Positions 1 to 64,000 of a stretch of DNA of 64,000 nucleotides are shown piece after piece. Position 1 is the first letter of the stretch. Each line of letters begins with the position of its first letter. The DNA comes from an uncultured virus (IMG/VR IMGVR_UViG_3300028394_003206). Its lineage: Duplodnaviria > Heunggongvirae > Uroviricota > Caudoviricetes. The stretch lies in IMG/VR virus record IMGVR_UViG_3300028394_003206, one strand, 5' to 3'. The notes below the pieces were generated by a model that ran no database searches, had not been told where the DNA came from, and saw only the letters and a list, made by a program, of their open reading frames with translations. Both the position numbers and the translations under genes were made by a program.

Positions 1-8
1 TAAGAATA

Positions 9-788
9 ATGACTAAACAAGAATATAAAAATATTAAAGAAGTTAATGTTAAACCATTAAATTCAGGAAAATATAAAATAAATATAATATACAATTATGA
101 AGAAGAAAAGTTAAAAAGTAACAATGGGAATTATTGTTCAATTGATTTAGGATTAAATAATTTAATGACTTTAACATCAAACAAACAGGGACTTAAACCC
201 TTATTAGTTAACGGAAGACCATTAAAATCCATAAATCAATTCTATAATAAACAAAAAGCTAAAATGCAATCAGAATTGCCAGGTAAATTAAAAACTTCAA
301 AGCGTATAAACAAATTGACATTTAAACGTGAGATGAAGATTAATGATTACTTACACAAGGCAAGTAACTTCCTTATAAAATGGTGTTTAGAAAATGATTT
401 AAATACTATTATACTAGGTTATAATGAATTTTGGAAAACTGAAATAAATATTGGTAAAAGAAATAACCAAAATTTTGTTAACATACCATTTGAGAAGTTA
501 GCATGGATGATTGAATATAAAGCTAGGAAAGTAGGTATAACTTTGAAAAAACATGAAGAAAGTTACACTAGTAAATGTTCATTTTTAGATCTTGAAGATA
601 TTAAAAAGCATGATAATTATAAAGGTAAACGTATCAAACGTGGTTTATTTGTAAGTAGTAATGGTTCTTTAATAAATTCAGATGTGAATGGAGGTTTAAA
701 CATTTTAAGAAAAGCAGTTCCAACAGCTTTTGCTAATGGAATAGAGGGTATTGCAGTTTACCCAAAAAGAATTAAATCTTTTAAATAA
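9..788 (+). CDS. tnpB: TnpB RNA-guided nuclease (IS200/IS605/IS607 family), 5'-truncated by window edge
   Basis: SIDLG (RuvC-I), YLHKAS, IILGYN, EESYTSK, INSDVNGGLNILRK (RuvC-III); frame open to the window start. Confidence 0.9.
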   Translation: MTKQEYKNIKEVNVKPLNSGKYKINIIYNYEEEKLKSNNGNYCSIDLGLNNLMTLTSNKQGLKPLLVNGRPLKSINQFYNKQKAKMQSELPGKLKTSKRINKLTFKREMKINDYLHKASNFLIKWCLENDLNTIILGYNEFWKTEINIGKRNNQNFVNIPFEKLAWMIEYKARKVGITLKKHEESYTSKCSFLDLEDIKKHDNYKGKRIKRGLFVSSNGSLINSDVNGGLNILRKAVPTAFANGIEGIAVYPKRIKSFK

Positions 789-793
789 ATTAA

Positions 794-823
794 ATGCTCA
801 CTTTTGAGCACTTAATTTATAAC
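794..823 (+). mobile_element. Putative IS right end: hairpin TGCTCA-CTTT-TGAGCA followed by TTATAAC
   Basis: Hairpin directly after the tnpB stop; the convergent gene loses similarity to its paralog at about 823. Confidence 0.5.
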
Positions 824-1529
824 TGTAATATCCCAATTCTTTAAACCTTGGATCTTTATATAGTTTTAAATTTAAATCTTTATTGTTTACTTCATAAATA
901 ATATATTCTGTATTTTTTCTAAATTGTTTATTTTTAAGTATAACCATTTGATTTATTTTCTCGTTAGAATAATACATTTTCATTTGTGGTATTAAAAGCT
1001 TACAATCATTTAATTCACTACACAAATAAATTCTATCAGTATGATAAGTTTTTTTATTTTTAGATTTAGGTATTAAACCTATTTTATTAATTTTATTTTT
1101 ATATTCTTTAATAGTTAGATGATATAATTTATCTACCTGGTTCAAATATAGAGTATTAAATTTAGATTCATAAGTTATCTCTATTTTTTTAATATTTTTA
1201 TAATTAATTAAAATATAATCTTCATTATAAATCATTTTATTAACCATTCCATTATTTGATAATATATCCATTGATGATGGAAACCATCCAAATTGATTAG
1301 TCAATTTAGCAGAAAGTAAATCAAATAGAATTTCAATTTGTGTTGAATCTATTGAAAAAAAATCATTAATTATTAGTGATATAATATTATCTTTAAAACT
1401 ACCTTGTGATTTAATTCCCAATAAATTTAATTCAGTTACAGTATTTTCAATAGCTTTTAAACCATCATGAGTTTTTATCAAACCTTCATTTATACTTTCA
1501 ATATAATCTTTAAAATTTTTAATAAACAT
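798..1529 (-). CDS. Leader-bearing protein with ADP-ribosyltransferase-like (KptA/Tpt1-type) fold; C-terminus probably replaced by the IS end
   Basis: KLYHLT..GLIPKSK..RIYLC..LKLYKDP motifs; paralog of 58230..58934; leader MFIKNFKDYIESINE. Confidence 0.6.
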   Translation of the reverse strand: MFIKNFKDYIESINEGLIKTHDGLKAIENTVTELNLLGIKSQGSFKDNIISLIINDFFSIDSTQIEILFDLLSAKLTNQFGWFPSSMDILSNNGMVNKMIYNEDYILINYKNIKKIEITYESKFNTLYLNQVDKLYHLTIKEYKNKINKIGLIPKSKNKKTYHTDRIYLCSELNDCKLLIPQMKMYYSNEKINQMVILKNKQFRKNTEYIIYEVNNKDLNLKLYKDPRFKELGYYSYKLSAQK

Positions 1530-1561
1530 ATTTAAATTATATTTAAGATATTAATTTAGTT

Positions 1562-2845
1562 TTAATAATTTACATAGTTTAAATAACCTTCTGTTGATCT
1601 AGCAATCCCAACAGAATCAGTATATTCATCATAATCAGCTGCATAATCACCATCAGGATCAACCATTAAAACAGAGTTACCACATGTATTATTTACTCTA
1701 TTTACATATGGCAATGTATCCATAAACGGGTAATAATCAAATCTGGCATCTTGTAATTTACAGAATATTCTAGGGTTATTTATTGTTGTTTCTACATTTG
1801 TAACACTAGTGTTTTCATCATAATCTTGATAAATTTTATAGAACCATCCATTTTTAGTAGCATATTGTTTGAATAATTCAACATCAGAATCATTAACTGT
1901 ATATATTCTATCTACTAATATACTTGAAACTCCATTTATTTCACATTCCCAAAGAATAGCTCTACCTTTTATTTTATCAGAAGTGTATTCACCATTTTCT
2001 ATAGAACCTTCATCATCAAAAAGGATCAGTAAGCTAACTTGATCATTACAAGTATATATATCAAAATAATCAGAACTAACATCAGCCATACAAGAATTAT
2101 TCATAGTTCCATTTCCTCTTTGATATCTACTTTCACTATACCAATATGAAATATCATCACCTTTTACAACTTTAAATTGTTTTAAAACATCCATTGCAAA
2201 ATCATATGTTGCTTTAAATTGATTTACAAAATTTTCAATATCAGAATCAGTAAAGCTAATATTAGAAGCTGATAATAAAGCTCTTACAAATCTACCAACT
2301 TTAATATTATTTCTAGATGTTGACCATATTTTAATATTCTCATTGTCTGGTTCTAAAGCTACTTTATTTATAACACCAATTCTATCATTATCTTCACCTT
2401 TTACCATACAATAAGTATTTCTTGATGCACTTTTTGAAATAGTCTCAGAAAGAATTATAACTCTTTCACCTTGAGAAATTGCCCAATTTCCATGTTGAGT
2501 TTTATCATATCCTAAACGTGAAAAGATACCATCATTTCTCTCAGCATGTGTTAAATATCTAGCACTTTCAATAACTTTATACACAATTGGTTCTTTACCA
2601 GTTATTTCAATAACTTTTCTATCTGGTGTGAATGATAAATTTTCTTTACTATCAGTTATATCTATATAATTTTGAACAATACCATCTATATCAGTATTTG
2701 ATAATTTTACAATATTTTTAGCAAATTTGTTATCCATTTTGCTAAATAATTTAATTAGTTTATCAGATAAAACTAATTTAGATTCCAATATAAGTTCAGA
2801 TATTTTACTTTCTAATAAAAAATCATTATAATAATTTAATTTCAT
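1562..2845 (-). CDS. Hypothetical phage protein, SCM/GRAxxW/DRxY/YPxxDT family (paralog 1), leader-bearing
   Basis: IKVGRF, NNSCM, KGRAILW, VDRIY, YPFMDT shared with 8447..9697 and 56918..58015. Confidence 0.85.
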   Translation of the reverse strand: MKLNYYNDFLLESKISELILESKLVLSDKLIKLFSKMDNKFAKNIVKLSNTDIDGIVQNYIDITDSKENLSFTPDRKVIEITGKEPIVYKVIESARYLTHAERNDGIFSRLGYDKTQHGNWAISQGERVIILSETISKSASRNTYCMVKGEDNDRIGVINKVALEPDNENIKIWSTSRNNIKVGRFVRALLSASNISFTDSDIENFVNQFKATYDFAMDVLKQFKVVKGDDISYWYSESRYQRGNGTMNNSCMADVSSDYFDIYTCNDQVSLLILFDDEGSIENGEYTSDKIKGRAILWECEINGVSSILVDRIYTVNDSDVELFKQYATKNGWFYKIYQDYDENTSVTNVETTINNPRIFCKLQDARFDYYPFMDTLPYVNRVNNTCGNSVLMVDPDGDYAADYDEYTDSVGIARSTEGYLNYVNY

Positions 2846-2847
2846 TT

Positions 2848-2893
2848 TATAACCTTGTTTTTTTCTATATATTAAATATATTTTCTATAAATT
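2848..2893. repeat. 46-bp exact direct repeat, copy 1 (contains TAATATATA on the minus strand)
   Basis: TATAACCTTGTTTTTTTCTATATATTAAATATATTTTCTATAAATT, identical to 3910..3955. Confidence 0.95.
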
Positions 2894-2896
2894 ATT

Positions 2897-3856
2897 TTAC
2901 AATTTTCTATCGTTTAGTTTATTCCAACTACTTTTCAAAATATCTAAATTATTAATTAACCATTTACTTAAATAATCTTTATCATTCTCAAATCCATTAA
3001 ATGATTTATATTCTGTGCTAGATTCTAGAACTCTAATATTACCATTCTCAAATGGTTTTGTTAGTGATATTGAAAATTGAAAATCATTATATTTTCTTAT
3101 ATTTTTTATTTTTTTACCAAAATGAAATCTAGGTTCACCATATTTCTCTTCAAATATAAAAATATCATATTTATCATTTTCTATTTTAATTGAGTTTGTA
3201 TTTCTATTGATATAACTATTATATTCTAAAATATACATATTTTCAGAAATTGATTCAAAATCAATATCATTCTTAATATCATTAAAAATTATCTTTTCTT
3301 CTTCTGTTAAATCAAAAAATGATATATCAGTTTCTATTCCATTTTCATTGCAATATTTTAACAACTCAATTATATCCAATCTATCTCTATTATTAACTTT
3401 TGATCTAAATAATTTTAAAGCTATTAATCCCAATGGTGATGCTATTTTTATACCATCAGATTCAACTGATGTTTGGAATATGTTTTCAAATAAAGATTGT
3501 TTTTTGTTAATATGTAATGGTGTTATTACTTCCACTTCCACACCAGTTTTTATATGTTCAAATGAATGTTTTCTATTTCTTCTAAACTTATATACTATTT
3601 CTGGTATATCATCTTCTGTTAAAAAAATCAAATCAATATCTTCAGTATATCTTGGTTTAATATAATATGATAAAGCTAAACCACCTATTAAAACACATTC
3701 TTTATTATTTGAATTTTTCCAATCATCAAGAGCTACTAATACTTCTTTCGGTATAACTGATTCATATATACTTCTAAAACCATCATTTTTCCATTTAGAT
3801 TTTCTTCTATTTTCATAGATTGAAAAATCTTTATATGATAATATATTTTTTTTCAT
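2897..3856 (-). CDS. Nucleotidyltransferase-superfamily protein with a C-terminal DUF4160-like segment
   Basis: LIGGLAL..PRYTEDIDL, LIALKL..DRLDI; C-terminal GEPRFHF...W. Confidence 0.65.
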   Translation of the reverse strand: MKKNILSYKDFSIYENRRKSKWKNDGFRSIYESVIPKEVLVALDDWKNSNNKECVLIGGLALSYYIKPRYTEDIDLIFLTEDDIPEIVYKFRRNRKHSFEHIKTGVEVEVITPLHINKKQSLFENIFQTSVESDGIKIASPLGLIALKLFRSKVNNRDRLDIIELLKYCNENGIETDISFFDLTEEEKIIFNDIKNDIDFESISENMYILEYNSYINRNTNSIKIENDKYDIFIFEEKYGEPRFHFGKKIKNIRKYNDFQFSISLTKPFENGNIRVLESSTEYKSFNGFENDKDYLSKWLINNLDILKSSWNKLNDRKL

Positions 3857-3909
3857 ATTAATACAAATATACTTATTTTAATTTAAAAATTATTTATTAT
3901 AAATAATTA

Positions 3910-3955
3910 TATAACCTTGTTTTTTTCTATATATTAAATATATTTTCTATAAATT
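3910..3955. repeat. 46-bp exact direct repeat, copy 2
   Basis: Identical to 2848..2893. Confidence 0.95.
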
Positions 3956-3982
3956 TATATTTGAAATAAAATATATAAATTT

Positions 3983-4231
3983 ATGGACAATAAACTAAAA
4001 ATTATCAATCTAATTTCTATTTTAGGAATTGGTATATATGAATTGGTAATTGATTTGGAAACAAGTTTAGGAGTTTTTAATTCAATTGCTTATTATAAAA
4101 ATGATGAAAAAGTTTATTTATATTCTTACAACGATGGTGATGATTTTGAGCTAGAAGTTGATTTTGAAGATTTAAGTGAAAATGACCAGATTTCAATAGT
4201 TTATTATTTAAATCAAATAGCTTATAATTAA
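3983..4231 (+). CDS. Hypothetical acidic protein
   Basis: 82-aa ORF filling an intergenic gap, TATATTTG at 3956..3963 upstream. Confidence 0.7.
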   Translation: MDNKLKIINLISILGIGIYELVIDLETSLGVFNSIAYYKNDEKVYLYSYNDGDDFELEVDFEDLSENDQISIVYYLNQIAYN

Positions 4232-4232
4232 A

Positions 4233-4772
4233 TTATTTTGTTTCAATTTCAAATTCTTCATCATCTGAAAATTTATCATCCAATTCAATTTTAAGATCTA
4301 TTAAAAAATCTTCATTGATATCTTTTATTTCAATATTTTTATTTATCTGACCAACAACTTCAAATGTTTCAATATCATATTTTTTAAATTTAATATAACA
4401 CTTTTCTATACTATCAGAAGAAAAATCTTCTTCACCTTTTGAAACACCATCTTTATAATCAATTGTAAATAATAAATTATAAGTAGCATCATCAGTGCTA
4501 AATTTAACAGTTAATGTATCATATAATTCAGAGTATAAAGATATTTCAGAACTTTCTAATCTAACACCTAAATCTTTCAAAGACATTTTAGATTTATCCC
4601 TTGAATTTATTTTAGCTTTTTTAATAGTCATTTCATCATCACTTTCATCTTCTTGAAAGTCAAACATTTTATCTACTTTAGATTTTATTTGTTTTAAAAC
4701 TATTTCAATATATGTCTGTGGTGTTTCACTTAACTCTTCTTTTATAAACTGTAAAAACTTTTTAATTTCCAT
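4233..4772 (-). CDS. Hypothetical leader-bearing protein
   Basis: Starts MEIKKFLQFIKEE; TAATATATA (minus) at 4778..4786. Confidence 0.8.
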   Translation of the reverse strand: MEIKKFLQFIKEELSETPQTYIEIVLKQIKSKVDKMFDFQEDESDDEMTIKKAKINSRDKSKMSLKDLGVRLESSEISLYSELYDTLTVKFSTDDATYNLLFTIDYKDGVSKGEEDFSSDSIEKCYIKFKKYDIETFEVVGQINKNIEIKDINEDFLIDLKIELDDKFSDDEEFEIETK

Positions 4773-4809
4773 AATTCTATATATTAAATTTATTTATTCA
4801 TTTTAAACA

Positions 4810-4833
4810 AAAAAAGTGGCTTTAAACCACTTT
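4810..4833. terminator. Intrinsic terminator hairpin AAAGTGG-N7-CCACTTT
   Basis: Inverted repeat with A-tract just downstream of the minus-strand gene ending at 4835. Confidence 0.65.
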
Positions 4834-4834
4834 C

Positions 4835-5272
4835 TCATTTTGATAGATTTGGATATTTATTTCGAACAAAATCGTTTATTTTAATAGTTTCTCCTTCTTC
4901 ATTAATTCTAACAAAAACAGTTTCACATTTTGCAGCTAATGTTTCCTTTTCAGTATTAACAGAATGTGTTCTGATTTCACAAGTAAGTGTTATAGATGTG
5001 TTTCCAATTTTTTTAATACCAACATATGTTTTGTATATTTGATTAGGTTTAATTTCATGGACAAATTCAACATTCATTGTTTTTGTTACAATCCAAGGTG
5101 TGTCGCAAACTTCAGCAGCAAATACTGCACATACTGCATCCATTTCCTCCATAATTTCTGCACCATACATTCTATTATGCACACCTACTTGTTTTCCTTT
5201 GCAAAATTGTGAATTTCTACAAATCAATTCACCATTGTTTAGTAAATTTACATTAAATTCTCGTTGTGTCAT
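4835..5272 (-). CDS. HotDog-fold acyl-CoA thioesterase-like protein
   Basis: HNRMYGAEIMEEMD, IVTKTMNVEF, IGNTSI, VFVRINEEG. Confidence 0.8.
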   Translation of the reverse strand: MTQREFNVNLLNNGELICRNSQFCKGKQVGVHNRMYGAEIMEEMDAVCAVFAAEVCDTPWIVTKTMNVEFVHEIKPNQIYKTYVGIKKIGNTSITLTCEIRTHSVNTEKETLAAKCETVFVRINEEGETIKINDFVRNKYPNLSK

Positions 5273-5820
5273 TATTTTTCAACTTTATCAATGTGATCAA
5301 TAGATAAATCTAAAATTGTAATTCTTCCAAATATTGAAACTGTAATTTTAACTTTATCACCATTAATTGATTCAATTTTTCCAAGCATAGATGAGAAAGC
5401 ACCATCTAGTATTTTAACATCTTCACCAACAATAAAAGTTGTTTCAATTTCTTTAGTTTTTTCTTCTTCAAATTTACCAACCATTCTTTCAACTTCTGAA
5501 CGAGTTAAAGGTTGTATATCACCGGCACGATTTGTTAAAAATCCGGAAACCCCATTCATACCTTTTAAGATATGTTTTAACTCACCAACTTTATCAGTTT
5601 CTACAAAAATATAACTAGGATATAATATTTTTTCTTTTTGAACTTTTTTACCATTTCTAATAGTAAATGATTTTTCAAAAGGAACTATAACATTTTTTAA
5701 AATTCCCATTAAATCACCAACTTCTGATTCCTTTTGTAATCTTTCAGCAATTGTTCTTTCTCTGTTTGATTGTGCTCTAACAACATACCAGTTGCTTGAA
5801 CTATTTTTTGTTTTAACCAT
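5272..5820 (-). CDS. nusG: Transcription elongation factor NusG
   Basis: NWYVVRAQSNRE, LYPSYIFVE, GVSGF, KOW motif GEDVKILDGAFSSMLG, VSIFGR. Confidence 0.95.
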   Translation of the reverse strand: MVKTKNSSSNWYVVRAQSNRERTIAERLQKESEVGDLMGILKNVIVPFEKSFTIRNGKKVQKEKILYPSYIFVETDKVGELKHILKGMNGVSGFLTNRAGDIQPLTRSEVERMVGKFEEEKTKEIETTFIVGEDVKILDGAFSSMLGKIESINGDKVKITVSIFGRITILDLSIDHIDKVEK

Positions 5821-5846
5821 ATTTATTATTTAGATTTTAAGATTTT

Positions 5847-6242
5847 TTAATTTCCTTTTTCTATTTGTTTGTAATATTTTAACTCTTCTTTTATAAAGTC
5901 AAAATTATTTTTCATAAGATAATTCAAATCATTGATATCAATTTTCATATATTTCTTCAATAATTTAATATCACTTGATGATATTTTTTCTTTTTCTTTT
6001 GGTTCTGATTTACTCCAAAACCAATTAGGATAAGGTTTATCTAACATAAAGTTATACCATAAATCCATAGCTATTACTTTATCTATACTTTTAGAATTAA
6101 AAAGTTGCGATTTTTCAGGATATTTTTTAGAAAAATAACGATTAAAAATGAAAAATGACAACTCTTTATCACTATCTGTTATATTAACCCAATCTGATTT
6201 TTTATAAAACATTGCATTTGCAACCTCTTTTAAATTAGCCAT
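5847..6242 (-). CDS. Hypothetical protein, possibly T4 gp62-like clamp-loader small subunit
   Basis: FFIFNRYFS and WFWSK segments; lies in a replication-type operon; weak resemblance only. Confidence 0.4.
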   Translation of the reverse strand: MANLKEVANAMFYKKSDWVNITDSDKELSFFIFNRYFSKKYPEKSQLFNSKSIDKVIAMDLWYNFMLDKPYPNWFWSKSEPKEKEKISSSDIKLLKKYMKIDINDLNYLMKNNFDFIKEELKYYKQIEKGN

Positions 6243-6244
6243 TA

Positions 6245-6649
6245 TTATAAAATTTTACCAATTTTGAAATTTCTAATATCTTTCTTATATAATTCTTTTA
6301 AAAATTCTTCATCAAAAAGTTCAATTAAATCATCAAATGTTATTTTATAATTAAATTCACCAGTAATTGGAACATATTCACCATTTGATAATTTATATTC
6401 TGCTTGACAAGATAATGGGTTATAAAATGTTCCAATAACTGATATTCTTTCCCAGTTATTAACTTTATCAATAATGTCTTTAATAATAGGAATTAATGAT
6501 TCTTGTGGATTTTTTAAAGAATACCACTCACAATAAAAACATATTTTTTCTATCAAATAAATATTATTTATATTCGTGATGTTGTTAATCACTGGTTCCC
6601 ATTTCTTTAATATAGAATGTTTATTTTGTACTAAATTGTTCATATTCAT
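6245..6649 (-). CDS. Hypothetical protein with C-terminal IRNFKIGKIL tag
   Basis: ORF in operon; C-terminal motif shared with other genes. Confidence 0.75.
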   Translation of the reverse strand: MNMNNLVQNKHSILKKWEPVINNITNINNIYLIEKICFYCEWYSLKNPQESLIPIIKDIIDKVNNWERISVIGTFYNPLSCQAEYKLSNGEYVPITGEFNYKITFDDLIELFDEEFLKELYKKDIRNFKIGKIL

Positions 6650-7613
6650 CAGTCATTTTTTTAATAATTTCAGTTGGAATATTTTGCATTCTTAAATCAA
6701 TTAATTTAATATTTAATTTAAGATTATCAATAATATCTTCTGATTTAGATTTATTTAATTTCTTTTTCTCACATATTAAATCAGCAACATTTTCACAAAA
6801 ATCAGGATCCTCTAATGAGATTTCCCCATATTCTGAAATATATATATCATAAATTGCCTTTGCTCCTTTTTCACCAATGCCTCTTTTTCTTCCATTTTTT
6901 ACTTGGCTCCAGGCTGATGATATATTATCAGATGTATCACCTGATATTATCTTAACAAACAATGATTCTATTGAATTTATTTCAATAATTTCATATTTTT
7001 GTACAAAACCATTTATCAATCCCATAAATTCTTTATTATCATTCATGTTGAAAATATCATCATTTGGTAATCGATCAACATAATTTAAAAATGTTTGGTA
7101 GTTATTTGGTAAGAAAATCTTTTCTTTATTCAACATTTGATTTGACATCATGTTTATATAAAGTGGATTTAAACTATAATTAACCAATTGTTTTATATCA
7201 TAGTCATTAGATATTATTAGTGTTGATATACCTTTTTTATTAGATTCATTTACTAAAAAAGCTATCCAATCATCACCTTCGACATTTGGTGCTTCTAACA
7301 CCTTTACATTGCCATTTAAAGAACTTTTAAATTCATTATAAGTTTCATATACAAAATTCCAATCAATATCACTATCTTTTTTCCTAGTTCCTTTATATTC
7401 CCCTATATAATCTTTTCTCCAAGACTTTTCTTTTGAATCTGAAACCATATACACATTTGCAAATGGATATAATCTTTTATAAGATTTAATTGAGTTGTCT
7501 AGGGCATTATATAAAGCACCAAATAATAAATTGTTTTTATGCAATGTGAAAACCAATCTGCTCAAGATGTAATTGCCATCTACAATTAAATTGAGCGTTA
7601 AATTATTCCCCAT
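6621..7613 (-). CDS. rnh: T4-like RNase H / 5'-3' exonuclease (FEN/PIN fold)
   Basis: LIVDGN, SWRK..YKGTR, VEGDDWIA, ISNDYDIKQL, GDTSDNI, GIGEK. Confidence 0.9.
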   Translation of the reverse strand: MGNNLTLNLIVDGNYILSRLVFTLHKNNLLFGALYNALDNSIKSYKRLYPFANVYMVSDSKEKSWRKDYIGEYKGTRKKDSDIDWNFVYETYNEFKSSLNGNVKVLEAPNVEGDDWIAFLVNESNKKGISTLIISNDYDIKQLVNYSLNPLYINMMSNQMLNKEKIFLPNNYQTFLNYVDRLPNDDIFNMNDNKEFMGLINGFVQKYEIIEINSIESLFVKIISGDTSDNISSAWSQVKNGRKRGIGEKGAKAIYDIYISEYGEISLEDPDFCENVADLICEKKKLNKSKSEDIIDNLKLNIKLIDLRMQNIPTEIIKKMTDEYEQFSTK

Positions 7614-7681
7614 TTTAAAAAATTATTTTTTTATATACTATATATAGTAAAAATGAACTTTTGTTTTAAATATATAAAGAT

Positions 7682-7927
7682 ATGGAAAATGTGAAATTAT
7701 ATAAAGGATTGCCATCTGATGAAGAAGAACAACTTTATCAATTGTTTAGTAAGATTGTTTATTTAAATAATCTTAACTATGATTCTGCAAATGAATATTT
7801 TAAACCAGGGAAAGAAACTTTTGCATATTTTTTAGAATTATTAGAGCAAGAAACTGAATGGTTTAATTATAGACAGATGGATGAAATATTCGATGAACTT
7901 TCATTTTATATTTTGGATTTAGATTAA
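7682..7927 (+). CDS. Hypothetical protein
   Basis: 81-aa ORF behind AAATATATA. Confidence 0.7.
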   Translation: MENVKLYKGLPSDEEEQLYQLFSKIVYLNNLNYDSANEYFKPGKETFAYFLELLEQETEWFNYRQMDEIFDELSFYILDLD

Positions 7928-8454
7928 AAATTTAAAACTAAATTTATTCTTATATCCCTCCATATATGTTTATATTCATTTCTAATATCTTCATTATATT
8001 CATAATATCTTTCTTTTCTATAATAATCATACCAATTTCTACCAACTTCTTTTAATATCATATCATAATTTTCTTTTAGCAAATGTTGTAAATTTTCTTT
8101 TACTACATATTTACATAAATTATTATAATAATCGAAATTAATTTTTTTAAAACCATAATAGAATTCTTTCTTTATATACATATAGAAATAATTATAAACT
8201 ATTTTATCATAAAATTTAGATTCATCTATACCTTTAGGATTTGCCATCTCTGTTGGTAAAAAATAAAATTCAAGTTTTAATTTTTTAAGATGCTTAACCA
8301 AACTCAAAACCTCTTTGTAAACTCTAACATCTAAAAAAACATAAATTATATTATCTATTTTAGTACAAACAGGGATATGATATACCTTTTTGAAGTATAT
8401 CATATCCCTGTTTATTTTCCAGAATGGTTTATTATTTGGTATAAGATTAATCAT
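7924..8454 (-). CDS. Hypothetical protein with C-terminal WRDIRINLVL tag
   Basis: ORF coupled to the upstream gene; ATG at 8454. Confidence 0.75.
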   Translation of the reverse strand: MINLIPNNKPFWKINRDMIYFKKVYHIPVCTKIDNIIYVFLDVRVYKEVLSLVKHLKKLKLEFYFLPTEMANPKGIDESKFYDKIVYNYFYMYIKKEFYYGFKKINFDYYNNLCKYVVKENLQHLLKENYDMILKEVGRNWYDYYRKERYYEYNEDIRNEYKHIWRDIRINLVLNF

Positions 8455-9697
8455 TTTCAATACCCCTCAATATTTCATCAAAAAAAGAACTATTATAAAA
8501 ATTGTGGTCAAGTGCAATCTCTTTTATTTTTCCATATAATTCAGAAATATTACTATCATTTCTTTTTTTAATTCTTTCTTTTTTTTCATTAATTCTTTCT
8601 AAATCATTGAAAGAATCATATTCACTATTGTATATATAATCATTTAACTCATTATCATAAATAGAATCTTGACATTTAATATAACAGTCATTAACATCTG
8701 ACCAATTCACTGAATTGCTTTGTGTCCATATATTTAGATATTTTAAAAAATAAGATTCATTTCTTTGTTTGTAATGTCCTGAATCTAATAAAACTAAATG
8801 ATTACCACTTAATTTAGATCCATCTGTTGATATCAATGTTTTCATATCATCTAAATCTATATCATCTGGGATGTAATTATAAATAAATCCTTTAGAATCT
8901 CTAAATTTAAATGTGTCTAAATATGGGTAGTAATCAAATGATTTATTTTTTAAATCTATTTTTAATTTTAATTGTTTTTTATTACCCTTATTATCTTCAA
9001 ATGTCATACAGTCATACCAATTTTGATTAGCTTTAAACATATATCCATTATTTGAAGCCCATTGTTTAAAATAAAATTGATATTGTTCATCATTTATAGT
9101 ATAGATTCTATCCATTATTTTATATGAATCGAAATACCATAATAAAGCTCTTCCAATTAACTCACCTTCATCATCTAATAAAACTAATAATTTGATATTA
9201 TCACTATTTTCATTGTAAAAATCCATATATTTTTGACAAGAATCATGTTTCATACAAGAAGCACCTAATGAACCATTCTCGGTTGATCTATATGTAGAAT
9301 AGTGATAATATTTGGCAATAGAATTTCCTTGTACTATTTTAAAATCACATTCTATTTTATTAGAAATATTTCTAAATAAAGTTGAAAACTTTTCAACTTC
9401 TATACCAGAGATATTTTTAAATAATTTTGAAATAAATCCACCTGGTTTTATCTGAAAACGTCTAGATGATGTCCAATATGAATCTTCTGATAAAGCTTGT
9501 TTTCTTTCATCTGTTAAATATGAAATTTTAGTTTTATCATTTGTAGATATAGATATGTAATTAACATAATCTTTAACTAATTCATCTTCATTAAATTCAC
9601 CATTTAACAATAATCTTGCAACTAGTGATTGTTGTTCAATTTGTAATAAAACTTCTTTTAATTCATTTGAAATTAAAATCTTAACCATATTATTCAT
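8447..9697 (-). CDS. SCM/GRAxxW/DRxY/YPxxDT family (paralog 2), without leader
   Basis: IKPGGF, GASCM, GRALLW, MDRIY, YPYLDT; ATG at 9697 or 9688; the TTG at 9718 falls inside the TATATTTG box. Confidence 0.85.
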   Translation of the reverse strand: MNNMVKILISNELKEVLLQIEQQSLVARLLLNGEFNEDELVKDYVNYISISTNDKTKISYLTDERKQALSEDSYWTSSRRFQIKPGGFISKLFKNISGIEVEKFSTLFRNISNKIECDFKIVQGNSIAKYYHYSTYRSTENGSLGASCMKHDSCQKYMDFYNENSDNIKLLVLLDDEGELIGRALLWYFDSYKIMDRIYTINDEQYQFYFKQWASNNGYMFKANQNWYDCMTFEDNKGNKKQLKLKIDLKNKSFDYYPYLDTFKFRDSKGFIYNYIPDDIDLDDMKTLISTDGSKLSGNHLVLLDSGHYKQRNESYFLKYLNIWTQSNSVNWSDVNDCYIKCQDSIYDNELNDYIYNSEYDSFNDLERINEKKERIKKRNDSNISELYGKIKEIALDHNFYNSSFFDEILRGIEND

Positions 9698-9715
9698 ATA
9701 TAAATCTATTTTATA

Positions 9716-9723
9716 CAAATATA
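9716..9723 (-). promoter_or_regulatory. Bacteroidota-type -7 promoter element TATATTTG (also 3864, 16520, 35135, 41210, 43896, 54044, 56482, 56886 minus; 3956 plus)
   Basis: Matches the established Bacteroidota consensus TAnnTTTG, repeatedly placed a short distance upstream of start codons. Confidence 0.7.
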
Positions 9724-9754
9724 AATATATTATTTGAATATATTAAATAAAAAA

Positions 9755-10612
9755 TTAATTTGGATTGTTTCTAAATTGTATCCTAACTGCTTTTTCAGAA
9801 ATTTTCATTATTTTTTCCGACTCAATTTTAATTATATGTGAATCTTGTGTAACAAATAATTTTAAATAAACTTGTAAAGCCCAGAATGAATCTAAATAAA
9901 AATCTTGTTTTGGTTTTATATCGTTTATTTGTTCTGAAGGGGTTGCTAATAATCTACCATGTATTTCATTTAAACCTAATTTATTTCTAAAAACTCTTAA
10001 AGAACTTTTAAAAGCATCAAATTTTTTATGATTTACACCAGTTATTGTGGCACTATCACCTAGAATAATATCTCTCAATTTTGAGAATTTTATTTTAGAA
10101 CCTAATAAATGAATTAAAGAATTTATTTGTTCATCAAAAGTATTTACCTCTATTTCACTTATACTTTGTGATGCTTGTGTAACACCTTTTGTATGTTTTT
10201 TAAGTATTTCTAAATCTTTTATGTTTGAAACAATATGAAAATTACTTGATGGGCAATATAAACCAACATTAAAACTTAATTTTCTAGTTTTATCACTTGA
10301 ATTTAAAATATAAAATGTTTTATAAAAATCTAACCCACCTATTCTAATCCTTGATGATATTAAATTTAAATATTGTTTACCATTTAAAACCTCAAATTTA
10401 TAAGCATTTATTTTAAAGTTCTTTTCAATTATATTTATTTTATCTTTTAAATATTTAGCAATATCAAATATTTCATATTTTTCTGAAACAGTTGCAACTT
10501 TCATTATTTTATTTCCAAATTTAGTTACAACATTATCACCTTTTCTTTCAATGGAGATTTTATTTATTTTGGAAAATAATGATGCTTTGTCATATTTCAA
10601 AAAATCTCTCAT
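9755..10612 (-). CDS. Hypothetical protein, DUF932/DUF945-like
   Basis: VSEKYEI and ILNSSDKTRKLSFNVGLY resemble the LxNSxD core of that family. Confidence 0.5.
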   Translation of the reverse strand: MRDFLKYDKASLFSKINKISIERKGDNVVTKFGNKIMKVATVSEKYEIFDIAKYLKDKINIIEKNFKINAYKFEVLNGKQYLNLISSRIRIGGLDFYKTFYILNSSDKTRKLSFNVGLYCPSSNFHIVSNIKDLEILKKHTKGVTQASQSISEIEVNTFDEQINSLIHLLGSKIKFSKLRDIILGDSATITGVNHKKFDAFKSSLRVFRNKLGLNEIHGRLLATPSEQINDIKPKQDFYLDSFWALQVYLKLFVTQDSHIIKIESEKIMKISEKAVRIQFRNNPN

Positions 10613-10795
10613 GGTGTTTTCAATATTTTTAATTATATATTTGATTATTAATAGTAAAATTATTCAAAACCTTTGTATTTTGGTAAAAATTAAATGGTGT
10701 GTTAAAAAGATTAAATAAAGAATATTATCTATTTAACTGTTAATAAAATCTTATAAGAAGATGTGAAAAATTATATATAAAAGTAAAAATTTATA

Positions 10796-10870
10796 ATGTT
10801 TTATAATATTAAACAATTCTCAGAACTAATTAATGTCTCCAAACAAACTTTAAGAAATTGGATGCTGTAA
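10796..10870 (+). pseudogene. Remnant of IS607-type TnpA (MerR-like HTH N-terminus)
   Basis: MFYNIKQFSELINVSKQTLRNW then premature stop; about 100 nt upstream of tnpB. Confidence 0.7.
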
Positions 10871-10960
10871 ATAATATAAATGTATTAAAAAAAAATTTGC
10901 AACAGGCATTATAAATATTATAAAAAAATATAAAAAAGTTTAAAATTGATTTCTTAATCT

Positions 10961-10969
10961 TAATATATA
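10961..10969 (+). promoter_or_regulatory. Putative phage (late) promoter box TAATATATA (also 12199, 16540, 27849, 28165, 29824, 33193, 36002, 41243, 41585, 43953, 51034, 56905, 63174 plus; 2866, 3928, 4778, 24122, 35600, 48207, 52776, 58224, 59614, 61315, 63127 minus)
   Basis: Same 9-mer usually 4-30 nt upstream of ATG in the coding orientation, often after a T-run. Confidence 0.7.
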
Positions 10970-10973
10970 CTAT

Positions 10974-12152
10974 ATGTTAAGTAAAAAAGTTAAATTATTT
11001 TTAAATTATAATCAACAATTAATATTAGAAACATTATCCAATGAACATAGATTATTGTATAATTTTCTCCTTGAAAAAGTTAAAGATAATCTTGATTTTA
11101 AATCAATTAATGAAAATTATAAACTTTTTAGATTAGCAAATAATTTAACAATTAATAGCAAATCTGCTCAAAATACATCAATTGTTCTTATAAACAATAT
11201 AAAATCTTACTTATCATTAAAGAAAAAAGATAAAACTGCTAGATTTCCTAATAAATTTAAAAGCCATAAGTATTTTACATCTTTTATGCTTGATTATAAC
11301 AATGGATGTGGGGGGTTTAAAATAAAGGATGGGCATTTAGAATTAAATTTAAATAATCCTAAAAATAAAGTCATTTTCAATCTACCAGATTATGTTAACC
11401 ATATTTCAAATGAAAATGTTAAAACTATAACTTTTAAGAAAGAAGATAATGATTATTACTTAATATTTGTTTATCAAGAAGTTAATGAAATTAAAGAATT
11501 AAATAAAGATAACTTTTTAAGTATTGATTTGGGGTATTCTAGGTTATTGACTGGTTCTTCAATGGAAGAAAATATAATTATAAATAATTTTAAACAAAAG
11601 AAATTAAATGGTTATATATCTAAACTACAAGCAAATAGAGATAAATATAAAAAAGGTTCTAGAAAATATAGAAAGATTAATAGTAAATTAAAAAGAAAAA
11701 AATCTAAATTAGTTAATAAACAAAAAGATTTTTTACATAAATCAAGTAAAAAAGTAGTAGATTTTTGTATACAAAATAATATAGGCAAATTAATTGTTGG
11801 TGATATAAATGTAAAATCAATAATTAAAGAAAGTAACTATTTTATAAATGGATTAAGTAAATCAACCTCAAATTTAGGTAGATTTAAAACATTCTTAGAG
11901 TATAAATCCAAGAATGTAGGTATTGAATTTATTTTAGTAAATGAAGCATATACATCTAAAATAAATTGTTTAACAGGAAATATAGAATTTGATAGTTCTT
12001 TAAATAATCGTGAATTTGTTTATGAAAACATTATTATTGATAGAGATATAAATTCATGTATTAATATTTTAAAAAAGTCGGGTTATTGCTTAACCCAAGA
12101 TTCTATAAAGAATCTGTTGTTCAATAAAATGAATGAGTTAAAAGTTTATTAG
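10974..12152 (+). CDS. tnpB: TnpB RNA-guided nuclease (probably IS607-associated)
   Basis: N-terminal KVKLFLN..Q..LYN, SIDLG, DFLHKSS, LIVGD, NEAYTSK, DRDINSCINIL. Confidence 0.92.
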   Translation: MLSKKVKLFLNYNQQLILETLSNEHRLLYNFLLEKVKDNLDFKSINENYKLFRLANNLTINSKSAQNTSIVLINNIKSYLSLKKKDKTARFPNKFKSHKYFTSFMLDYNNGCGGFKIKDGHLELNLNNPKNKVIFNLPDYVNHISNENVKTITFKKEDNDYYLIFVYQEVNEIKELNKDNFLSIDLGYSRLLTGSSMEENIIINNFKQKKLNGYISKLQANRDKYKKGSRKYRKINSKLKRKKSKLVNKQKDFLHKSSKKVVDFCIQNNIGKLIVGDINVKSIIKESNYFINGLSKSTSNLGRFKTFLEYKSKNVGIEFILVNEAYTSKINCLTGNIEFDSSLNNREFVYENIIIDRDINSCINILKKSGYCLTQDSIKNLLFNKMNELKVY

Positions 12153-12231
12153 TGTTATAATTATTTATAACTTTTTACACTTTTATCAAAGCATAAATTA
12201 ATATATACTTAATAAAAATATAAAAACAAAT

Positions 12232-13320
12232 ATGAAACATATTAGAACATATAATTCTTATAAAAATTTAAAATTGAATGAAGAAAGAACATTGAAAAGA
12301 AATGTTCAGATATTATCAAATATAGATTTAACAACTGATGATTTAACATTATTTAAAAATGTTTTTGAAACAGTTTATAATAAAACTAAAATGACATCTT
12401 TAGTTAAAGAAGAATTAGATTTATTTTTATCTGATAATGAATTTATAACAGAAGGTTTCTTTGATAAATTAAAAGAAAGATTTCCAAAAGCTGCTGAATA
12501 TTCAAAAAAACTTTCTGATAAAGCAGAACAAACACTTAGTGGTATTTTACAAAAAGTTAAAGATGCTGTTTCATTTGTTAAAAAAATAACAGAAGGAATT
12601 AAAGAATTCTTTATTGCTGCTATACAAAAAGGTAAAGATTTTTATATTGAGCAAATTAAATCTGGTAAATTAAAAGCAAAAGTTGATGAACTAGCAAAAA
12701 CTAAAAAAGAAGGTTTAATTGATGATTTAAAAACAATTAAAGAAGTAGCTGATTTTTATAGAACAAAATTTATGGGTAAACTAATTTCATCTACTGAAAC
12801 TAACTTTACTGATTTTTTGAATAAAGATCAAGAACCAGTAGTTGAATCTATTGTAAATGAAGGTGCTAATGTTATTGCAACTTTAGTTCATAAAATTGAA
12901 GCAATTCCACCTTTCTCTTGGTTAGAAGCAATTGCTAAAGCTGGTGAAAAAGGTGCTAGTGCAATTATTGGTGCTATATCATCATTGACACAAAAAATGG
13001 GTGGTAAAGCTTTTGAATTGCCAGTTGTTGCTATATTAATCGGTATTATGATTGAGCAAATTATAAAAGGTGATGTTGGACATTGGTTAATACATTTAGC
13101 AGGACCAACTCCATTAGGAATGGCGATTAAAGGTTTGAAAATAACAGCAGCAGTTATTGCTTTTATAGTTGCTCTCGATTCAGTTATAGGTGGAACACTT
13201 GGTGTAGTTAATGGACATGGGCACGATGAACACAGTGGTGAGCATAATGCTGATCATAGTTCTGAACAAGCTAGTGATGCTAAACCAGATGAAACTGTAA
13301 ATAAAGAAGAAGAAATGTAA
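12232..13320 (+). CDS. Hypothetical leader-bearing protein with C-terminal hydrophobic helices and His-rich tail
   Basis: MKHIRTYNSYKNLKLNE; hydrophobic segments near the C-terminus; HGHDEHSGEHNADH. Confidence 0.8.
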   Translation: MKHIRTYNSYKNLKLNEERTLKRNVQILSNIDLTTDDLTLFKNVFETVYNKTKMTSLVKEELDLFLSDNEFITEGFFDKLKERFPKAAEYSKKLSDKAEQTLSGILQKVKDAVSFVKKITEGIKEFFIAAIQKGKDFYIEQIKSGKLKAKVDELAKTKKEGLIDDLKTIKEVADFYRTKFMGKLISSTETNFTDFLNKDQEPVVESIVNEGANVIATLVHKIEAIPPFSWLEAIAKAGEKGASAIIGAISSLTQKMGGKAFELPVVAILIGIMIEQIIKGDVGHWLIHLAGPTPLGMAIKGLKITAAVIAFIVALDSVIGGTLGVVNGHGHDEHSGEHNADHSSEQASDAKPDETVNKEEEM

Positions 13321-13321
13321 A

Positions 13322-13666
13322 ATGAAATTAGATGTAAACGAAGTTTATCATAATTATATAATTAAGATAATTATATTTGCATCTTTTTTACATAAAAAAC
13401 ATATTAGGAAACAAGATGTTTTTAAACATTATGTTTTAGAATATGTCGGTAAAAGAATTCCTTGGAAAATAAATCTTAAAATAGATTTTGGTGAATTTGT
13501 TCCTATTAAAGAACAAAGAAATCAATTATTAGATGAACTTCTATATAATAAAAAAAGTGATTATCTATCTTATATAACTGTTTCTTTCAATTCTCCTTTA
13601 AAAGAAACAGTTATTAAAATAGATTTAAGAGATGAAAAGAAGTATGAGAAATTTATATATTCTTAA
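13322..13666 (+). CDS. Hypothetical protein
   Basis: 114-aa ORF; internal QRNQLLDELL motif. Confidence 0.7.
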   Translation: MKLDVNEVYHNYIIKIIIFASFLHKKHIRKQDVFKHYVLEYVGKRIPWKINLKIDFGEFVPIKEQRNQLLDELLYNKKSDYLSYITVSFNSPLKETVIKIDLRDEKKYEKFIYS

Positions 13667-14247
13667 TCTTCTTTAATCTTATTTATTTTATCTCTTAATT
13701 GTGCAGCTACCTCATAATCCTCATTTTCAATAGCTTGTTCAATCATCTTTTCCATATCTTCAATGGTTAATGTTGAAACTTTAGTAGTTGTTGTTTTAGC
13801 CTTACTTACTTCTTCATCAGAAGGTGTTGTACCATCATCGTTCATAAAAATTCCAGCTGATTCTAAAATAGTTTCTGAAATCATAATCGGGCAATTATAA
13901 ACCAATGATAAAACAATTCCATCACCAACAGAACATTCAAATTCTAAATTATCTAAACCACTCGATGTTACTATTTTTGTGTAAAAAATTCCTTCAGCTA
14001 CAGTGTGTATAAAAACTTCATTTACATTCACATTGAAAGCATCTGTCATAGTTTTAAACAAATCATGTGTCATAGGTCTGCCAAGTTTTATATTTTCATT
14101 CTTCACAGCAATTTGTTGTGCATCATTTGGTTTAACAATGATTGGAATCTTTCTAAGACCACCAACCTCACTCAAAACAACAACATAAGAACCTGGTTGT
14201 GATTCACTACCAGATAAACCCATTACTTTTAATTCTTTTCTATTCAT
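13663..14247 (-). CDS. Bifunctional nuclease (BFN/DUF151) with C-terminal UVR domain
   Basis: RKIPIIV, RPMTHDL, EGIFYT, ENEDYEVAAQLRDKI. Confidence 0.9.
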   Translation of the reverse strand: MNRKELKVMGLSGSESQPGSYVVVLSEVGGLRKIPIIVKPNDAQQIAVKNENIKLGRPMTHDLFKTMTDAFNVNVNEVFIHTVAEGIFYTKIVTSSGLDNLEFECSVGDGIVLSLVYNCPIMISETILESAGIFMNDDGTTPSDEEVSKAKTTTTKVSTLTIEDMEKMIEQAIENEDYEVAAQLRDKINKIKED

Positions 14248-14249
14248 TT

Positions 14250-14426
14250 TTATAAATTAAATTCTTTATTAATCATATCAATGATATCTTGATTAGTTTT
14301 TATTTGTGTATCAATTTTATCATCAATTTTAATTGAAAAATCATCTGTCAATGTTTTGATTAATTCTGTATTTTCTACCAATTGTTGTTTTATAGTTTCA
14401 ATGAACTTTATACTTACTTTATACAT
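14250..14426 (-). CDS. Small acyl-carrier-protein-like ORF lacking the DSL serine (not in ORF track)
   Basis: MYKVSIKFIETIKQQLVENTELIKTLTDDFSIKIDDKIDTQIKTNQDIIDMINKEFNL; fills the gap in an operon. Confidence 0.55.
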   Translation of the reverse strand: MYKVSIKFIETIKQQLVENTELIKTLTDDFSIKIDDKIDTQIKTNQDIIDMINKEFNL

Positions 14427-14435
14427 ATATTTATT

Positions 14436-15083
14436 TTAATCTTTTAATAAAAAATCAGCAGCACTTGATGCTGCATGTGATTCCGGTTTAACCCAAACTC
14501 TAAAACCAAGCCCTCTTAACCAAGGTGAAAAACTTTTATAAGCTATGAATGATTTATTTCTAGATCCTCTTTTAGTTTCATCGCCTTCTTTTGGATTGAA
14601 ATCCAAATGTAAATCAACTAATTTCCATTCTATATCATCAGAAGCTACTAATGGTAAATTTTTAATAACATCATCAATATTATGATTCTGAACATGACCA
14701 TACTCACCATTGCATTTTGCTAAATGGAATTTATATCTTTTTCTTTCTAAATCATTTAAATCCTTTCTAACATAGAATTTTGATAATTCATTATCTAAAA
14801 AAGTTCCAACATCATGAACATATTGAGCTTCATTATATAATCTCTCTTGGTTATCAATTATTTTATTTTTTGATTCTCTAAAGAAAACAACATGTGCACC
14901 ATTTTTAATATCACCATTATAAATCATAATTGTGATTGCATAAACAGTTTTTCTTCTAGTTTGTATTGAATCACAACCAACAGTGATAGTAATCATTGGG
15001 TCTTTTTCAATAGAATCTTTTAAATATTCTATAATATCTGGTATAAATTCTCCGCTGAATTTTTTAAACCTATCTCTAAACAT
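14436..15083 (-). CDS. RNase H-like DUF458 (YkuK) family protein
   Basis: ITVGCDS, ERLYNEA, LHLDFN, VKPESHAASSAAD. Confidence 0.85.
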   Translation of the reverse strand: MFRDRFKKFSGEFIPDIIEYLKDSIEKDPMITITVGCDSIQTRRKTVYAITIMIYNGDIKNGAHVVFFRESKNKIIDNQERLYNEAQYVHDVGTFLDNELSKFYVRKDLNDLERKRYKFHLAKCNGEYGHVQNHNIDDVIKNLPLVASDDIEWKLVDLHLDFNPKEGDETKRGSRNKSFIAYKSFSPWLRGLGFRVWVKPESHAASSAADFLLKD

Positions 15084-15115
15084 AGTTTTTATATGTTAGG
15101 TTTTTTAAATGTTTG

Positions 15116-15146
15116 AAAAAGTGCCATATTAATATGGCACTTTTTT
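15116..15146. terminator. Bidirectional intrinsic terminator
   Basis: AAAAAGTGCCATATTAATATGGCACTTTTTT. Confidence 0.8.
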
Positions 15147-16329
15147 ATTTATCTTTATTCTCACCATCTTCCTCTTCCTCATCATCAACACCATCATTGT
15201 TTACAATTTTGATATTCTTTAATGTTTTTCGGAAAGCTAACAAAATGTTTTTCACATTTTCATTTTGGATATCTGGAGTCTCATCAATTAGATGTAACAA
15301 ATAAGCACATTTTTCATCTTCACCAATTGGTTTTAAGAATTTGATGATATTTTCCACTTGTTTTGTATTCAAAGTTTCAACATCAATTTCTTTTAATGAA
15401 TGGATCAACTCTGATTTTTTATCTCTTTTATAGTTTTCCAATTCTTTTTTAATACCATCATAATTGTTGATAACATCTTGGATGCTAATATTTGCCATAT
15501 CTTGACAGTAAGTTACAAACTTAACAGCACAGTTTCCAATATATCCATGTGCTACTTTTGATAACAATGGTAAGAAATCTTTAATCTCTGCATTCATTCC
15601 CCAGTTTTTAGTGATGAAGTGTGATAACATTGTCCAAGAACGTGGTGTCGCATATCCTGGTGTATTATCACTTGTTTTATACAATTGCTCTGGATTATTT
15701 TCTAAATAAGATGTAATAATCTTATGACAATTATCATATGCGAAATTCCCTAACCAACTTTTAACTGGTAATGAGTGATTAATGTGAATTAAACGATTTT
15801 TTAATGCATTATCAAATTCTTCAACATCAGTTCCATCTTCCTCACCCATGTTGCCCGATGCCATCATCAATACATTGTCATTAAATTTGAAATCACCAAT
15901 TTGACGCTCTAATAAAATTTGCAATGCAGCATTTCTGACAAATTGAGGTGCACGGTTCAACTCCTCAAAGTGAATGATAGTTGGTTGTAAATTAGAATTG
16001 AAAGCCCACTCTGGAATAGCATATCCACTTACTTTCACAACTGTTCCATCTTCACAAACTTTATTATCCAAGAATGGATATTTAAAATCTGATTCATCAG
16101 ACATTGATAAACGAATATCAAGATATTTCATTCCTAATTTTTTAGCAATACTTAAACCGATTGCAGATTTTGCAACACCTGGTTTAGATGTAATAAACAA
16201 AACACCATACTTTGGCCACATCATCATAAGATATTCCAATTCGGTTTCTGTTAATAATGGTAATTTATCCACCATCCATTGTGGCATCATACCTGGTTCT
16301 GATTTAAATTCTGTTGCTTCTACTTTCAT
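15145..16329 (-). CDS. MoxR-like AAA+ ATPase
   Basis: Walker A-like SKPGVAKS, IDIRL-like LDIRLS, HFEELNRA, LQILLER, ASGN, ALKNR, TPRSW; ATG at 16329. Confidence 0.85.
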   Translation of the reverse strand: MKVEATEFKSEPGMMPQWMVDKLPLLTETELEYLMMMWPKYGVLFITSKPGVAKSAIGLSIAKKLGMKYLDIRLSMSDESDFKYPFLDNKVCEDGTVVKVSGYAIPEWAFNSNLQPTIIHFEELNRAPQFVRNAALQILLERQIGDFKFNDNVLMMASGNMGEEDGTDVEEFDNALKNRLIHINHSLPVKSWLGNFAYDNCHKIITSYLENNPEQLYKTSDNTPGYATPRSWTMLSHFITKNWGMNAEIKDFLPLLSKVAHGYIGNCAVKFVTYCQDMANISIQDVINNYDGIKKELENYKRDKKSELIHSLKEIDVETLNTKQVENIIKFLKPIGEDEKCAYLLHLIDETPDIQNENVKNILLAFRKTLKNIKIVNNDGVDDEEEEDGENKDK

Positions 16330-16359
16330 ATATTTATTTTTATTTAACAAAGGTAATTA

Positions 16360-16503
16360 TTATTTTTTACTTTCCAAATTATTTTTTACAATTTCACAAA
16401 ATAGTTTTTCATCTTTTGATTTTAAATAAAGTTCTAATGTTAATCCTTTGGGTAAACTATTAGCACCAAATTTATTTTGCAATTCCACTATTATATTTTT
16501 CAT
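16360..16503 (-). CDS. Small hypothetical protein
   Basis: MKNIIVELQ... ATG at 16503 behind TATATTTG (16520..16527). Confidence 0.5.
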   Translation of the reverse strand: MKNIIVELQNKFGANSLPKGLTLELYLKSKDEKLFCEIVKNNLESKK

Positions 16504-16552
16504 AATTAAATTTATATTACAAATATAGTAATAATATTTTAATATATACATA

Positions 16553-17596
16553 ATGAGAATATATAATTATAAATTATTTTTAGAGAAAAAATTATACATC
16601 TATAATAGAAAATGTAGAATCAAAGATATTATTGATGCTAATATATATGATATAGAACAAGTTAATAAATGGATGTCCATCTATAATATAGATACCTGGG
16701 CACATTGTATATTAGTTAGTGAGAATAAAATAAAATCACTATCTAATGTTAATATTAGAGTTTCATCAAGAGATATAAAGAATAAAGTTTCATTTGATGA
16801 TAATTCACAAAATACAAAGGGGTATTTGGTAGAAGATTCTAAATTAGAGTTGGGCGAAGACACTATTTATTTATACATCTTTAAGAAAAATTCAAATCCT
16901 ACTTCAAGAGCTAGACAAAATCATGGTTTTACATATGAATATGAAATAAGACAATTGAATGGTTTAAATAAATTAGGAAATACACATAAATGGGATGCAC
17001 AAGGTGGTCTTGATCTTAAATTTATAGAAGATAGATCAAATAGTGATATAAAATATTTTAATGGTAATGATTATGAAGAATTTAATTGGGATTTCCTACC
17101 ATCTGAATTTAAAAAAGAAAATTATTGGAATATAAAATCTATTGAATATGGTAATAATGTTGATATGGGTGATTTCCTAAGAGTTGCTGGATGGAAATTA
17201 GAAAATGGTAAATTAATAAAACAAGAAGATAGAGTTTCTAAATTTATGTTTGTTGTTAATTTTTATAATAAAATAAAAGGTTCTGTTGAAGAATATATTA
17301 TATTAATGCCAATTGATAAATGGTTTACTTATTTCCCTGATATTTATTCATATAAAAAGGAAATTGAATCTATGTATTCTGAATTGAAAAGTCATAGATT
17401 AAAAGGTGAAAGAACCGAAGAAAGTGAATTGGGATGGAAAAATTTTTTAGAACGATATAAAAAAATAACTGAAAATAGTTTAATCAAATTAAGATTTAAA
17501 AGGGATTCAAAAGGACAATTAAGAATTCAATGTTCTATTAGCTTTAAAGATTTTAAGAAAATATTAGAAAATAAACATATTAAAATATCAAAATGA
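16553..17596 (+). CDS. Leader-bearing putative PD-(D/E)XK restriction-type endonuclease
   Basis: RQNHGFTYE, KWDA, NIKS...VDMGD, RIQCS; leader MRIYNYKLFLE. Confidence 0.5.
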   Translation: MRIYNYKLFLEKKLYIYNRKCRIKDIIDANIYDIEQVNKWMSIYNIDTWAHCILVSENKIKSLSNVNIRVSSRDIKNKVSFDDNSQNTKGYLVEDSKLELGEDTIYLYIFKKNSNPTSRARQNHGFTYEYEIRQLNGLNKLGNTHKWDAQGGLDLKFIEDRSNSDIKYFNGNDYEEFNWDFLPSEFKKENYWNIKSIEYGNNVDMGDFLRVAGWKLENGKLIKQEDRVSKFMFVVNFYNKIKGSVEEYIILMPIDKWFTYFPDIYSYKKEIESMYSELKSHRLKGERTEESELGWKNFLERYKKITENSLIKLRFKRDSKGQLRIQCSISFKDFKKILENKHIKISK

Positions 17597-17625
17597 AAAA
17601 AGCCACTTTAAAGTGGCTTTTTTTT
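17596..17625. terminator. Bidirectional terminator, AGCCACTT/AAGTGGCT family
   Basis: AAAAAAGCCACTTTAAAGTGGCTTTTTTTT between convergent genes. Confidence 0.85.
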
Positions 17626-18085
17626 AAATTGTTTCAGTTTCTTCAGTAGTGGTATATAAGTTACTTTCTTTTAAAACATTTAAAATGTTTTCAGTTATAT
17701 CATATTTACTATTAAGATAAACAACTTCCATTTTACCAACAACAACATCAATATTATTAGTAGTTGAATAAGTGTTAATAATATCACTCAATTCTTCAAA
17801 TGTTTGAGTATTTAAAGCAGTGTGTAACCCATTCATTTCAGTTTTATAATCCTGATCAATAGCTTGTGCTTCATCTTGAAGTTTTTTAAATTTAGCTTCT
17901 TGTTCAGCTTGATTATTCATAACCAACCCACTATTAAAACTTCTGATAATATCCTCCATTTCTTTTTTCAAAGGTTCAGCTCTTTTAATAAAAGATTGTC
18001 TAACATTTTCAATTTTAGCAATCCCTTCTTGATAATTTTTATAATTCTTAGTTAAAATTTCAAAATCTACAACTCTTAATTCCAT
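17624..18085 (-). CDS. skp: Skp/OmpH-like chaperone (no signal peptide)
   Basis: VVDFEIL, coiled coil, IDVV...VVYLNSKYDITENIL. Confidence 0.75.
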   Translation of the reverse strand: MELRVVDFEILTKNYKNYQEGIAKIENVRQSFIKRAEPLKKEMEDIIRSFNSGLVMNNQAEQEAKFKKLQDEAQAIDQDYKTEMNGLHTALNTQTFEELSDIINTYSTTNNIDVVVGKMEVVYLNSKYDITENILNVLKESNLYTTTEETETI

Positions 18086-18150
18086 ATTATGTTTTTTATT
18101 TTTATATTTTATTTATTTGGTAAGTTTGAAATAATCTTCAATTATTACAA

Positions 18151-18176
18151 AAACTAATATCTAATTTACCATATAA
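18151..18176 (+). promoter_or_regulatory. Putative third promoter class AAAC-N16/17-ATATAA (also 18102..18127 minus; 24151, 36799, 47756, 61354 plus)
   Basis: Conserved spacing upstream of exonuclease, skp, topoisomerase, clpP and two hypothetical genes. Confidence 0.5.
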
Positions 18177-18181
18177 TATAA

Positions 18182-18928
18182 ATGAAAAATGAATTATTAA
18201 AAAGATTAGAATGTTTTGATGATCCTAATTTTATATTCAACCCTAAATTACATAAATATACTTATAATGGTGTTGTTTTTCAATCAGTAACACAATTTTT
18301 AGAAGAATTTCACACACCATTTGATTTAGAAGGCAAATCTAAAAAGAAAGCTGGTGAAATTGGAGTTTCTCAAGAAACTATTAAAAAAGAATGGTCTGAA
18401 AATAATAAATATGCAAATATTGTTGGAACAGCTGTTCATGATTGGATTGAAAAATATTATAAAAAAATATGGCAAGAATTGCCTACTAATCCAGATATAA
18501 TACATAGGATAAATAAATTTAATAAAATACATTCTAAACATCTTTATAAATTAGAATCATTAGCTTCTGAAATAAAAGTTTTTTCAAAAAAATGGGGGAA
18601 AGCTGGAACAATTGATGCTCTATTTATTAAAGATGGTAAAATTTACATATTAGATTATAAAACTAATAAAAAATTTACTGATGATGAACATGTAGATGGT
18701 AGATGGCAAAAACTATTACCACCATTTGGTGATTTTTATAAAAACCATCACAATGAATATTCTATACAACTATCTATGTATGCATGTATATTAGAAGAAT
18801 GGGGTTTTGAAGTAGCTGGTTCATATTTAGTTTATATTGGCCCTGGTGATGAAGAAGCTAGATTGATCAAAGTTAAAGATATGAGAAAATATATTAGAGA
18901 ATATTTTAAAGAAAATCTTATTAGTTAA
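18182..18928 (+). CDS. PD-(D/E)XK exonuclease
   Basis: HKY..SVTQF, GTAVH, AGTIDAL, ILDYKT, YSIQLSMY. Confidence 0.9.
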   Translation: MKNELLKRLECFDDPNFIFNPKLHKYTYNGVVFQSVTQFLEEFHTPFDLEGKSKKKAGEIGVSQETIKKEWSENNKYANIVGTAVHDWIEKYYKKIWQELPTNPDIIHRINKFNKIHSKHLYKLESLASEIKVFSKKWGKAGTIDALFIKDGKIYILDYKTNKKFTDDEHVDGRWQKLLPPFGDFYKNHHNEYSIQLSMYACILEEWGFEVAGSYLVYIGPGDEEARLIKVKDMRKYIREYFKENLIS

Positions 18929-18953
18929 TATATAATTAAATAAGAATTTAGAT

Positions 18954-19820
18954 ATGATAAAAGAACATGAAGATTTTATAAGAGAAAATTATCCAACTAA
19001 AGGGGTTAAATATTGTGCAGATATATTAGGTTTGAAAGCTTCAACAGTTAGTGGATTTGTGTATAGGAAAAAATTAAAATTAGATAAAGATAGTTTATAT
19101 AAAATATACTCAAAAAATATTATAAATATAGATGATTATATAAATATACAAAATCCTGAAATTGCCTATATATTAGGTTTGATATGGGCAGATGGTAGTG
19201 TTATTTTGTCAAATAATAAATCAAAAACACCAGTTATTAAACACAGTTGTGTTAAATATGATTCAGAACACACCAATTTAATTTTTGAAAAACTTAAATG
19301 GAGAAATTATGAAAGTGAAAATTTAAAATCTATTGGTAAAAATAAAATGGTTGTAAATTGGATAAGTAGTAGAGAACTTGGGAATTATTTAATTTTAAAT
19401 AATTATAGGAATAAAGAAAAGGGAACTAATATATTTAAAAACTTTCCAAATTTTTTATCACATTTTCTTAGAGGTTTTTTTGATGGTGATGGTTGTTTTA
19501 CAATAACAAAATATTCAAAAAATAAATATAAACAATCTGCTGTTTATTTTTCCTCAAGTTCTAATCAAGATTGGACATTTATAACTGAAATATTAGATAG
19601 TTTAAATGTAAAATATGGAATGAGAATAAATAGTGATTTTATGGGAAAATCATCACAACTATATATAGTAGATTCATTATCAATATATAATTTATGCTTT
19701 TTTTTATATAAAGATTCTGATGGTATTAGATTAGAACGTAAATATGAAAAATATAAAGAATTTTTAGAATATAAGAAGATATATAAAAAAAATGTTCTTT
19801 ATAAAATATTAAATAGTTAA
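18954..19820 (+). CDS. LAGLIDADG homing endonuclease with N-terminal HTH
   Basis: AYILGLIWADG and FLRGFFDGDG; LERKY. Confidence 0.9.
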   Translation: MIKEHEDFIRENYPTKGVKYCADILGLKASTVSGFVYRKKLKLDKDSLYKIYSKNIINIDDYINIQNPEIAYILGLIWADGSVILSNNKSKTPVIKHSCVKYDSEHTNLIFEKLKWRNYESENLKSIGKNKMVVNWISSRELGNYLILNNYRNKEKGTNIFKNFPNFLSHFLRGFFDGDGCFTITKYSKNKYKQSAVYFSSSSNQDWTFITEILDSLNVKYGMRINSDFMGKSSQLYIVDSLSIYNLCFFLYKDSDGIRLERKYEKYKEFLEYKKIYKKNVLYKILNS

Positions 19821-19823
19821 AAT

Positions 19824-20000
19824 TCAAATCTCTTTTTTCTTTGACCAATAATCAGATTCAAATGGTTTATGAAATTGTCCTATAAATTGTGTAACAGAAG
19901 TAAATCTTTCACCATCATATGTGTATTTATGTAAATCAGGGTCAAATTTGAAATTATCATCCTGGAATATTTTTAATTTTTCTAAAATTTCTTCTTTCAT
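19824..20000 (-). pseudogene. Truncated paralog of the 18182 exonuclease (58 aa)
   Basis: MKEEILEKLKIFQDDNFKFDPDLHKYTYDGERFTSVTQFIGQFHKPF aligns with the 18182 N-terminus; stops before the catalytic core. Confidence 0.8.
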
Positions 20001-20935
20001 ATATAATCTAAATAATTAGGTGACAATAAATCACATATTCTATAATTTCTTAATACTTTAGGTGAAACATTGAATTCATCAAATGAATGTATGTTTTCAA
20101 ACTTATAATTATTTATTTTATTAAATCTTATATAAATAGTTTTATTAATTCTTTTTTCTAATTCAATACCACAATCATTAAAATACATTTGCCATTTTTT
20201 AAGATAAATCTTTAAATCATTTAAAGTTTTTAAAATTGTATTTCTTTTAATTACTTTATTGAATAAATTAAAAACCCTTAATGTTAACATTAAACCTAAA
20301 TCATCTATTATTTTATTAAGAAATAACTCTGAATCAAAAGTTTTTAAAGAATTTAATCTATTAAACTCTGATGATTTTTCAACCTCATCTATTACATAAT
20401 TTATATCACAAGATGGATTTTCATATATAATCATAGAAACTAAAACATCAATGCTAGAATTTTTTGCCCTTATTTCATGTGGTAATGATTCATAAAATAA
20501 ACTTCTGAAATAATTCATGTGATTAATATTTAGATTTAAACTATCATAGTTATTTAAATATCTAGAATTTTTCCACTTAGTTTTATCAAAAATATCTCTA
20601 ACTTGGTAAAGTTCATATAAATGAGTTAATTCATGTATAAGATTTTTATAAACATTTTTTTTATCTATATTACTTAATGGTATATTTAAATTTATAATAC
20701 AATTATTAAAATCACTTTTTACACACTCTTCGAAATTGATATTCCCACTGTAATAATTATTATTAGTAAAATTTAAAACAATATTTAAAGAGCATTTTAA
20801 AGAGTTATCATTTAAAATAAAATTAATATTAGAATTTACTTTATTATGTAAAATATTATTTATTTTATTTATATTACTATTTAAAACATCAATTATAGTA
20901 TCGGGTATACCATTTTTTTCTAATAAAATTTTCAT
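19997..20935 (-). CDS. Putative zincin metalloprotease
   Basis: LIHELTHLYE (HExxH) with downstream PHEIRA. Confidence 0.6.
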   Translation of the reverse strand: MKILLEKNGIPDTIIDVLNSNINKINNILHNKVNSNINFILNDNSLKCSLNIVLNFTNNNYYSGNINFEECVKSDFNNCIINLNIPLSNIDKKNVYKNLIHELTHLYELYQVRDIFDKTKWKNSRYLNNYDSLNLNINHMNYFRSLFYESLPHEIRAKNSSIDVLVSMIIYENPSCDINYVIDEVEKSSEFNRLNSLKTFDSELFLNKIIDDLGLMLTLRVFNLFNKVIKRNTILKTLNDLKIYLKKWQMYFNDCGIELEKRINKTIYIRFNKINNYKFENIHSFDEFNVSPKVLRNYRICDLLSPNYLDYI

Positions 20936-22773
20936 TATTTTAATAATTCATTCTTCCTAACTTCGGGATCTTTACCAAACCATGTGGTTAAACCACTTTT
21001 ACTAGCATCATCTTTTGTTATCAATGTTAACTGTGGATTATTAATCATTTCTTTATATTCATCATCAACTAATGCACCTAATCCCTTTTTATACTTTATT
21101 TCCCAATTTAACAAGTTTTCTTTTTGGGTAAATTTATCATATTCAGTTTGATTATAAAAAATCAACTTCTTTTTAGTTTTTTTATTAGTTGCTGTTAATA
21201 AAGGTGTTTCTACTTTATAAACCATTTTCATCTCAAATAATTCAGGCCAAAATTTATAAAAGAAATTTATTAATAAAGCTGAAATTGAATTTCCATCTTG
21301 GTCAGCATCAGCTGCTATGAAAATATTACCATATCTTAATGACTTTTTATCAACAGGTTGTCCTAATTTCAAACCAATAGCAGCCATCATATTAACAGCC
21401 TCTGTATTTTGAACCAATTTTTGATTTGTAATTTCAGACACATTTATAAATTTACCTCTTAATGAAAAAGCACCCATTATTTCTGGAACTCTAAACTTTC
21501 TATGTGCAGAACTTGCGCTATCTCCCTCATATAGAAATAGTTGACACTTCATTCTATCTTTTCCTTTAGCATCAATTAACTTTTCAACTTTAATTTTAGA
21601 TAGTTTTTTATTTAATTCTCTTTGTAACTTATTATCTTCAGCATTTTTCTTTTGTTGAATCCAATCTAATATAGAGTTAACAATTTCAGATTTTAATATA
21701 TTTTGTATTAATTTACTAGAAACTTCAAATGTAAATCCAAAATCTTTAGATTCTGTTATCATTTTTTCTTTTGTTTGAGATGAGAATGAAGGATTTATAA
21801 CTGTTGCATCTAGGAAGATAAACATATGATTTTTTATTTCAGATGGTTTTATATCCACTTTATGTTTCTTTAAAAAGAATTCTCTAACTTGTGAAACTAT
21901 TTGATTTGTTATATAATCTAAGTGTGTTCCACCATCATAGGTTTCTGTTGAGTTAACAAAACTAATTTGTTGAAAACCATTATCAGACAATGCAACTCCT
22001 AAAGACCATTTTTTATCTTTTCTAGATTCAAAAAAATATTCATCTTTATAAAATTTAATATAATCCTCAAATGAATTTATTTCTATCAATTTATCATTTA
22101 AATATATTTTCAAATGTGTATTACAAGCAGCTAAATCATAAACTCTTTTTTCAATCATTTTAAAATGATCATTATCTAAACCATCTAAACCAAATTTTTC
22201 ATAATCAGGTTTGAATGTGATTTGAGTGTGATTTGTTTTTGATTTTTTAATAATTGGAGTTGTTCTATCTCTCATATTATTAGAAAATGTTTGTATAAAA
22301 GAATTCTTACCATCACAAGTGCTAACTGTAAATTCTGTTGAGAAAATATTAGTACAAGAACTACCCACACCGTGTGTACCAGCCCAAGTACGATTATCAT
22401 CTTCTGAGAAATTTGATCCAGCTCTCATATTAGAAAAAATCATTTCAGGAATCCATTCATCTTCTATATTTTTAGTTACCTCAATCCCACCATTATCCCA
22501 AACACTTATAATATCATTATCTATATTTATTTTTATTAGATTTAATTTTGAACCATCCCTTTTAGATTCATCAATTGAATTTGTGATTATTTCATCAAAT
22601 AATTTAACAAATGCTGGTATATGTGTTAGAACTTTTTTAGTGATTTTATCATCTTCAAATACCCATTTTTCTATTGTACTTGGCTTTATAGAACCTAAAT
22701 ACATCCCAGGTCTTAATAAGACATGTTCCCTATCTGTTAGTTTTTTATATTTATCTTCAATTTTCTTAGCCAT
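20935..22773 (-). CDS. Type IIA DNA topoisomerase large subunit (T4 gp39+gp60-like)
   Basis: EHVLLRPGMYLGS, DEIITNSIDE, DNGG, GTHGVG, EGDSA, LRGK, DADQDG, KKGLG. Confidence 0.95.
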   Translation of the reverse strand: MAKKIEDKYKKLTDREHVLLRPGMYLGSIKPSTIEKWVFEDDKITKKVLTHIPAFVKLFDEIITNSIDESKRDGSKLNLIKINIDNDIISVWDNGGIEVTKNIEDEWIPEMIFSNMRAGSNFSEDDNRTWAGTHGVGSSCTNIFSTEFTVSTCDGKNSFIQTFSNNMRDRTTPIIKKSKTNHTQITFKPDYEKFGLDGLDNDHFKMIEKRVYDLAACNTHLKIYLNDKLIEINSFEDYIKFYKDEYFFESRKDKKWSLGVALSDNGFQQISFVNSTETYDGGTHLDYITNQIVSQVREFFLKKHKVDIKPSEIKNHMFIFLDATVINPSFSSQTKEKMITESKDFGFTFEVSSKLIQNILKSEIVNSILDWIQQKKNAEDNKLQRELNKKLSKIKVEKLIDAKGKDRMKCQLFLYEGDSASSAHRKFRVPEIMGAFSLRGKFINVSEITNQKLVQNTEAVNMMAAIGLKLGQPVDKKSLRYGNIFIAADADQDGNSISALLINFFYKFWPELFEMKMVYKVETPLLTATNKKTKKKLIFYNQTEYDKFTQKENLLNWEIKYKKGLGALVDDEYKEMINNPQLTLITKDDASKSGLTTWFGKDPEVRKNELLK

Positions 22774-22809
22774 TTTTAATTTTATCTAGTTTATTATTTA
22801 TAATATATA

Positions 22810-23005
22810 AAAATTCTTTTTGTTTGTTTAATAAATCTTCATCACTAAAAACATAATAGTGATCAAAACCCTTTTCAATAGCAACATTTTCTTTTAAAAT
22901 GTCATAATCCAGTTTTTCGTTATAAGGTATATTTGAATACATACATTTCCATTTTTCTTGTTCATCTCTTTTAGGGTGGAATTTTATACCATGATATTCA
23001 AATAT
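22810..23005 (-). pseudogene. C-terminal fragment of a Vsr/DUF559-like endonuclease
   Basis: IFEYHGIKFHPK...YDILKENVAIEKGFDHYYVFSD with no start or N-terminus. Confidence 0.55.
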
Positions 23006-23118
23006 AGATTAGCATCTATATCATCTATGATTTGTAATGGTTCTACAATTTGATCAGGATGTTCAATAGCAACTATCCATCATTGAAAATGAAATTTAAA
23101 TTTGAAAATAAATCATTA

Positions 23119-23616
23119 TTAAAATTCATCATCATCCCATTCTATTTCTCTAAAAGTTACAAATTCATTAGGATATATTTTATTTATTTTATCAACAAGT
23201 TCTGTTGTTTCATCAATTAGATATTCAAAACCAGGTAGATCTTGGTCATTATATTCTATTATTAAAGCAATTTTATAGACAATTTTAGACGTTTTAATAT
23301 CTTTTAAATCTATCTTAACATTTATATAATCATATTTATATTCATCTTTTTGGTGGTTGAATAAACCATCTATCACACTTATATAATCAAGTTCATATCT
23401 GAAAACTTTATTGTAAATGTATTTGCACATACAATTTATATCATATTTAAAAGTTGCACCTTTGTCAATATATTCAAGTGATAAATCTTTTAAATCTTCA
23501 ATTAAATCCCAATTAATTCTATCTTTAAATAAATTTTCCATTTCATTTTTGGAAATTCCATCTAAATATGATAAAGTTTCATTTAAAAATTCATTATATT
23601 TCTTAATCTTTTTCAT
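23119..23616 (-). CDS. Leader-bearing small acidic protein (KDLxxExxD family)
   Basis: MKKIKKYNEFLNE; similar to 59175..59609. Confidence 0.8.
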   Translation of the reverse strand: MKKIKKYNEFLNETLSYLDGISKNEMENLFKDRINWDLIEDLKDLSLEYIDKGATFKYDINCMCKYIYNKVFRYELDYISVIDGLFNHQKDEYKYDYINVKIDLKDIKTSKIVYKIALIIEYNDQDLPGFEYLIDETTELVDKINKIYPNEFVTFREIEWDDDEF

Positions 23617-23634
23617 TTAAAATTATTTTTTTTT

Positions 23635-24093
23635 CTAATATTTTTTTTCTAATATAAGAAATTCAAAATATCCACTTTGTCTAATTGACATGGAAAATAT
23701 ATAACCCATACTTTCGATAACACCTTGGATATATTTTATTTTTTCTTGAAATATAAAGTATCTATTATTTGGAATTGAGAATCCTTCCCTTTTTTCAATA
23801 TAAGTTGTAGCAACTTCTGATTCAAAAAGTTCTTCAAACTTAATTAAATAAGCACATACATCCAATTCGTTTTCATTCGAACCTCTATATTTGTCAAAAT
23901 TATAGACTTTACCCAACCATTCAAGTTTTTTACTAGGGTTTATAAAAAAAAGAACATGTGATATAGAATAATTAAATCCTATATCAGAAAACTCTGTTAA
24001 TAAATCTTTTAAGTTATCTACATCATCGAAAATATCATTACTTAAATCTTTATTTTCATTTAAAAATATGTTATATTTCTTAATCTTTCTCAT
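23635..24093 (-). CDS. Leader-bearing small acidic protein (KDLxxExxD family)
   Basis: MRKIKKYNIFLNE; LKDLLTEFSDIG. Confidence 0.8.
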   Translation of the reverse strand: MRKIKKYNIFLNENKDLSNDIFDDVDNLKDLLTEFSDIGFNYSISHVLFFINPSKKLEWLGKVYNFDKYRGSNENELDVCAYLIKFEELFESEVATTYIEKREGFSIPNNRYFIFQEKIKYIQGVIESMGYIFSMSIRQSGYFEFLILEKKY

Positions 24094-24200
24094 TCTTTAG
24101 TTGGTATTTTAGGTTTTGTAATATATATTAATTTTACAATACCTTTTTTAAAACAAAGCAAATATTTGATATATATAACTAATAAAAAATATATTCTAAT

Positions 24201-26384
24201 ATGAATGAAAAAACTATATCTGAATTTTTAAATAATGAGTATAAGGAGTTTGCAATGTATGTTATTGAAAACCGTGCAATACCATCTGTTATAGATTCAT
24301 TTAAATCATCACATAGAAAAATTATTCATGTTTCTAATCAAATATGGAAAACTGGTAGTGAAAAACATTTAAAGGTTTTTCAACTCGTTGGGAAAATAGC
24401 TAGTGATTGCTTACACTATGATAGTGAAGTTTTATTATCAAATGGTGATAAAATTAAAATTGGTGAATGGTTTGATAATTATCCTGATGTTGAATTGGAA
24501 GTTTTATCTATAGATGAAAATGGTGAAATTGTCACTAACAGAGGCTATAATCCTAAATGCTCTCTTCAAAAATATGTTTATGAAATTGAAACTGAAGATG
24601 GTAAAATCCACAAAATGAGTGGAAATCACCAAGTTATGTTAATAGATGGAACTTATAAAAAAGCTTCTGATTTAACTATTGAAGATGAAATAAAAAGTAT
24701 AGATTTATTAAAAAATATTAAGAATATAAATAAAATAGTATTAGAAAAACCAGAATATTATTATGATATATCTGTTGATAATCATCACAATTTCATTATA
24801 AATGATTCAATTGTTGTACACAACTGTTTCTACCACCATGGTGATTGTTTAGAACCTGATACCCAGATAGTTAGGAGTGATAATTCAATTATAACTATAG
24901 GTGAATGGTTTGAAAAATATCCAAATGAAAAGTTTGAATTAATTTCTTATGATGAAGAAACAAAATCTTTTACTACTGGAATTGGACACTCACCAAGAAT
25001 TGGAAGTATAACTGATATTGAATATGAGATAAAAATGGAAGATGATAGTCAATTCAAATGTACTAGAAACCATCCATTTTTAACACAAAGAGGTTGGAAA
25101 ATAGCTGAAGATTTATTAGAAACAGATAGTATTAAAAATATCAATGGTTATCTTAAAATTCAAAAAATATATAAAAATATTTTAGAGGAACCAGAAAAGT
25201 TTTATGATATAACAGTAGACAAATATCACAACTTTGTTATAGGTGAAAAAGCGAAAATTGTTACTCACAACTCTTCTTTATCTGGTGCTGTTATTAATAT
25301 GGCACAAAGATTTAAAAATAATGCACCATTATTAGAAGAGGATGGGCAATTTGGTTCTTTGCGATCACCACAGGCGTCAGCACCTAGGTATATTGGAACA
25401 AGATTATCACCTAATTTCAGATTAATTTATAAGGATTTTGAATTACTTAAATATAAAGAAGAAGAAGGAGAATCAATTGAGCCAGAATATTTTCTACCAA
25501 TTATACCAATGGTTTTAGTTAATGGTTCATCGGGTGTTGCAGTAGGTTTTGCCACTAACATTTTAAATAGAGATGTTAAACCTATTATAGATTGTTGTAT
25601 TAAAATATTAAATGGTAAAGAAATATCTATTGTAAAACCTAGTTCAAATGAATTTAATGGTGAATATATACAAGATCCAGAAAATCATAAAAGGTGGATT
25701 ATAAGAGGGGTTGTTAATAAAGTTAATACATCTACTGTTAGAATAACAGAACTTCCACCATCTATGACATATGAAAAGTATGAAGAAATTCTTGATAAAT
25801 TAGTTGATGATAAATTAATAGTTTCTTATGATGATAATTGCAAAGATAATATTGATTATACTATTAAATTTAATAGATCAGCTTTAGATAAATTAGATCA
25901 ACCAAAATTGATAAAACTTCTTAAATTAGAAGAATATTCAACTGAAAATTTCTCTACTTTAGATCAGTATGGTAAATTAAAAATATTTAATTCTTTTGAA
26001 GAAATTGTTCATTATTTTGTAGATTTTAGATTATCATATTATGATAAAAGAAAACAGTTTTTATTAAATAAACTTAATAAAGAGTTAAAAGTTTTAAGTA
26101 ATAGAGGTAGATTTATTAAAGCTATTTTAGATGAGAAATTAAAAATTAATAATGTAGTAAAATCTGAAATTATTAACCAAATTGAAACAATGAATTTGGA
26201 TAAAATTGATGATAGCTATGATTATCTTTTAAGAATGCCAATCTATTCTTTAACTAGAGAATTGTTTGAGAAATTGAAAGAAGATTTTACAAATAAAAAA
26301 TTAGAAATTGTTGAAGTTGAAGCTAAAGAAGTTAAAGAAATGTATTTAGATGATTTAACAGAATTGAAAAAGAAATTCAAATGA
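24201..26384 (+). CDS. Type IIA DNA topoisomerase medium subunit (T4 gp52-like) with two inteins
   Basis: RAIPSVID, YHHGD, GQFGS..APRY (catalytic Tyr), LVNGSSGVAVGFAT, ITELP; 446 aa after removing inteins. Confidence 0.95.
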   Translation: MNEKTISEFLNNEYKEFAMYVIENRAIPSVIDSFKSSHRKIIHVSNQIWKTGSEKHLKVFQLVGKIASDCLHYDSEVLLSNGDKIKIGEWFDNYPDVELEVLSIDENGEIVTNRGYNPKCSLQKYVYEIETEDGKIHKMSGNHQVMLIDGTYKKASDLTIEDEIKSIDLLKNIKNINKIVLEKPEYYYDISVDNHHNFIINDSIVVHNCFYHHGDCLEPDTQIVRSDNSIITIGEWFEKYPNEKFELISYDEETKSFTTGIGHSPRIGSITDIEYEIKMEDDSQFKCTRNHPFLTQRGWKIAEDLLETDSIKNINGYLKIQKIYKNILEEPEKFYDITVDKYHNFVIGEKAKIVTHNSSLSGAVINMAQRFKNNAPLLEEDGQFGSLRSPQASAPRYIGTRLSPNFRLIYKDFELLKYKEEEGESIEPEYFLPIIPMVLVNGSSGVAVGFATNILNRDVKPIIDCCIKILNGKEISIVKPSSNEFNGEYIQDPENHKRWIIRGVVNKVNTSTVRITELPPSMTYEKYEEILDKLVDDKLIVSYDDNCKDNIDYTIKFNRSALDKLDQPKLIKLLKLEEYSTENFSTLDQYGKLKIFNSFEEIVHYFVDFRLSYYDKRKQFLLNKLNKELKVLSNRGRFIKAILDEKLKINNVVKSEIINQIETMNLDKIDDSYDYLLRMPIYSLTRELFEKLKEDFTNKKLEIVEVEAKEVKEMYLDDLTELKKKFK
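24408..24824 (+). mobile_element. Mini-intein 1 (139 aa)
   Basis: Starts CLHYD, block B SGNH, block F YDISV, ends VVHN followed by Cys. Confidence 0.92.
24846..25271 (+). mobile_element. Mini-intein 2 (142 aa)
   Basis: Starts CLEPDT, block B TRNHPF, block F YDITV, ends VTHN followed by Ser. Confidence 0.92.
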
Positions 26385-27175
26385 AAAGAATATTAAAATC
26401 AGAATTAGATAAATTTTATACTAAAAAAGAAATTGCAATTGATTTGATTAATAAAATTGATTTGAATAATTATGATTTAGTTATCGATCCATGTTGTGGA
26501 GATGGTGCTTTTTATTCCAATTTAAATGTAGATAATAAATTAGGAATTGATATACTACCACATATAAATGGAGTAATAAAACATGATTTTTTAACATGGG
26601 ATTATTCTACTATAAATACATCTAGTGATAAAGTTTTAGTTATATCTAACCCACCATTTGGCAAACAAGGTTCACTAGCTTTACAATTTATAAAAAGATG
26701 TTCTGAATTTTCAGATACAATAGCTTTTATTTTACCCATTAGTTTTGCAAAACCTTCTGTTAAAAGAAAAATACCAGAATATTTTCATTTAGAATATGAA
26801 GAAATATTACCAGATAATTCTTATTTATTAGATGGTGAGAATTATGATGTTAAATGTGTTTTTCAAATATGGGTTAAAAAAGATTTTAAAAGAGTTGATG
26901 AGGTAAATGAAAAAGAAATAGGATTTAAATATACAAAAGATAAAACATTATCAACATTATCAATAAGAAGAGTTGGTGTTTATGCAGGGAAAGCTTTTTC
27001 TGAATGTGATAAATCAGAACAATCACATTATTTTATTATATTAGATGATGTAAATAAAAAAGATATTATTATAAATACTTTAAATGAATACAAAGGTTGG
27101 AATGATTTAACTGTTGGACCTCGTTCAATTTCAAAGGGTGAATTGAATATTGTATTGAATAATATTCTTAAATAG
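26381..27175 (+). CDS. DNA amino-methyltransferase (likely N6-adenine)
   Basis: DKFYT, IDPCCGDGAF (motif I), SNPPFG (motif IV). Confidence 0.9.
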   Translation: MKRILKSELDKFYTKKEIAIDLINKIDLNNYDLVIDPCCGDGAFYSNLNVDNKLGIDILPHINGVIKHDFLTWDYSTINTSSDKVLVISNPPFGKQGSLALQFIKRCSEFSDTIAFILPISFAKPSVKRKIPEYFHLEYEEILPDNSYLLDGENYDVKCVFQIWVKKDFKRVDEVNEKEIGFKYTKDKTLSTLSIRRVGVYAGKAFSECDKSEQSHYFIILDDVNKKDIIINTLNEYKGWNDLTVGPRSISKGELNIVLNNILK

Positions 27176-27788
27176 TTCTCATTATAAAGGCTAAAGAATA
27201 ATATTTAGGTCTTATATCAATTGGGCTACCTAAACCAGTATTGTCAATAGTAACTGTTCCTGATGGAGTCCCAGCACTATTATAACTAGTAGCAGCACTA
27301 TTATGAGATTCGCTAGGAGTATCACCTTCAGGAACTTTAGTTGGATCACCTGTTTCTTCATTCCAAGTTTGTATTGTGTGATTATGTGGTGGCAGTTGAT
27401 CACCAACAAAAGTTGCATTGTGATTATGTGGTGGTAGTTGATCCACATTTAAAATTATATCATCATTACCACCAGTATTTCCTATAGTATAGGAAGTTCC
27501 AGAACCAACAATAAACTTATCAGTTAAGTCAGGAGTTCCATTTTGACCATTACATAATGCCCATCCTTCAGGGATAACTGATCCACTCCACATTATAATA
27601 CCACCAATTGGAATTGCACCACCTAAACCACTTTGTGAATTTTGTTCTAATTTATCTAATTTTTGTTGAGCTAATAAAGGAAATCCAAAACCATCCCATA
27701 ACTTATCATCAATTACTTGAACAAGTTTACCCCAACCATCTTCTTGTAGATTTTTTATTTGATAATTAAAATTTCTTCTTGTGCTCAT
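27168..27788 (-). CDS. Phage tail-collar / short fiber domain protein
   Basis: PIGGIIMWSG..P.GWALCNGQNGTPDL..KFIVG, LPPHNH repeats, PKYYSLAFIM. Confidence 0.85.
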   Translation of the reverse strand: MSTRRNFNYQIKNLQEDGWGKLVQVIDDKLWDGFGFPLLAQQKLDKLEQNSQSGLGGAIPIGGIIMWSGSVIPEGWALCNGQNGTPDLTDKFIVGSGTSYTIGNTGGNDDIILNVDQLPPHNHNATFVGDQLPPHNHTIQTWNEETGDPTKVPEGDTPSESHNSAATSYNSAGTPSGTVTIDNTGLGSPIDIRPKYYSLAFIMRTI

Positions 27789-27894
27789 TAAGTATATATA
27801 AAAAAAATAATCTTTTTTATAAAAAAATAAAAAGAGAGAATAATTTTTTAATATATACTTTAACTTTGAGTAAAAAAGTCTCGTGTAGAGATGC

Positions 27895-27928
27895 TAAAAA
27901 ACCCATTCTATAAAAGAATGGGTTTTTT
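27895..27928. terminator. Bidirectional intrinsic terminator
   Basis: AAAAAACCCATTCT-ATAAA-AGAATGGGTTTTTT. Confidence 0.8.
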
Positions 27929-27933
27929 ATTTT

Positions 27934-28152
27934 TTAAAAACTTGGTGAGATATGTCCATTACAGATTATTACCATTTTTCTACCATTTAACCAAACATCA
28001 GCACTTTGGTTAGATGTCATTTTGAAACTATCACATTCAAATTGTGTAGTTGTTTCAGTGAAACCTTCACCATTATGAACATTTAAAATTATTCTTTTTT
28101 GTGTTTGTTTACAACTTGTAAAAGAAATTAATGCAATTATTAAGTATTTCAT
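27934..28152 (-). CDS. Small putative lipoprotein
   Basis: MKYLIIALISFTSC lipobox-like N-terminus. Confidence 0.6.
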   Translation of the reverse strand: MKYLIIALISFTSCKQTQKRIILNVHNGEGFTETTTQFECDSFKMTSNQSADVWLNGRKMVIICNGHISPSF

Positions 28153-28190
28153 ATGTGATTATTTTAATATATAAAAATAAAAAAATAATT

Positions 28191-28787
28191 ATGTTATATA
28201 CAAGAGAAAAAATTGAAGAAGCAGTTAAGTCAAAAGGATATGTTTGGTTTTCCGATGATTCTAATAAAGGATATGATGTTAATATTGTAGGTGTTAGAAA
28301 TTCTTCTACAAATGAAGCTGTTACAAATCTTTTTGATGATATTATTACTATATCATTTAAAATTGATGGTGAATGGCAATATTTTGAATGGGCTTGTACT
28401 ACAGACCCAGGTAAAAAGGGTGTTATGGAATATCACAATGTTAATGGTGTTGCAAGACTTGTAGAGGGTCAGTATAGAGGTTCACATTCATTAGGTCTCC
28501 ACCAAGGTAAATATGAAGCACTTAAACAAGCAAAACCAGTTAAAGTTTATCGTGATGCAAATAAAGATATGGTTTATGACGAAAATAAGATTTCCGAGGG
28601 CATTTTTGGAATTAATATTCATAAAGCTGGACAAGATTCAACTTGGGTCGAAAATTGGTCAGAAGGATGCCAAGTGTTTAAACGTGTTAAAGATTTTGAT
28701 GAATTTATGAAAATTGTAAAAAAAGCTGCAAAAATTCATGGAAATTCATTTACATATACATTAATTGAATCAAGCGATATTAAATAA
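28191..28787 (+). CDS. Putative peptidoglycan-acting enzyme, L,D-transpeptidase-like catalytic motif (lysin candidate)
   Basis: GINIH-x12-SEGC; ATG at 28191 behind TAATATATA. Confidence 0.55.
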   Translation: MLYTREKIEEAVKSKGYVWFSDDSNKGYDVNIVGVRNSSTNEAVTNLFDDIITISFKIDGEWQYFEWACTTDPGKKGVMEYHNVNGVARLVEGQYRGSHSLGLHQGKYEALKQAKPVKVYRDANKDMVYDENKISEGIFGINIHKAGQDSTWVENWSEGCQVFKRVKDFDEFMKIVKKAAKIHGNSFTYTLIESSDIK

Positions 28788-28789
28788 AT

Positions 28790-28820
28790 AAAAAAAAGCC
28801 ACTTTTAAAAGTGGCTTTTT
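28790..28820. terminator. Bidirectional terminator, AGCCACTT family
   Basis: AAAAAAAGCCACTTTTAAAAGTGGCTTTTT. Confidence 0.85.
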
Positions 28821-29256
28821 ATTTTAAACTAATTAAATAATCATAAAGTGTATACCAATCTTTAATATCATCACCAAATTTTATCCAAGTTCCTTCAAAT
28901 TCTTCTTGTCCAAATCCACCTTGATCATCAATTAAAAATTCACCTTTGACTAGAGATTTATTTGGACAGATAATCAATCTATCCACACCCCATTGTCCAA
29001 AATGATTTAATATCCATTGAGCTTTTTCACTATAGCAATTTATGTTTCTAGTAGATGGTCTAGTTAAAAACCATATATCAAAATCTCGACTTAATTTTAA
29101 TATATTATCAACAGCTCCTTCAATTGGACTCAAACCCAGGAAAAATCCCCATTGTGCTTGTGGGAATGGTTGCTTTGGGTTTTCTAATTTAGCTTTATCT
29201 GATGCTTCTATAAAATGACAAATTGTGTCATCCATATCTATATAAATTCTCTTCAT
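28819..29256 (-). CDS. HAD-family 5'(3')-deoxyribonucleotidase
   Basis: IYIDMDDTI, FLT, EKAQW, KSL..FLIDD. Confidence 0.9.
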   Translation of the reverse strand: MKRIYIDMDDTICHFIEASDKAKLENPKQPFPQAQWGFFLGLSPIEGAVDNILKLSRDFDIWFLTRPSTRNINCYSEKAQWILNHFGQWGVDRLIICPNKSLVKGEFLIDDQGGFGQEEFEGTWIKFGDDIKDWYTLYDYLISLK

Positions 29257-29268
29257 AATGTGTAAAAT

Positions 29269-29502
29269 TTAAATTAAACCTAGAACATCTTTTATCTGTT
29301 CAATTTTATCTTTAGAACCTTGTTCTTTACCTTTATCAAATCCTTCTTTATAAATAATTTCAAATATTTCATCATAACTATAAGGCTCATATAAATTTAC
29401 TTCTTTTTCAATAACTGGTATCCAAAATTTATTTGGATATAATTTACTCAAAACCCCTATATGAACAACTCCTATTTTTTCTAAATCTTCTCTAGTAACC
29501 AT
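29269..29502 (-). CDS. Hypothetical protein
   Basis: ATG at 29502 (MVTREDL). Confidence 0.6.
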   Translation of the reverse strand: MVTREDLEKIGVVHIGVLSKLYPNKFWIPVIEKEVNLYEPYSYDEIFEIIYKEGFDKGKEQGSKDKIEQIKDVLGLI

Positions 29503-29543
29503 AATTATAATTTTTAATAAATATACAAAAAATATATTAAATA

Positions 29544-29573
29544 ATAAAGCCACTTTTTAAAAAGTGGCTTTAT
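29544..29573. terminator. Terminator, AGCCACTT family
   Basis: ATAAAGCCACTTTTTAAAAAGTGGCTTTAT. Confidence 0.8.
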
Positions 29574-29575
29574 TT

Positions 29576-29788
29576 TCAATAATTAGATTGTGCATCTTCG
29601 TATAATTTAATTATTTCTTTAGCTTTTTTATATTGCTCGATTGATGGTATAGAATTATCTTCAACAAATTTTATAATAAATGATTCTATTAATCTAGATC
29701 TATTTAAATGATTCTCACTTACTATCTTTTCAAATTTCTCATACAATTCATCATCAATTGCATAGGTTCTAGTTGTTCTTGTTTTCAT
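29576..29788 (-). CDS. Ribbon-helix-helix DNA-binding protein
   Basis: TRTYAIDDELYEKF...NRSRLIESFI. Confidence 0.7.
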   Translation of the reverse strand: MKTRTTRTYAIDDELYEKFEKIVSENHLNRSRLIESFIIKFVEDNSIPSIEQYKKAKEIIKLYEDAQSNY

Positions 29789-29852
29789 ATTGTCATTTTT
29801 GTTAAAAAGGGAAATTGTTTATTTAATATATAATAAAAATGATAAAAAGTTT

Positions 29853-30106
29853 ATGATAATAATTGAAAAAGTATTTATTAATATAGTGCCGCCTAATATT
29901 AAACATTATTTAGAAAAAGGGTATGATTGTAAATATGGAGATAAAATTGAAGTTTCAGTTGAAGATTTGAAATAAAATCAGATTATTATTTTTATAAAGA
30001 TTTATATAAAAATATGGCAAAACAAAAAGCTTGTGAAGATTTAGGATACAATTTTATATTTATAATAAATAAAGATTATACTGAATTTGAAAAATATATT
30101 AAATAA
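29853..30106 (+). pseudogene. Internally deleted free-standing endonuclease gene
   Basis: N-terminal IKHYLEKGYDCKYGDKIEVSVEDL and C-terminal AKQKACEDLGYNFIFIINKDY pieces, typical ends of phage endonucleases, separated by stops. Confidence 0.5.
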
Positions 30107-30132
30107 AAAAGCCACTTTTAAAAGTGGCTTTT
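30105..30132. terminator. Terminator, AGCCACTT family
   Basis: AAAAAAGCCACTTTTAAAAGTGGCTTTT downstream of dnaK. Confidence 0.85.
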
Positions 30133-30137
30133 CATTT

Positions 30138-32015
30138 TTAACCTTTATTTTCTACATCTTCAAAATCAACATCTTCTACATTATCATTTGATGATTCATT
30201 TGTAGTTGTTCCACTTCCTGAACTTTGATATAGTCTTGTTGAAATAGCACTCCAAGTTTCACTTAACTTTTTAGTAGCTTCTTCAATTTTCTCTACATCT
30301 TTACCAGCATAAGCTTCTCTTAAAGAATTTAAATCATTATTTAATGATGTTTTATCATCTTCTGTTAATTGTTCTGCATGTTCTTTAATTTGCTTTTCAG
30401 TGTTGAAAATTAATGAATCCGCAGAATTTAACTTATCAGCTTTTTCTCTTTCAAGTTTATCAACTTCAGCATTTGCTTCAGCATCAGCCTTCATTCTCTC
30501 TACTTCCTCTTTGCTTAAAGATGAACCACCTTCAATTCTGATAGAATTTTCTTTGCCTGTTGCAGCATCTTTAGCTGAAACATGTAATAATCCATCAGCA
30601 CTTACGTCAAGTGTTAAAAGAATTTGTGGAATTCCACGTGGCGCAGGCATAATACCACCCAAGTTAAATCTACCTAATGATTTATTATCCTTTACCATTG
30701 GACGCTCACCCTGTAAAACATGAATATCTACTGATGTTTGGTTATCAGAACTTGTTGAGAAAGTTTCAGTTTTTCTAGTTGGAATTGTAGTTCCTGCTTC
30801 AATTAATTTAGTCATTACACCACCCACGGTCTCTATGGCCAAACTGATGGGAAGAATATCTAATAATAGAATATCAGTCACTTGACCAGATAAAACACCA
30901 CCTTGTATAGTAGCACCAATACTAACTCCTTCATCTGGGTTAACAGATTTGTTAAGAACTTTACCATCGAAAAATTTAGAAACAGCATCTTGAATTGCAG
31001 GAATTCTAGTTGTTCCACCCATTAAAATAACTTCATCAATGTCAGTGATTTTAAGTTTAGCTTTCTTTAAACAATTTTTAACTGGTTCAATTGATTTTAA
31101 AATAAATCCATCAATGATTTTTTCAAATTCTGATTTAGTTAAAGTTTTAGTTAAGTGAATAGGCATACCATCTTTTACTGAAATATATGGTAAGTTAATA
31201 TCACTTGATGTTGTTGATGATAATTCAATTTTAGTTTTTTCAGCAGCTTCTTTTAATCTTTGAAGAGCCATTGAATCTTTTTTAAGATCAATATTATGTT
31301 CTGAATTAAATGAATCATTTAACCAATTAATGATTAATTCATCAACATCATCACCACCTAATTCAGCATTACCATCTGTTGCTAAAACTTCAAATACACC
31401 ATCACTAAATTCAATAACAGAAATATCATGTGTTCCTGAACCTTCATCAAAAACTAAAATCTTTTGAGCTTTATCTGATTTATCAATACCATATGCTAAT
31501 GCTGCAGCCGTTGGTTCATTGATAATTCTTTCAACTTTAAATCCAGCAATTTCACCAGCAATTTTAGTACTTTCTTTTTCAGAGTTACCCCAATAAGCTG
31601 GAACAGTGATTACTGCTCTTTCAACTTCTTCACCTAAAAAATCTTCAGCTGTTTTTTTCATTTTTTGTAAAATCATTGCTGAAACTTCTTCAGGAGAATA
31701 AACTTTACCAGAAATTTCAACAGCTGCTCTTCCTTTATCATTTACTACTTTATAAGGTAATTGTAAGTTTTTAACTTGTTCATAAGTTTTACCCATTAAA
31801 CGTTTAATTGAATAGATAGTGTTTTCTGGATTGATAACTGAACCTCTTTTAGCAGCATCACCTACTTTAATCTCACCATCTTTAATCATAACAACAGAAG
31901 GAGTTGTTCTTTTACCCTCTGCATTTGAAATGATTGTTACATCATTACCATCATAAACTGAAATACAAGAATTTCCAGTTCCAAGATCGATTCCTACTAT
32001 TTTTTTACTTTTCAT
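30138..32015 (-). CDS. dnaK: Hsp70 chaperone DnaK
   Basis: [49 protein letters not shown]. Confidence 0.97.
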
Positions 32016-32043
32016 ATTTATTTTTATTTTTATTTATACATTT

Positions 32044-32058
32044 CCAAATTATGTGCCA
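32044..32058 (-). promoter_or_regulatory. Sigma54-like -24/-12 element upstream of dnaK
   Basis: TGGCAC-ATAAT-TTGG versus consensus TGGCAC-N5-TTGC. Confidence 0.45.
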
Positions 32059-32140
32059 TAAATTTTATGCTAATAATTTTATATTTTTCATGCCACATAT
32101 TCATTTATTATACTGTAAATACTGACATTGTTTAAGTTTA

Positions 32141-33187
32141 TTATGACATAATTTCAAATAATACATCTTCTAAATCATTAATATTAACTAATTCTATATT
32201 TTGGTAAAAATTATAATTCCATCTCCAATCTAAATATTTATCATAAATTAATAAAGTCTTAACACCTTTAATCCCGGAAAGATGTGCAACAACAGTATCA
32301 ACAGTTACTACAACATCTAAATCATCAATTATGTTAGAAGTGTCTGAAAAATTATTAATATTAGTTTCTTTAACCCAATCATTAGAAAAATCTTTTTGAA
32401 GTGATATAACATCTATATCATCATAATTTAAAATCTCTTCTAATATATCTAAATCAATTGATCTTTCTTTTGTGTTTTTAGATAAACCATTTGTTTTAAA
32501 ACATAATCCAACTTTTAAATTTCCAACTTTCTTTCTTTCTTTAGTTTTTATATTTAAATATTTTTCACAACCATTTTCTAATATAAATAATCTAAATAAA
32601 TCACCACTTGGAATCCAAGCATCAAATTCTTTTATAAAATCATAATCAAATGACCTATCTGTGAAAAATTCAATATTATCAAATTTAAAATTGTCACTAA
32701 AAAGTTCAAACATTTCATGATAAATCTGATATTTTGAACTTTCACATAATTCATTTAACATTATCAAACTCCTTGAAAATAAAATTTCATCACCAAATCC
32801 TTGTTCATTTAAAACAAGGATTTTCTTACCTTTTACATCTTCAACATTTTTTATAATAGGTAATGGTAAATCAGGAAATGATTTTCTCTCATTCAGATAA
32901 CGATATTTATATAACGACATTCCCTTTTCAAATTCATTTAGAAATAAATATGTCATAGAAAGCTCATAACCAGCAGTTTCATAATTATCATAAAAAGATT
33001 TCTCAAATGATATTTTAGCAGCTTTGTAATTATATAAAGAAAAGTGAACTAATCCAATATTATAATATATTATTGGAATTTGATTTATATTCGCAATTTC
33101 TAAAGCCTTTTTATAAGATTTTAAAGCTTTATCATAATTTTTAATATTATAATATTCTATACCTTTATTTACTAATTTTGAAACCAT
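32141..33187 (-). CDS. TPR protein fused to GT9/GT-B-like glycosyltransferase domain
   Basis: N-terminal TPRs; EQGFGDEI.F.R; LDVVVTVDTVVAHLSG; DWRW. Confidence 0.85.
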   Translation of the reverse strand: MVSKLVNKGIEYYNIKNYDKALKSYKKALEIANINQIPIIYYNIGLVHFSLYNYKAAKISFEKSFYDNYETAGYELSMTYLFLNEFEKGMSLYKYRYLNERKSFPDLPLPIIKNVEDVKGKKILVLNEQGFGDEILFSRSLIMLNELCESSKYQIYHEMFELFSDNFKFDNIEFFTDRSFDYDFIKEFDAWIPSGDLFRLFILENGCEKYLNIKTKERKKVGNLKVGLCFKTNGLSKNTKERSIDLDILEEILNYDDIDVISLQKDFSNDWVKETNINNFSDTSNIIDDLDVVVTVDTVVAHLSGIKGVKTLLIYDKYLDWRWNYNFYQNIELVNINDLEDVLFEIMS

Positions 33188-33206
33188 TTTTTTAATATAT
33201 ACTATT

Positions 33207-33983
33207 ATGAGATATATTAAATTATTTGAAAGTTTTAAAACTGAAGAAGAAATACATAGAATATGTAGTGATTATGATATAGAAAATTATACAATTAATA
33301 GTGATGGTTCAATTGATGTAGATGGTAGTGTTTGTTTATCTAATAATTTTTCAAAAAAACTCCCATTGGTTTTCAATAAAGTTACCGGTGATTTTTTATG
33401 TGATTCTAATAAATTAACATCACTTGAAGGTGCTCCTAAAATGGTTGGCGGATGTTTTGATTGTTCTTATAATGAATTAACATCTTTAGAATTTGCACCA
33501 ATTGAAGTAGGTGGATGGTTTCGTTGTCATAATAATAAATTAACATCATTAATAGGTAGTCCGATTAAAATAAATGATGATTATTTCTGTAGTTTTAACT
33601 CACTTGATAACTTAATTGGTAGTCCTGAAAAAATAGGTGGGGATTTTTATTGTAATCAATCAAATTTAAATAGTTTAGAAGGTTCACCAAAAGTAGTTGA
33701 TGGGGAATATATTATGTGGGGAAATAATCTGATGACTTTAAAATATTTACCAGATTTAGATTTTGAATCATTTAATTTAGGAGATAACCCAGTTAAAAAA
33801 ATATGGGACTTATTTAAAAATAAACCAGATAATTTCCTAGAGCTTTTCAACTTCTATGAACCAATTAAATTAATAGATGGTGAATGGGCTATAATCCTAG
33901 AAGTTCTTAACCAAGTTCTATATGAAACTGGTAATGATGAATTTCCTATTAATCAAAAAATTAAAAATTATAAAGTATTATGA
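33207..33983 (+). CDS. Leader-bearing leucine-rich-repeat-like protein (22-aa N.LTSLEG.P..VGG.F.C repeats)
   Basis: MRYIKLFESF; six repeat units. Confidence 0.85.
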   Translation: MRYIKLFESFKTEEEIHRICSDYDIENYTINSDGSIDVDGSVCLSNNFSKKLPLVFNKVTGDFLCDSNKLTSLEGAPKMVGGCFDCSYNELTSLEFAPIEVGGWFRCHNNKLTSLIGSPIKINDDYFCSFNSLDNLIGSPEKIGGDFYCNQSNLNSLEGSPKVVDGEYIMWGNNLMTLKYLPDLDFESFNLGDNPVKKIWDLFKNKPDNFLELFNFYEPIKLIDGEWAIILEVLNQVLYETGNDEFPINQKIKNYKVL

Positions 33984-34671
33984 GATATATTAAATTATTT
34001 GAAAGCTTTAAAAGTGATGAAGAAATACGTATTAAATTTAGATGTAGTAAATATAATATAATTAATTTTACTATAAATGATGATATGTCAATTGATGTAG
34101 ATGGTGATGTTATATTAATTGCTAAAAATATTTCAAAAATACCATTAAAATTTAATAAAGTAAGTGGTAATTTCAATGCTCACATAATTTTTTAACATCA
34201 TTAGAAGGTGCTCCTATTAAAGTAGGTGGGGATTTCTATTGTATTAGTAATCAATTAACATCTTTAGAAGGTGCTCCTATTAAAGTAGGTGGTATTTTTG
34301 ATTGTGGTTATAATGAATTAACATCTTTAGAAGGTGCTCCCAAAGAAGTAGGTGGTGGAATTATTTGTCGTGAAAATAAAATAATGACTTTTAAAGGTTT
34401 TCCAGATATTGATTTAAATAAATATTACACAATGTTCAATCCTATTGATATAATATGGGACTTATTTAATAATAAACCAGATAATTTCTTAGAACTATTT
34501 AACTTCTATGAACCAATTAAATTAATAGATGGTGAATGGACTATAATCCTAGAAGTTCTTAACCAAGTTCTATATGAAACAGATAATAGTGAAATAACAA
34601 TACCTGCTAATAATGGAACAGACCGCAGAATATATAATAAATTAGTTAATAATTCATATAAAATTATTTAA
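33980..34671 (+). pseudogene. Tandem paralog of 33207 with a single frameshift near 34177
   Basis: TTCAATGCTCACAT lacks one base relative to F-N-C-S-H; the shifted frame runs through three repeats into the 34384 ORF. Confidence 0.8.
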
Positions 34672-35116
34672 TTAAATTTGATAATTTTAAATAAGTTTTG
34701 TGATATTTCTTTAATCGTTTGATTTCATAATCACCTAATTCTGGTAATCTTGTTACATCCATATTATCTTTTAAATCAGATAATTTAACATAGATTGCTA
34801 ATTTATTATTCATTACATTATTTATATAATCATCATAAGATATACCATCTACTTTTGTTAAAGCAACAACTGCATCTACAATATCATCTGGAAACTCTTT
34901 TCTTAAATCATTAGCTGTGTAATCACAATCCTCAATTAAATCATGCAATAATCCAACAACTGTCAATTTCTCTCTTATTTCAGTATTTCCCAACACACCA
35001 CCAGCCACTCTAATTAAGTGGTTAATATAAAGCTTACCACCTTTGTCCAATACACCATCGAATGCTTTTGAAACTATATCAAATGCTTTCATTGTTAATT
35101 CAGTTTGTAGAAACAT
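34664..35116 (-). CDS. HD-domain hydrolase (RelA/SpoT hydrolase / Mesh1-like)
   Basis: DKGGKLYINHLIRV, LLHDLIED, VKLSDLKDN. Confidence 0.85.
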   Translation of the reverse strand: MFLQTELTMKAFDIVSKAFDGVLDKGGKLYINHLIRVAGGVLGNTEIREKLTVVGLLHDLIEDCDYTANDLRKEFPDDIVDAVVALTKVDGISYDDYINNVMNNKLAIYVKLSDLKDNMDVTRLPELGDYEIKRLKKYHKTYLKLSNLIK

Positions 35117-35178
35117 ATTTTTTATTTATATTTACAAATATAATAAAACTATTTGATAAAATGTATGAAAATATTTAT

Positions 35179-35577
35179 TTATTTAGTTATAGTTATCAAG
35201 AAGTAATTATTTGCTCTATCATCATCTTCTTCATATTTAATATCAATTATATAATTTGGATATTCATCTTTTAATCTTTTAATTGCAATATCTATCCATT
35301 TAAGAATAAAAGCTATTTTTTCAGAATTTTCAATCATTTTTTGAATACCTTGGAAATGATAAGTACTTGGACCTTCTGCTACACCACCTTTAGTTAATCT
35401 AGGAATATCTATTGATATATCAACATATTCTTCAACATCATAATTAGCAAAATCTTCATGTGTTTCATATTCAACATCACATTCCTTATCATCAGACAAA
35501 TCTGCAAAACAATGTTTGATATATTCTATATCAAGTTCTTCATTAACATTTTCATAGAATCTTTTTAAATGTTTCAT
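35179..35577 (-). CDS. Leader-bearing small acidic protein
   Basis: MKHLKRFYENVNEE; TAATATATA at 35600. Confidence 0.8.
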   Translation of the reverse strand: MKHLKRFYENVNEELDIEYIKHCFADLSDDKECDVEYETHEDFANYDVEEYVDISIDIPRLTKGGVAEGPSTYHFQGIQKMIENSEKIAFILKWIDIAIKRLKDEYPNYIIDIKYEEDDDRANNYFLITITK

Positions 35578-35618
35578 ATCTTTGATTTATTTTATAGAAT
35601 ATATATTAAGTTAGAAAA

Positions 35619-35966
35619 CTATTTTTTACTTTTCCAATCTTTAATTATATTATTGTAAAATCCATTTAATACAGAATTATAAGGTTTATCAAACATAAAA
35701 GCACCATTCACCAAACCATATTTTTTATATAAATAATCTTCAATTTGTGATAAACCCAATTTATCTATTCTTAAAAAAATACCACTATTTGCATAAACTG
35801 CATTATTATTTGGATTATTAAACCATTCATTAAAATTATTGACATTGAATATAATATGCTGGTTTGATATATACCAATTTGTTTCTTCTTTATTTTTAGG
35901 TGCTAAATTATTTAAAACATGATTATCACCACCTTTTTTAAATATACTTTTAATTATATTAAACAT
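35619..35966 (-). CDS. Hypothetical protein
   Basis: 115-aa ORF. Confidence 0.7.
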   Translation of the reverse strand: MFNIIKSIFKKGGDNHVLNNLAPKNKEETNWYISNQHIIFNVNNFNEWFNNPNNNAVYANSGIFLRIDKLGLSQIEDYLYKKYGLVNGAFMFDKPYNSVLNGFYNNIIKDWKSKK

Positions 35967-36015
35967 ATTTTTTATTTAAATGTAAATTTAAAAAGATATT
36001 TTAATATATACAAAT

Positions 36016-36099
36016 ATGAAACATATTAAATTATTTGAAAGTTTTAAAAATGATATTGAAATACACAATTTATGTGAAAAATATAATATAGTAAAGTAA
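36016..36099 (+). pseudogene. Leader plus first residues of an LRR-family gene, truncated (27 aa)
   Basis: MKHIKLFESFKNDIEIHNLCEKYNI matches the 33207/33980 N-termini; TAATATATA at 36002. Confidence 0.7.
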
Positions 36100-36106
36100 T
36101 CTAATA

Positions 36107-36499
36107 ATGAAACATTTAAAACCTTATAAAATATTCGAATCAGTTAATAGAAAATTTGTTAGTGATTTTCTACTTGATTTTGGTTTTATGATAACATTGA
36201 AGTTCTCACAGATTACTAAAATGGGTATTGATGAAACAGCAACCAATGAACTAACTTCTATGATGAAAAGATTGAGAGATCCAATTATAAATGGTAAAAA
36301 ATATACAGAATTAATTGATAATGTAAATGATCTTTACAAATCCCCAAAATTATTATCAGCTATTATTGGACAAATCAGAGAATTGCTAATCTATATCGAA
36401 CCAAGAATTGAAAGGTTTGTTGTAGATGGTAAAGAAAAAGATAACTGGTTGGAAAAAATAAAAGAACTAAAGGAAAATTATAAAAAAATAATATTATAA
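36107..36499 (+). CDS. Hypothetical leader-bearing protein
   Basis: MKHLKPYKIFES. Confidence 0.8.
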   Translation: MKHLKPYKIFESVNRKFVSDFLLDFGFMITLKFSQITKMGIDETATNELTSMMKRLRDPIINGKKYTELIDNVNDLYKSPKLLSAIIGQIRELLIYIEPRIERFVVDGKEKDNWLEKIKELKENYKKIIL

Positions 36500-36501
36500 A
36501 A

Positions 36502-36681
36502 ATGAAACATATAAAATCATATAAATTATTTGAATCATCTGAAGAAATTTTGAATTTATGTTGGTATAATGCTGAAATTGGTCAAATATTACCAAAAAGT
36601 GATATATCTATGTATATAAAAAAACTTCATAGAAATGAAGATGACTTCTATTATGGTGATCTATATGATAAATTAACTTAA
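36502..36681 (+). CDS. Small leader-bearing ORF (59 aa, possibly truncated)
   Basis: MKHIKSYKLFESSEE... Confidence 0.6.
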   Translation: MKHIKSYKLFESSEEILNLCWYNAEIGQILPKSDISMYIKKLHRNEDDFYYGDLYDKLT

Positions 36682-36846
36682 ATTTTATAGATGATATAAA
36701 AGTCATTTTTATATTTTATTTGGTATTCTGATAATTTTATTTGCCATCTAATGGCACAATTGATGAAGCGTCCAAAAAGAAGGTGCTAATGTCACCTGAA
36801 ACTTTATCAAAAGTAGTTCATATAACTAAAAATATAAATTTAAAAT

Positions 36847-37605
36847 ATGGAAAAATTAGGAAATGAATTTCGTAAATATGCTACTAAACATATCGGAATC
36901 CCATCAACAACAGTTGAAGGTATTATAAATCACCAAAATAATAGTTTGATTACTAACTCACTAACTCCTATGATTTTAGAAGAACGTGAATTAAGAGCTA
37001 CACAAATGTCAGTATTTGACCGTTTGATGATGGACCGTATATTATGGGTCGCAGGTGGTGTTGATCAAAGAATGGCTTCAGTTGTTCAAGCACAATTAAT
37101 GTTTTTAGAATCAGTTGATAAATCAAAAGATATTACAATGCATCTGGACAGCCCTGGAGGTTCAGTTCTTAGTGGTCTGGCAATCAGGGACTTAATGAAT
37201 TATATCTCTTGTGATGTAGCAACAATTAATGTTGGGATGTGTGCATCAATGGGTTCAATTTTATTATCATCTGGTCAAAAAGGAAAACGTTCATCATTGA
37301 TTTTCTCTAAAGTTATGACCCATTTTGTATCCCACGGAATACAGGGAAATGTGCAAGAGACTAGAATTGGACATATTGAAGCTGAGAAATATAACTTCAT
37401 GTTGTTCAAAATATTGGCAGAGAATTGTGGAAGAACATTTGATGAGATTTATGAAATATCTAGAACAGATAAATGGTTCTTTAGTGATGAGGCTTTGGAA
37501 TTTGGATTAATTGATGAAGTAATTGGTTTAGATAGAGATAAATCTATAACAAAATATATGGATGGCTTTGATGATTATTATGCAAAAGAAGTATTGAAAA
37601 AATAA
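36847..37605 (+). CDS. clpP: ATP-dependent Clp protease proteolytic subunit
   Basis: SVFDRLMMDRI, DSPGGS, CASMG (Ser), VMTH (His), TDKWF..EALEFGLID. Confidence 0.95.
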   Translation: MEKLGNEFRKYATKHIGIPSTTVEGIINHQNNSLITNSLTPMILEERELRATQMSVFDRLMMDRILWVAGGVDQRMASVVQAQLMFLESVDKSKDITMHLDSPGGSVLSGLAIRDLMNYISCDVATINVGMCASMGSILLSSGQKGKRSSLIFSKVMTHFVSHGIQGNVQETRIGHIEAEKYNFMLFKILAENCGRTFDEIYEISRTDKWFFSDEALEFGLIDEVIGLDRDKSITKYMDGFDDYYAKEVLKK

Positions 37606-37636
37606 AAAAAGGTGAGTTTTTAACTCACCTTTTTTT
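37605..37636. terminator. Bidirectional terminator
   Basis: AAAAAAGGTGAGTT-TTT-AACTCACCTTTTTTT. Confidence 0.85.
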
Positions 37637-38720
37637 ATTTACCTAACCAATCATCCCAACCAAGCCATTCATCTTTAAAAAATTGATTAGGATTTGATGG
37701 TATTTTAGAATATTCACTAGATTTGGTTTTTGCCCATTTTTTCCAATCTCTAGAAGTTTTTATATTATTTTCTTTTATTATATTAATAACTATTTTTTTA
37801 CATTCATCATATGGGTAGTAATATGTTCTTTCTTTCTTTTTAGAAATAAAAAAATCATAACCATTGAAACCATCTTTTTCATAATATCTTTCTGGTTTTT
37901 TAGGCATAAATAGTGGTAATTCATCATTTTTAGTCATTTTTCTATAATCTATACTTGATAATTTATCAAAATTATCTTTAATCCATTTTTTAGCTTCTTC
38001 ATAGGTATAATATACATTATCTTTTTTACGAGTAAAGGGTTTAAAATCCAAAAAAACATCCCAACTAATCCATTCATTTTCATATATTAAATATGGTTTA
38101 CTAGGTATAAAATAAGGAAGTTTAGCTTTACGATATTCAATTGATGATTTTAAATTCATATTTTCTTTTAACCATTTTTTAGCATCATTATATGAAAAAA
38201 ATCTATTTTTATTTAACCAAACATTATTTAAATAATCACCCCAACTAAAATCCCCAAAAACTCTATGTGGTGCAATTGGTAAAAAATCAGGAAAATCTAT
38301 TTTCTTTGACCATTTTTTATAATCTCTAGAGTTCATAACCCAAGATGGTTTATTATCTTTCAACCATTCTATACATTCATTATATGTTTTATAATATTTA
38401 ATTTTACCACTATTACCACCTTTATCACTATTTTTCAATTTACCATCTTTATTATATTCATTTATGGTATTAATTTCTTCTTCTTCCCAATTTTCAATAC
38501 TAACTTCTTTTAATATTTTAAAAGAAATTTTACCACCTTTTTTCAGAACACTTTTAATCCAAGATGTTTTTGGAGTAACACTTTTATCATATAAATGATC
38601 TCTAAGTCTATTTTTTGGGTTATTGCTTTTTCCAACATATTTAATTTCATCTTCTTTACCAACTTCAAACAAACCGTATATATAAGTTGTTCTTCCTTTT
38701 ATTAATTCATCATTTTTCAT
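37635..38720 (-). CDS. GIY-YIG homing endonuclease with repeated C-terminal DNA-binding modules
   Basis: YIYGL..KYVGKSNNPKNRLRDH; four Y.EAK.W...LP..P...W repeats. Confidence 0.85.
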   Translation of the reverse strand: MKNDELIKGRTTYIYGLFEVGKEDEIKYVGKSNNPKNRLRDHLYDKSVTPKTSWIKSVLKKGGKISFKILKEVSIENWEEEEINTINEYNKDGKLKNSDKGGNSGKIKYYKTYNECIEWLKDNKPSWVMNSRDYKKWSKKIDFPDFLPIAPHRVFGDFSWGDYLNNVWLNKNRFFSYNDAKKWLKENMNLKSSIEYRKAKLPYFIPSKPYLIYENEWISWDVFLDFKPFTRKKDNVYYTYEEAKKWIKDNFDKLSSIDYRKMTKNDELPLFMPKKPERYYEKDGFNGYDFFISKKKERTYYYPYDECKKIVINIIKENNIKTSRDWKKWAKTKSSEYSKIPSNPNQFFKDEWLGWDDWLGK

Positions 38721-38774
38721 AAACAACAATTATTTTTTCAATATAAAGTATATATAAAAAAATATACCTTCCCT

Positions 38775-38966
38775 ATGGAGAAAAATGAAAAAAATGAAAA
38801 AAAAGTTTACATATCTAAAAAACTTTATGGAATTGAATACAACAAAAGAAATGTAAATGTACAATTAGATAGAGAATTGATTACAAAATTGAGGGAAAAG
38901 ATTTCACCTGTTACAATAAAGGATTATTTAGAAAATTTGATAAAAGAAAACAACCAGGAATTATGA
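38775..38966 (+). CDS. Small RHH-like protein
   Basis: NVNVQLDRELITKLRE...TIKDYLENLIKE. Confidence 0.55.
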   Translation: MEKNEKNEKKVYISKKLYGIEYNKRNVNVQLDRELITKLREKISPVTIKDYLENLIKENNQEL

Positions 38967-39169
38967 TAAAGTTTTTCACATTAGGAATAATATTATTATA
39001 TTTGTATAGTTGTCATTCATCAGATTATTACAATAGTGACGCTTATAAGATTAAAAAGCGCCAGGAAGTTTCATATGAGATGTTTAAAAAAACACATCAA
39101 GTTAGAAATAAATGTAGTGGTAGGAAACGAGTGGCTAGGAGTAGAAAAAGAAAACAATATTATAATTAA
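38963..39169 (+). CDS. Small putative lipoprotein, basic C-terminus
   Basis: Hydrophobic N-terminus ending LYSC. Confidence 0.55.
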   Translation: MIKFFTLGIILLYLYSCHSSDYYNSDAYKIKKRQEVSYEMFKKTHQVRNKCSGRKRVARSRKRKQYYN

Positions 39170-39177
39170 TTTTTATT

Positions 39178-39504
39178 ATGAGTGGAGGACATTACGATTA
39201 TACTTATTTTAAAATAAGTCATTTAGCCGAGCAAATTGAACGAGAATTTGAGAATGATGGTAAATATATGGTGGAGGATTTTTCAGTTAGTAATAGTTTT
39301 ACATACGAAACCCCTATGAAAGAAGAAGATCATTTCAAAGGTGCGACTGAAGAGCAAAAAGCACAGATTTTATCTGAAATTAGATCATTGGTTAATGATT
39401 TAAAGAAAGTTGCAGATAGAGCAAGGGAGTTGGAATTTTTTATGTCTGGTGATACTGGTTTTGAATCATATTTAAAAAGGGTTAAAAAAATAATTTATAT
39501 ATAG
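39178..39504 (+). CDS. Hypothetical phage protein
   Basis: MSGGHYDY...LEFFMSGDTG. Confidence 0.75.
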   Translation: MSGGHYDYTYFKISHLAEQIEREFENDGKYMVEDFSVSNSFTYETPMKEEDHFKGATEEQKAQILSEIRSLVNDLKKVADRARELEFFMSGDTGFESYLKRVKKIIYI

Positions 39505-39507
39505 ATT

Positions 39508-39882
39508 ATGAAATATTTAAAAAGTTTTAATGAAAAGATTAGCTATGATGAACTTGTAAATTTAATTGATGATTTAGAAGATTTCAAGTATGAGTTGAAT
39601 GATTGTGGAATTGATATGGTGGTTTATCCACATTATGAATTATATCCTATAGATCTTAACATGTTGAGACTTTATTTACAAGGTAGTATAACAGAAAAAA
39701 AAGATTTTTACATAATATTAACTGGTGAAACAGAAGAATCAGATGTGATTGAAGATGTTATTAATAGAATTAAATTAGTTGTTAAAGAATTTGGTTTAAA
39801 AACGGATGTTGAAAAATCTGTATATAAAGGTAGAATTGTAAATAATAGAATATATGAAATATTTATAAATATCTTAAAATGA
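39508..39882 (+). CDS. Leader-bearing small acidic protein
   Basis: MKYLKSFNE; LEDFKYELNDCG. Confidence 0.8.
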   Translation: MKYLKSFNEKISYDELVNLIDDLEDFKYELNDCGIDMVVYPHYELYPIDLNMLRLYLQGSITEKKDFYIILTGETEESDVIEDVINRIKLVVKEFGLKTDVEKSVYKGRIVNNRIYEIFINILK

Positions 39883-39907
39883 TTTTTTGATATTTATATA
39901 TAACTAT

Positions 39908-40207
39908 ATGAATATCAACAAGTATAAAAATAGAAAATTCTGTGATAATATAGAAATCAATAAAAAGATAATAGCACTTTTTTTATTATTTGACAAAACT
40001 GTTGAGGATTTAAATCTAAATAGAAAGAAATCATTGGAATTAATAAACAGTTGGATTTTAGTTTTTCTTAATAAAGAAGAATATGAGATTGCTGAAGCTT
40101 TTAAAAGAAGAAAGCAATTTAAAATTAAAAAGTGGAAAAAGAAAAAAAGAAAAATTTCTTTTAAATTGTTATTCCGTTTTTTACGATATAAAATTTCTAA
40201 ATTTTAA
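39908..40207 (+). CDS. Hypothetical basic protein
   Basis: ATG at 39908; EEYEIAE UVR-like motif. Confidence 0.6.
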   Translation: MNINKYKNRKFCDNIEINKKIIALFLLFDKTVEDLNLNRKKSLELINSWILVFLNKEEYEIAEAFKRRKQFKIKKWKKKKRKISFKLLFRFLRYKISKF

Positions 40208-40216
40208 ATTCCAATT

Positions 40217-40753
40217 TCAATTTCCATCATCATAAATAAATTCTTTAATTATATATTTACTTGGGATAAAATCTATTAAATATACCCCATTTTCAGATTT
40301 TAAGAAGGTATAACCATCTTTAATCATATCTTTGGTGTCTATGGTTAATATTACATATTTTCCTTTTCTAGAGCCAACTTTTTTAGCAGTTTCTAAATCT
40401 GGTGATAGATGGACATGAGTTCTTTTCATTTTTTTAATACCATCTTTTAATATTATATCAAGAGAATCTACTGATGTTCCATGGAACAGATTAGTTTCTG
40501 GGATTACAACTTCATAATCAATATTTGCTTGTATGCTATGACCTTGGTTAGCACGGATTAGAGATTTATCTTTGTTAAAACCAAATCTTTTTTTATCATC
40601 TGTTTCGACTAATAAATCTAAATCTTCTAAAGATATTTTAAAATGTTTTAGAATATCTTTTGTTTTTAGATAACCTTTATCATCTAAAGCCAAACCAATT
40701 GAAGCTGGGTTGTGTCTTAGGATGTATGAAAGTTTTTTACTTATTTTTTTCAT
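40217..40753 (-). CDS. kptA: RNA 2'-phosphotransferase (Tpt1/KptA)
   Basis: SKKLSYILRHNP, DKKRF, IRANQGHS, LFHGT, RTHVHLS, SENGVYL. Confidence 0.95.
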   Translation of the reverse strand: MKKISKKLSYILRHNPASIGLALDDKGYLKTKDILKHFKISLEDLDLLVETDDKKRFGFNKDKSLIRANQGHSIQANIDYEVVIPETNLFHGTSVDSLDIILKDGIKKMKRTHVHLSPDLETAKKVGSRKGKYVILTIDTKDMIKDGYTFLKSENGVYLIDFIPSKYIIKEFIYDDGN

Positions 40754-40920
40754 TTTACAATTTTTAAATCTAAATGTCTTTTTAGTTTTCTTATTTTGAA
40801 TCCATCTGTTGTTTGTATTAATACAGATTGATTATCTTTTTCTATTATTTTTCCGGTTGTTAGTGAATTCCCAGTTGTGTAGAATTGTATATTATCATCT
40901 ATTTCTAAATTATTTATCAT
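40750..40920 (-). CDS. Small hypothetical protein (56 aa, not in ORF track)
   Basis: MINNLEIDDNIQFY... with ATGA overlaps at both ends. Confidence 0.6.
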   Translation of the reverse strand: MINNLEIDDNIQFYTTGNSLTTGKIIEKDNQSVLIQTTDGFKIRKLKRHLDLKIVK

Positions 40921-41195
40921 ATTCCTAATTTTTTTAATCTATTATTTCTTTTTTTATGTTTTAATTTATTATATAGTATTTTTATAAAACTACCTTCCAT
41001 ATATTCCATTATTCCATCATCATATATAGTTATATTTAAATCTTTTTCCAATTCCATTATGAATTCAACAAAATCAATATCATATAGATATTCATCAACT
41101 GTATAATTTTTTTTAATTAATAGGTTATCTATATTATAATTTTTACTTATAATAAAATCGACTATTTCATCAATATTTTTTGCATTATCCTTCAA
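40917..41195 (-). CDS. Acyl-carrier-protein-like protein without DSL serine, with C-terminal KRNNRLKKLGI tag
   Basis: YDIDFVEFIMELEKDLNITIYDD aligns with ACP [22 protein letters not shown]. Confidence 0.55.
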   Translation of the reverse strand: MKDNAKNIDEIVDFIISKNYNIDNLLIKKNYTVDEYLYDIDFVEFIMELEKDLNITIYDDGIMEYMEGSFIKILYNKLKHKKRNNRLKKLGI

Positions 41196-41268
41196 AACTT
41201 TACTTTTATCAAATATATAAATAAAAATTAGATTTTAAAATTTAATATATAAAAATAAAAAAATAAAA

Positions 41269-41496
41269 ATGGAATATAATTCAAATGTTTATTTAACTAT
41301 TGCTCACACAGATTGTGATGCTTTAGGATTAGACGGTACATATCGTCAAAATAATTCTGGTGACACTTGTATCTTGGAATATCCTTCAATGGAAGCAATT
41401 CCTTCTGAAGTATCTGAAGTGATGATTGAAACTTATACACATGAAGAAGCTTTAGCATTGGTTGTTGGTTCTGAATGGGTTGCAACATTACCTTAA
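41269..41496 (+). CDS. Hypothetical acidic protein, possibly virion-associated
   Basis: Own TAATATATA box and terminator; YTHEEAL...EW. Confidence 0.7.
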   Translation: MEYNSNVYLTIAHTDCDALGLDGTYRQNNSGDTCILEYPSMEAIPSEVSEVMIETYTHEEALALVVGSEWVATLP

Positions 41497-41508
41497 TAGA
41501 AATCTATT

Positions 41509-41541
41509 TAAAAAAAGCCACTTTATCAAGTGGCTTTTTTT
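41509..41541. terminator. Terminator, AGCCACTT family
   Basis: AAAAAAAGCCACTT-TATC-AAGTGGCTTTTTTT. Confidence 0.85.
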
Positions 41542-41613
41542 ATTTAAAAAATATATAAATAGAGAAAAAGTGCTTTTGGTTTTTTAATATATACTAAAAA
41601 AATAATATTATTT

Positions 41614-43101
41614 ATGGCAACTCAAAGTTACTTTACAGTAAGAATGAATGGTGTTAACGTTTTCTATCAAACAGGGACAGTTACACAAGCAACACAATCT
41701 GGAACACAATCTGGAACAACTTTAAATACAAGCATTTTTGCAGTATGGAATGCAGACACTTCTGGTGCATCATTAGATTCTAATATTTTCCGTGTGTATA
41801 ATGGTGATAATGTTAATGATTCATCAGGAAATGCACAAAATGGAACAAATGTAGGTTCTGTAACATTTACTACTGGTAAAGTAGGAAATGCTTTTACTTT
41901 TAATGGTAGTAACTATGTGCAATTACCAAACAATTCATTAAACTCATTAACTGGAGATTTTAGTATATCTTTTTGGATGAACTTACAAGGTGTTGGTGTA
42001 GATAATCAAATGCCCATTTCTTCATTCTATTATGATGGGGCTAATTTTTATGGTTTTTATGCATTTATTTCATCATCTACCTTATACTTTAGAATATTTA
42101 ATGGTTCCTCTAACTCAGCAATAAATGAATTATCAACAGGTATTGGTCCATATTATTACAATTGGACACATTTTACATTATTAAGAAAAGGTTCTACTAG
42201 CAGTAAAATATACATTAATGGTTCCCTTGTAACTTCAAATACCAACACAACAAACCCAGTCTATAGTAATAGCACAACACCATCAATAGGTGCTGCAAAA
42301 TGGGGGGGAACTACTGCTTATTATATGAGTAATACTGGTAAAATTGATTCATTGACAATTTGGAATAAAACATTAACAGATGGTGAAGTTGTTGAATTAT
42401 ATAATGCTGGTGTGGGAACAGAATACCCATTTACATCACAAACATTACCAACACCAAATGATTCAGTTGGGACAAACCATGGTGTTTTAACAAATGGCAC
42501 AACATTCACCAATGGTAAAATAGGTAGAGCATTTACATTTGATGGTGTTAATGATTATATTGCATTACCGAACAATTCAATTAATGTTACTGGTGATTTC
42601 TCAATTTCTGGATGGGTTTATATACCTAGTGGGTATGTAGGTGGGAACCAAATTTATATTTTAGATAATATAAGTGCAAATACATGGTATAATAATCCTA
42701 ATGGATATGCATTATCCACATATGGAAATAGTATTCAATTTGACTTATGTAACAATACTAACACCAATCTTACATTAATTTACAGTTATGGAGGTGGTGG
42801 ATTCCCAACTAATGCTTGGTATCATATTGTAGCAACCAGAAAATCAGGAGTTGGTAGTAAAATATATTTAAATGGTTCATTAGTTGCTTCAGATAGTAAC
42901 ACTGTAAACCATACCCATTTAGCAACAGTTTCAAAACCATGTATTGGTGCATTAGATATACCAGCAAGAGGTTCTGTTGGGTATTTCCCACCAGCAAATA
43001 CAAGAATTGATGCTGTTACACTGTGGAATAAAGAATTAACGTCAACCGAAATCACCGAACTATACAATTCTGGAACAGGTAAACAATACCCTTATTCATA
43101 A
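41614..43101 (+). CDS. LamG/concanavalin-A-like two-domain protein, copy A (probable virion surface protein)
   Basis: GKVGNAFTFNG, FSISFW, KIYINGSL, IDSLTIWNK.L...E...LYN. Confidence 0.85.
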   Translation: MATQSYFTVRMNGVNVFYQTGTVTQATQSGTQSGTTLNTSIFAVWNADTSGASLDSNIFRVYNGDNVNDSSGNAQNGTNVGSVTFTTGKVGNAFTFNGSNYVQLPNNSLNSLTGDFSISFWMNLQGVGVDNQMPISSFYYDGANFYGFYAFISSSTLYFRIFNGSSNSAINELSTGIGPYYYNWTHFTLLRKGSTSSKIYINGSLVTSNTNTTNPVYSNSTTPSIGAAKWGGTTAYYMSNTGKIDSLTIWNKTLTDGEVVELYNAGVGTEYPFTSQTLPTPNDSVGTNHGVLTNGTTFTNGKIGRAFTFDGVNDYIALPNNSINVTGDFSISGWVYIPSGYVGGNQIYILDNISANTWYNNPNGYALSTYGNSIQFDLCNNTNTNLTLIYSYGGGGFPTNAWYHIVATRKSGVGSKIYLNGSLVASDSNTVNHTHLATVSKPCIGALDIPARGSVGYFPPANTRIDAVTLWNKELTSTEITELYNSGTGKQYPYS

Positions 43102-43117
43102 ATAATTTTAAATAATT

Positions 43118-43148
43118 AAAAAGCCTCATATTTTTATGAGGCTTTTTT
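43118..43148. terminator. Terminator of LamG copy A
   Basis: AAAAAGCCTCATA-TTTT-TATGAGGCTTTTTT; same sequence inverted at 59804..59835. Confidence 0.85.
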
Positions 43149-43745
43149 CTTTGCTAGTTTTCTAAAATCTGTTAAAATTCTATTATGTTCTAGTTTATAT
43201 TCATTATATAATTCATCCCAAGTCCATTTTTTAGAATTTAATTTTTCCCATATATGATTTGAACATTCAAAATCATATATCCTACCACTTTCCATTATTT
43301 GAATTCCAAACATTGGTATTCTTAATGAATGAAATAATGATTTAATACCAATATTATATTCACCAATTTCCAATTTCTTTTTAGCCTTTACCCAACTATT
43401 AGATGAAACGTGTGAAATTGCATGTCTTATTTTTGCTTCATTTATTTCTAAATCAAATTTTATATTTTCTTTTAATCTTGCAAAATCTGGTGAATATAAA
43501 CATTCTAAATTCCTAGGCAAATGCCATTCTAAATCTTCTCTAAACTTACTTTCAGTATATATGTGTATATTGAATTTATCACTTTTAATTTCAATAGCTT
43601 CTACTGAATTTTTAGCAATAATTAATATATCATAGTCTGAATCATCTGTATGTGTTTTGTAGATTCTAGATCCAAATAAATAGATATTACTAACCCTTAA
43701 TGGATGCAATTTGGCTACTTTTAATATTTCTTCTATTGATATCAT
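43134..43745 (-). CDS. Pol-beta-superfamily nucleotidyltransferase
   Basis: IYLFGSRIY...DSDYDIL; KSLFHSLRI. Confidence 0.8.
   Translation of the reverse strand: MISIEEILKVAKLHPLRVSNIYLFGSRIYKTHTDDSDYDILIIAKNSVEAIEIKSDKFNIHIYTESKFREDLEWHLPRNLECLYSPDFARLKENIKFDLEINEAKIRHAISHVSSNSWVKAKKKLEIGEYNIGIKSLFHSLRIPMFGIQIMESGRIYDFECSNHIWEKLNSKKWTWDELYNEYKLEHNRILTDFRKLAKKKAS
43143..43164 (-). repeat. 22-bp inverted repeat, left copy
   Basis: Reverse complement TAGAAAACTAGCAAAGAAAAAA equals 61350..61371. Confidence 0.9.
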
Positions 43746-43965
43746 TGTAAACTAATATTCATATCATTTAAAAAATCTACTAAATATGAGTTAAACTTCA
43801 ATTTAGATATCTCATTTTTATAGCGTTTATTAACACTTTTTTTAGCTTTATAAATTTTAGTTCTGCAAATATTCATAGTTGTTTAATTTGGTATTCAAAT
43901 ATAGTAAATTTTTATTTAAAACAAAATTATATTCGACGAAATAATGAAATTCTAATATATAAGAT

Positions 43966-46900
43966 ATGAAACCATTTTTTCCACTATATTCTGAAAATAT
44001 ATTAACTGGACCACATCATGTTTCTTTTACTTTACCAGGTGTTAAATCTAATATTTTAAATTCTGTTGGTGTAGAAGGGAATGTTAATTTCCTTATACCT
44101 AATTCACAATTTTTAGGAAAAGTGATAGAAGGTGATTTAGGTATAGCAGATAATATGATAAAAAGTGCCATATATCAAAATTTGAATTCATCTATTTCAT
44201 CTAAAAATGAAAATGTATTCAAAGGGATGGCTAAGAATTTTGGAATTAATATAGATGATATAAATAAATATAAAGTAAATGGGAAATTAACAATTCCAAT
44301 GAGTGATATAAAAGTTGGAAGTCAGTTTAATAATGTTGGTTTAAAATCTATTGAAAAAACATTTTTCCAATCATTATTTGAAACACAAAAACCTTACATG
44401 GAAATTGCTAAATTGATAATAGAATCATTAGCTGATTGTGAAGATATAGTTGCTCGTATTATGCCATTACTTTCACTAAACCCACTTAAAGCAAAATCAC
44501 ACAAACCTATTGTGAATAATGGTGTTAAAGGTGATAGACCACAAGCTTTAGGATTTGGTGGTGGCTTAGAATTAAAAAAAGCTATTGCAGAGTTGTCTAA
44601 AATGACTAAAAAAGGTGGTGAATATAAAATAAATAATGATGGAAGTGTTGATAAAACACAACCAAAGAAATCTGAACCAAAGAAGTCAAATTCAGAAAAT
44701 TTAGATAAAAAATGGACAATAATATCAGAAGTTTATTCAAATGGGTATTTTGATCCAAATATAAAATATGATTATACTTATATTGATTTAACTGAAGATG
44801 AAGTAGCTATTCCAGAAGCAATTGAACCTGAAGTTACTGTTGATGATGATTTAAAAGATAAACCAAATAATATAATATTAGGTGTATATGATTCAAATGG
44901 AAATCCAATTGATCCAGTTGGTGATATGGCTTGGGTTAAAAATTCACCTAAATGGAAATTTACTAATAAATATAGTTGGTCTATAATGGGTCAGCCTACT
45001 TATGTTTGGTCAAATGGGATAATAACTAAAATGAGTGATGAAAGTCCTGGTAAATCTTGGGAGATAAAGAAATATAAAAAGGATGAAAAGAATATCATAA
45101 CAAATGATATTGCAATTGAGGGTGATCCTAAAATAACAGAATTTAAAACTAATGATATAACACCTTGGACTTCTTATTATAATGATTTTATAAAAAATAA
45201 AATTGAGAAAAATAATGATTTAGATACTAATGATAAAATTGAAGCTGTTAAAAAAGTAAAAGATAATTTAGACATAAAAGCACAAGTTCAAAATGTTTTC
45301 AATTATTCTCAATTAAAATCACCATATAATGATTTACCTGAAAATCTGAAAATTGTTTATCAGCCATATCAACTTAATATAAAAGGAAATAATATCTGGA
45401 TTGATCCTGAAAATGACTATGATTTAAAAGTTATAAAAGTTTTACCAGCAAATTCAAATGATAAAACTAATAGTTTATTATTAGAAGATAAACCATTTTC
45501 ATCAAATTATTATGGACATGGTGATGAAAGTAATCCACAAACAATAGACACTATTTATAGATATGCTAATGCAAAAGAGAAATCTTATTATTATATAGTA
45601 GAAGGTGTTAAGAGAGATGATGGAAATGAGGATAAACCACAAGTTGCTAAAGAGGATGATTCATCTAAATGGTATAAATTAAAACATGCATTGGGTATTT
45701 TTAAAAAATTCATATTGTTTATAATAAAAGTTGTTAGTAAAATAATACCTTCATTAAATAAATTAATCAAATTATTCTCAAAACCAACACAATTTTTAAC
45801 TGATATTATAACTGATAAATTAAAAGATAATGTTTCCTTTTTATCTAAAGAAGCTTTCGAAACATATTCATCATTGAGAAAATATTATGATGGTAAACAA
45901 AGTTCATTGATTGATAAAACAACTAAATTTACAAATATTGTTGAAGATAAGGCTATTAATATAACAAATAATGCTCAAACAACAGCAACTAATATTGCTA
46001 ATAATGCTCAAACAACAGCAACCAATATTTCAAATAATGCTCAAAATAAAGCAAATAATTACTCTAAAATAGTTGAGAATAAAGCAACTAATATTTCAAA
46101 TAATATCCAAACAAGTGCAACTAATAAATATAAAGAAGTTGAAAAGCTATTGAATAAATCTGTTTTAAAAAATTATGTTTATGTTGATAAATATAGTAAA
46201 CACACTAAAATAAAATCTATTTTAGATGGTAAAGGAACTATACCTTTATCTATATTTGGGAATAAATTTAACTTTGGCTTGGAATTAAATATGGATAATT
46301 TATTGAATAATAAAACACCATTAAAATTAATATTTAAAGAAATTTTATCAGCTTTTAGTGATGATGTTAATAAAGAAAATCAAAAATATAAAGAAGATAG
46401 TAATGTTATAAACACAAATGGTAATACTAGTTCACAATCAAGTTCTGATTCAAATACTAATAAACAAAATCAAATAAATTATCAGAACTCTACATATGAA
46501 ACTGTTAGTGTTAAATATTCAACAGGTGTTTTTATACCAGGTGTTAAATATAATTACATATACTTAACTGAAGATTTAACAAAAAAAGTTAATTTAATTG
46601 AAGAAATGGCTAATACCAATGATGTTGATGAGATGAATAATGCGATTTTAGAATCAGAAAAATTAATTAATTCTAATCCAGATAATCATGATTTAAAATC
46701 TAAATTAGAAAATCTAATTAAAAAAATAAAATCAAAGTTTATAAAACTATTAGATATTGTGAATATCCAACCAATGATTAAATTTTTATTAGGTTTAGTT
46801 TCATTTCCAATTCAAATAATAAGTGGGGTTGTTAAGTGGTTAATTGATTTTTTCAAATCATTATCAAACCCATTGAAATTACCATCTAAAATGGCAGAAT

Positions 46901-47757
46901 TTTTATCTTTTAAATGGTTTACTAACTTTTTTGCACCAGATAAAATAATGGGTTTAATTGGTATGAAATTTAATCCTGGTATAATAAAAGAATGGACTGA
47001 TATTGTGAATCAACCAAATCATTTCAAATCTATTCCTGGTTTAGAAAATTTTGTAAAAAAACATAATATAAAAACTGTTGAAGAATTAACAGCTAAAAAA
47101 AGTGAGTTAGAACAAAGTTTGAATACCTATTACAACAATACATCAACAAAAACTATGAATAAATATAATAGTATTTCAAAAACGGTTGATGATAAAGTAG
47201 ATAATGTAGCAGAGAAATCTAAAATAAAAATGAATGAATTTTTCTCAAAAATATCCAAAGCACCTAAAAATATTCCAATTCATTTTGGAAACAACTTATT
47301 ACCAGATAGTTTCCCAATAGCTGATTTGAATAAGTTTTTCAGTTTACCATTTATGGCATCATTACCAACATTCAATGCATTGGCTTTTAAGAAATATCCA
47401 AATATGGCTTTTAAAACATATTTACCAATTATATGTTTCATAGAAAGCTTAATAAACGCTATAATAGATTTTATATGGTCTATATTAGGATTAGAAGCAT
47501 TGATAAAACCACCTCATATAAAATTGTGTAGTAAATCAGATAAAACTAAAACAAATAATGCAACTGTTACAAAAACAAATGATAATGTTGAAGAAATAGA
47601 TGATAGTTTAATAGATGATAGTACTGATCAATATGGTAATAAATATATCTGGGAGGTTAAGATGAAATCAGGAATGGTTTTAACATTTACTGATAAGATA
47701 GAATTGGATAAATATATTGAAGATAATAAAGATAAAATTGATTTTGAATTCAATTAA
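43966..47757 (+). CDS. Large hypothetical protein (1263 aa), possibly structural
   Basis: Long ORF behind TAATATATA; internally repeated YS.G.F.P..KY.Y.Y..LTED module. Confidence 0.85.
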   Translation: MKPFFPLYSENILTGPHHVSFTLPGVKSNILNSVGVEGNVNFLIPNSQFLGKVIEGDLGIADNMIKSAIYQNLNSSISSKNENVFKGMAKNFGINIDDINKYKVNGKLTIPMSDIKVGSQFNNVGLKSIEKTFFQSLFETQKPYMEIAKLIIESLADCEDIVARIMPLLSLNPLKAKSHKPIVNNGVKGDRPQALGFGGGLELKKAIAELSKMTKKGGEYKINNDGSVDKTQPKKSEPKKSNSENLDKKWTIISEVYSNGYFDPNIKYDYTYIDLTEDEVAIPEAIEPEVTVDDDLKDKPNNIILGVYDSNGNPIDPVGDMAWVKNSPKWKFTNKYSWSIMGQPTYVWSNGIITKMSDESPGKSWEIKKYKKDEKNIITNDIAIEGDPKITEFKTNDITPWTSYYNDFIKNKIEKNNDLDTNDKIEAVKKVKDNLDIKAQVQNVFNYSQLKSPYNDLPENLKIVYQPYQLNIKGNNIWIDPENDYDLKVIKVLPANSNDKTNSLLLEDKPFSSNYYGHGDESNPQTIDTIYRYANAKEKSYYYIVEGVKRDDGNEDKPQVAKEDDSSKWYKLKHALGIFKKFILFIIKVVSKIIPSLNKLIKLFSKPTQFLTDIITDKLKDNVSFLSKEAFETYSSLRKYYDGKQSSLIDKTTKFTNIVEDKAINITNNAQTTATNIANNAQTTATNISNNAQNKANNYSKIVENKATNISNNIQTSATNKYKEVEKLLNKSVLKNYVYVDKYSKHTKIKSILDGKGTIPLSIFGNKFNFGLELNMDNLLNNKTPLKLIFKEILSAFSDDVNKENQKYKEDSNVINTNGNTSSQSSSDSNTNKQNQINYQNSTYETVSVKYSTGVFIPGVKYNYIYLTEDLTKKVNLIEEMANTNDVDEMNNAILESEKLINSNPDNHDLKSKLENLIKKIKSKFIKLLDIVNIQPMIKFLLGLVSFPIQIISGVVKWLIDFFKSLSNPLKLPSKMAEFLSFKWFTNFFAPDKIMGLIGMKFNPGIIKEWTDIVNQPNHFKSIPGLENFVKKHNIKTVEELTAKKSELEQSLNTYYNNTSTKTMNKYNSISKTVDDKVDNVAEKSKIKMNEFFSKISKAPKNIPIHFGNNLLPDSFPIADLNKFFSLPFMASLPTFNALAFKKYPNMAFKTYLPIICFIESLINAIIDFIWSILGLEALIKPPHIKLCSKSDKTKTNNATVTKTNDNVEEIDDSLIDDSTDQYGNKYIWEVKMKSGMVLTFTDKIELDKYIEDNKDKIDFEFN
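45958..46125 (+). repeat. Imperfect 33-bp (11-aa) tandem repeats NIxNNAQTTAT
   Basis: AATAATGCTCAAACAACAGCAAC repeated in frame. Confidence 0.75.
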
Positions 47758-47802
47758 ACAATTTTAATTATTTAAATATAAATTAAAACTAAAATAATAT
47801 TT

Positions 47803-48030
47803 ATGGCAACTAAATCTAAACAAAGAAAAAACCACAAACAAAAACTTCAAGCTAGAAAATCTAGAATCGAACAAGAGAAATATTCAGCTCAAAAGAAACA
47901 AAGAGAAATGATTATGGAACTTATTAAAAAAGAACAAGAAAGTGGTATGTTTGATAATGCTCAAACAATTAATCCTATTAACAATGGTCCATCATTGGAT
48001 GGTCCGGTTATTGAAGGACCTGCAATTTAA
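47803..48030 (+). CDS. Small basic hypothetical protein
   Basis: MATKSKQRKNHKQK...; followed by hairpin 48039..48067. Confidence 0.75.
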   Translation: MATKSKQRKNHKQKLQARKSRIEQEKYSAQKKQREMIMELIKKEQESGMFDNAQTINPINNGPSLDGPVIEGPAI

Positions 48031-48232
48031 TTATTTAATTTCTAGTCAAAGAAACTTTGGCTAGAATTTTTTTAATTTTTTGTAATAGATATTTTTTAGC
48101 TGTTTGTGTTTTTTCACATTGTCTATTATCTAATTGACATTTGATAAAATATGTATTTGCTAAAATGATATTATCTATTTCATCTTTCGTTAAATCACTC
48201 ATAAATTATATATTAAAAAATAATTATTAAAA

Positions 48233-49303
48233 ATGTCTAAAACTATATTAAATTTAAATGTTTCATCCGTTGATTTTGAAACTAATGATGTATTATCTAT
48301 TTGGAATTATTACAATAAAAGACCAAATACTACAGTAATCCATCAGCAATATAAAACAAGTTTGTTTTTATCAAAAACTGAACATTTATATGAAGATATT
48401 AATACATTTTCTGAAATTTCACCACTTGAAGATAGTGAAATAATTAACTACAAAAAATGTATTAGAATAGCAAATGATATTTTTATATCATATTTTATAA
48501 ATGATTTAAATTCTGAAGAATCTAATATAACTGATTTAACATTCTATTATAAAAATGATGATGATATTAAACATATTGAAGATTTTTTGGAATTAATTGA
48601 TGATGCTATTTTTGATGACTTTGAAGAAGAGGAAATGGATAAAACAAAAACATTTAATTTCCAATTTGGTCAACATGGTTTAGTTAAATCACCAGTGTTT
48701 AAAAAAGTAGATATTGATAATTATGATTTATTTTATAATACTGATACTTTTAAAGATATTGAAAAATCAATAAAGAAGATTAAAAAGAATAAAAAAGGTT
48801 TAACCATTTATTATGGGGAAAGAGGTGTTGGTAAAACTTCTATAATTGATTATTTATCTGAAAAAATAAATAAAGATATTATTTATATATCTAACCCAAT
48901 GGTTGAACATACATTTAATAATCCTGATTTTATTAGCATTTTAAGAATGAATAGAAATTCTGTTTTGGTTCTAGATGATTGTGAAATGTTATTTAATGAA
49001 GTATTTAATAAGACAAATAATCTAATTGTCAATTTATTACAGATTATTGATGGGTGGTTATCTGATTCTATGAATATAAATATTGTTTTACTATTTAATG
49101 TAGATGATGAAAATGATATTGATCATAATTTATTAGAATGTAACAACCTATTAGATGTTGTTAAATTTGATTATTTGGAAATTGATGAAATAAAAGAATT
49201 AAAAAAACATTTAGGAATTAATAAAAAATATAAATCAAAAGGAAGATTAATTGATATAATAAATAAAAGAAGTAGTGATCAAGAAACTACAATTGGTTTT
49301 TAA
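48233..49303 (+). CDS. AAA+ ATPase
   Basis: GERGVGKT, VLVLDDCE, LLQIIDG, C-terminal IGF. Confidence 0.85.
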   Translation: MSKTILNLNVSSVDFETNDVLSIWNYYNKRPNTTVIHQQYKTSLFLSKTEHLYEDINTFSEISPLEDSEIINYKKCIRIANDIFISYFINDLNSEESNITDLTFYYKNDDDIKHIEDFLELIDDAIFDDFEEEEMDKTKTFNFQFGQHGLVKSPVFKKVDIDNYDLFYNTDTFKDIEKSIKKIKKNKKGLTIYYGERGVGKTSIIDYLSEKINKDIIYISNPMVEHTFNNPDFISILRMNRNSVLVLDDCEMLFNEVFNKTNNLIVNLLQIIDGWLSDSMNINIVLLFNVDDENDIDHNLLECNNLLDVVKFDYLEIDEIKELKKHLGINKKYKSKGRLIDIINKRSSDQETTIGF

Positions 49304-49321
49304 TAAATAATAAATGATGTT

Positions 49322-49651
49322 ATGATATCTGAATTAGATGACAATGAAATTTTAAATATATTAATGACTTCGGAATTTGCAGATGATTATTCACCTGTTG
49401 AATTAAAGTTTTTATTGTTAAAATGGAGATATTTTTATAGATTGTTAAATGGTAAATTAGAAAGGTTATCAACTGATAATGAATATATAATTCAATTATT
49501 AGAAGGTGAAATAGAAGCTTTAAGAAAGAATATATTTGATGAGCAAAGAAAAAATGCCAAAAATGAAGATTTGATACATCAGATGACAAGTAGAAAACTA
49601 ACTTGGAAAGAAAGATTAAAAGGAAAAATAATTAATAAAAATGAAGATTGA
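49322..49651 (+). CDS. Hypothetical coiled-coil protein
   Basis: RKLTWKERLKGKI C-terminus. Confidence 0.75.
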   Translation: MISELDDNEILNILMTSEFADDYSPVELKFLLLKWRYFYRLLNGKLERLSTDNEYIIQLLEGEIEALRKNIFDEQRKNAKNEDLIHQMTSRKLTWKERLKGKIINKNED

Positions 49652-50750
49652 GGATTTTAAAAAACTAGAAAAAAAGATAACTAGTCATAATTTTAATAAA
49701 AGCTATAAGAATATAAACACAATTATGACAGTTCTGTCATATTTTGGACATATAGCTTCAATATCACTAGCATTTTTCTTACTTTACACTGTAATGACTA
49801 ATGTTATGGATAGTAAAGTTATAGCAGGTGGTGTTTCTATATTATTATTAAGTTTAGTAGAACTTGTTAAGAGGGATCTGTTTGACAAATTCAGTATTCA
49901 ATATTTAAGATTTAAATCATTAACAAAAGAAGTGATGCCACTTTTTATATTAAGTTTTTTGATTATATCAATATCATTTTATGCTTCTATACAAGGTGCT
50001 GCTGAATTCTCATCAAAAAGCCAAAAGATTGAAAATGATAGTAAATTGATGGTTAAGAATTATACTGATTCTATTAATAAAATTGTAATCATTGAAAAAG
50101 ATTCTATTAAAGGGTTGATATCTAATATTGATAATGAAATAAAAAATAATAAATCTACTTTATTAGAAAGTCTTTCAAATAAAAAAGCTAAAAATAAAAA
50201 TAGCTTTATTATGAATGATTTACCACAATTAAAATCAGATAAAAATAATTTAATTGCTGAATTGGATAGTCTTGACATAAAAGCTAGTAGAAAAATCGAA
50301 CAATATTCAAAAGATATTACAAGTGAAACATATAAAAAGAAAAATAGTAATGAGAAAAACTCTTTAATGTTTATTATTATTTCTGTTTTAGTTGAACTAA
50401 CAATATTAGCTGGTGTTTATTTTAATGAATATTATAAATATAGATCATACAGTGAATTTAAAGATATGATGGAAAAGGATCCAAATTATCAAAAATATTT
50501 ATTATACGAAGTTATTTTTAATATTTTATTCACTGATGAAACTAAAATGAATCAAAAACTACCAGCAAGTAAAAATATAATTGATATGTGTAAAGCAAAT
50601 AATGTTATAATTTTACCAAAGGATTTGATAGAATTTTTAAAAGTAATGGCTAATTTAGGAATAGTTAAAGTTAGTGGAAGTGCTAAATACATAAACAAAA
50701 CAAAAGATGTTTCATTTGAATTGTTGAAAAAATATTTTAATATTGATTAA
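49641..50750 (+). CDS. Membrane protein with coiled-coil loop
   Basis: Three N-terminal and one later hydrophobic helices. Confidence 0.8.
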   Translation: MKIEDFKKLEKKITSHNFNKSYKNINTIMTVLSYFGHIASISLAFFLLYTVMTNVMDSKVIAGGVSILLLSLVELVKRDLFDKFSIQYLRFKSLTKEVMPLFILSFLIISISFYASIQGAAEFSSKSQKIENDSKLMVKNYTDSINKIVIIEKDSIKGLISNIDNEIKNNKSTLLESLSNKKAKNKNSFIMNDLPQLKSDKNNLIAELDSLDIKASRKIEQYSKDITSETYKKKNSNEKNSLMFIIISVLVELTILAGVYFNEYYKYRSYSEFKDMMEKDPNYQKYLLYEVIFNILFTDETKMNQKLPASKNIIDMCKANNVIILPKDLIEFLKVMANLGIVKVSGSAKYINKTKDVSFELLKKYFNID

Positions 50751-51022
50751 TGTATAATGTTGGAAATATTTTGGTCTTCACCGGCAATAGAACCGGTGAA
50801 GACCATTTTAATAATTTTAAAGTAGGTAAAAAATATGTAATTAAGAATATATCAAATGTTACCTATGATATGGATAGTATTCTTGGCTATAATGAAACTT
50901 GTGTGTTTTTTGAAAATTGTGAATATGGTACTTATATAGATAAATTAGAACCTAATTTTATGAAATTATCTGAATATAGAAACAAACAATTAAATGATAT
51001 TTTAAATATTTTTAAAAAATGA
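50750..51022 (+). CDS. Hypothetical protein with C-terminal YRNKQLNDIL tag
   Basis: TAATG coupling to upstream gene. Confidence 0.7.
   Translation: MYNVGNILVFTGNRTGEDHFNNFKVGKKYVIKNISNVTYDMDSILGYNETCVFFENCEYGTYIDKLEPNFMKLSEYRNKQLNDILNIFKK
50772..50805. terminator. GC-rich perfect 13-bp hairpin inside a CDS
   Basis: TGGTCTTCACCGG-CAATAGAA-CCGGTGAAGACCA then TTTTA. Confidence 0.6.
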
Positions 51023-51063
51023 AATTTTTATTTTAATATATAAAATAAAAATAGTAATTGCAT

Positions 51064-51279
51064 ATGGATTATTTAGACAAATATGATAGATTGATGGATA
51101 TAATACTTGAAGATTTCATGATTGATGGTAAGAAATATAATCTTAAAGAAGATTTCGAAAAGTTATTTATAAATGATAACAAAACCGCTGGTATTAGAAT
51201 TAGACGAGTTATGCAAGAATTGAAAAAACTTTCACAAGAAATTCGTGAAGATGTTCAAAATCATAAAAAAAATATTTAA
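51064..51279 (+). CDS. Histone H1-like (Hc1-type) small protein
   Basis: KLF..NKTAGIRIRRVMQELKKLSQEIREDV. Confidence 0.75.
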   Translation: MDYLDKYDRLMDIILEDFMIDGKKYNLKEDFEKLFINDNKTAGIRIRRVMQELKKLSQEIREDVQNHKKNI

Positions 51280-51281
51280 TA

Positions 51282-51836
51282 ATGAAGAAATTCTCGAATA
51301 TAACAAACCAAAAAGTTGCAAATGAACCAAGCATTGCTTCTACCAAAATAAATGAAGCAGATGTTTTTAAAATGCAAATAATGGATTTAATGGATAGTTT
51401 ATTAACTATCCAAACATATGGTCCAGTTGATCGTTATTTAAGAGCTGGAACTATTAAAATATCTGGTAAAGAAATGTTAGCTGAAGCAATTTTAAATATG
51501 TTATCAGATAAATCTATTAATGAGCAAACAAAAGTTTTAGAAAGTTTAAAATCTGAAATAGGTGATTGGAATACTATTGATAAAAAAATAGATGAATTAA
51601 ATTCAAATATCTATGATAAAAAAAAAGATCTAGCAACTAAATCAATTTTATCAATTTATGAGAAATGGGGTTCTGATAAAGATTCTTTTTTATTAGCAAT
51701 TGATAATTCTATATCTAAAATCAATTCAAATGATAAAGCTATTTTAAAAAGTGAAATATGTTTAGAATTAGCTAATTCTGGTAAGTATGATAAAGATATG
51801 CTAATTGAAGCTTCTAATAAATTTAAAAATAAATAA
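51282..51836 (+). CDS. Hypothetical protein
   Basis: 184-aa ORF in operon. Confidence 0.75.
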   Translation: MKKFSNITNQKVANEPSIASTKINEADVFKMQIMDLMDSLLTIQTYGPVDRYLRAGTIKISGKEMLAEAILNMLSDKSINEQTKVLESLKSEIGDWNTIDKKIDELNSNIYDKKKDLATKSILSIYEKWGSDKDSFLLAIDNSISKINSNDKAILKSEICLELANSGKYDKDMLIEASNKFKNK

Positions 51837-51863
51837 GGATTAAGATAGCTATAAAAATATTAA

Positions 51864-52364
51864 TTATTTTATCAAATCATCTATTTCTTTCCCAATTTTT
51901 TTATAAACTTGTAAGTTACTATGTGGGTCTTTAACATGTCCAATTGCAGTTTCTAAAACAATAACATCTAAATCAGAAAATTGTTTATAATATGATTTAA
52001 TATCATTGATTTTAACTCTTCTATTATCACCCCATCCCCAAGAACCTTGAACAACATATAATTTAGAATTTGGAAATTTTATTTTAACTGTTTCAACTAG
52101 TTTTTTAATATTATCTTGTTTACTAAAAGCTCCATTTGTTCCAATGCATATAATCACAGTTTCTACATTTTGATTTATATTTTGAGATGATATTTTTGAT
52201 GTTAACCATTTAACATCTATCCCTCTCTTCCATATTGATTTTGTAACATCACTAGATTGTGAATCAATATATGGTGTTTGTGAATCACCAATAATGATAT
52301 GTTTATCTATTGTATTAAATGATGATATTATAAATAAAATAGTAAATAAGATTATATTCTTCAT
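51864..52364 (-). CDS. Secreted SGNH-hydrolase-like protein
   Basis: Signal peptide; IIIGDSQ, IGTNG, DPH. Confidence 0.7.
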   Translation of the reverse strand: MKNIILFTILFIISSFNTIDKHIIIGDSQTPYIDSQSSDVTKSIWKRGIDVKWLTSKISSQNINQNVETVIICIGTNGAFSKQDNIKKLVETVKIKFPNSKLYVVQGSWGWGDNRRVKINDIKSYYKQFSDLDVIVLETAIGHVKDPHSNLQVYKKIGKEIDDLIK

Positions 52365-52771
52365 TTTTTTAAAATTATTCTAATCCAAACGTTCCAACTA
52401 ATAGCCGAGTTTAAATTTTCATTATTGTATAATATTGTTATATTTTTATTATTTTCTTTAAAAATTATCTCAAATTTATCAGCATTTTTTAAAGACATCA
52501 ACCATTCATCATTAAATATATTGTATGATAATATAACTTTATTTTTTAGTATAATGGCTTCTATTGGATATAATGATTTACTACTTCCTATAAATGTTTT
52601 TATGTAAAATTTATTATTATCTGGTATATGATTTAAAATATTATATTCTAATAAACCATTTCTATAAACTAGATTTTTATTTTCAAAATAAATATCTTTT
52701 TTGGAATTATTTAAATACCATTGTGAATAAGAAATATTTGTTAATAATAGAAATATAAATAAAAGTCTCAT
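52361..52771 (-). CDS. Secreted hypothetical protein
   Basis: MRLLFIFLLLTNISYSQ signal peptide of Bacteroidota style (cleavage before Gln). Confidence 0.7.
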   Translation of the reverse strand: MRLLFIFLLLTNISYSQWYLNNSKKDIYFENKNLVYRNGLLEYNILNHIPDNNKFYIKTFIGSSKSLYPIEAIILKNKVILSYNIFNDEWLMSLKNADKFEIIFKENNKNITILYNNENLNSAISWNVWIRIILKK

Positions 52772-52781
52772 TAATTATATA

Positions 52782-53678
52782 TTATTTTTCACTGATTTCT
52801 ATATAGATTTCATCTACCTCATCAAATTCCTCTTTTATTTCCCTCTTCATTTCCTCAACAGCATCTTCAATGTTATAACCTCTTGAGAAATCTTCAACAT
52901 TTATAGATAATAGTAATAAATATTTTCTTTTACCCATTGCCATTGTTTTAATTCGATTTATGTGTGTAACAATTTCAAATTCACTAACAATTTGTTTAAT
53001 TTTACTACGAGATTCTCTTGGCATACTTTCACCAATTATCAATTTTCTCAATTCATTTACAAGTGAATAAGAAACATAACATAAAATGAAACCAATTAAT
53101 ATAGAACCTATTGCATCAAAAATAGGGTTTATTAAAGATAGTATTGTTGATAAAAATGCTATAAATAAACCAGTTAAAGCAGCAGCATCTTCTAATAAAA
53201 TTACAATTAAATTTATATCAATTGATTTTTTAATAGACTGTATAATACTACCTGATGTAGTTTTTTTCATTTCTTTATAAGCAATTAGAAATGTTTTAGA
53301 TTCGATTATAATTGATATAGACAAAACTACTATTGCCCACCAAAAATGTTTAATTTCATGTGGATTTATTATTTTAATAACCCCTTCATATATAGAGAAA
53401 ACTGCACCACCAAAGAAAAGTAAAATTGCAACCATAAATGCCCAGAAGAATTCTTCTCTACCATAACCAAATGGGTGTTGTTCATCATTATCTTTTTGGA
53501 TTCTTTTATTACCAATTAATAATATAATTTGGTTTAAACAATCTGATGTTGAATGGATTGCTTCAGCTAACATTGATGTGCTAAATGTAAAAGCTGCCGC
53601 TATAAATTTAATAATTGATATTAAACCATTTCCTATTAAAGCAAATAGGACGGCTTTTGTTGAATTTGTATTTGCCAT
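52782..53678 (-). CDS. Cation diffusion facilitator (CDF) metal transporter
   Basis: SMLAEAIHSTSD, HPFGYGRE, LLEDAAAL, DAIGSILIG, KLIIGES. Confidence 0.92.
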   Translation of the reverse strand: MANTNSTKAVLFALIGNGLISIIKFIAAAFTFSTSMLAEAIHSTSDCLNQIILLIGNKRIQKDNDEQHPFGYGREEFFWAFMVAILLFFGGAVFSIYEGVIKIINPHEIKHFWWAIVVLSISIIIESKTFLIAYKEMKKTTSGSIIQSIKKSIDINLIVILLEDAAALTGLFIAFLSTILSLINPIFDAIGSILIGFILCYVSYSLVNELRKLIIGESMPRESRSKIKQIVSEFEIVTHINRIKTMAMGKRKYLLLLSINVEDFSRGYNIEDAVEEMKREIKEEFDEVDEIYIEISEK

Positions 53679-53681
53679 TTT

Positions 53682-54026
53682 TTAAATTAAATTATCTAAT
53701 CTTTTTCTTCTTCTATATTTCTTTTTTGATAGTTCTAATGGACTATCCTTATGTAGATAATCACATTTATAGTATAATAAAGATGCTTTGTTTAATTTTT
53801 CTCTAATACAATCATCACATATAGCTAATAAAAAACTATCACCATCATAATCTGAACCATATGGAGCATCTATAATATGGATAATTCCACCATCTATCAT
53901 ATCATTTTCAATTGCTGGTTTACATGTCCCATTGGAATTTATTTCATCCCATAAATGTTCATCTTCATTTTCACCATTTATATCATTAAATGGTTTTACT
54001 TCTTTATCACAACATATACAATACAT
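53682..54026 (-). CDS. Hypothetical Cys-containing protein with C-terminal RRKRLDNLI tag
   Basis: CICC, YGSDYDG, ICDDC; ATG at 54026. Confidence 0.7.
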   Translation of the reverse strand: MYCICCDKEVKPFNDINGENEDEHLWDEINSNGTCKPAIENDMIDGGIIHIIDAPYGSDYDGDSFLLAICDDCIREKLNKASLLYYKCDYLHKDSPLELSKKKYRRRKRLDNLI

Positions 54027-54087
54027 ATTTTTAAAATATAATACAAATATAATAAACATTTATTAATTATTTAGATAAAATATTGCA

Positions 54088-55398
54088 ATGCTTAAATTTA
54101 AATTTATATTAGCTATTTCTTGGACTATAATATGGTTCTTTATATCTTTATATTTTGCTCTTATATGGGTAGAAGATGTAAAACCATATTCAGGTGAAAT
54201 TATGGCTTGGATTATGGTAATAGGAGTTGCTATTATACCTGGTCTAGCTATGTCCTTTATAAATCTATCACTCATTTTAGATAAACGCCCTAAATTTGAT
54301 TATAATAATACAAGATTTCCACCAATTTCAATTTTAATAGCAGCATATAATGAACAAGACACCATTTATAAAACTTTAGAATCTATAATACAACAGAAAT
54401 ATCCAAATGATGTAAACATTTATGTAGCTAATGATGGTTCAAATGATGGAACATTGGAAGAGGTTAATAAATTCCTTATGATAAATTTATATAGTAATGT
54501 GAGAAATATTCACATTATAGATAATCCAACTAATATAGGAAAAGCTAATATTTTAAACAAAGCATTGGAAAGAGTTGATGATGAATATGTTATAACAATT
54601 GATGCTGATACAACATTATATAAAAATGCTTTAATTGATATAGTTTCACATATATCAAATCGTTCAGAAAAATATGTAGCTGTTGCTGGTACAGTATTGT
54701 GTGGTAATGGCAATGAAACAATAATGACTAAAATTCAGGAGTGGGATTATTTTTTAGGAATTGCCTCTGTTAAAAGAATACAATCAATGTGTAAAGCTAC
54801 TTTAGTAGCACAAGGTGCTTTTTCAATTTATAAAACAGATGTATTAAAAATAATAGGTGGTTGGCCTGATACAATTGGTGAGGATATTGTTTTAACTTGG
54901 AAAATGCATTCAATGGGTTATAATGTTAGTTATACAGAAGATGCTATCTGTTTCACAAATGTACCAACAACATATAAAGCTTTCTTTAAACAAAGACGTA
55001 GATGGTCAAGAGGTTTAGTAGAAGCTTTTAAACGTTATCCAGAATTATTATTTAAGTGGAGAAGATCCACTGTTTTTATTTGGTATAATTTAATGTTCCC
55101 ATATATTGATGTAGCTTTTATAACTGTTTTATTACCTGGTGTTATAATGGCACTTTTTTTCCATTTTTATTTACTAGCAGGTATGTTAACATTGTATTTG
55201 TTACCAATGGCATTATTAGGGAATATGGTTATGTATAAAATACAAAAAAAGACTTTACAAAATATTGAATTGGAAATGTCTAAAAAAAATAGGTCAGGAT
55301 TTTTAATATTCATATTATTTTTCCAATTATTAATGACTCCAGCAACTATTTCTGGATATATACTAGAACTACTTAATACAAAAAAGATTTGGAAATGA
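54088..55398 (+). CDS. Processive GT2 polysaccharide synthase (PgaC/IcaA-like)
   Basis: IAAYNE, NDGS.D, GKA, IDADT, GAFSIY, GEDI, QRRRWSRG; N- and C-terminal TM helices. Confidence 0.88.
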   Translation: MLKFKFILAISWTIIWFFISLYFALIWVEDVKPYSGEIMAWIMVIGVAIIPGLAMSFINLSLILDKRPKFDYNNTRFPPISILIAAYNEQDTIYKTLESIIQQKYPNDVNIYVANDGSNDGTLEEVNKFLMINLYSNVRNIHIIDNPTNIGKANILNKALERVDDEYVITIDADTTLYKNALIDIVSHISNRSEKYVAVAGTVLCGNGNETIMTKIQEWDYFLGIASVKRIQSMCKATLVAQGAFSIYKTDVLKIIGGWPDTIGEDIVLTWKMHSMGYNVSYTEDAICFTNVPTTYKAFFKQRRRWSRGLVEAFKRYPELLFKWRRSTVFIWYNLMFPYIDVAFITVLLPGVIMALFFHFYLLAGMLTLYLLPMALLGNMVMYKIQKKTLQNIELEMSKKNRSGFLIFILFFQLLMTPATISGYILELLNTKKIWK

Positions 55399-56294
55399 GA
55401 ATTATAATTGTTTTTTTATTTATATCTAATATTTTATTTAGTCAAAGGCTATCTAACCAAGATATTTTTTCATATGATAATAATAATCAATTTTCTTGGA
55501 AGCATTACGATGGCTTTTCTGTAAATTTTGATTCTATAAACACTAAATTAGGTATTTCAGGTGGTTTCCGTTTTTATAAAACAGGTTCAGTTTATAATTA
55601 TTATAATGATATGAAAATAACAACTCTTACTAAATATAAAAAAATAAATTTTTATACAAATATATCATTTGTTGATGGTGAAGATTGGAAACCTATTTTT
55701 TATGATTATTCAGTTAGTAGAAAATATAAAAAAATAACTATTGAATTATCAGGTGAAAGAGAAACAATAGGAACTTTTACCACAAATAATAATCATTTTA
55801 TAAGTAATACAAATGGATTATCAATAGATTATAAAATTAAAGAGAATTTAATTATAGTCGGTAATATTAGTTATAATCATATAAGTAATGGTATTGAAGA
55901 GAATCTAAATAAAAGATTGTATAATTTATATAGATTGGTTTATTCTAAAGATAATTATGGTTTTTTTGATACTAGATTTAGAATAATGAGATTTGGTATT
56001 CATAGTGATTACTATTTTAGCCCAACTGATATAACACAATTTAATATCGGTTGGGGTTATCCTAAATTAATTTTTAATAAAAAATGGATTTATAAGTTTT
56101 ATGTTGGATTAGGAATTCAAAATGTTAGTGGGTATAAAATGGGACTTTATGTTAATGAGAATAAATTAATATCAAATTCTAATAAAAGATTGGCTTGTGA
56201 AATATCATTAATGTCTACCAACTTTAATGAATATATTTACAATACATTAACATTAAAGTTGGTTTATACTTTAAAACCAAAAGTTAAAAGTTAG
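55395..56294 (+). CDS. Putative outer-membrane beta-barrel protein
   Basis: Signal peptide ending FSQ; alternating aromatic beta-strands; YYFSP; C-terminal LKLVY; ATGA overlap with GT2. Confidence 0.6.
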   Translation: MRIIIVFLFISNILFSQRLSNQDIFSYDNNNQFSWKHYDGFSVNFDSINTKLGISGGFRFYKTGSVYNYYNDMKITTLTKYKKINFYTNISFVDGEDWKPIFYDYSVSRKYKKITIELSGERETIGTFTTNNNHFISNTNGLSIDYKIKENLIIVGNISYNHISNGIEENLNKRLYNLYRLVYSKDNYGFFDTRFRIMRFGIHSDYYFSPTDITQFNIGWGYPKLIFNKKWIYKFYVGLGIQNVSGYKMGLYVNENKLISNSNKRLACEISLMSTNFNEYIYNTLTLKLVYTLKPKVKS

Positions 56295-56466
56295 ATTTTT
56301 TCTTAAATTGCCCAAATATTTCAAATCTAGATTTAGAATATTTAGCTATAGAACCCATATCATCTTTAATTATATAAGAATATTCTGTTTCTTCTAAAAC
56401 ATCATATATTTTATATTTGGTTAAATACCATCCCATACCAGTTATATCAAAACATTTAATTTCCAT
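56284..56466 (-). CDS. Small hypothetical protein
   Basis: LTKYKIYDV..Y.IKDD.G...YSKSRF; TATATTTG at 56482. Confidence 0.6.
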   Translation of the reverse strand: MEIKCFDITGMGWYLTKYKIYDVLEETEYSYIIKDDMGSIAKYSKSRFEIFGQFKKKSNF

Positions 56467-56490
56467 AATTATGATTTTTTACAAATATAA

Positions 56491-56802
56491 TTAATTTTTT
56501 AATAAAATATCTAATTTTTCATCCCTAATTTCTGCTTCTGTTTTTTCTAATTTGAAATAAAATACTTCTGTTTTAATTGTTTTATCTAAACCTATATTAA
56601 AATTAAAACCACCAGATTGTTGATTGACAATTGGAACTGTTTTAATATCATAAACAGATATTGTATTTAAATATTCATATTCTGGTTCTATATTTTCACC
56701 ATTTTTAACATAAACAATTGTTTTTTTAGAATCCAGATATTTATCATCACCAAAATAACCCTCATACATACTTGACAATATTAATCTACCTATCTTTCTC
56801 AT
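56491..56802 (-). CDS. Hypothetical protein with C-terminal EIRDEKLDILL tag
   Basis: 103-aa ORF. Confidence 0.75.
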   Translation of the reverse strand: MRKIGRLILSSMYEGYFGDDKYLDSKKTIVYVKNGENIEPEYEYLNTISVYDIKTVPIVNQQSGGFNFNIGLDKTIKTEVFYFKLEKTEAEIRDEKLDILLKN

Positions 56803-56917
56803 TAATTAAAATTTTTTAAATAATATAAAATATCCTGTGATAAAGCTGCAAGTTCTAATTGTGTTAACATATTTTTCTAATTTATCAAATATAAAAATAA
56901 AAATTAATATATAGTAT

Positions 56918-58015
56918 ATGATTTTAAAAAGATATAATGAATTTTTATTAGAAGAATTAAAATTAACTTTTAATAATGATTTTAAAATGATTTTAAAAAA
57001 GATAAATAATGATATAGCATCTACTATATTATTATCATCTGAATACAATGTTTTACCTGATGATTTTAGAATTGATGAAATATCTATTGATTTAGATAAT
57101 CCTGGTAATTTATTATTTGGAAAAACAAAACAATCTATTAAAATAGGTAGATTTATACGTTCTATATATGATAAACAAAATTTAACTATTAAAGATTTTG
57201 ATTTAGAGGAATTTGTAAATATTTTCAAAGCAGAAGTTAATGCTTTAAAAGGTAATAATATATTAGAAATTGTTAATGGTGAACTTATAAGAAAATTCTA
57301 TAAATTTGATAATTATTATAATGGTGCTGGAACATTAGGGAATTCTTGTATGAGATATAACTCTTGTCAAACCTATTTTGATATTTATGTTGATAATCCA
57401 GATGTTTGTACAATGTTAGTTTTATATTCTGATGAAAACAAAACTAATATTAAAGGAAGAGCTTTAATATGGAATTGTAATATCTATTTAACAGATGATA
57501 GAAATTTATTAGATGTTAAATTCATGGATAGAGTTTATGTGAATGAAGATTCAGATTTAATTTTATTTATAAATTATGCAAATGAGAATGGTATATACCA
57601 CAAAGATAGACAAAATAGTAATGAGTATTTTGGTTTAATGTTAAATGATAAATTAATAGGTGATAGTGGTGATGAAGATATGGATTTTAATATATCAGTT
57701 CAATTAAACCCTAAAACTTATACACAATATCCTTATTTAGATACTTTAAAATTTTATAATAAAGAATCACATATATTATATTCATCAAATAATGCAGATT
57801 ATGATTGTGTTTTAGAAGAAACAGATGGATCAGATGGAACTACTATGGAATGTATGGAATGTGATGGTAGGGGATTTGATATATGTAATCCTTGTGATGG
57901 ATCAGGTTTATACACTGATGATTATGGTAGAGATATACCTTGTCCATATTGCCACAGTGAAGGTGAAAAGATGTGTGAAGTTTGTGATGGAACAGGTAGG
58001 GCATTAAATACTTAG
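56918..58015 (+). CDS. SCM/GRAxxW/DRxY/YPxxDT family (paralog 3), leader-bearing, with C-terminal CxxCxGxG zinc finger
   Basis: MILKRYNEFLLEE; GNSCM, GRALIW, MDRVY, YPYLDT; four CxxCxxxG motifs. Confidence 0.85.
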   Translation: MILKRYNEFLLEELKLTFNNDFKMILKKINNDIASTILLSSEYNVLPDDFRIDEISIDLDNPGNLLFGKTKQSIKIGRFIRSIYDKQNLTIKDFDLEEFVNIFKAEVNALKGNNILEIVNGELIRKFYKFDNYYNGAGTLGNSCMRYNSCQTYFDIYVDNPDVCTMLVLYSDENKTNIKGRALIWNCNIYLTDDRNLLDVKFMDRVYVNEDSDLILFINYANENGIYHKDRQNSNEYFGLMLNDKLIGDSGDEDMDFNISVQLNPKTYTQYPYLDTLKFYNKESHILYSSNNADYDCVLEETDGSDGTTMECMECDGRGFDICNPCDGSGLYTDDYGRDIPCPYCHSEGEKMCEVCDGTGRALNT

Positions 58016-58219
58016 GATAACTGCTAACCCATTTATTATTTCAAAATCTACTTTTTTAGAAAGGTATAGATCATTAACCTCTAAATCTTCACTAATAGCT
58101 ATTTCTTTATAAAATATTTTTTTAAATGATCTACCACCATTATAACCTGTAATAGTTTTTGGTTCATATTGTATATACCAAACTTTATCTTTTTCTATTA
58201 TGTGACCAGTGTAGTTCAT
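58004..58219 (-). CDS. Small hypothetical protein
   Basis: 71 aa behind TAATATATA (58224). Confidence 0.6.
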   Translation of the reverse strand: MNYTGHIIEKDKVWYIQYEPKTITGYNGGRSFKKIFYKEIAISEDLEVNDLYLSKKVDFEIINGLAVILSI

Positions 58220-58229
58220 AATGTATATA

Positions 58230-58934
58230 TTAATTTTCTTTTTCTATTACTTTAATATTTTCTTTTGGTATATTTTCTAAAATATAAAAACCATTTGGAT
58301 AATTTGGATCCTTATATAATTTTAAATCTAAACCTTCAGTTTCAATCTCATATATTATATATTTTATATTTAATTTTGATTTTGGGTATGTCCATAATTG
58401 ATAATTATAAACCATTTTCATATTTGGAATTAAATTTTTACATTCATCCAAATGTTTACAAACATAAATTCTAGAATCGTGGTAAGTAATTTTAGATTTT
58501 GGTGACAAACCTTTATTCATTATACTATTTTCAAATTCTTGAATAGATAGGTGATATAATTTACTAGGTATTTCACTTTCAATATCAAATTTTGATTCAT
58601 ATTTTATTACAATACTTGATATAAAATTCATATTTTTAACTAAATAATCTAAATTAAATTGCATTTTATTAACCATGCCACTTAAATTAGTCATTTCAAC
58701 TGTGGATGGAAACCAACCCATCATATTTACAAAATATGATTCAATTGCACCAAATGTTTCATATATATTTGTTAGTTTATCAAAATATAAAATCTCTAAA
58801 TAAATTGAATTATCATTTTTAGATATATTGTATATTAAATTTTTGGGCAATGAAATTTTAGACAAAACAATATCCATTGGTTGTGTTTTGATTAAACCTT
58901 CATTTAAAAATTCAATGTATTTTAATAGTTTCAT
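58230..58934 (-). CDS. Leader-bearing ADP-ribosyltransferase-like protein (paralog of 798..1529)
   Basis: MKLLKYIEFLNEGLIKT; KLYHLS..GLSPKSK..RIYVC..LYKDP..G.Y..ENIP. Confidence 0.65.
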   Translation of the reverse strand: MKLLKYIEFLNEGLIKTQPMDIVLSKISLPKNLIYNISKNDNSIYLEILYFDKLTNIYETFGAIESYFVNMMGWFPSTVEMTNLSGMVNKMQFNLDYLVKNMNFISSIVIKYESKFDIESEIPSKLYHLSIQEFENSIMNKGLSPKSKITYHDSRIYVCKHLDECKNLIPNMKMVYNYQLWTYPKSKLNIKYIIYEIETEGLDLKLYKDPNYPNGFYILENIPKENIKVIEKEN

Positions 58935-59173
58935 TTTTCTTTTCTTCTATTATACATTAAAGTTTTAACAAAGTCTTTTATTTCATCTGAACAATCATTA
59001 GAAGGTAAAAAGGAATATCCTCTCAATCTAGAATACCATTTTATTTGACCTATTAAAGTTCCAGATTTATAAACAAAATAAATATCTGTTTTAGCACCTT
59101 CTTTTTTAGGTTGTTTCTTGAACTGTATTTCAGATTTTAGTTCAAACAATTTAAAGTTTAATATTCTTTCCAT
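58931..59173 (-). CDS. Small leader-bearing hypothetical protein
   Basis: MERILNFKLFE; IGQIKWYSRLRGYSF. Confidence 0.7.
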   Translation of the reverse strand: MERILNFKLFELKSEIQFKKQPKKEGAKTDIYFVYKSGTLIGQIKWYSRLRGYSFLPSNDCSDEIKDFVKTLMYNRRKEK

Positions 59174-59174
59174 A

Positions 59175-59609
59175 TTACCAAGCAACTAATTTTATATCTG
59201 GATAGATTTCTATTATTTTATTTATTAATTCATCACTTTCTTTTTTTAAATGATTACTATCTCCAGTTATATAAAAATTATATACTAAATTTTCTTTTTT
59301 AACATATTGTAAATCTTCAGGATATTTATTAAATAAATGATTATAATTTGAAGAATTATAACCTTTTGTGAACATACTATCATAAATCAATATATGTTTT
59401 GAATTTTTAAAAAATGAAAAATTAATATCATAAGAACCTACGGGAGGCAGCAGTGAGTAAACATAGCTATGCAAATAGAAATTTTCATCTTTGTCAAAAT
59501 ATTCAAACTCAAATAAATCTTTAACAGTTTCAATTAATTCAAAATCTATAACATTGTCTAAATATTTTTTAACATCATTAAAATCTTCATATAATTTAAT
59601 ATACTTCAT
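59175..59609 (-). CDS. Leader-bearing small acidic protein (paralog of 23119) containing a 16S rRNA-matching segment
   Basis: MKYIKLYEDF; LIETVKDL..EY.DK; ELINKI.EIYP. Confidence 0.8.
   Translation of the reverse strand: MKYIKLYEDFNDVKKYLDNVIDFELIETVKDLFEFEYFDKDENFYLHSYVYSLLPPVGSYDINFSFFKNSKHILIYDSMFTKGYNSSNYNHLFNKYPEDLQYVKKENLVYNFYITGDSNHLKKESDELINKIIEIYPDIKLVAW
59437..59457 (+). other. 21-nt sequence matching conserved bacterial 16S rRNA (341F site plus TGAG)
   Basis: CCTACGGGAGGCAGCAGTGAG, GC-rich island in AT-rich DNA. Confidence 0.9.
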
Positions 59610-59646
59610 AGTGTATATATTAAAAAATATTTTTATATTTATATAA

Positions 59647-59805
59647 ATGAAAGGTATGAAAGAAATAATGGATAGAATGGCTTATATTAAAAGAACTATA
59701 CGACAATTCATGGATTTAAAATATCAAGTTCCTTCAACACTTGTTAATGAATTAGTTGAACTAGAACAAAAACTTAAAAATATAAATTTGGAAAATTCAA
59801 AATAA
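59647..59805 (+). CDS. Small hypothetical protein (52 aa, not in ORF track)
   Basis: MKGMKEIMDRMAYIKRTIRQF...; ends at a terminator. Confidence 0.55.
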   Translation: MKGMKEIMDRMAYIKRTIRQFMDLKYQVPSTLVNELVELEQKLKNINLENSK

Positions 59806-59835
59806 AAAAAGCCTCATAAAAATATGAGGCTTTTT
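59804..59835. terminator. Terminator of LamG copy B
   Basis: AAAAAAAGCCTCATA-AAAA-TATGAGGCTTTTT. Confidence 0.85.
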
Positions 59836-59851
59836 AATTATTTAAAATTAT

Positions 59852-61294
59852 TTATGAATAAGGGTATTGTTTACCAGTTCCAGAATTGTAAAGATCAGTT
59901 ACTTCAGTTGATGATAATTCTTTATTCCATAATGAAACAGCATCAATTCTTGAATTTGCTGTTGCAAAGTAACCAACAGAACCTCTTGCTGGTATATCTA
60001 ATGCACCAATACATGGTTTTGAAACTGTTGCTAAATGGGTATGGTTTACAGTGTTACTATCTGATGCAACTAATGAACCATTTAAATATATTTTACTACC
60101 AACTCCTGATTTTCTGGTTGCTACAATATGATACCATGTATTTGTAGGAAATCCCGGTCCATAATTATAAGTTAATGTAAGATTGGTGTTAGTATTGTTA
60201 CATAAATCAAATAAAATACTATTTCCATATGTGGATAATGCATATCCATTAGGATTATTAAACCATGTATTTGCACTTATATTATCTAAAATATAAATTT
60301 GGTTTCCACCCATATATCCGCTAGGGATATAAACCCATCCAGAAATTGAGAAATCACCAGTAATATTAATTGAATTATTTGGTAATGCAACATAATCATT
60401 AACACCATCAAATGTAAATGCTTTTCCTATTTTACCTGTTGTGAATGTTGTACCATTTGTCAATGTTCCATGGTTTGAACCATAGCCATCATTAGATGAA
60501 GGTGTTAATATTGAAACTGAACTAGGATAAGTAGCTTCATAACCAGTTCCTGAATTATATAATGCAATAACTTCATTTAAAGATAAAGCTTTATTCCATA
60601 TTGAAGTTCCGTCAATTAAACCATAAAAGAAGTAAGTTGCAGTAGCATATCTACCAATATAAAAATTATTAGTCCCATTAGCACCCCAAGTTAAAGCAGA
60701 ACCATTTTGACTAGATTCTAATTCACCATTTATATAAATTTTATAAGTAGTTCCATCATAAGTAACTGCTATATTATACCATGTATTTGCAGCTAATGCC
60801 GTAACAGAAGCCATAAATGATGTATTATATTCTAAATAAACTTTATTATTAGATGAAACATATAATCTAAAACCATTAGAAGTATTAGAACAATCACTCA
60901 TAATAGTTCTAATAGCACCAGTTGCAGTTAAATTGATCCAAGTATTTATTGAGAAAGAACCAGTTGGTTTAAATCCATCAACCGGCAAAGTAATTATAGT
61001 GCTTGAACCATTAAATGAAAAAGCATTACCAAATTTACCAGTAGCATATGTTAAATTTGAACCTGTTCCAGTGTTAGAACCAATTATATCTGTTGTATTG
61101 GAATTTCCATTCCAAGCACTGGTTAAACTAGTGTTTAATGTTGTTACAGTTGCTGGTATATCACCATTCCAAACACCAAATATACTAGTATTTAATGTTG
61201 TTCCTGATTGAGTTGCTCCTTGTGTTATAGTCCCTGTTTGGTAGAACATATTAACACCATTCATTCTTACTGTAAAGTAACTTTGAGTTGCCAT
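59852..61294 (-). CDS. LamG/concanavalin-A-like two-domain protein, copy B
   Basis: Near-identical N-terminus and second LamG domain to copy A; first LamG domain divergent. Confidence 0.85.
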   Translation of the reverse strand: MATQSYFTVRMNGVNMFYQTGTITQGATQSGTTLNTSIFGVWNGDIPATVTTLNTSLTSAWNGNSNTTDIIGSNTGTGSNLTYATGKFGNAFSFNGSSTIITLPVDGFKPTGSFSINTWINLTATGAIRTIMSDCSNTSNGFRLYVSSNNKVYLEYNTSFMASVTALAANTWYNIAVTYDGTTYKIYINGELESSQNGSALTWGANGTNNFYIGRYATATYFFYGLIDGTSIWNKALSLNEVIALYNSGTGYEATYPSSVSILTPSSNDGYGSNHGTLTNGTTFTTGKIGKAFTFDGVNDYVALPNNSINITGDFSISGWVYIPSGYMGGNQIYILDNISANTWFNNPNGYALSTYGNSILFDLCNNTNTNLTLTYNYGPGFPTNTWYHIVATRKSGVGSKIYLNGSLVASDSNTVNHTHLATVSKPCIGALDIPARGSVGYFATANSRIDAVSLWNKELSSTEVTDLYNSGTGKQYPYS

Positions 61295-61349
61295 AAATAA
61301 TATTATTTTTTTAGTATATATTAAATTTTAAATATGTATTTATAAAATA

Positions 61350-61371
61350 TAGAAAACTAGCAAAGAAAAAA
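61350..61371 (+). repeat. 22-bp inverted repeat, right copy
   Basis: TAGAAAACTAGCAAAGAAAAAA followed by TAA. Confidence 0.9.
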
Positions 61372-61384
61372 TAATATAAACAAT

Positions 61385-61753
61385 ATGATTAAAAAAATAT
61401 TAAATAAAATAAAAGAACTTTTTTCAGGCAAAAAAGTTAAAAACAATGAAAAAATATTAGAATATATTTTACAAAACCCAGGTAGACCAACATTTATCTA
61501 TAAAAAGATAACAATTGGTTTAAAAGCAAATTTGAAAAACCAAAAAGAGTTTGAAAAAATTATAACAAGAAATAAATATTATGTTTTATTTTCTGTATGT
61601 GATTCTGTCGAATGGTATACAATGTTATTAAAATGTGTTGATTTTGAAAATATACCTAAAACATATAAAAAATATTACAATGGTGTTGAAAATACAGCAT
61701 ATTGTACTAAAAGAAGAAAAGAAAATTTTCACAAAGCAAAATTAAAATCTTGA
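61385..61753 (+). CDS. Hypothetical protein
   Basis: 122-aa ORF behind AAAC-N16-ATATAA. Confidence 0.7.
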   Translation: MIKKILNKIKELFSGKKVKNNEKILEYILQNPGRPTFIYKKITIGLKANLKNQKEFEKIITRNKYYVLFSVCDSVEWYTMLLKCVDFENIPKTYKKYYNGVENTAYCTKRRKENFHKAKLKS

Positions 61754-63103
61754 AATAGTATAATTGAAATCATCACATAAAGTATATTTATACTTTGCTG
61801 ATAATCTACCAGACATTTCTGATGAAAATTTAACAACAATTTGCATATTAATTAATTCTTTATCCTCAAGTAACAAATTTAATTTAATACAGAAATCATT
61901 ATTATCTTCATCATCACTCACTTTAAAGAATTGATGATAATCAAATTCTAAATCCATATTATCATAATTTTTTCTAAAGAATTCTCTACTAGGAATTAAA
62001 TTAAAATCTTTTCCACCATTAGCTACATAATATATTCGTCTTTCACTACAACCCATTTTTTCAACTAATGTTTTAAATAATTTCATTTTAACAGTTCCAC
62101 CTGCTAATTTAAAATTATTATCTAATTTCTTAATATCATCTGGGTAGTTTGTTTTAAGAGAGTTTGTTAATAAATTTTCCAATATTTTAGAGTTTAAAAC
62201 TACAATTTTAGTTTCCATCCATTCATTTACTACTCTTTCAACATCCATGAAACACATTTCTTTATTTTTCCATATTTCAGATATTAAATCAGAGAATTTT
62301 AGAATATTCTTATCAAATTCTTTAATAAATTCGCCTAGGTGTTTAAATTTAGGATCAGTGTGTCTTATATCAAAATATTCAAAATATCCCATTGTATCAA
62401 TTCTTCTTGGGTCTATGAATTTTTCAATATGACTTTGTATATCTTTATTAGCATTTTCATATATGTTTCTAACCCATTCTTGTGTTAATTTATTCCATTT
62501 CTGGATATATTCTTCACCATATAACTTCTCAATATCATTTCCAATTAAATCATCAGCAAATGTATTAAAAGAAGCAGTTTTTTGATTTGATATATTTTTA
62601 TTTAAATAAAAAGAATATTGATTACCATCTTTCATTTCAATAACAATATCTTCTTTATAATCATCCTTTTTATTAGGACCTAACCAATAAATTGTTTTGA
62701 TATCATCTGAATTTAATTTCTCATCACCAAATAATTTATCTTGAATAGAACGAGCAGTATTTCTAGCATTAACCAATTTATCCCAATCAACTTCTATATT
62801 AAATTCTAAATCTTGGAAGATTTGGTTTATCTTAGCTGTTTCATCATCTATTTCACATTTATCATTGATAAATTGACCCAATTTCAATCTAGAACCTCCT
62901 AAAATTAAGTTTTTCAAATCTGTTAAGAATATCTGTGAATTCTCTGAATATCTTGCTTTTAAACCCATATCTAATATAGGATTTAAAAAATCATTGTTCA
63001 ATAGAACCATTGATGTGCATATTTCATGAACAATATTTTTTGATGTATATTTATTATTATCTATTGCTTCTTTGAATAATTTATAATTCTTTAAAAATTT
63101 CAT
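61742..63103 (-). CDS. Hypothetical leader-bearing protein
   Basis: ATG at 63103, MKFLKNYKLFKE; TAATATATA (minus) at 63127. Confidence 0.85.
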   Translation of the reverse strand: MKFLKNYKLFKEAIDNNKYTSKNIVHEICTSMVLLNNDFLNPILDMGLKARYSENSQIFLTDLKNLILGGSRLKLGQFINDKCEIDDETAKINQIFQDLEFNIEVDWDKLVNARNTARSIQDKLFGDEKLNSDDIKTIYWLGPNKKDDYKEDIVIEMKDGNQYSFYLNKNISNQKTASFNTFADDLIGNDIEKLYGEEYIQKWNKLTQEWVRNIYENANKDIQSHIEKFIDPRRIDTMGYFEYFDIRHTDPKFKHLGEFIKEFDKNILKFSDLISEIWKNKEMCFMDVERVVNEWMETKIVVLNSKILENLLTNSLKTNYPDDIKKLDNNFKLAGGTVKMKLFKTLVEKMGCSERRIYYVANGGKDFNLIPSREFFRKNYDNMDLEFDYHQFFKVSDDEDNNDFCIKLNLLLEDKELINMQIVVKFSSEMSGRLSAKYKYTLCDDFNYTISRF

Positions 63104-63186
63104 AATCTGAATAACTATTTTTAATATATATATTAAATTATTATTACACAATTATAATTTTCAATAGAAATTTTAATATATATATT

Positions 63187-63819
63187 ATGAAATATTTAAA
63201 AACATATAAAAATTATTTAGAATCTGTACAAATAGATTTAGAATATGATGCAATTGATTTAATGGAATCTCTTAATATATGGTATGATTCATTATTGAAT
63301 ATTATAGATGCTAAAGAAGTTGATATGGAAAAAGAATTTGATCTATCAGATTCATTTCATGAATTAGACACTGATATTGATAATCTTAATATAGATGTAA
63401 AATTTATTTCATCTTTAACTAAAAAGGGATTGAAAAAATCTAAAGTGGAAAATACAGATGATTATGAATCATTTATTAATAAACCATTTAAATTTATGAT
63501 GATTTATAATATAAATTCTAATGAATTGGAAAATCCAGAATATATGGTAATGCAAATATGGAATAATTCATTGAAAAAATGGGATAAGACCAAATTATTT
63601 AAAATAAATGGAGATATTAAAAAATTCTATGATAAATTATCTTCTAAAACAATTGAAATTTTAGATGGTGATAAAAATTATATTTACACAACATCTAATG
63701 CTAATGAATGGATTTTACAAAATGTAGAAGATGAAAATGATATATATAAAAAATATTTCAGAAAAGAAGAATTTGAACAATTGTTAAATGATAGAAAAAT
63801 CAAATTAAATATAATATAA
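63187..63819 (+). CDS. Hypothetical leader-bearing protein
   Basis: MKYLKTYKNYLES; TAATATATA at 63174. Confidence 0.85.
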   Translation: MKYLKTYKNYLESVQIDLEYDAIDLMESLNIWYDSLLNIIDAKEVDMEKEFDLSDSFHELDTDIDNLNIDVKFISSLTKKGLKKSKVENTDDYESFINKPFKFMMIYNINSNELENPEYMVMQIWNNSLKKWDKTKLFKINGDIKKFYDKLSSKTIEILDGDKNYIYTTSNANEWILQNVEDENDIYKKYFRKEEFEQLLNDRKIKLNII

Positions 63820-63833
63820 AATAAAAATTAACT

Positions 63834-64000
63834 ATGGGACATATTAAAACCTTTGAAAATTATTTAGAAACTTTAAATGAAGACACTAGCGCAACCGGTG
63901 GTTTGGCAGTTGGTGGAATGGGAGCAGTTGTTTCCGCACAACCTTCTTCATTACCAGGAACAACAGTTGGTCCGGCTTTTGCTAATACTGGTGGAACTAT
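63834..64000 (+). CDS. Leader-bearing Gly/Ala-rich protein, 3'-truncated by window edge
   Basis: MGHIKTFENYLETLNEDTSATGGLAVGGMG... Confidence 0.7.
   Translation, partial: MGHIKTFENYLETLNEDTSATGGLAVGGMGAVVSAQPSSLPGTTVGPAFANTGGT

Follow-up and report, generated by a model that had tools for sequence, protein, structure and literature searches.

A 21-nt 16S rRNA sequence lying antisense and in frame within a phage gene: a probable capture of host sequence

A 16S rRNA sequence inside a phage coding sequence

We analyzed a 64,000-nt stretch of DNA from an uncultured virus (IMG/VR record IMGVR_UViG_3300028394_003206), referred to here in its entirety as the window. A minus-strand gene at 59175–59609 encodes a 144-amino-acid protein, P0001, which belongs to an unnamed megaphage protein family and has no Pfam match. 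On the opposite, plus strand, positions 59437–59457 match 16S rRNA exactly and in the rRNA sense over 21 nt, comprising the site of primer 341F followed by TGAG; the mRNA of the gene carries this 21-mer antisense to 16S at nucleotides 153–173. Within the gene, the tract takes in codons 52–57 together with the final base of codon 51 and two bases of codon 58; it is not codon-aligned, yet the frame is kept and the coding strand reads Y-SLLPPVG. The first-pass annotation had described an exact, frame-preserving 16S 21-mer lying antisense in a phage gene and read as (Y)SLLPPVG, and the sequence match, the open reading frame and the chance estimates given below bear it out. We take the 21-mer to correspond approximately to 16S positions 341–361 in E. 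coli numbering and to overlap the EUB338 probe over 15 of 18 nt. Its first 17 nt agree with 341F as printed in the accessible part of PMC10241881, as had been proposed; the accessible part of PMC5478537 names the EUB338 probe and does not give its sequence.

The 21-mer is identical to five fetched 16S loci. Identity to one rare 16S variant (L045/L051) extends over 24 nt (59437–59460, plus strand), the longest match to any 16S gene that we fetched, and this variant is also the only exact match to the 22-mer among 185,579 GTDB genomes. Within the 64-kb window, the first 17 nt match at a single place when up to three mismatches are allowed, and none of 100 shuffled controls contains such a match. 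Under Markov models of orders 0–4, the expected count per 64-kb window is 1e-8 to 3e-10 for the 17-mer and 2e-11 to 3e-13 for the 21-mer. The codons are as unusual as the match: among 18,930 seven-codon windows from 83 open reading frames, the four lowest-scoring are those at the 21-mer, both overall and for synonymous choice. The tract had also been called a GC-rich island, which holds insofar as its G+C exceeds that of its flanks (17% and 20%, with 24% for the window), but the elevation is mild, as other 21-mers in conserved genes reach 13–14 G+C.

Large sequence collections provide a measure of how often such a site arises by coincidence. The 17-mer preceded by two A/T bases occurs at 42 loci in JGI metagenomes, 33 of them 16S genes; the other 9 are non-rRNA loci with flanks of 36–69% G+C, and the continuation as 16S is found at 0 of 9. 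A degenerate 341F scan of IMG/VR returned 23 loci, of which 2 are rRNA-derived and 21 (some of them duplicates) are non-rRNA, lie in DNA of 46–75% G+C and never continue as 16S. Chance 17-mers thus exist, but neither in AT-rich DNA nor with a 16S continuation: no such locus falls below 36% G+C or runs on for four more 16S bases, as the 21-mer does. The 21-mer is 16S sequence, and its origin lies beyond chance.

The carrier gene, its protein family and its phage

As a lone query, P0001 retrieves only itself. A search with a four-row profile found 14 family proteins, and a profile that excludes P0001 still recognizes it at E 1.5e-12; its relatives are 22–35% identical to it. Fold searches gave no match at E 0.001 (best Z 5.2), and all atlas matches to P0001 score below 0.9. 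More broadly, the family defines an unnamed megaphage domain of about 120 amino acids (23119–23616 and 59175–59609 in the window, P0003–P0014, L049, L050 and L056) that occurs by itself or in fusions, frequently as several copies in one genome, and has no Pfam or clear fold match.

The structure model of P0001 (pLDDT 74, from an alignment of 7 sequences) predicts a strand at residues 43–51, a poorly predicted loop to residue 71 (pLDDT below 50 at 55–69) and a further strand at 72–80. The variable loop, codons 52–71 (59397–59456, minus strand), begins with the seven residues SLLPPVG, directly after the first strand. Two conserved anchors enclose 41 residues in P0001 versus 24–38 in all 13 relatives, the longest span of the 14 in a loop that is hypervariable, and the family profile treats 7 residues of P0001 in the interval from position 46 to 55 as inserted, with low posteriors. 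On the predicted fold and this profile, SLLPPVG lengthens a tolerant, length-variable loop at its beginning. The paralog P0002 (165 aa; 23119–23616, minus strand) lacks the peptide, as the first-pass annotation stated, but at 28% identity it cannot by itself place the insertion.

Searches of IMG/VR, JGI metagenomes, 1.84 billion representatives, a phage collection and three related records found no close ortholog of P0001 and hence none with an empty site, so the borders of the insertion are not fixed. Codons 44–51, adjoining the 21-mer, are also somewhat rare and contain a 10-bp palindrome (59462–59471), which may be a snap-back scar left by the insertion or else chance. The inserted sequence may accordingly reach some codons past the 21-mer on the palindrome side, and in the alignment a 14-codon insertion fits plausibly beside the 7-codon one. 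We also considered a longer rRNA-derived insert in which the right flank would represent 16S from position 113 on, and rejected it because controls score equally often: 153 of 300 control 30-mers from the window and 181 of 300 shuffles are as rRNA-like. IMG/VR contains no exact copy of this flank, and the window offers nothing nearer than 6 mismatches elsewhere. Upstream of the gene lies a bidirectional terminator-like hairpin (59806–59835), and promoter scans gave background-level scores.

Products of the window presumably include gyrase-like, DnaK-like and ClpP-like proteins, and it also encodes NusG, OmpH and bifunctional-nuclease proteins. Across 50,697 phage records, only LR756502.1 (642 kb) and LR745206.1 (635 kb) match a neighboring protein; identity is 62–64%, and both genomes have gene blocks in common with the window. 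According to the accessible part of PMC7162821, its largest genomes, including ones of 634 and 642 kb that agree in size with these two, belong to Mahaphage, and replication in Bacteroidetes is predicted for them. From the neighboring gene and the common blocks, we infer that the carrier is a Mahaphage-like megaphage. LR756502.1 and LR745206.1 resemble the window in encoding the same protein family, in their AT-rich genomes and in having few Shine-Dalgarno motifs, which precede 2 of the 83 open reading frames here; unlike the window, they have neither the 21-mer site nor a significant rRNA piece, and the term rRNA is absent from the accessible main text of PMC7162821.

A Bacteroidota host is suggested mainly by the predicted hosts of these relatives and the near-absence of Shine-Dalgarno motifs. 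The TGAG continuation, offered previously as a clue to the host, is compatible with Bacteroidota but not diagnostic, which makes it a weak clue. We sampled 201 genomes, with or without a 16S gene, from the phylum to which a MAG titled Proteobacteria is assigned; 3 have a 16S gene with TGAG, and two of these genes are 81–84% like a proteobacterial 16S and 69–75% like Bacteroidota-like ones. By signature, we take the 16S loci L002 and L051 to be Bacteroidota. A MAG of that title (G002) contains two very different 16S genes (L045/L051 and L052–L053), one of them Bacteroidota-like, and is probably mis-binned.

Several other features of the window were noted in passing. A topoisomerase A-like gene (24201–26384, plus strand), divergent from its B-like subunit at 20935–22773, contains what appear by eye to be two tandem mini-inteins (C-L/C-F to H-N). 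Two genes for TnpB-like transposon nucleases, likewise recognized by eye, lie at 9–788 and 10974–12152 (plus strand). Paralogous double LamG-domain genes at 41614–43101 (plus strand) and 59852–61294 (minus strand) are near-identical in parts, and additional copies of the LamG gene fragment and collapse the run X1 contigs in that region.

Capture of host sequence or laboratory chimera

The explanation that we favor, with a probability of roughly 60%, is that the 21-mer is a real, lineage-private and probably neutral capture of host rDNA or rRNA sequence during repair. Phage DNA undergoing repair or recombination in an infected cell would have been patched with a short piece of the host 16S gene, or with DNA copied from 16S rRNA, through end joining or template switching. 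The insert could owe its survival to a length of 21 nt, which leaves the frame intact, and to a position where a surface loop of freely varying length begins. The match to a donor over 21–24 nt is exact, and the codon composition is foreign to the recipient gene, as expected of a captured insertion; isolated phages, moreover, do hold rRNA-derived pieces, which we count in favor of capture. That the donor was a TGAG-type 16S, that repair was the route and that the insert is neutral are each likely rather than observed.

The junctions offer a partial view of how such a joining might have proceeded. The left border has no microhomology, the right border is uncertain with the palindrome alongside, and the 21-mer has no flanking repeat. 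The accessible part of 10.1101/2022.03.14.484287 describes bacterial enzymes, among them group II intron-like reverse transcriptases, that anneal at microhomologies and generate snap-back products. Short templated or captured insertions made by microhomology-mediated end joining resemble this one in their short foreign tract, collinear DNA, small palindrome and possible template switch. They differ in that the donor here has rRNA sequence, the left border lacks microhomology, no responsible enzyme was identified in the phage and the borders are unproven; an RVT_1 reverse transcriptase was found in 0 of 2 relatives. An attachment site or CRISPR spacer was considered and set aside, since the locus has no tRNA, no Rfam match and no flanking repeat.

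A real and neutral capture would represent a dated footprint of host-to-phage sequence transfer at the scale of an oligonucleotide. It would also caution that viral DNA can contain the target of a universal primer or probe.

Capture and chimera had been posed as the rival explanations at the outset, and they proved to be the right pair. Under the second, phage DNA became linked to the end of a 341F-primed amplicon, or to a primer product, and assembly carried this join into the contig. We consider this unlikely, while noting that the left edge of the 21-mer coincides exactly with the 5′ end of the primer. That coincidence is partly an observer effect, as readers recognize tracts that hold a whole primer. 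The exact stretch was found in one freshwater run only, which may be the source sample, and in no RNA data set; in that run no contig across 58000–59805 was displayed, under a filter that can hide records, and neither junction was seen in reads. An estimate based on the word share of 0.95 gives 0.43 for an absent 21-mer and 0.23 for one that is present, an approximately 1.9-fold lean toward artifact that is too weak to discriminate and ignores other causes of missing words.

Amplicon-like chimeras do occur in viral contigs. One example (L001:575–622) is a 16S piece of about 45 nt at the end of a viral contig, adjoining non-rRNA sequence, and looks like an amplicon or assembly chimera. It begins at or near a primer 5′ end, as does the 21-mer, but it lies at a contig end and continues into 16S, whereas the 21-mer is internal, with two junctions and the reading frame kept. 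A chimera would be expected to show a single junction, a contig end or a broken gene; here the open reading frame is intact and collinear, and an artifact would need two junctions that together restore it. No second internal insertion of this kind appeared in AT-rich DNA among the 42 metagenome and 23 IMG/VR loci.

Coverage and protein clustering point the same way. Exactly matching contigs nearby have depths of 38–44, so a chimera could have prevailed in the assembly only against some 40 molecules. A single member sequence represents P0001 on 3 contigs, as many as for its paralog P0002 and for P0012, and the longest contig of P0012, which is listed from both JGI and Logan, equals that of P0001 in length (116,346); this argument assumes that the contigs of P0001 are those of P0012, and all three may come from one sample. 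Protein searches covering the relevant lengths found no shorter P0001 allele and no C-terminal fragment of at least 79 aa. The single sequence on three contigs and the lack of an empty allele among predicted proteins favor capture, and this indirect evidence leads us to infer that the 21-mer exists in the phage population, and not just in the assembly.

Pairing with 16S rRNA and rRNA look-alikes in other phages

The orientation of the 21-mer raises the question of an antisense role. In this scenario, which we regard as doubtful, the phage mRNA would pair with host 16S or pre-16S rRNA near helix 14 and the strand that follows; equally doubtful is the proposed consequence, that small-subunit assembly would be disturbed or ribosomes tethered to or paused on this mRNA. 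The coding strand holds a perfect 21-bp complement, the computed duplex with TGAG-type 16S reaches about −51 kcal/mol including flanks, the site is predicted to be partly unpaired in the mRNA, and the TGAG type fits the predicted host phylum. Pairing of the mRNA with 16S, as previously suggested, is therefore possible on paper, but any exact complement yields such a duplex energy, and mature subunits keep the target base-paired or buried.

Conservation does not lend this scenario support. With up to three mismatches allowed, the 21-mer is absent from 3 of 3 related records, which are distant and one of which is a fragment. The two complete relatives contain rRNA matches at chance level only (E 1.6 for whole 16S and E 0.07 for 23S). 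Compared with two 16S genes, one 23S and one 5S, the window contains no further exact rRNA match longer than 15 nt, and the 21-mer does not recur outside true rRNA genes in IMG/VR or the phage collection. That distant relatives are without the site is a lack of support rather than an absence of function.

The first-pass annotation had also flagged an off-target primer site. The window contains no 805R site at up to three mismatches, so no V3–V4 amplicon would arise from it, which weakens this concern. Taken with the relatives that lack the site and the broken helix 14 described below, the missing second primer site means that nothing supports a function. Were the element functional, a phage mRNA pairing with the inside of 16S would constitute a route of translation control for which our literature search found no report. 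That search, based on title listings and covering few subscription papers, returned nothing relevant to 21-mers of this type or to phage rRNA look-alikes.

When phage records were queried with whole rRNA genes, segments resembling 16S rRNA emerged in other phages, and several seem to retain a structure. Five isolated phages, the Serratia phages Muldoon, PS2, 4S and SP1 and the Cronobacter phage VP8, contain a 37–40-nt copy of 16S helix 11 (model positions 241–280; L065–L069:1499–1538) at 86–97% identity. This piece lies between a gene end and tRNA-Gly, in the sense of the flanking genes and within a conserved stretch of about 100 nt, and its stem carries paired changes in PS2 and 4S; from its sequence, it looks like a structured, rRNA-mimicking RNA. 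Close to the genome end of the Streptomyces phage Omar, a region without annotation contains a 118-nt miniature 16S 5′ domain (L071:550–667; model positions 106–311 with the middle removed), whose score of 62–68 bits exceeds the Rfam SSU threshold. In two IMG/VR contigs, the 530 loop, which includes the 515F site, sits mid-contig on new, non-rRNA stems (L073:287–330 and L075, approximately 301–318).

These precedents bear on a further possibility, that the 21-mer is a remnant or relocated rRNA look-alike RNA transcribed in the rRNA sense from the plus strand across the gene. Known phage elements of this kind (helix 11, the Omar 5′ domain and the 530 loops of L073 and L075) and a small GCAA-loop hairpin that follows the 21-mer on the plus strand speak for it. 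We nonetheless judge it improbable: helix 14 is left with 2 of 4 pairs, the plus strand folds no better than shuffles (z 0.31), there is no Rfam SSU match at E up to 10, the right-hand flank is no more rRNA-like than the controls above, and the piece lies within a gene coding on the opposite strand. Conservation among related phages, which such an element would be expected to show, was found in none of the three distant records. The structured look-alikes in the Muldoonvirus phages, Serratia phage 4S, Omar, L073 and L075 resemble the 21-mer in deriving from conserved regions of rRNA. They are longer (25–118 nt), keep or rebuild their helix, lie outside genes where annotation exists and are common to relatives, whereas the 21-mer is antisense, coding and private, and breaks its helix. 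Because the 16S look-alikes keep or rebuild structure and the 21-mer does not, it falls outside that group.

One could still imagine the 21-mer as the antisense counterpart of a habit among phages of holding rRNA pieces (helix 11, the mini 5′ domain, the 530 loop and 23S positions of about 1040–1080), with a coding mRNA that uses a frame-neutral, 21-nt anti-16S guide to bind host small-subunit rRNA at a universally conserved site; we think this a long shot. Least probable of all is that phage coding sequence converged on a well-known primer site by chance, for although 17-mers arise in large collections (the 9 and 21 non-rRNA loci above) and scanning many windows meets many recognizable motifs, the expectation of 2e-11 or less per window, the G+C and 16S continuation that set the site apart from those loci, its codons, the rarest stretch of the window, and a loop that is the longest in its family all speak against it.

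Beyond 16S, a 32–36-nt piece of 23S rRNA (query positions 1041–1077, which we take to be the L11-binding region) occurs at 89–97% identity in seven phages, XacN1, Milchi, GAP32, CBB, Aeromonas phage 4_4572, pf16 and UNO-G1W1, mostly outside annotated genes. Matches in a Yersinia phage (E 2) and Acinetobacter phages (E 3) were discarded as chance-level. Those structured look-alikes that reside in isolated, culturable phages are directly testable and constitute a stronger lead than the 21-mer. The genome of Omar additionally contains a type II hammerhead ribozyme at L071:1717–1781.
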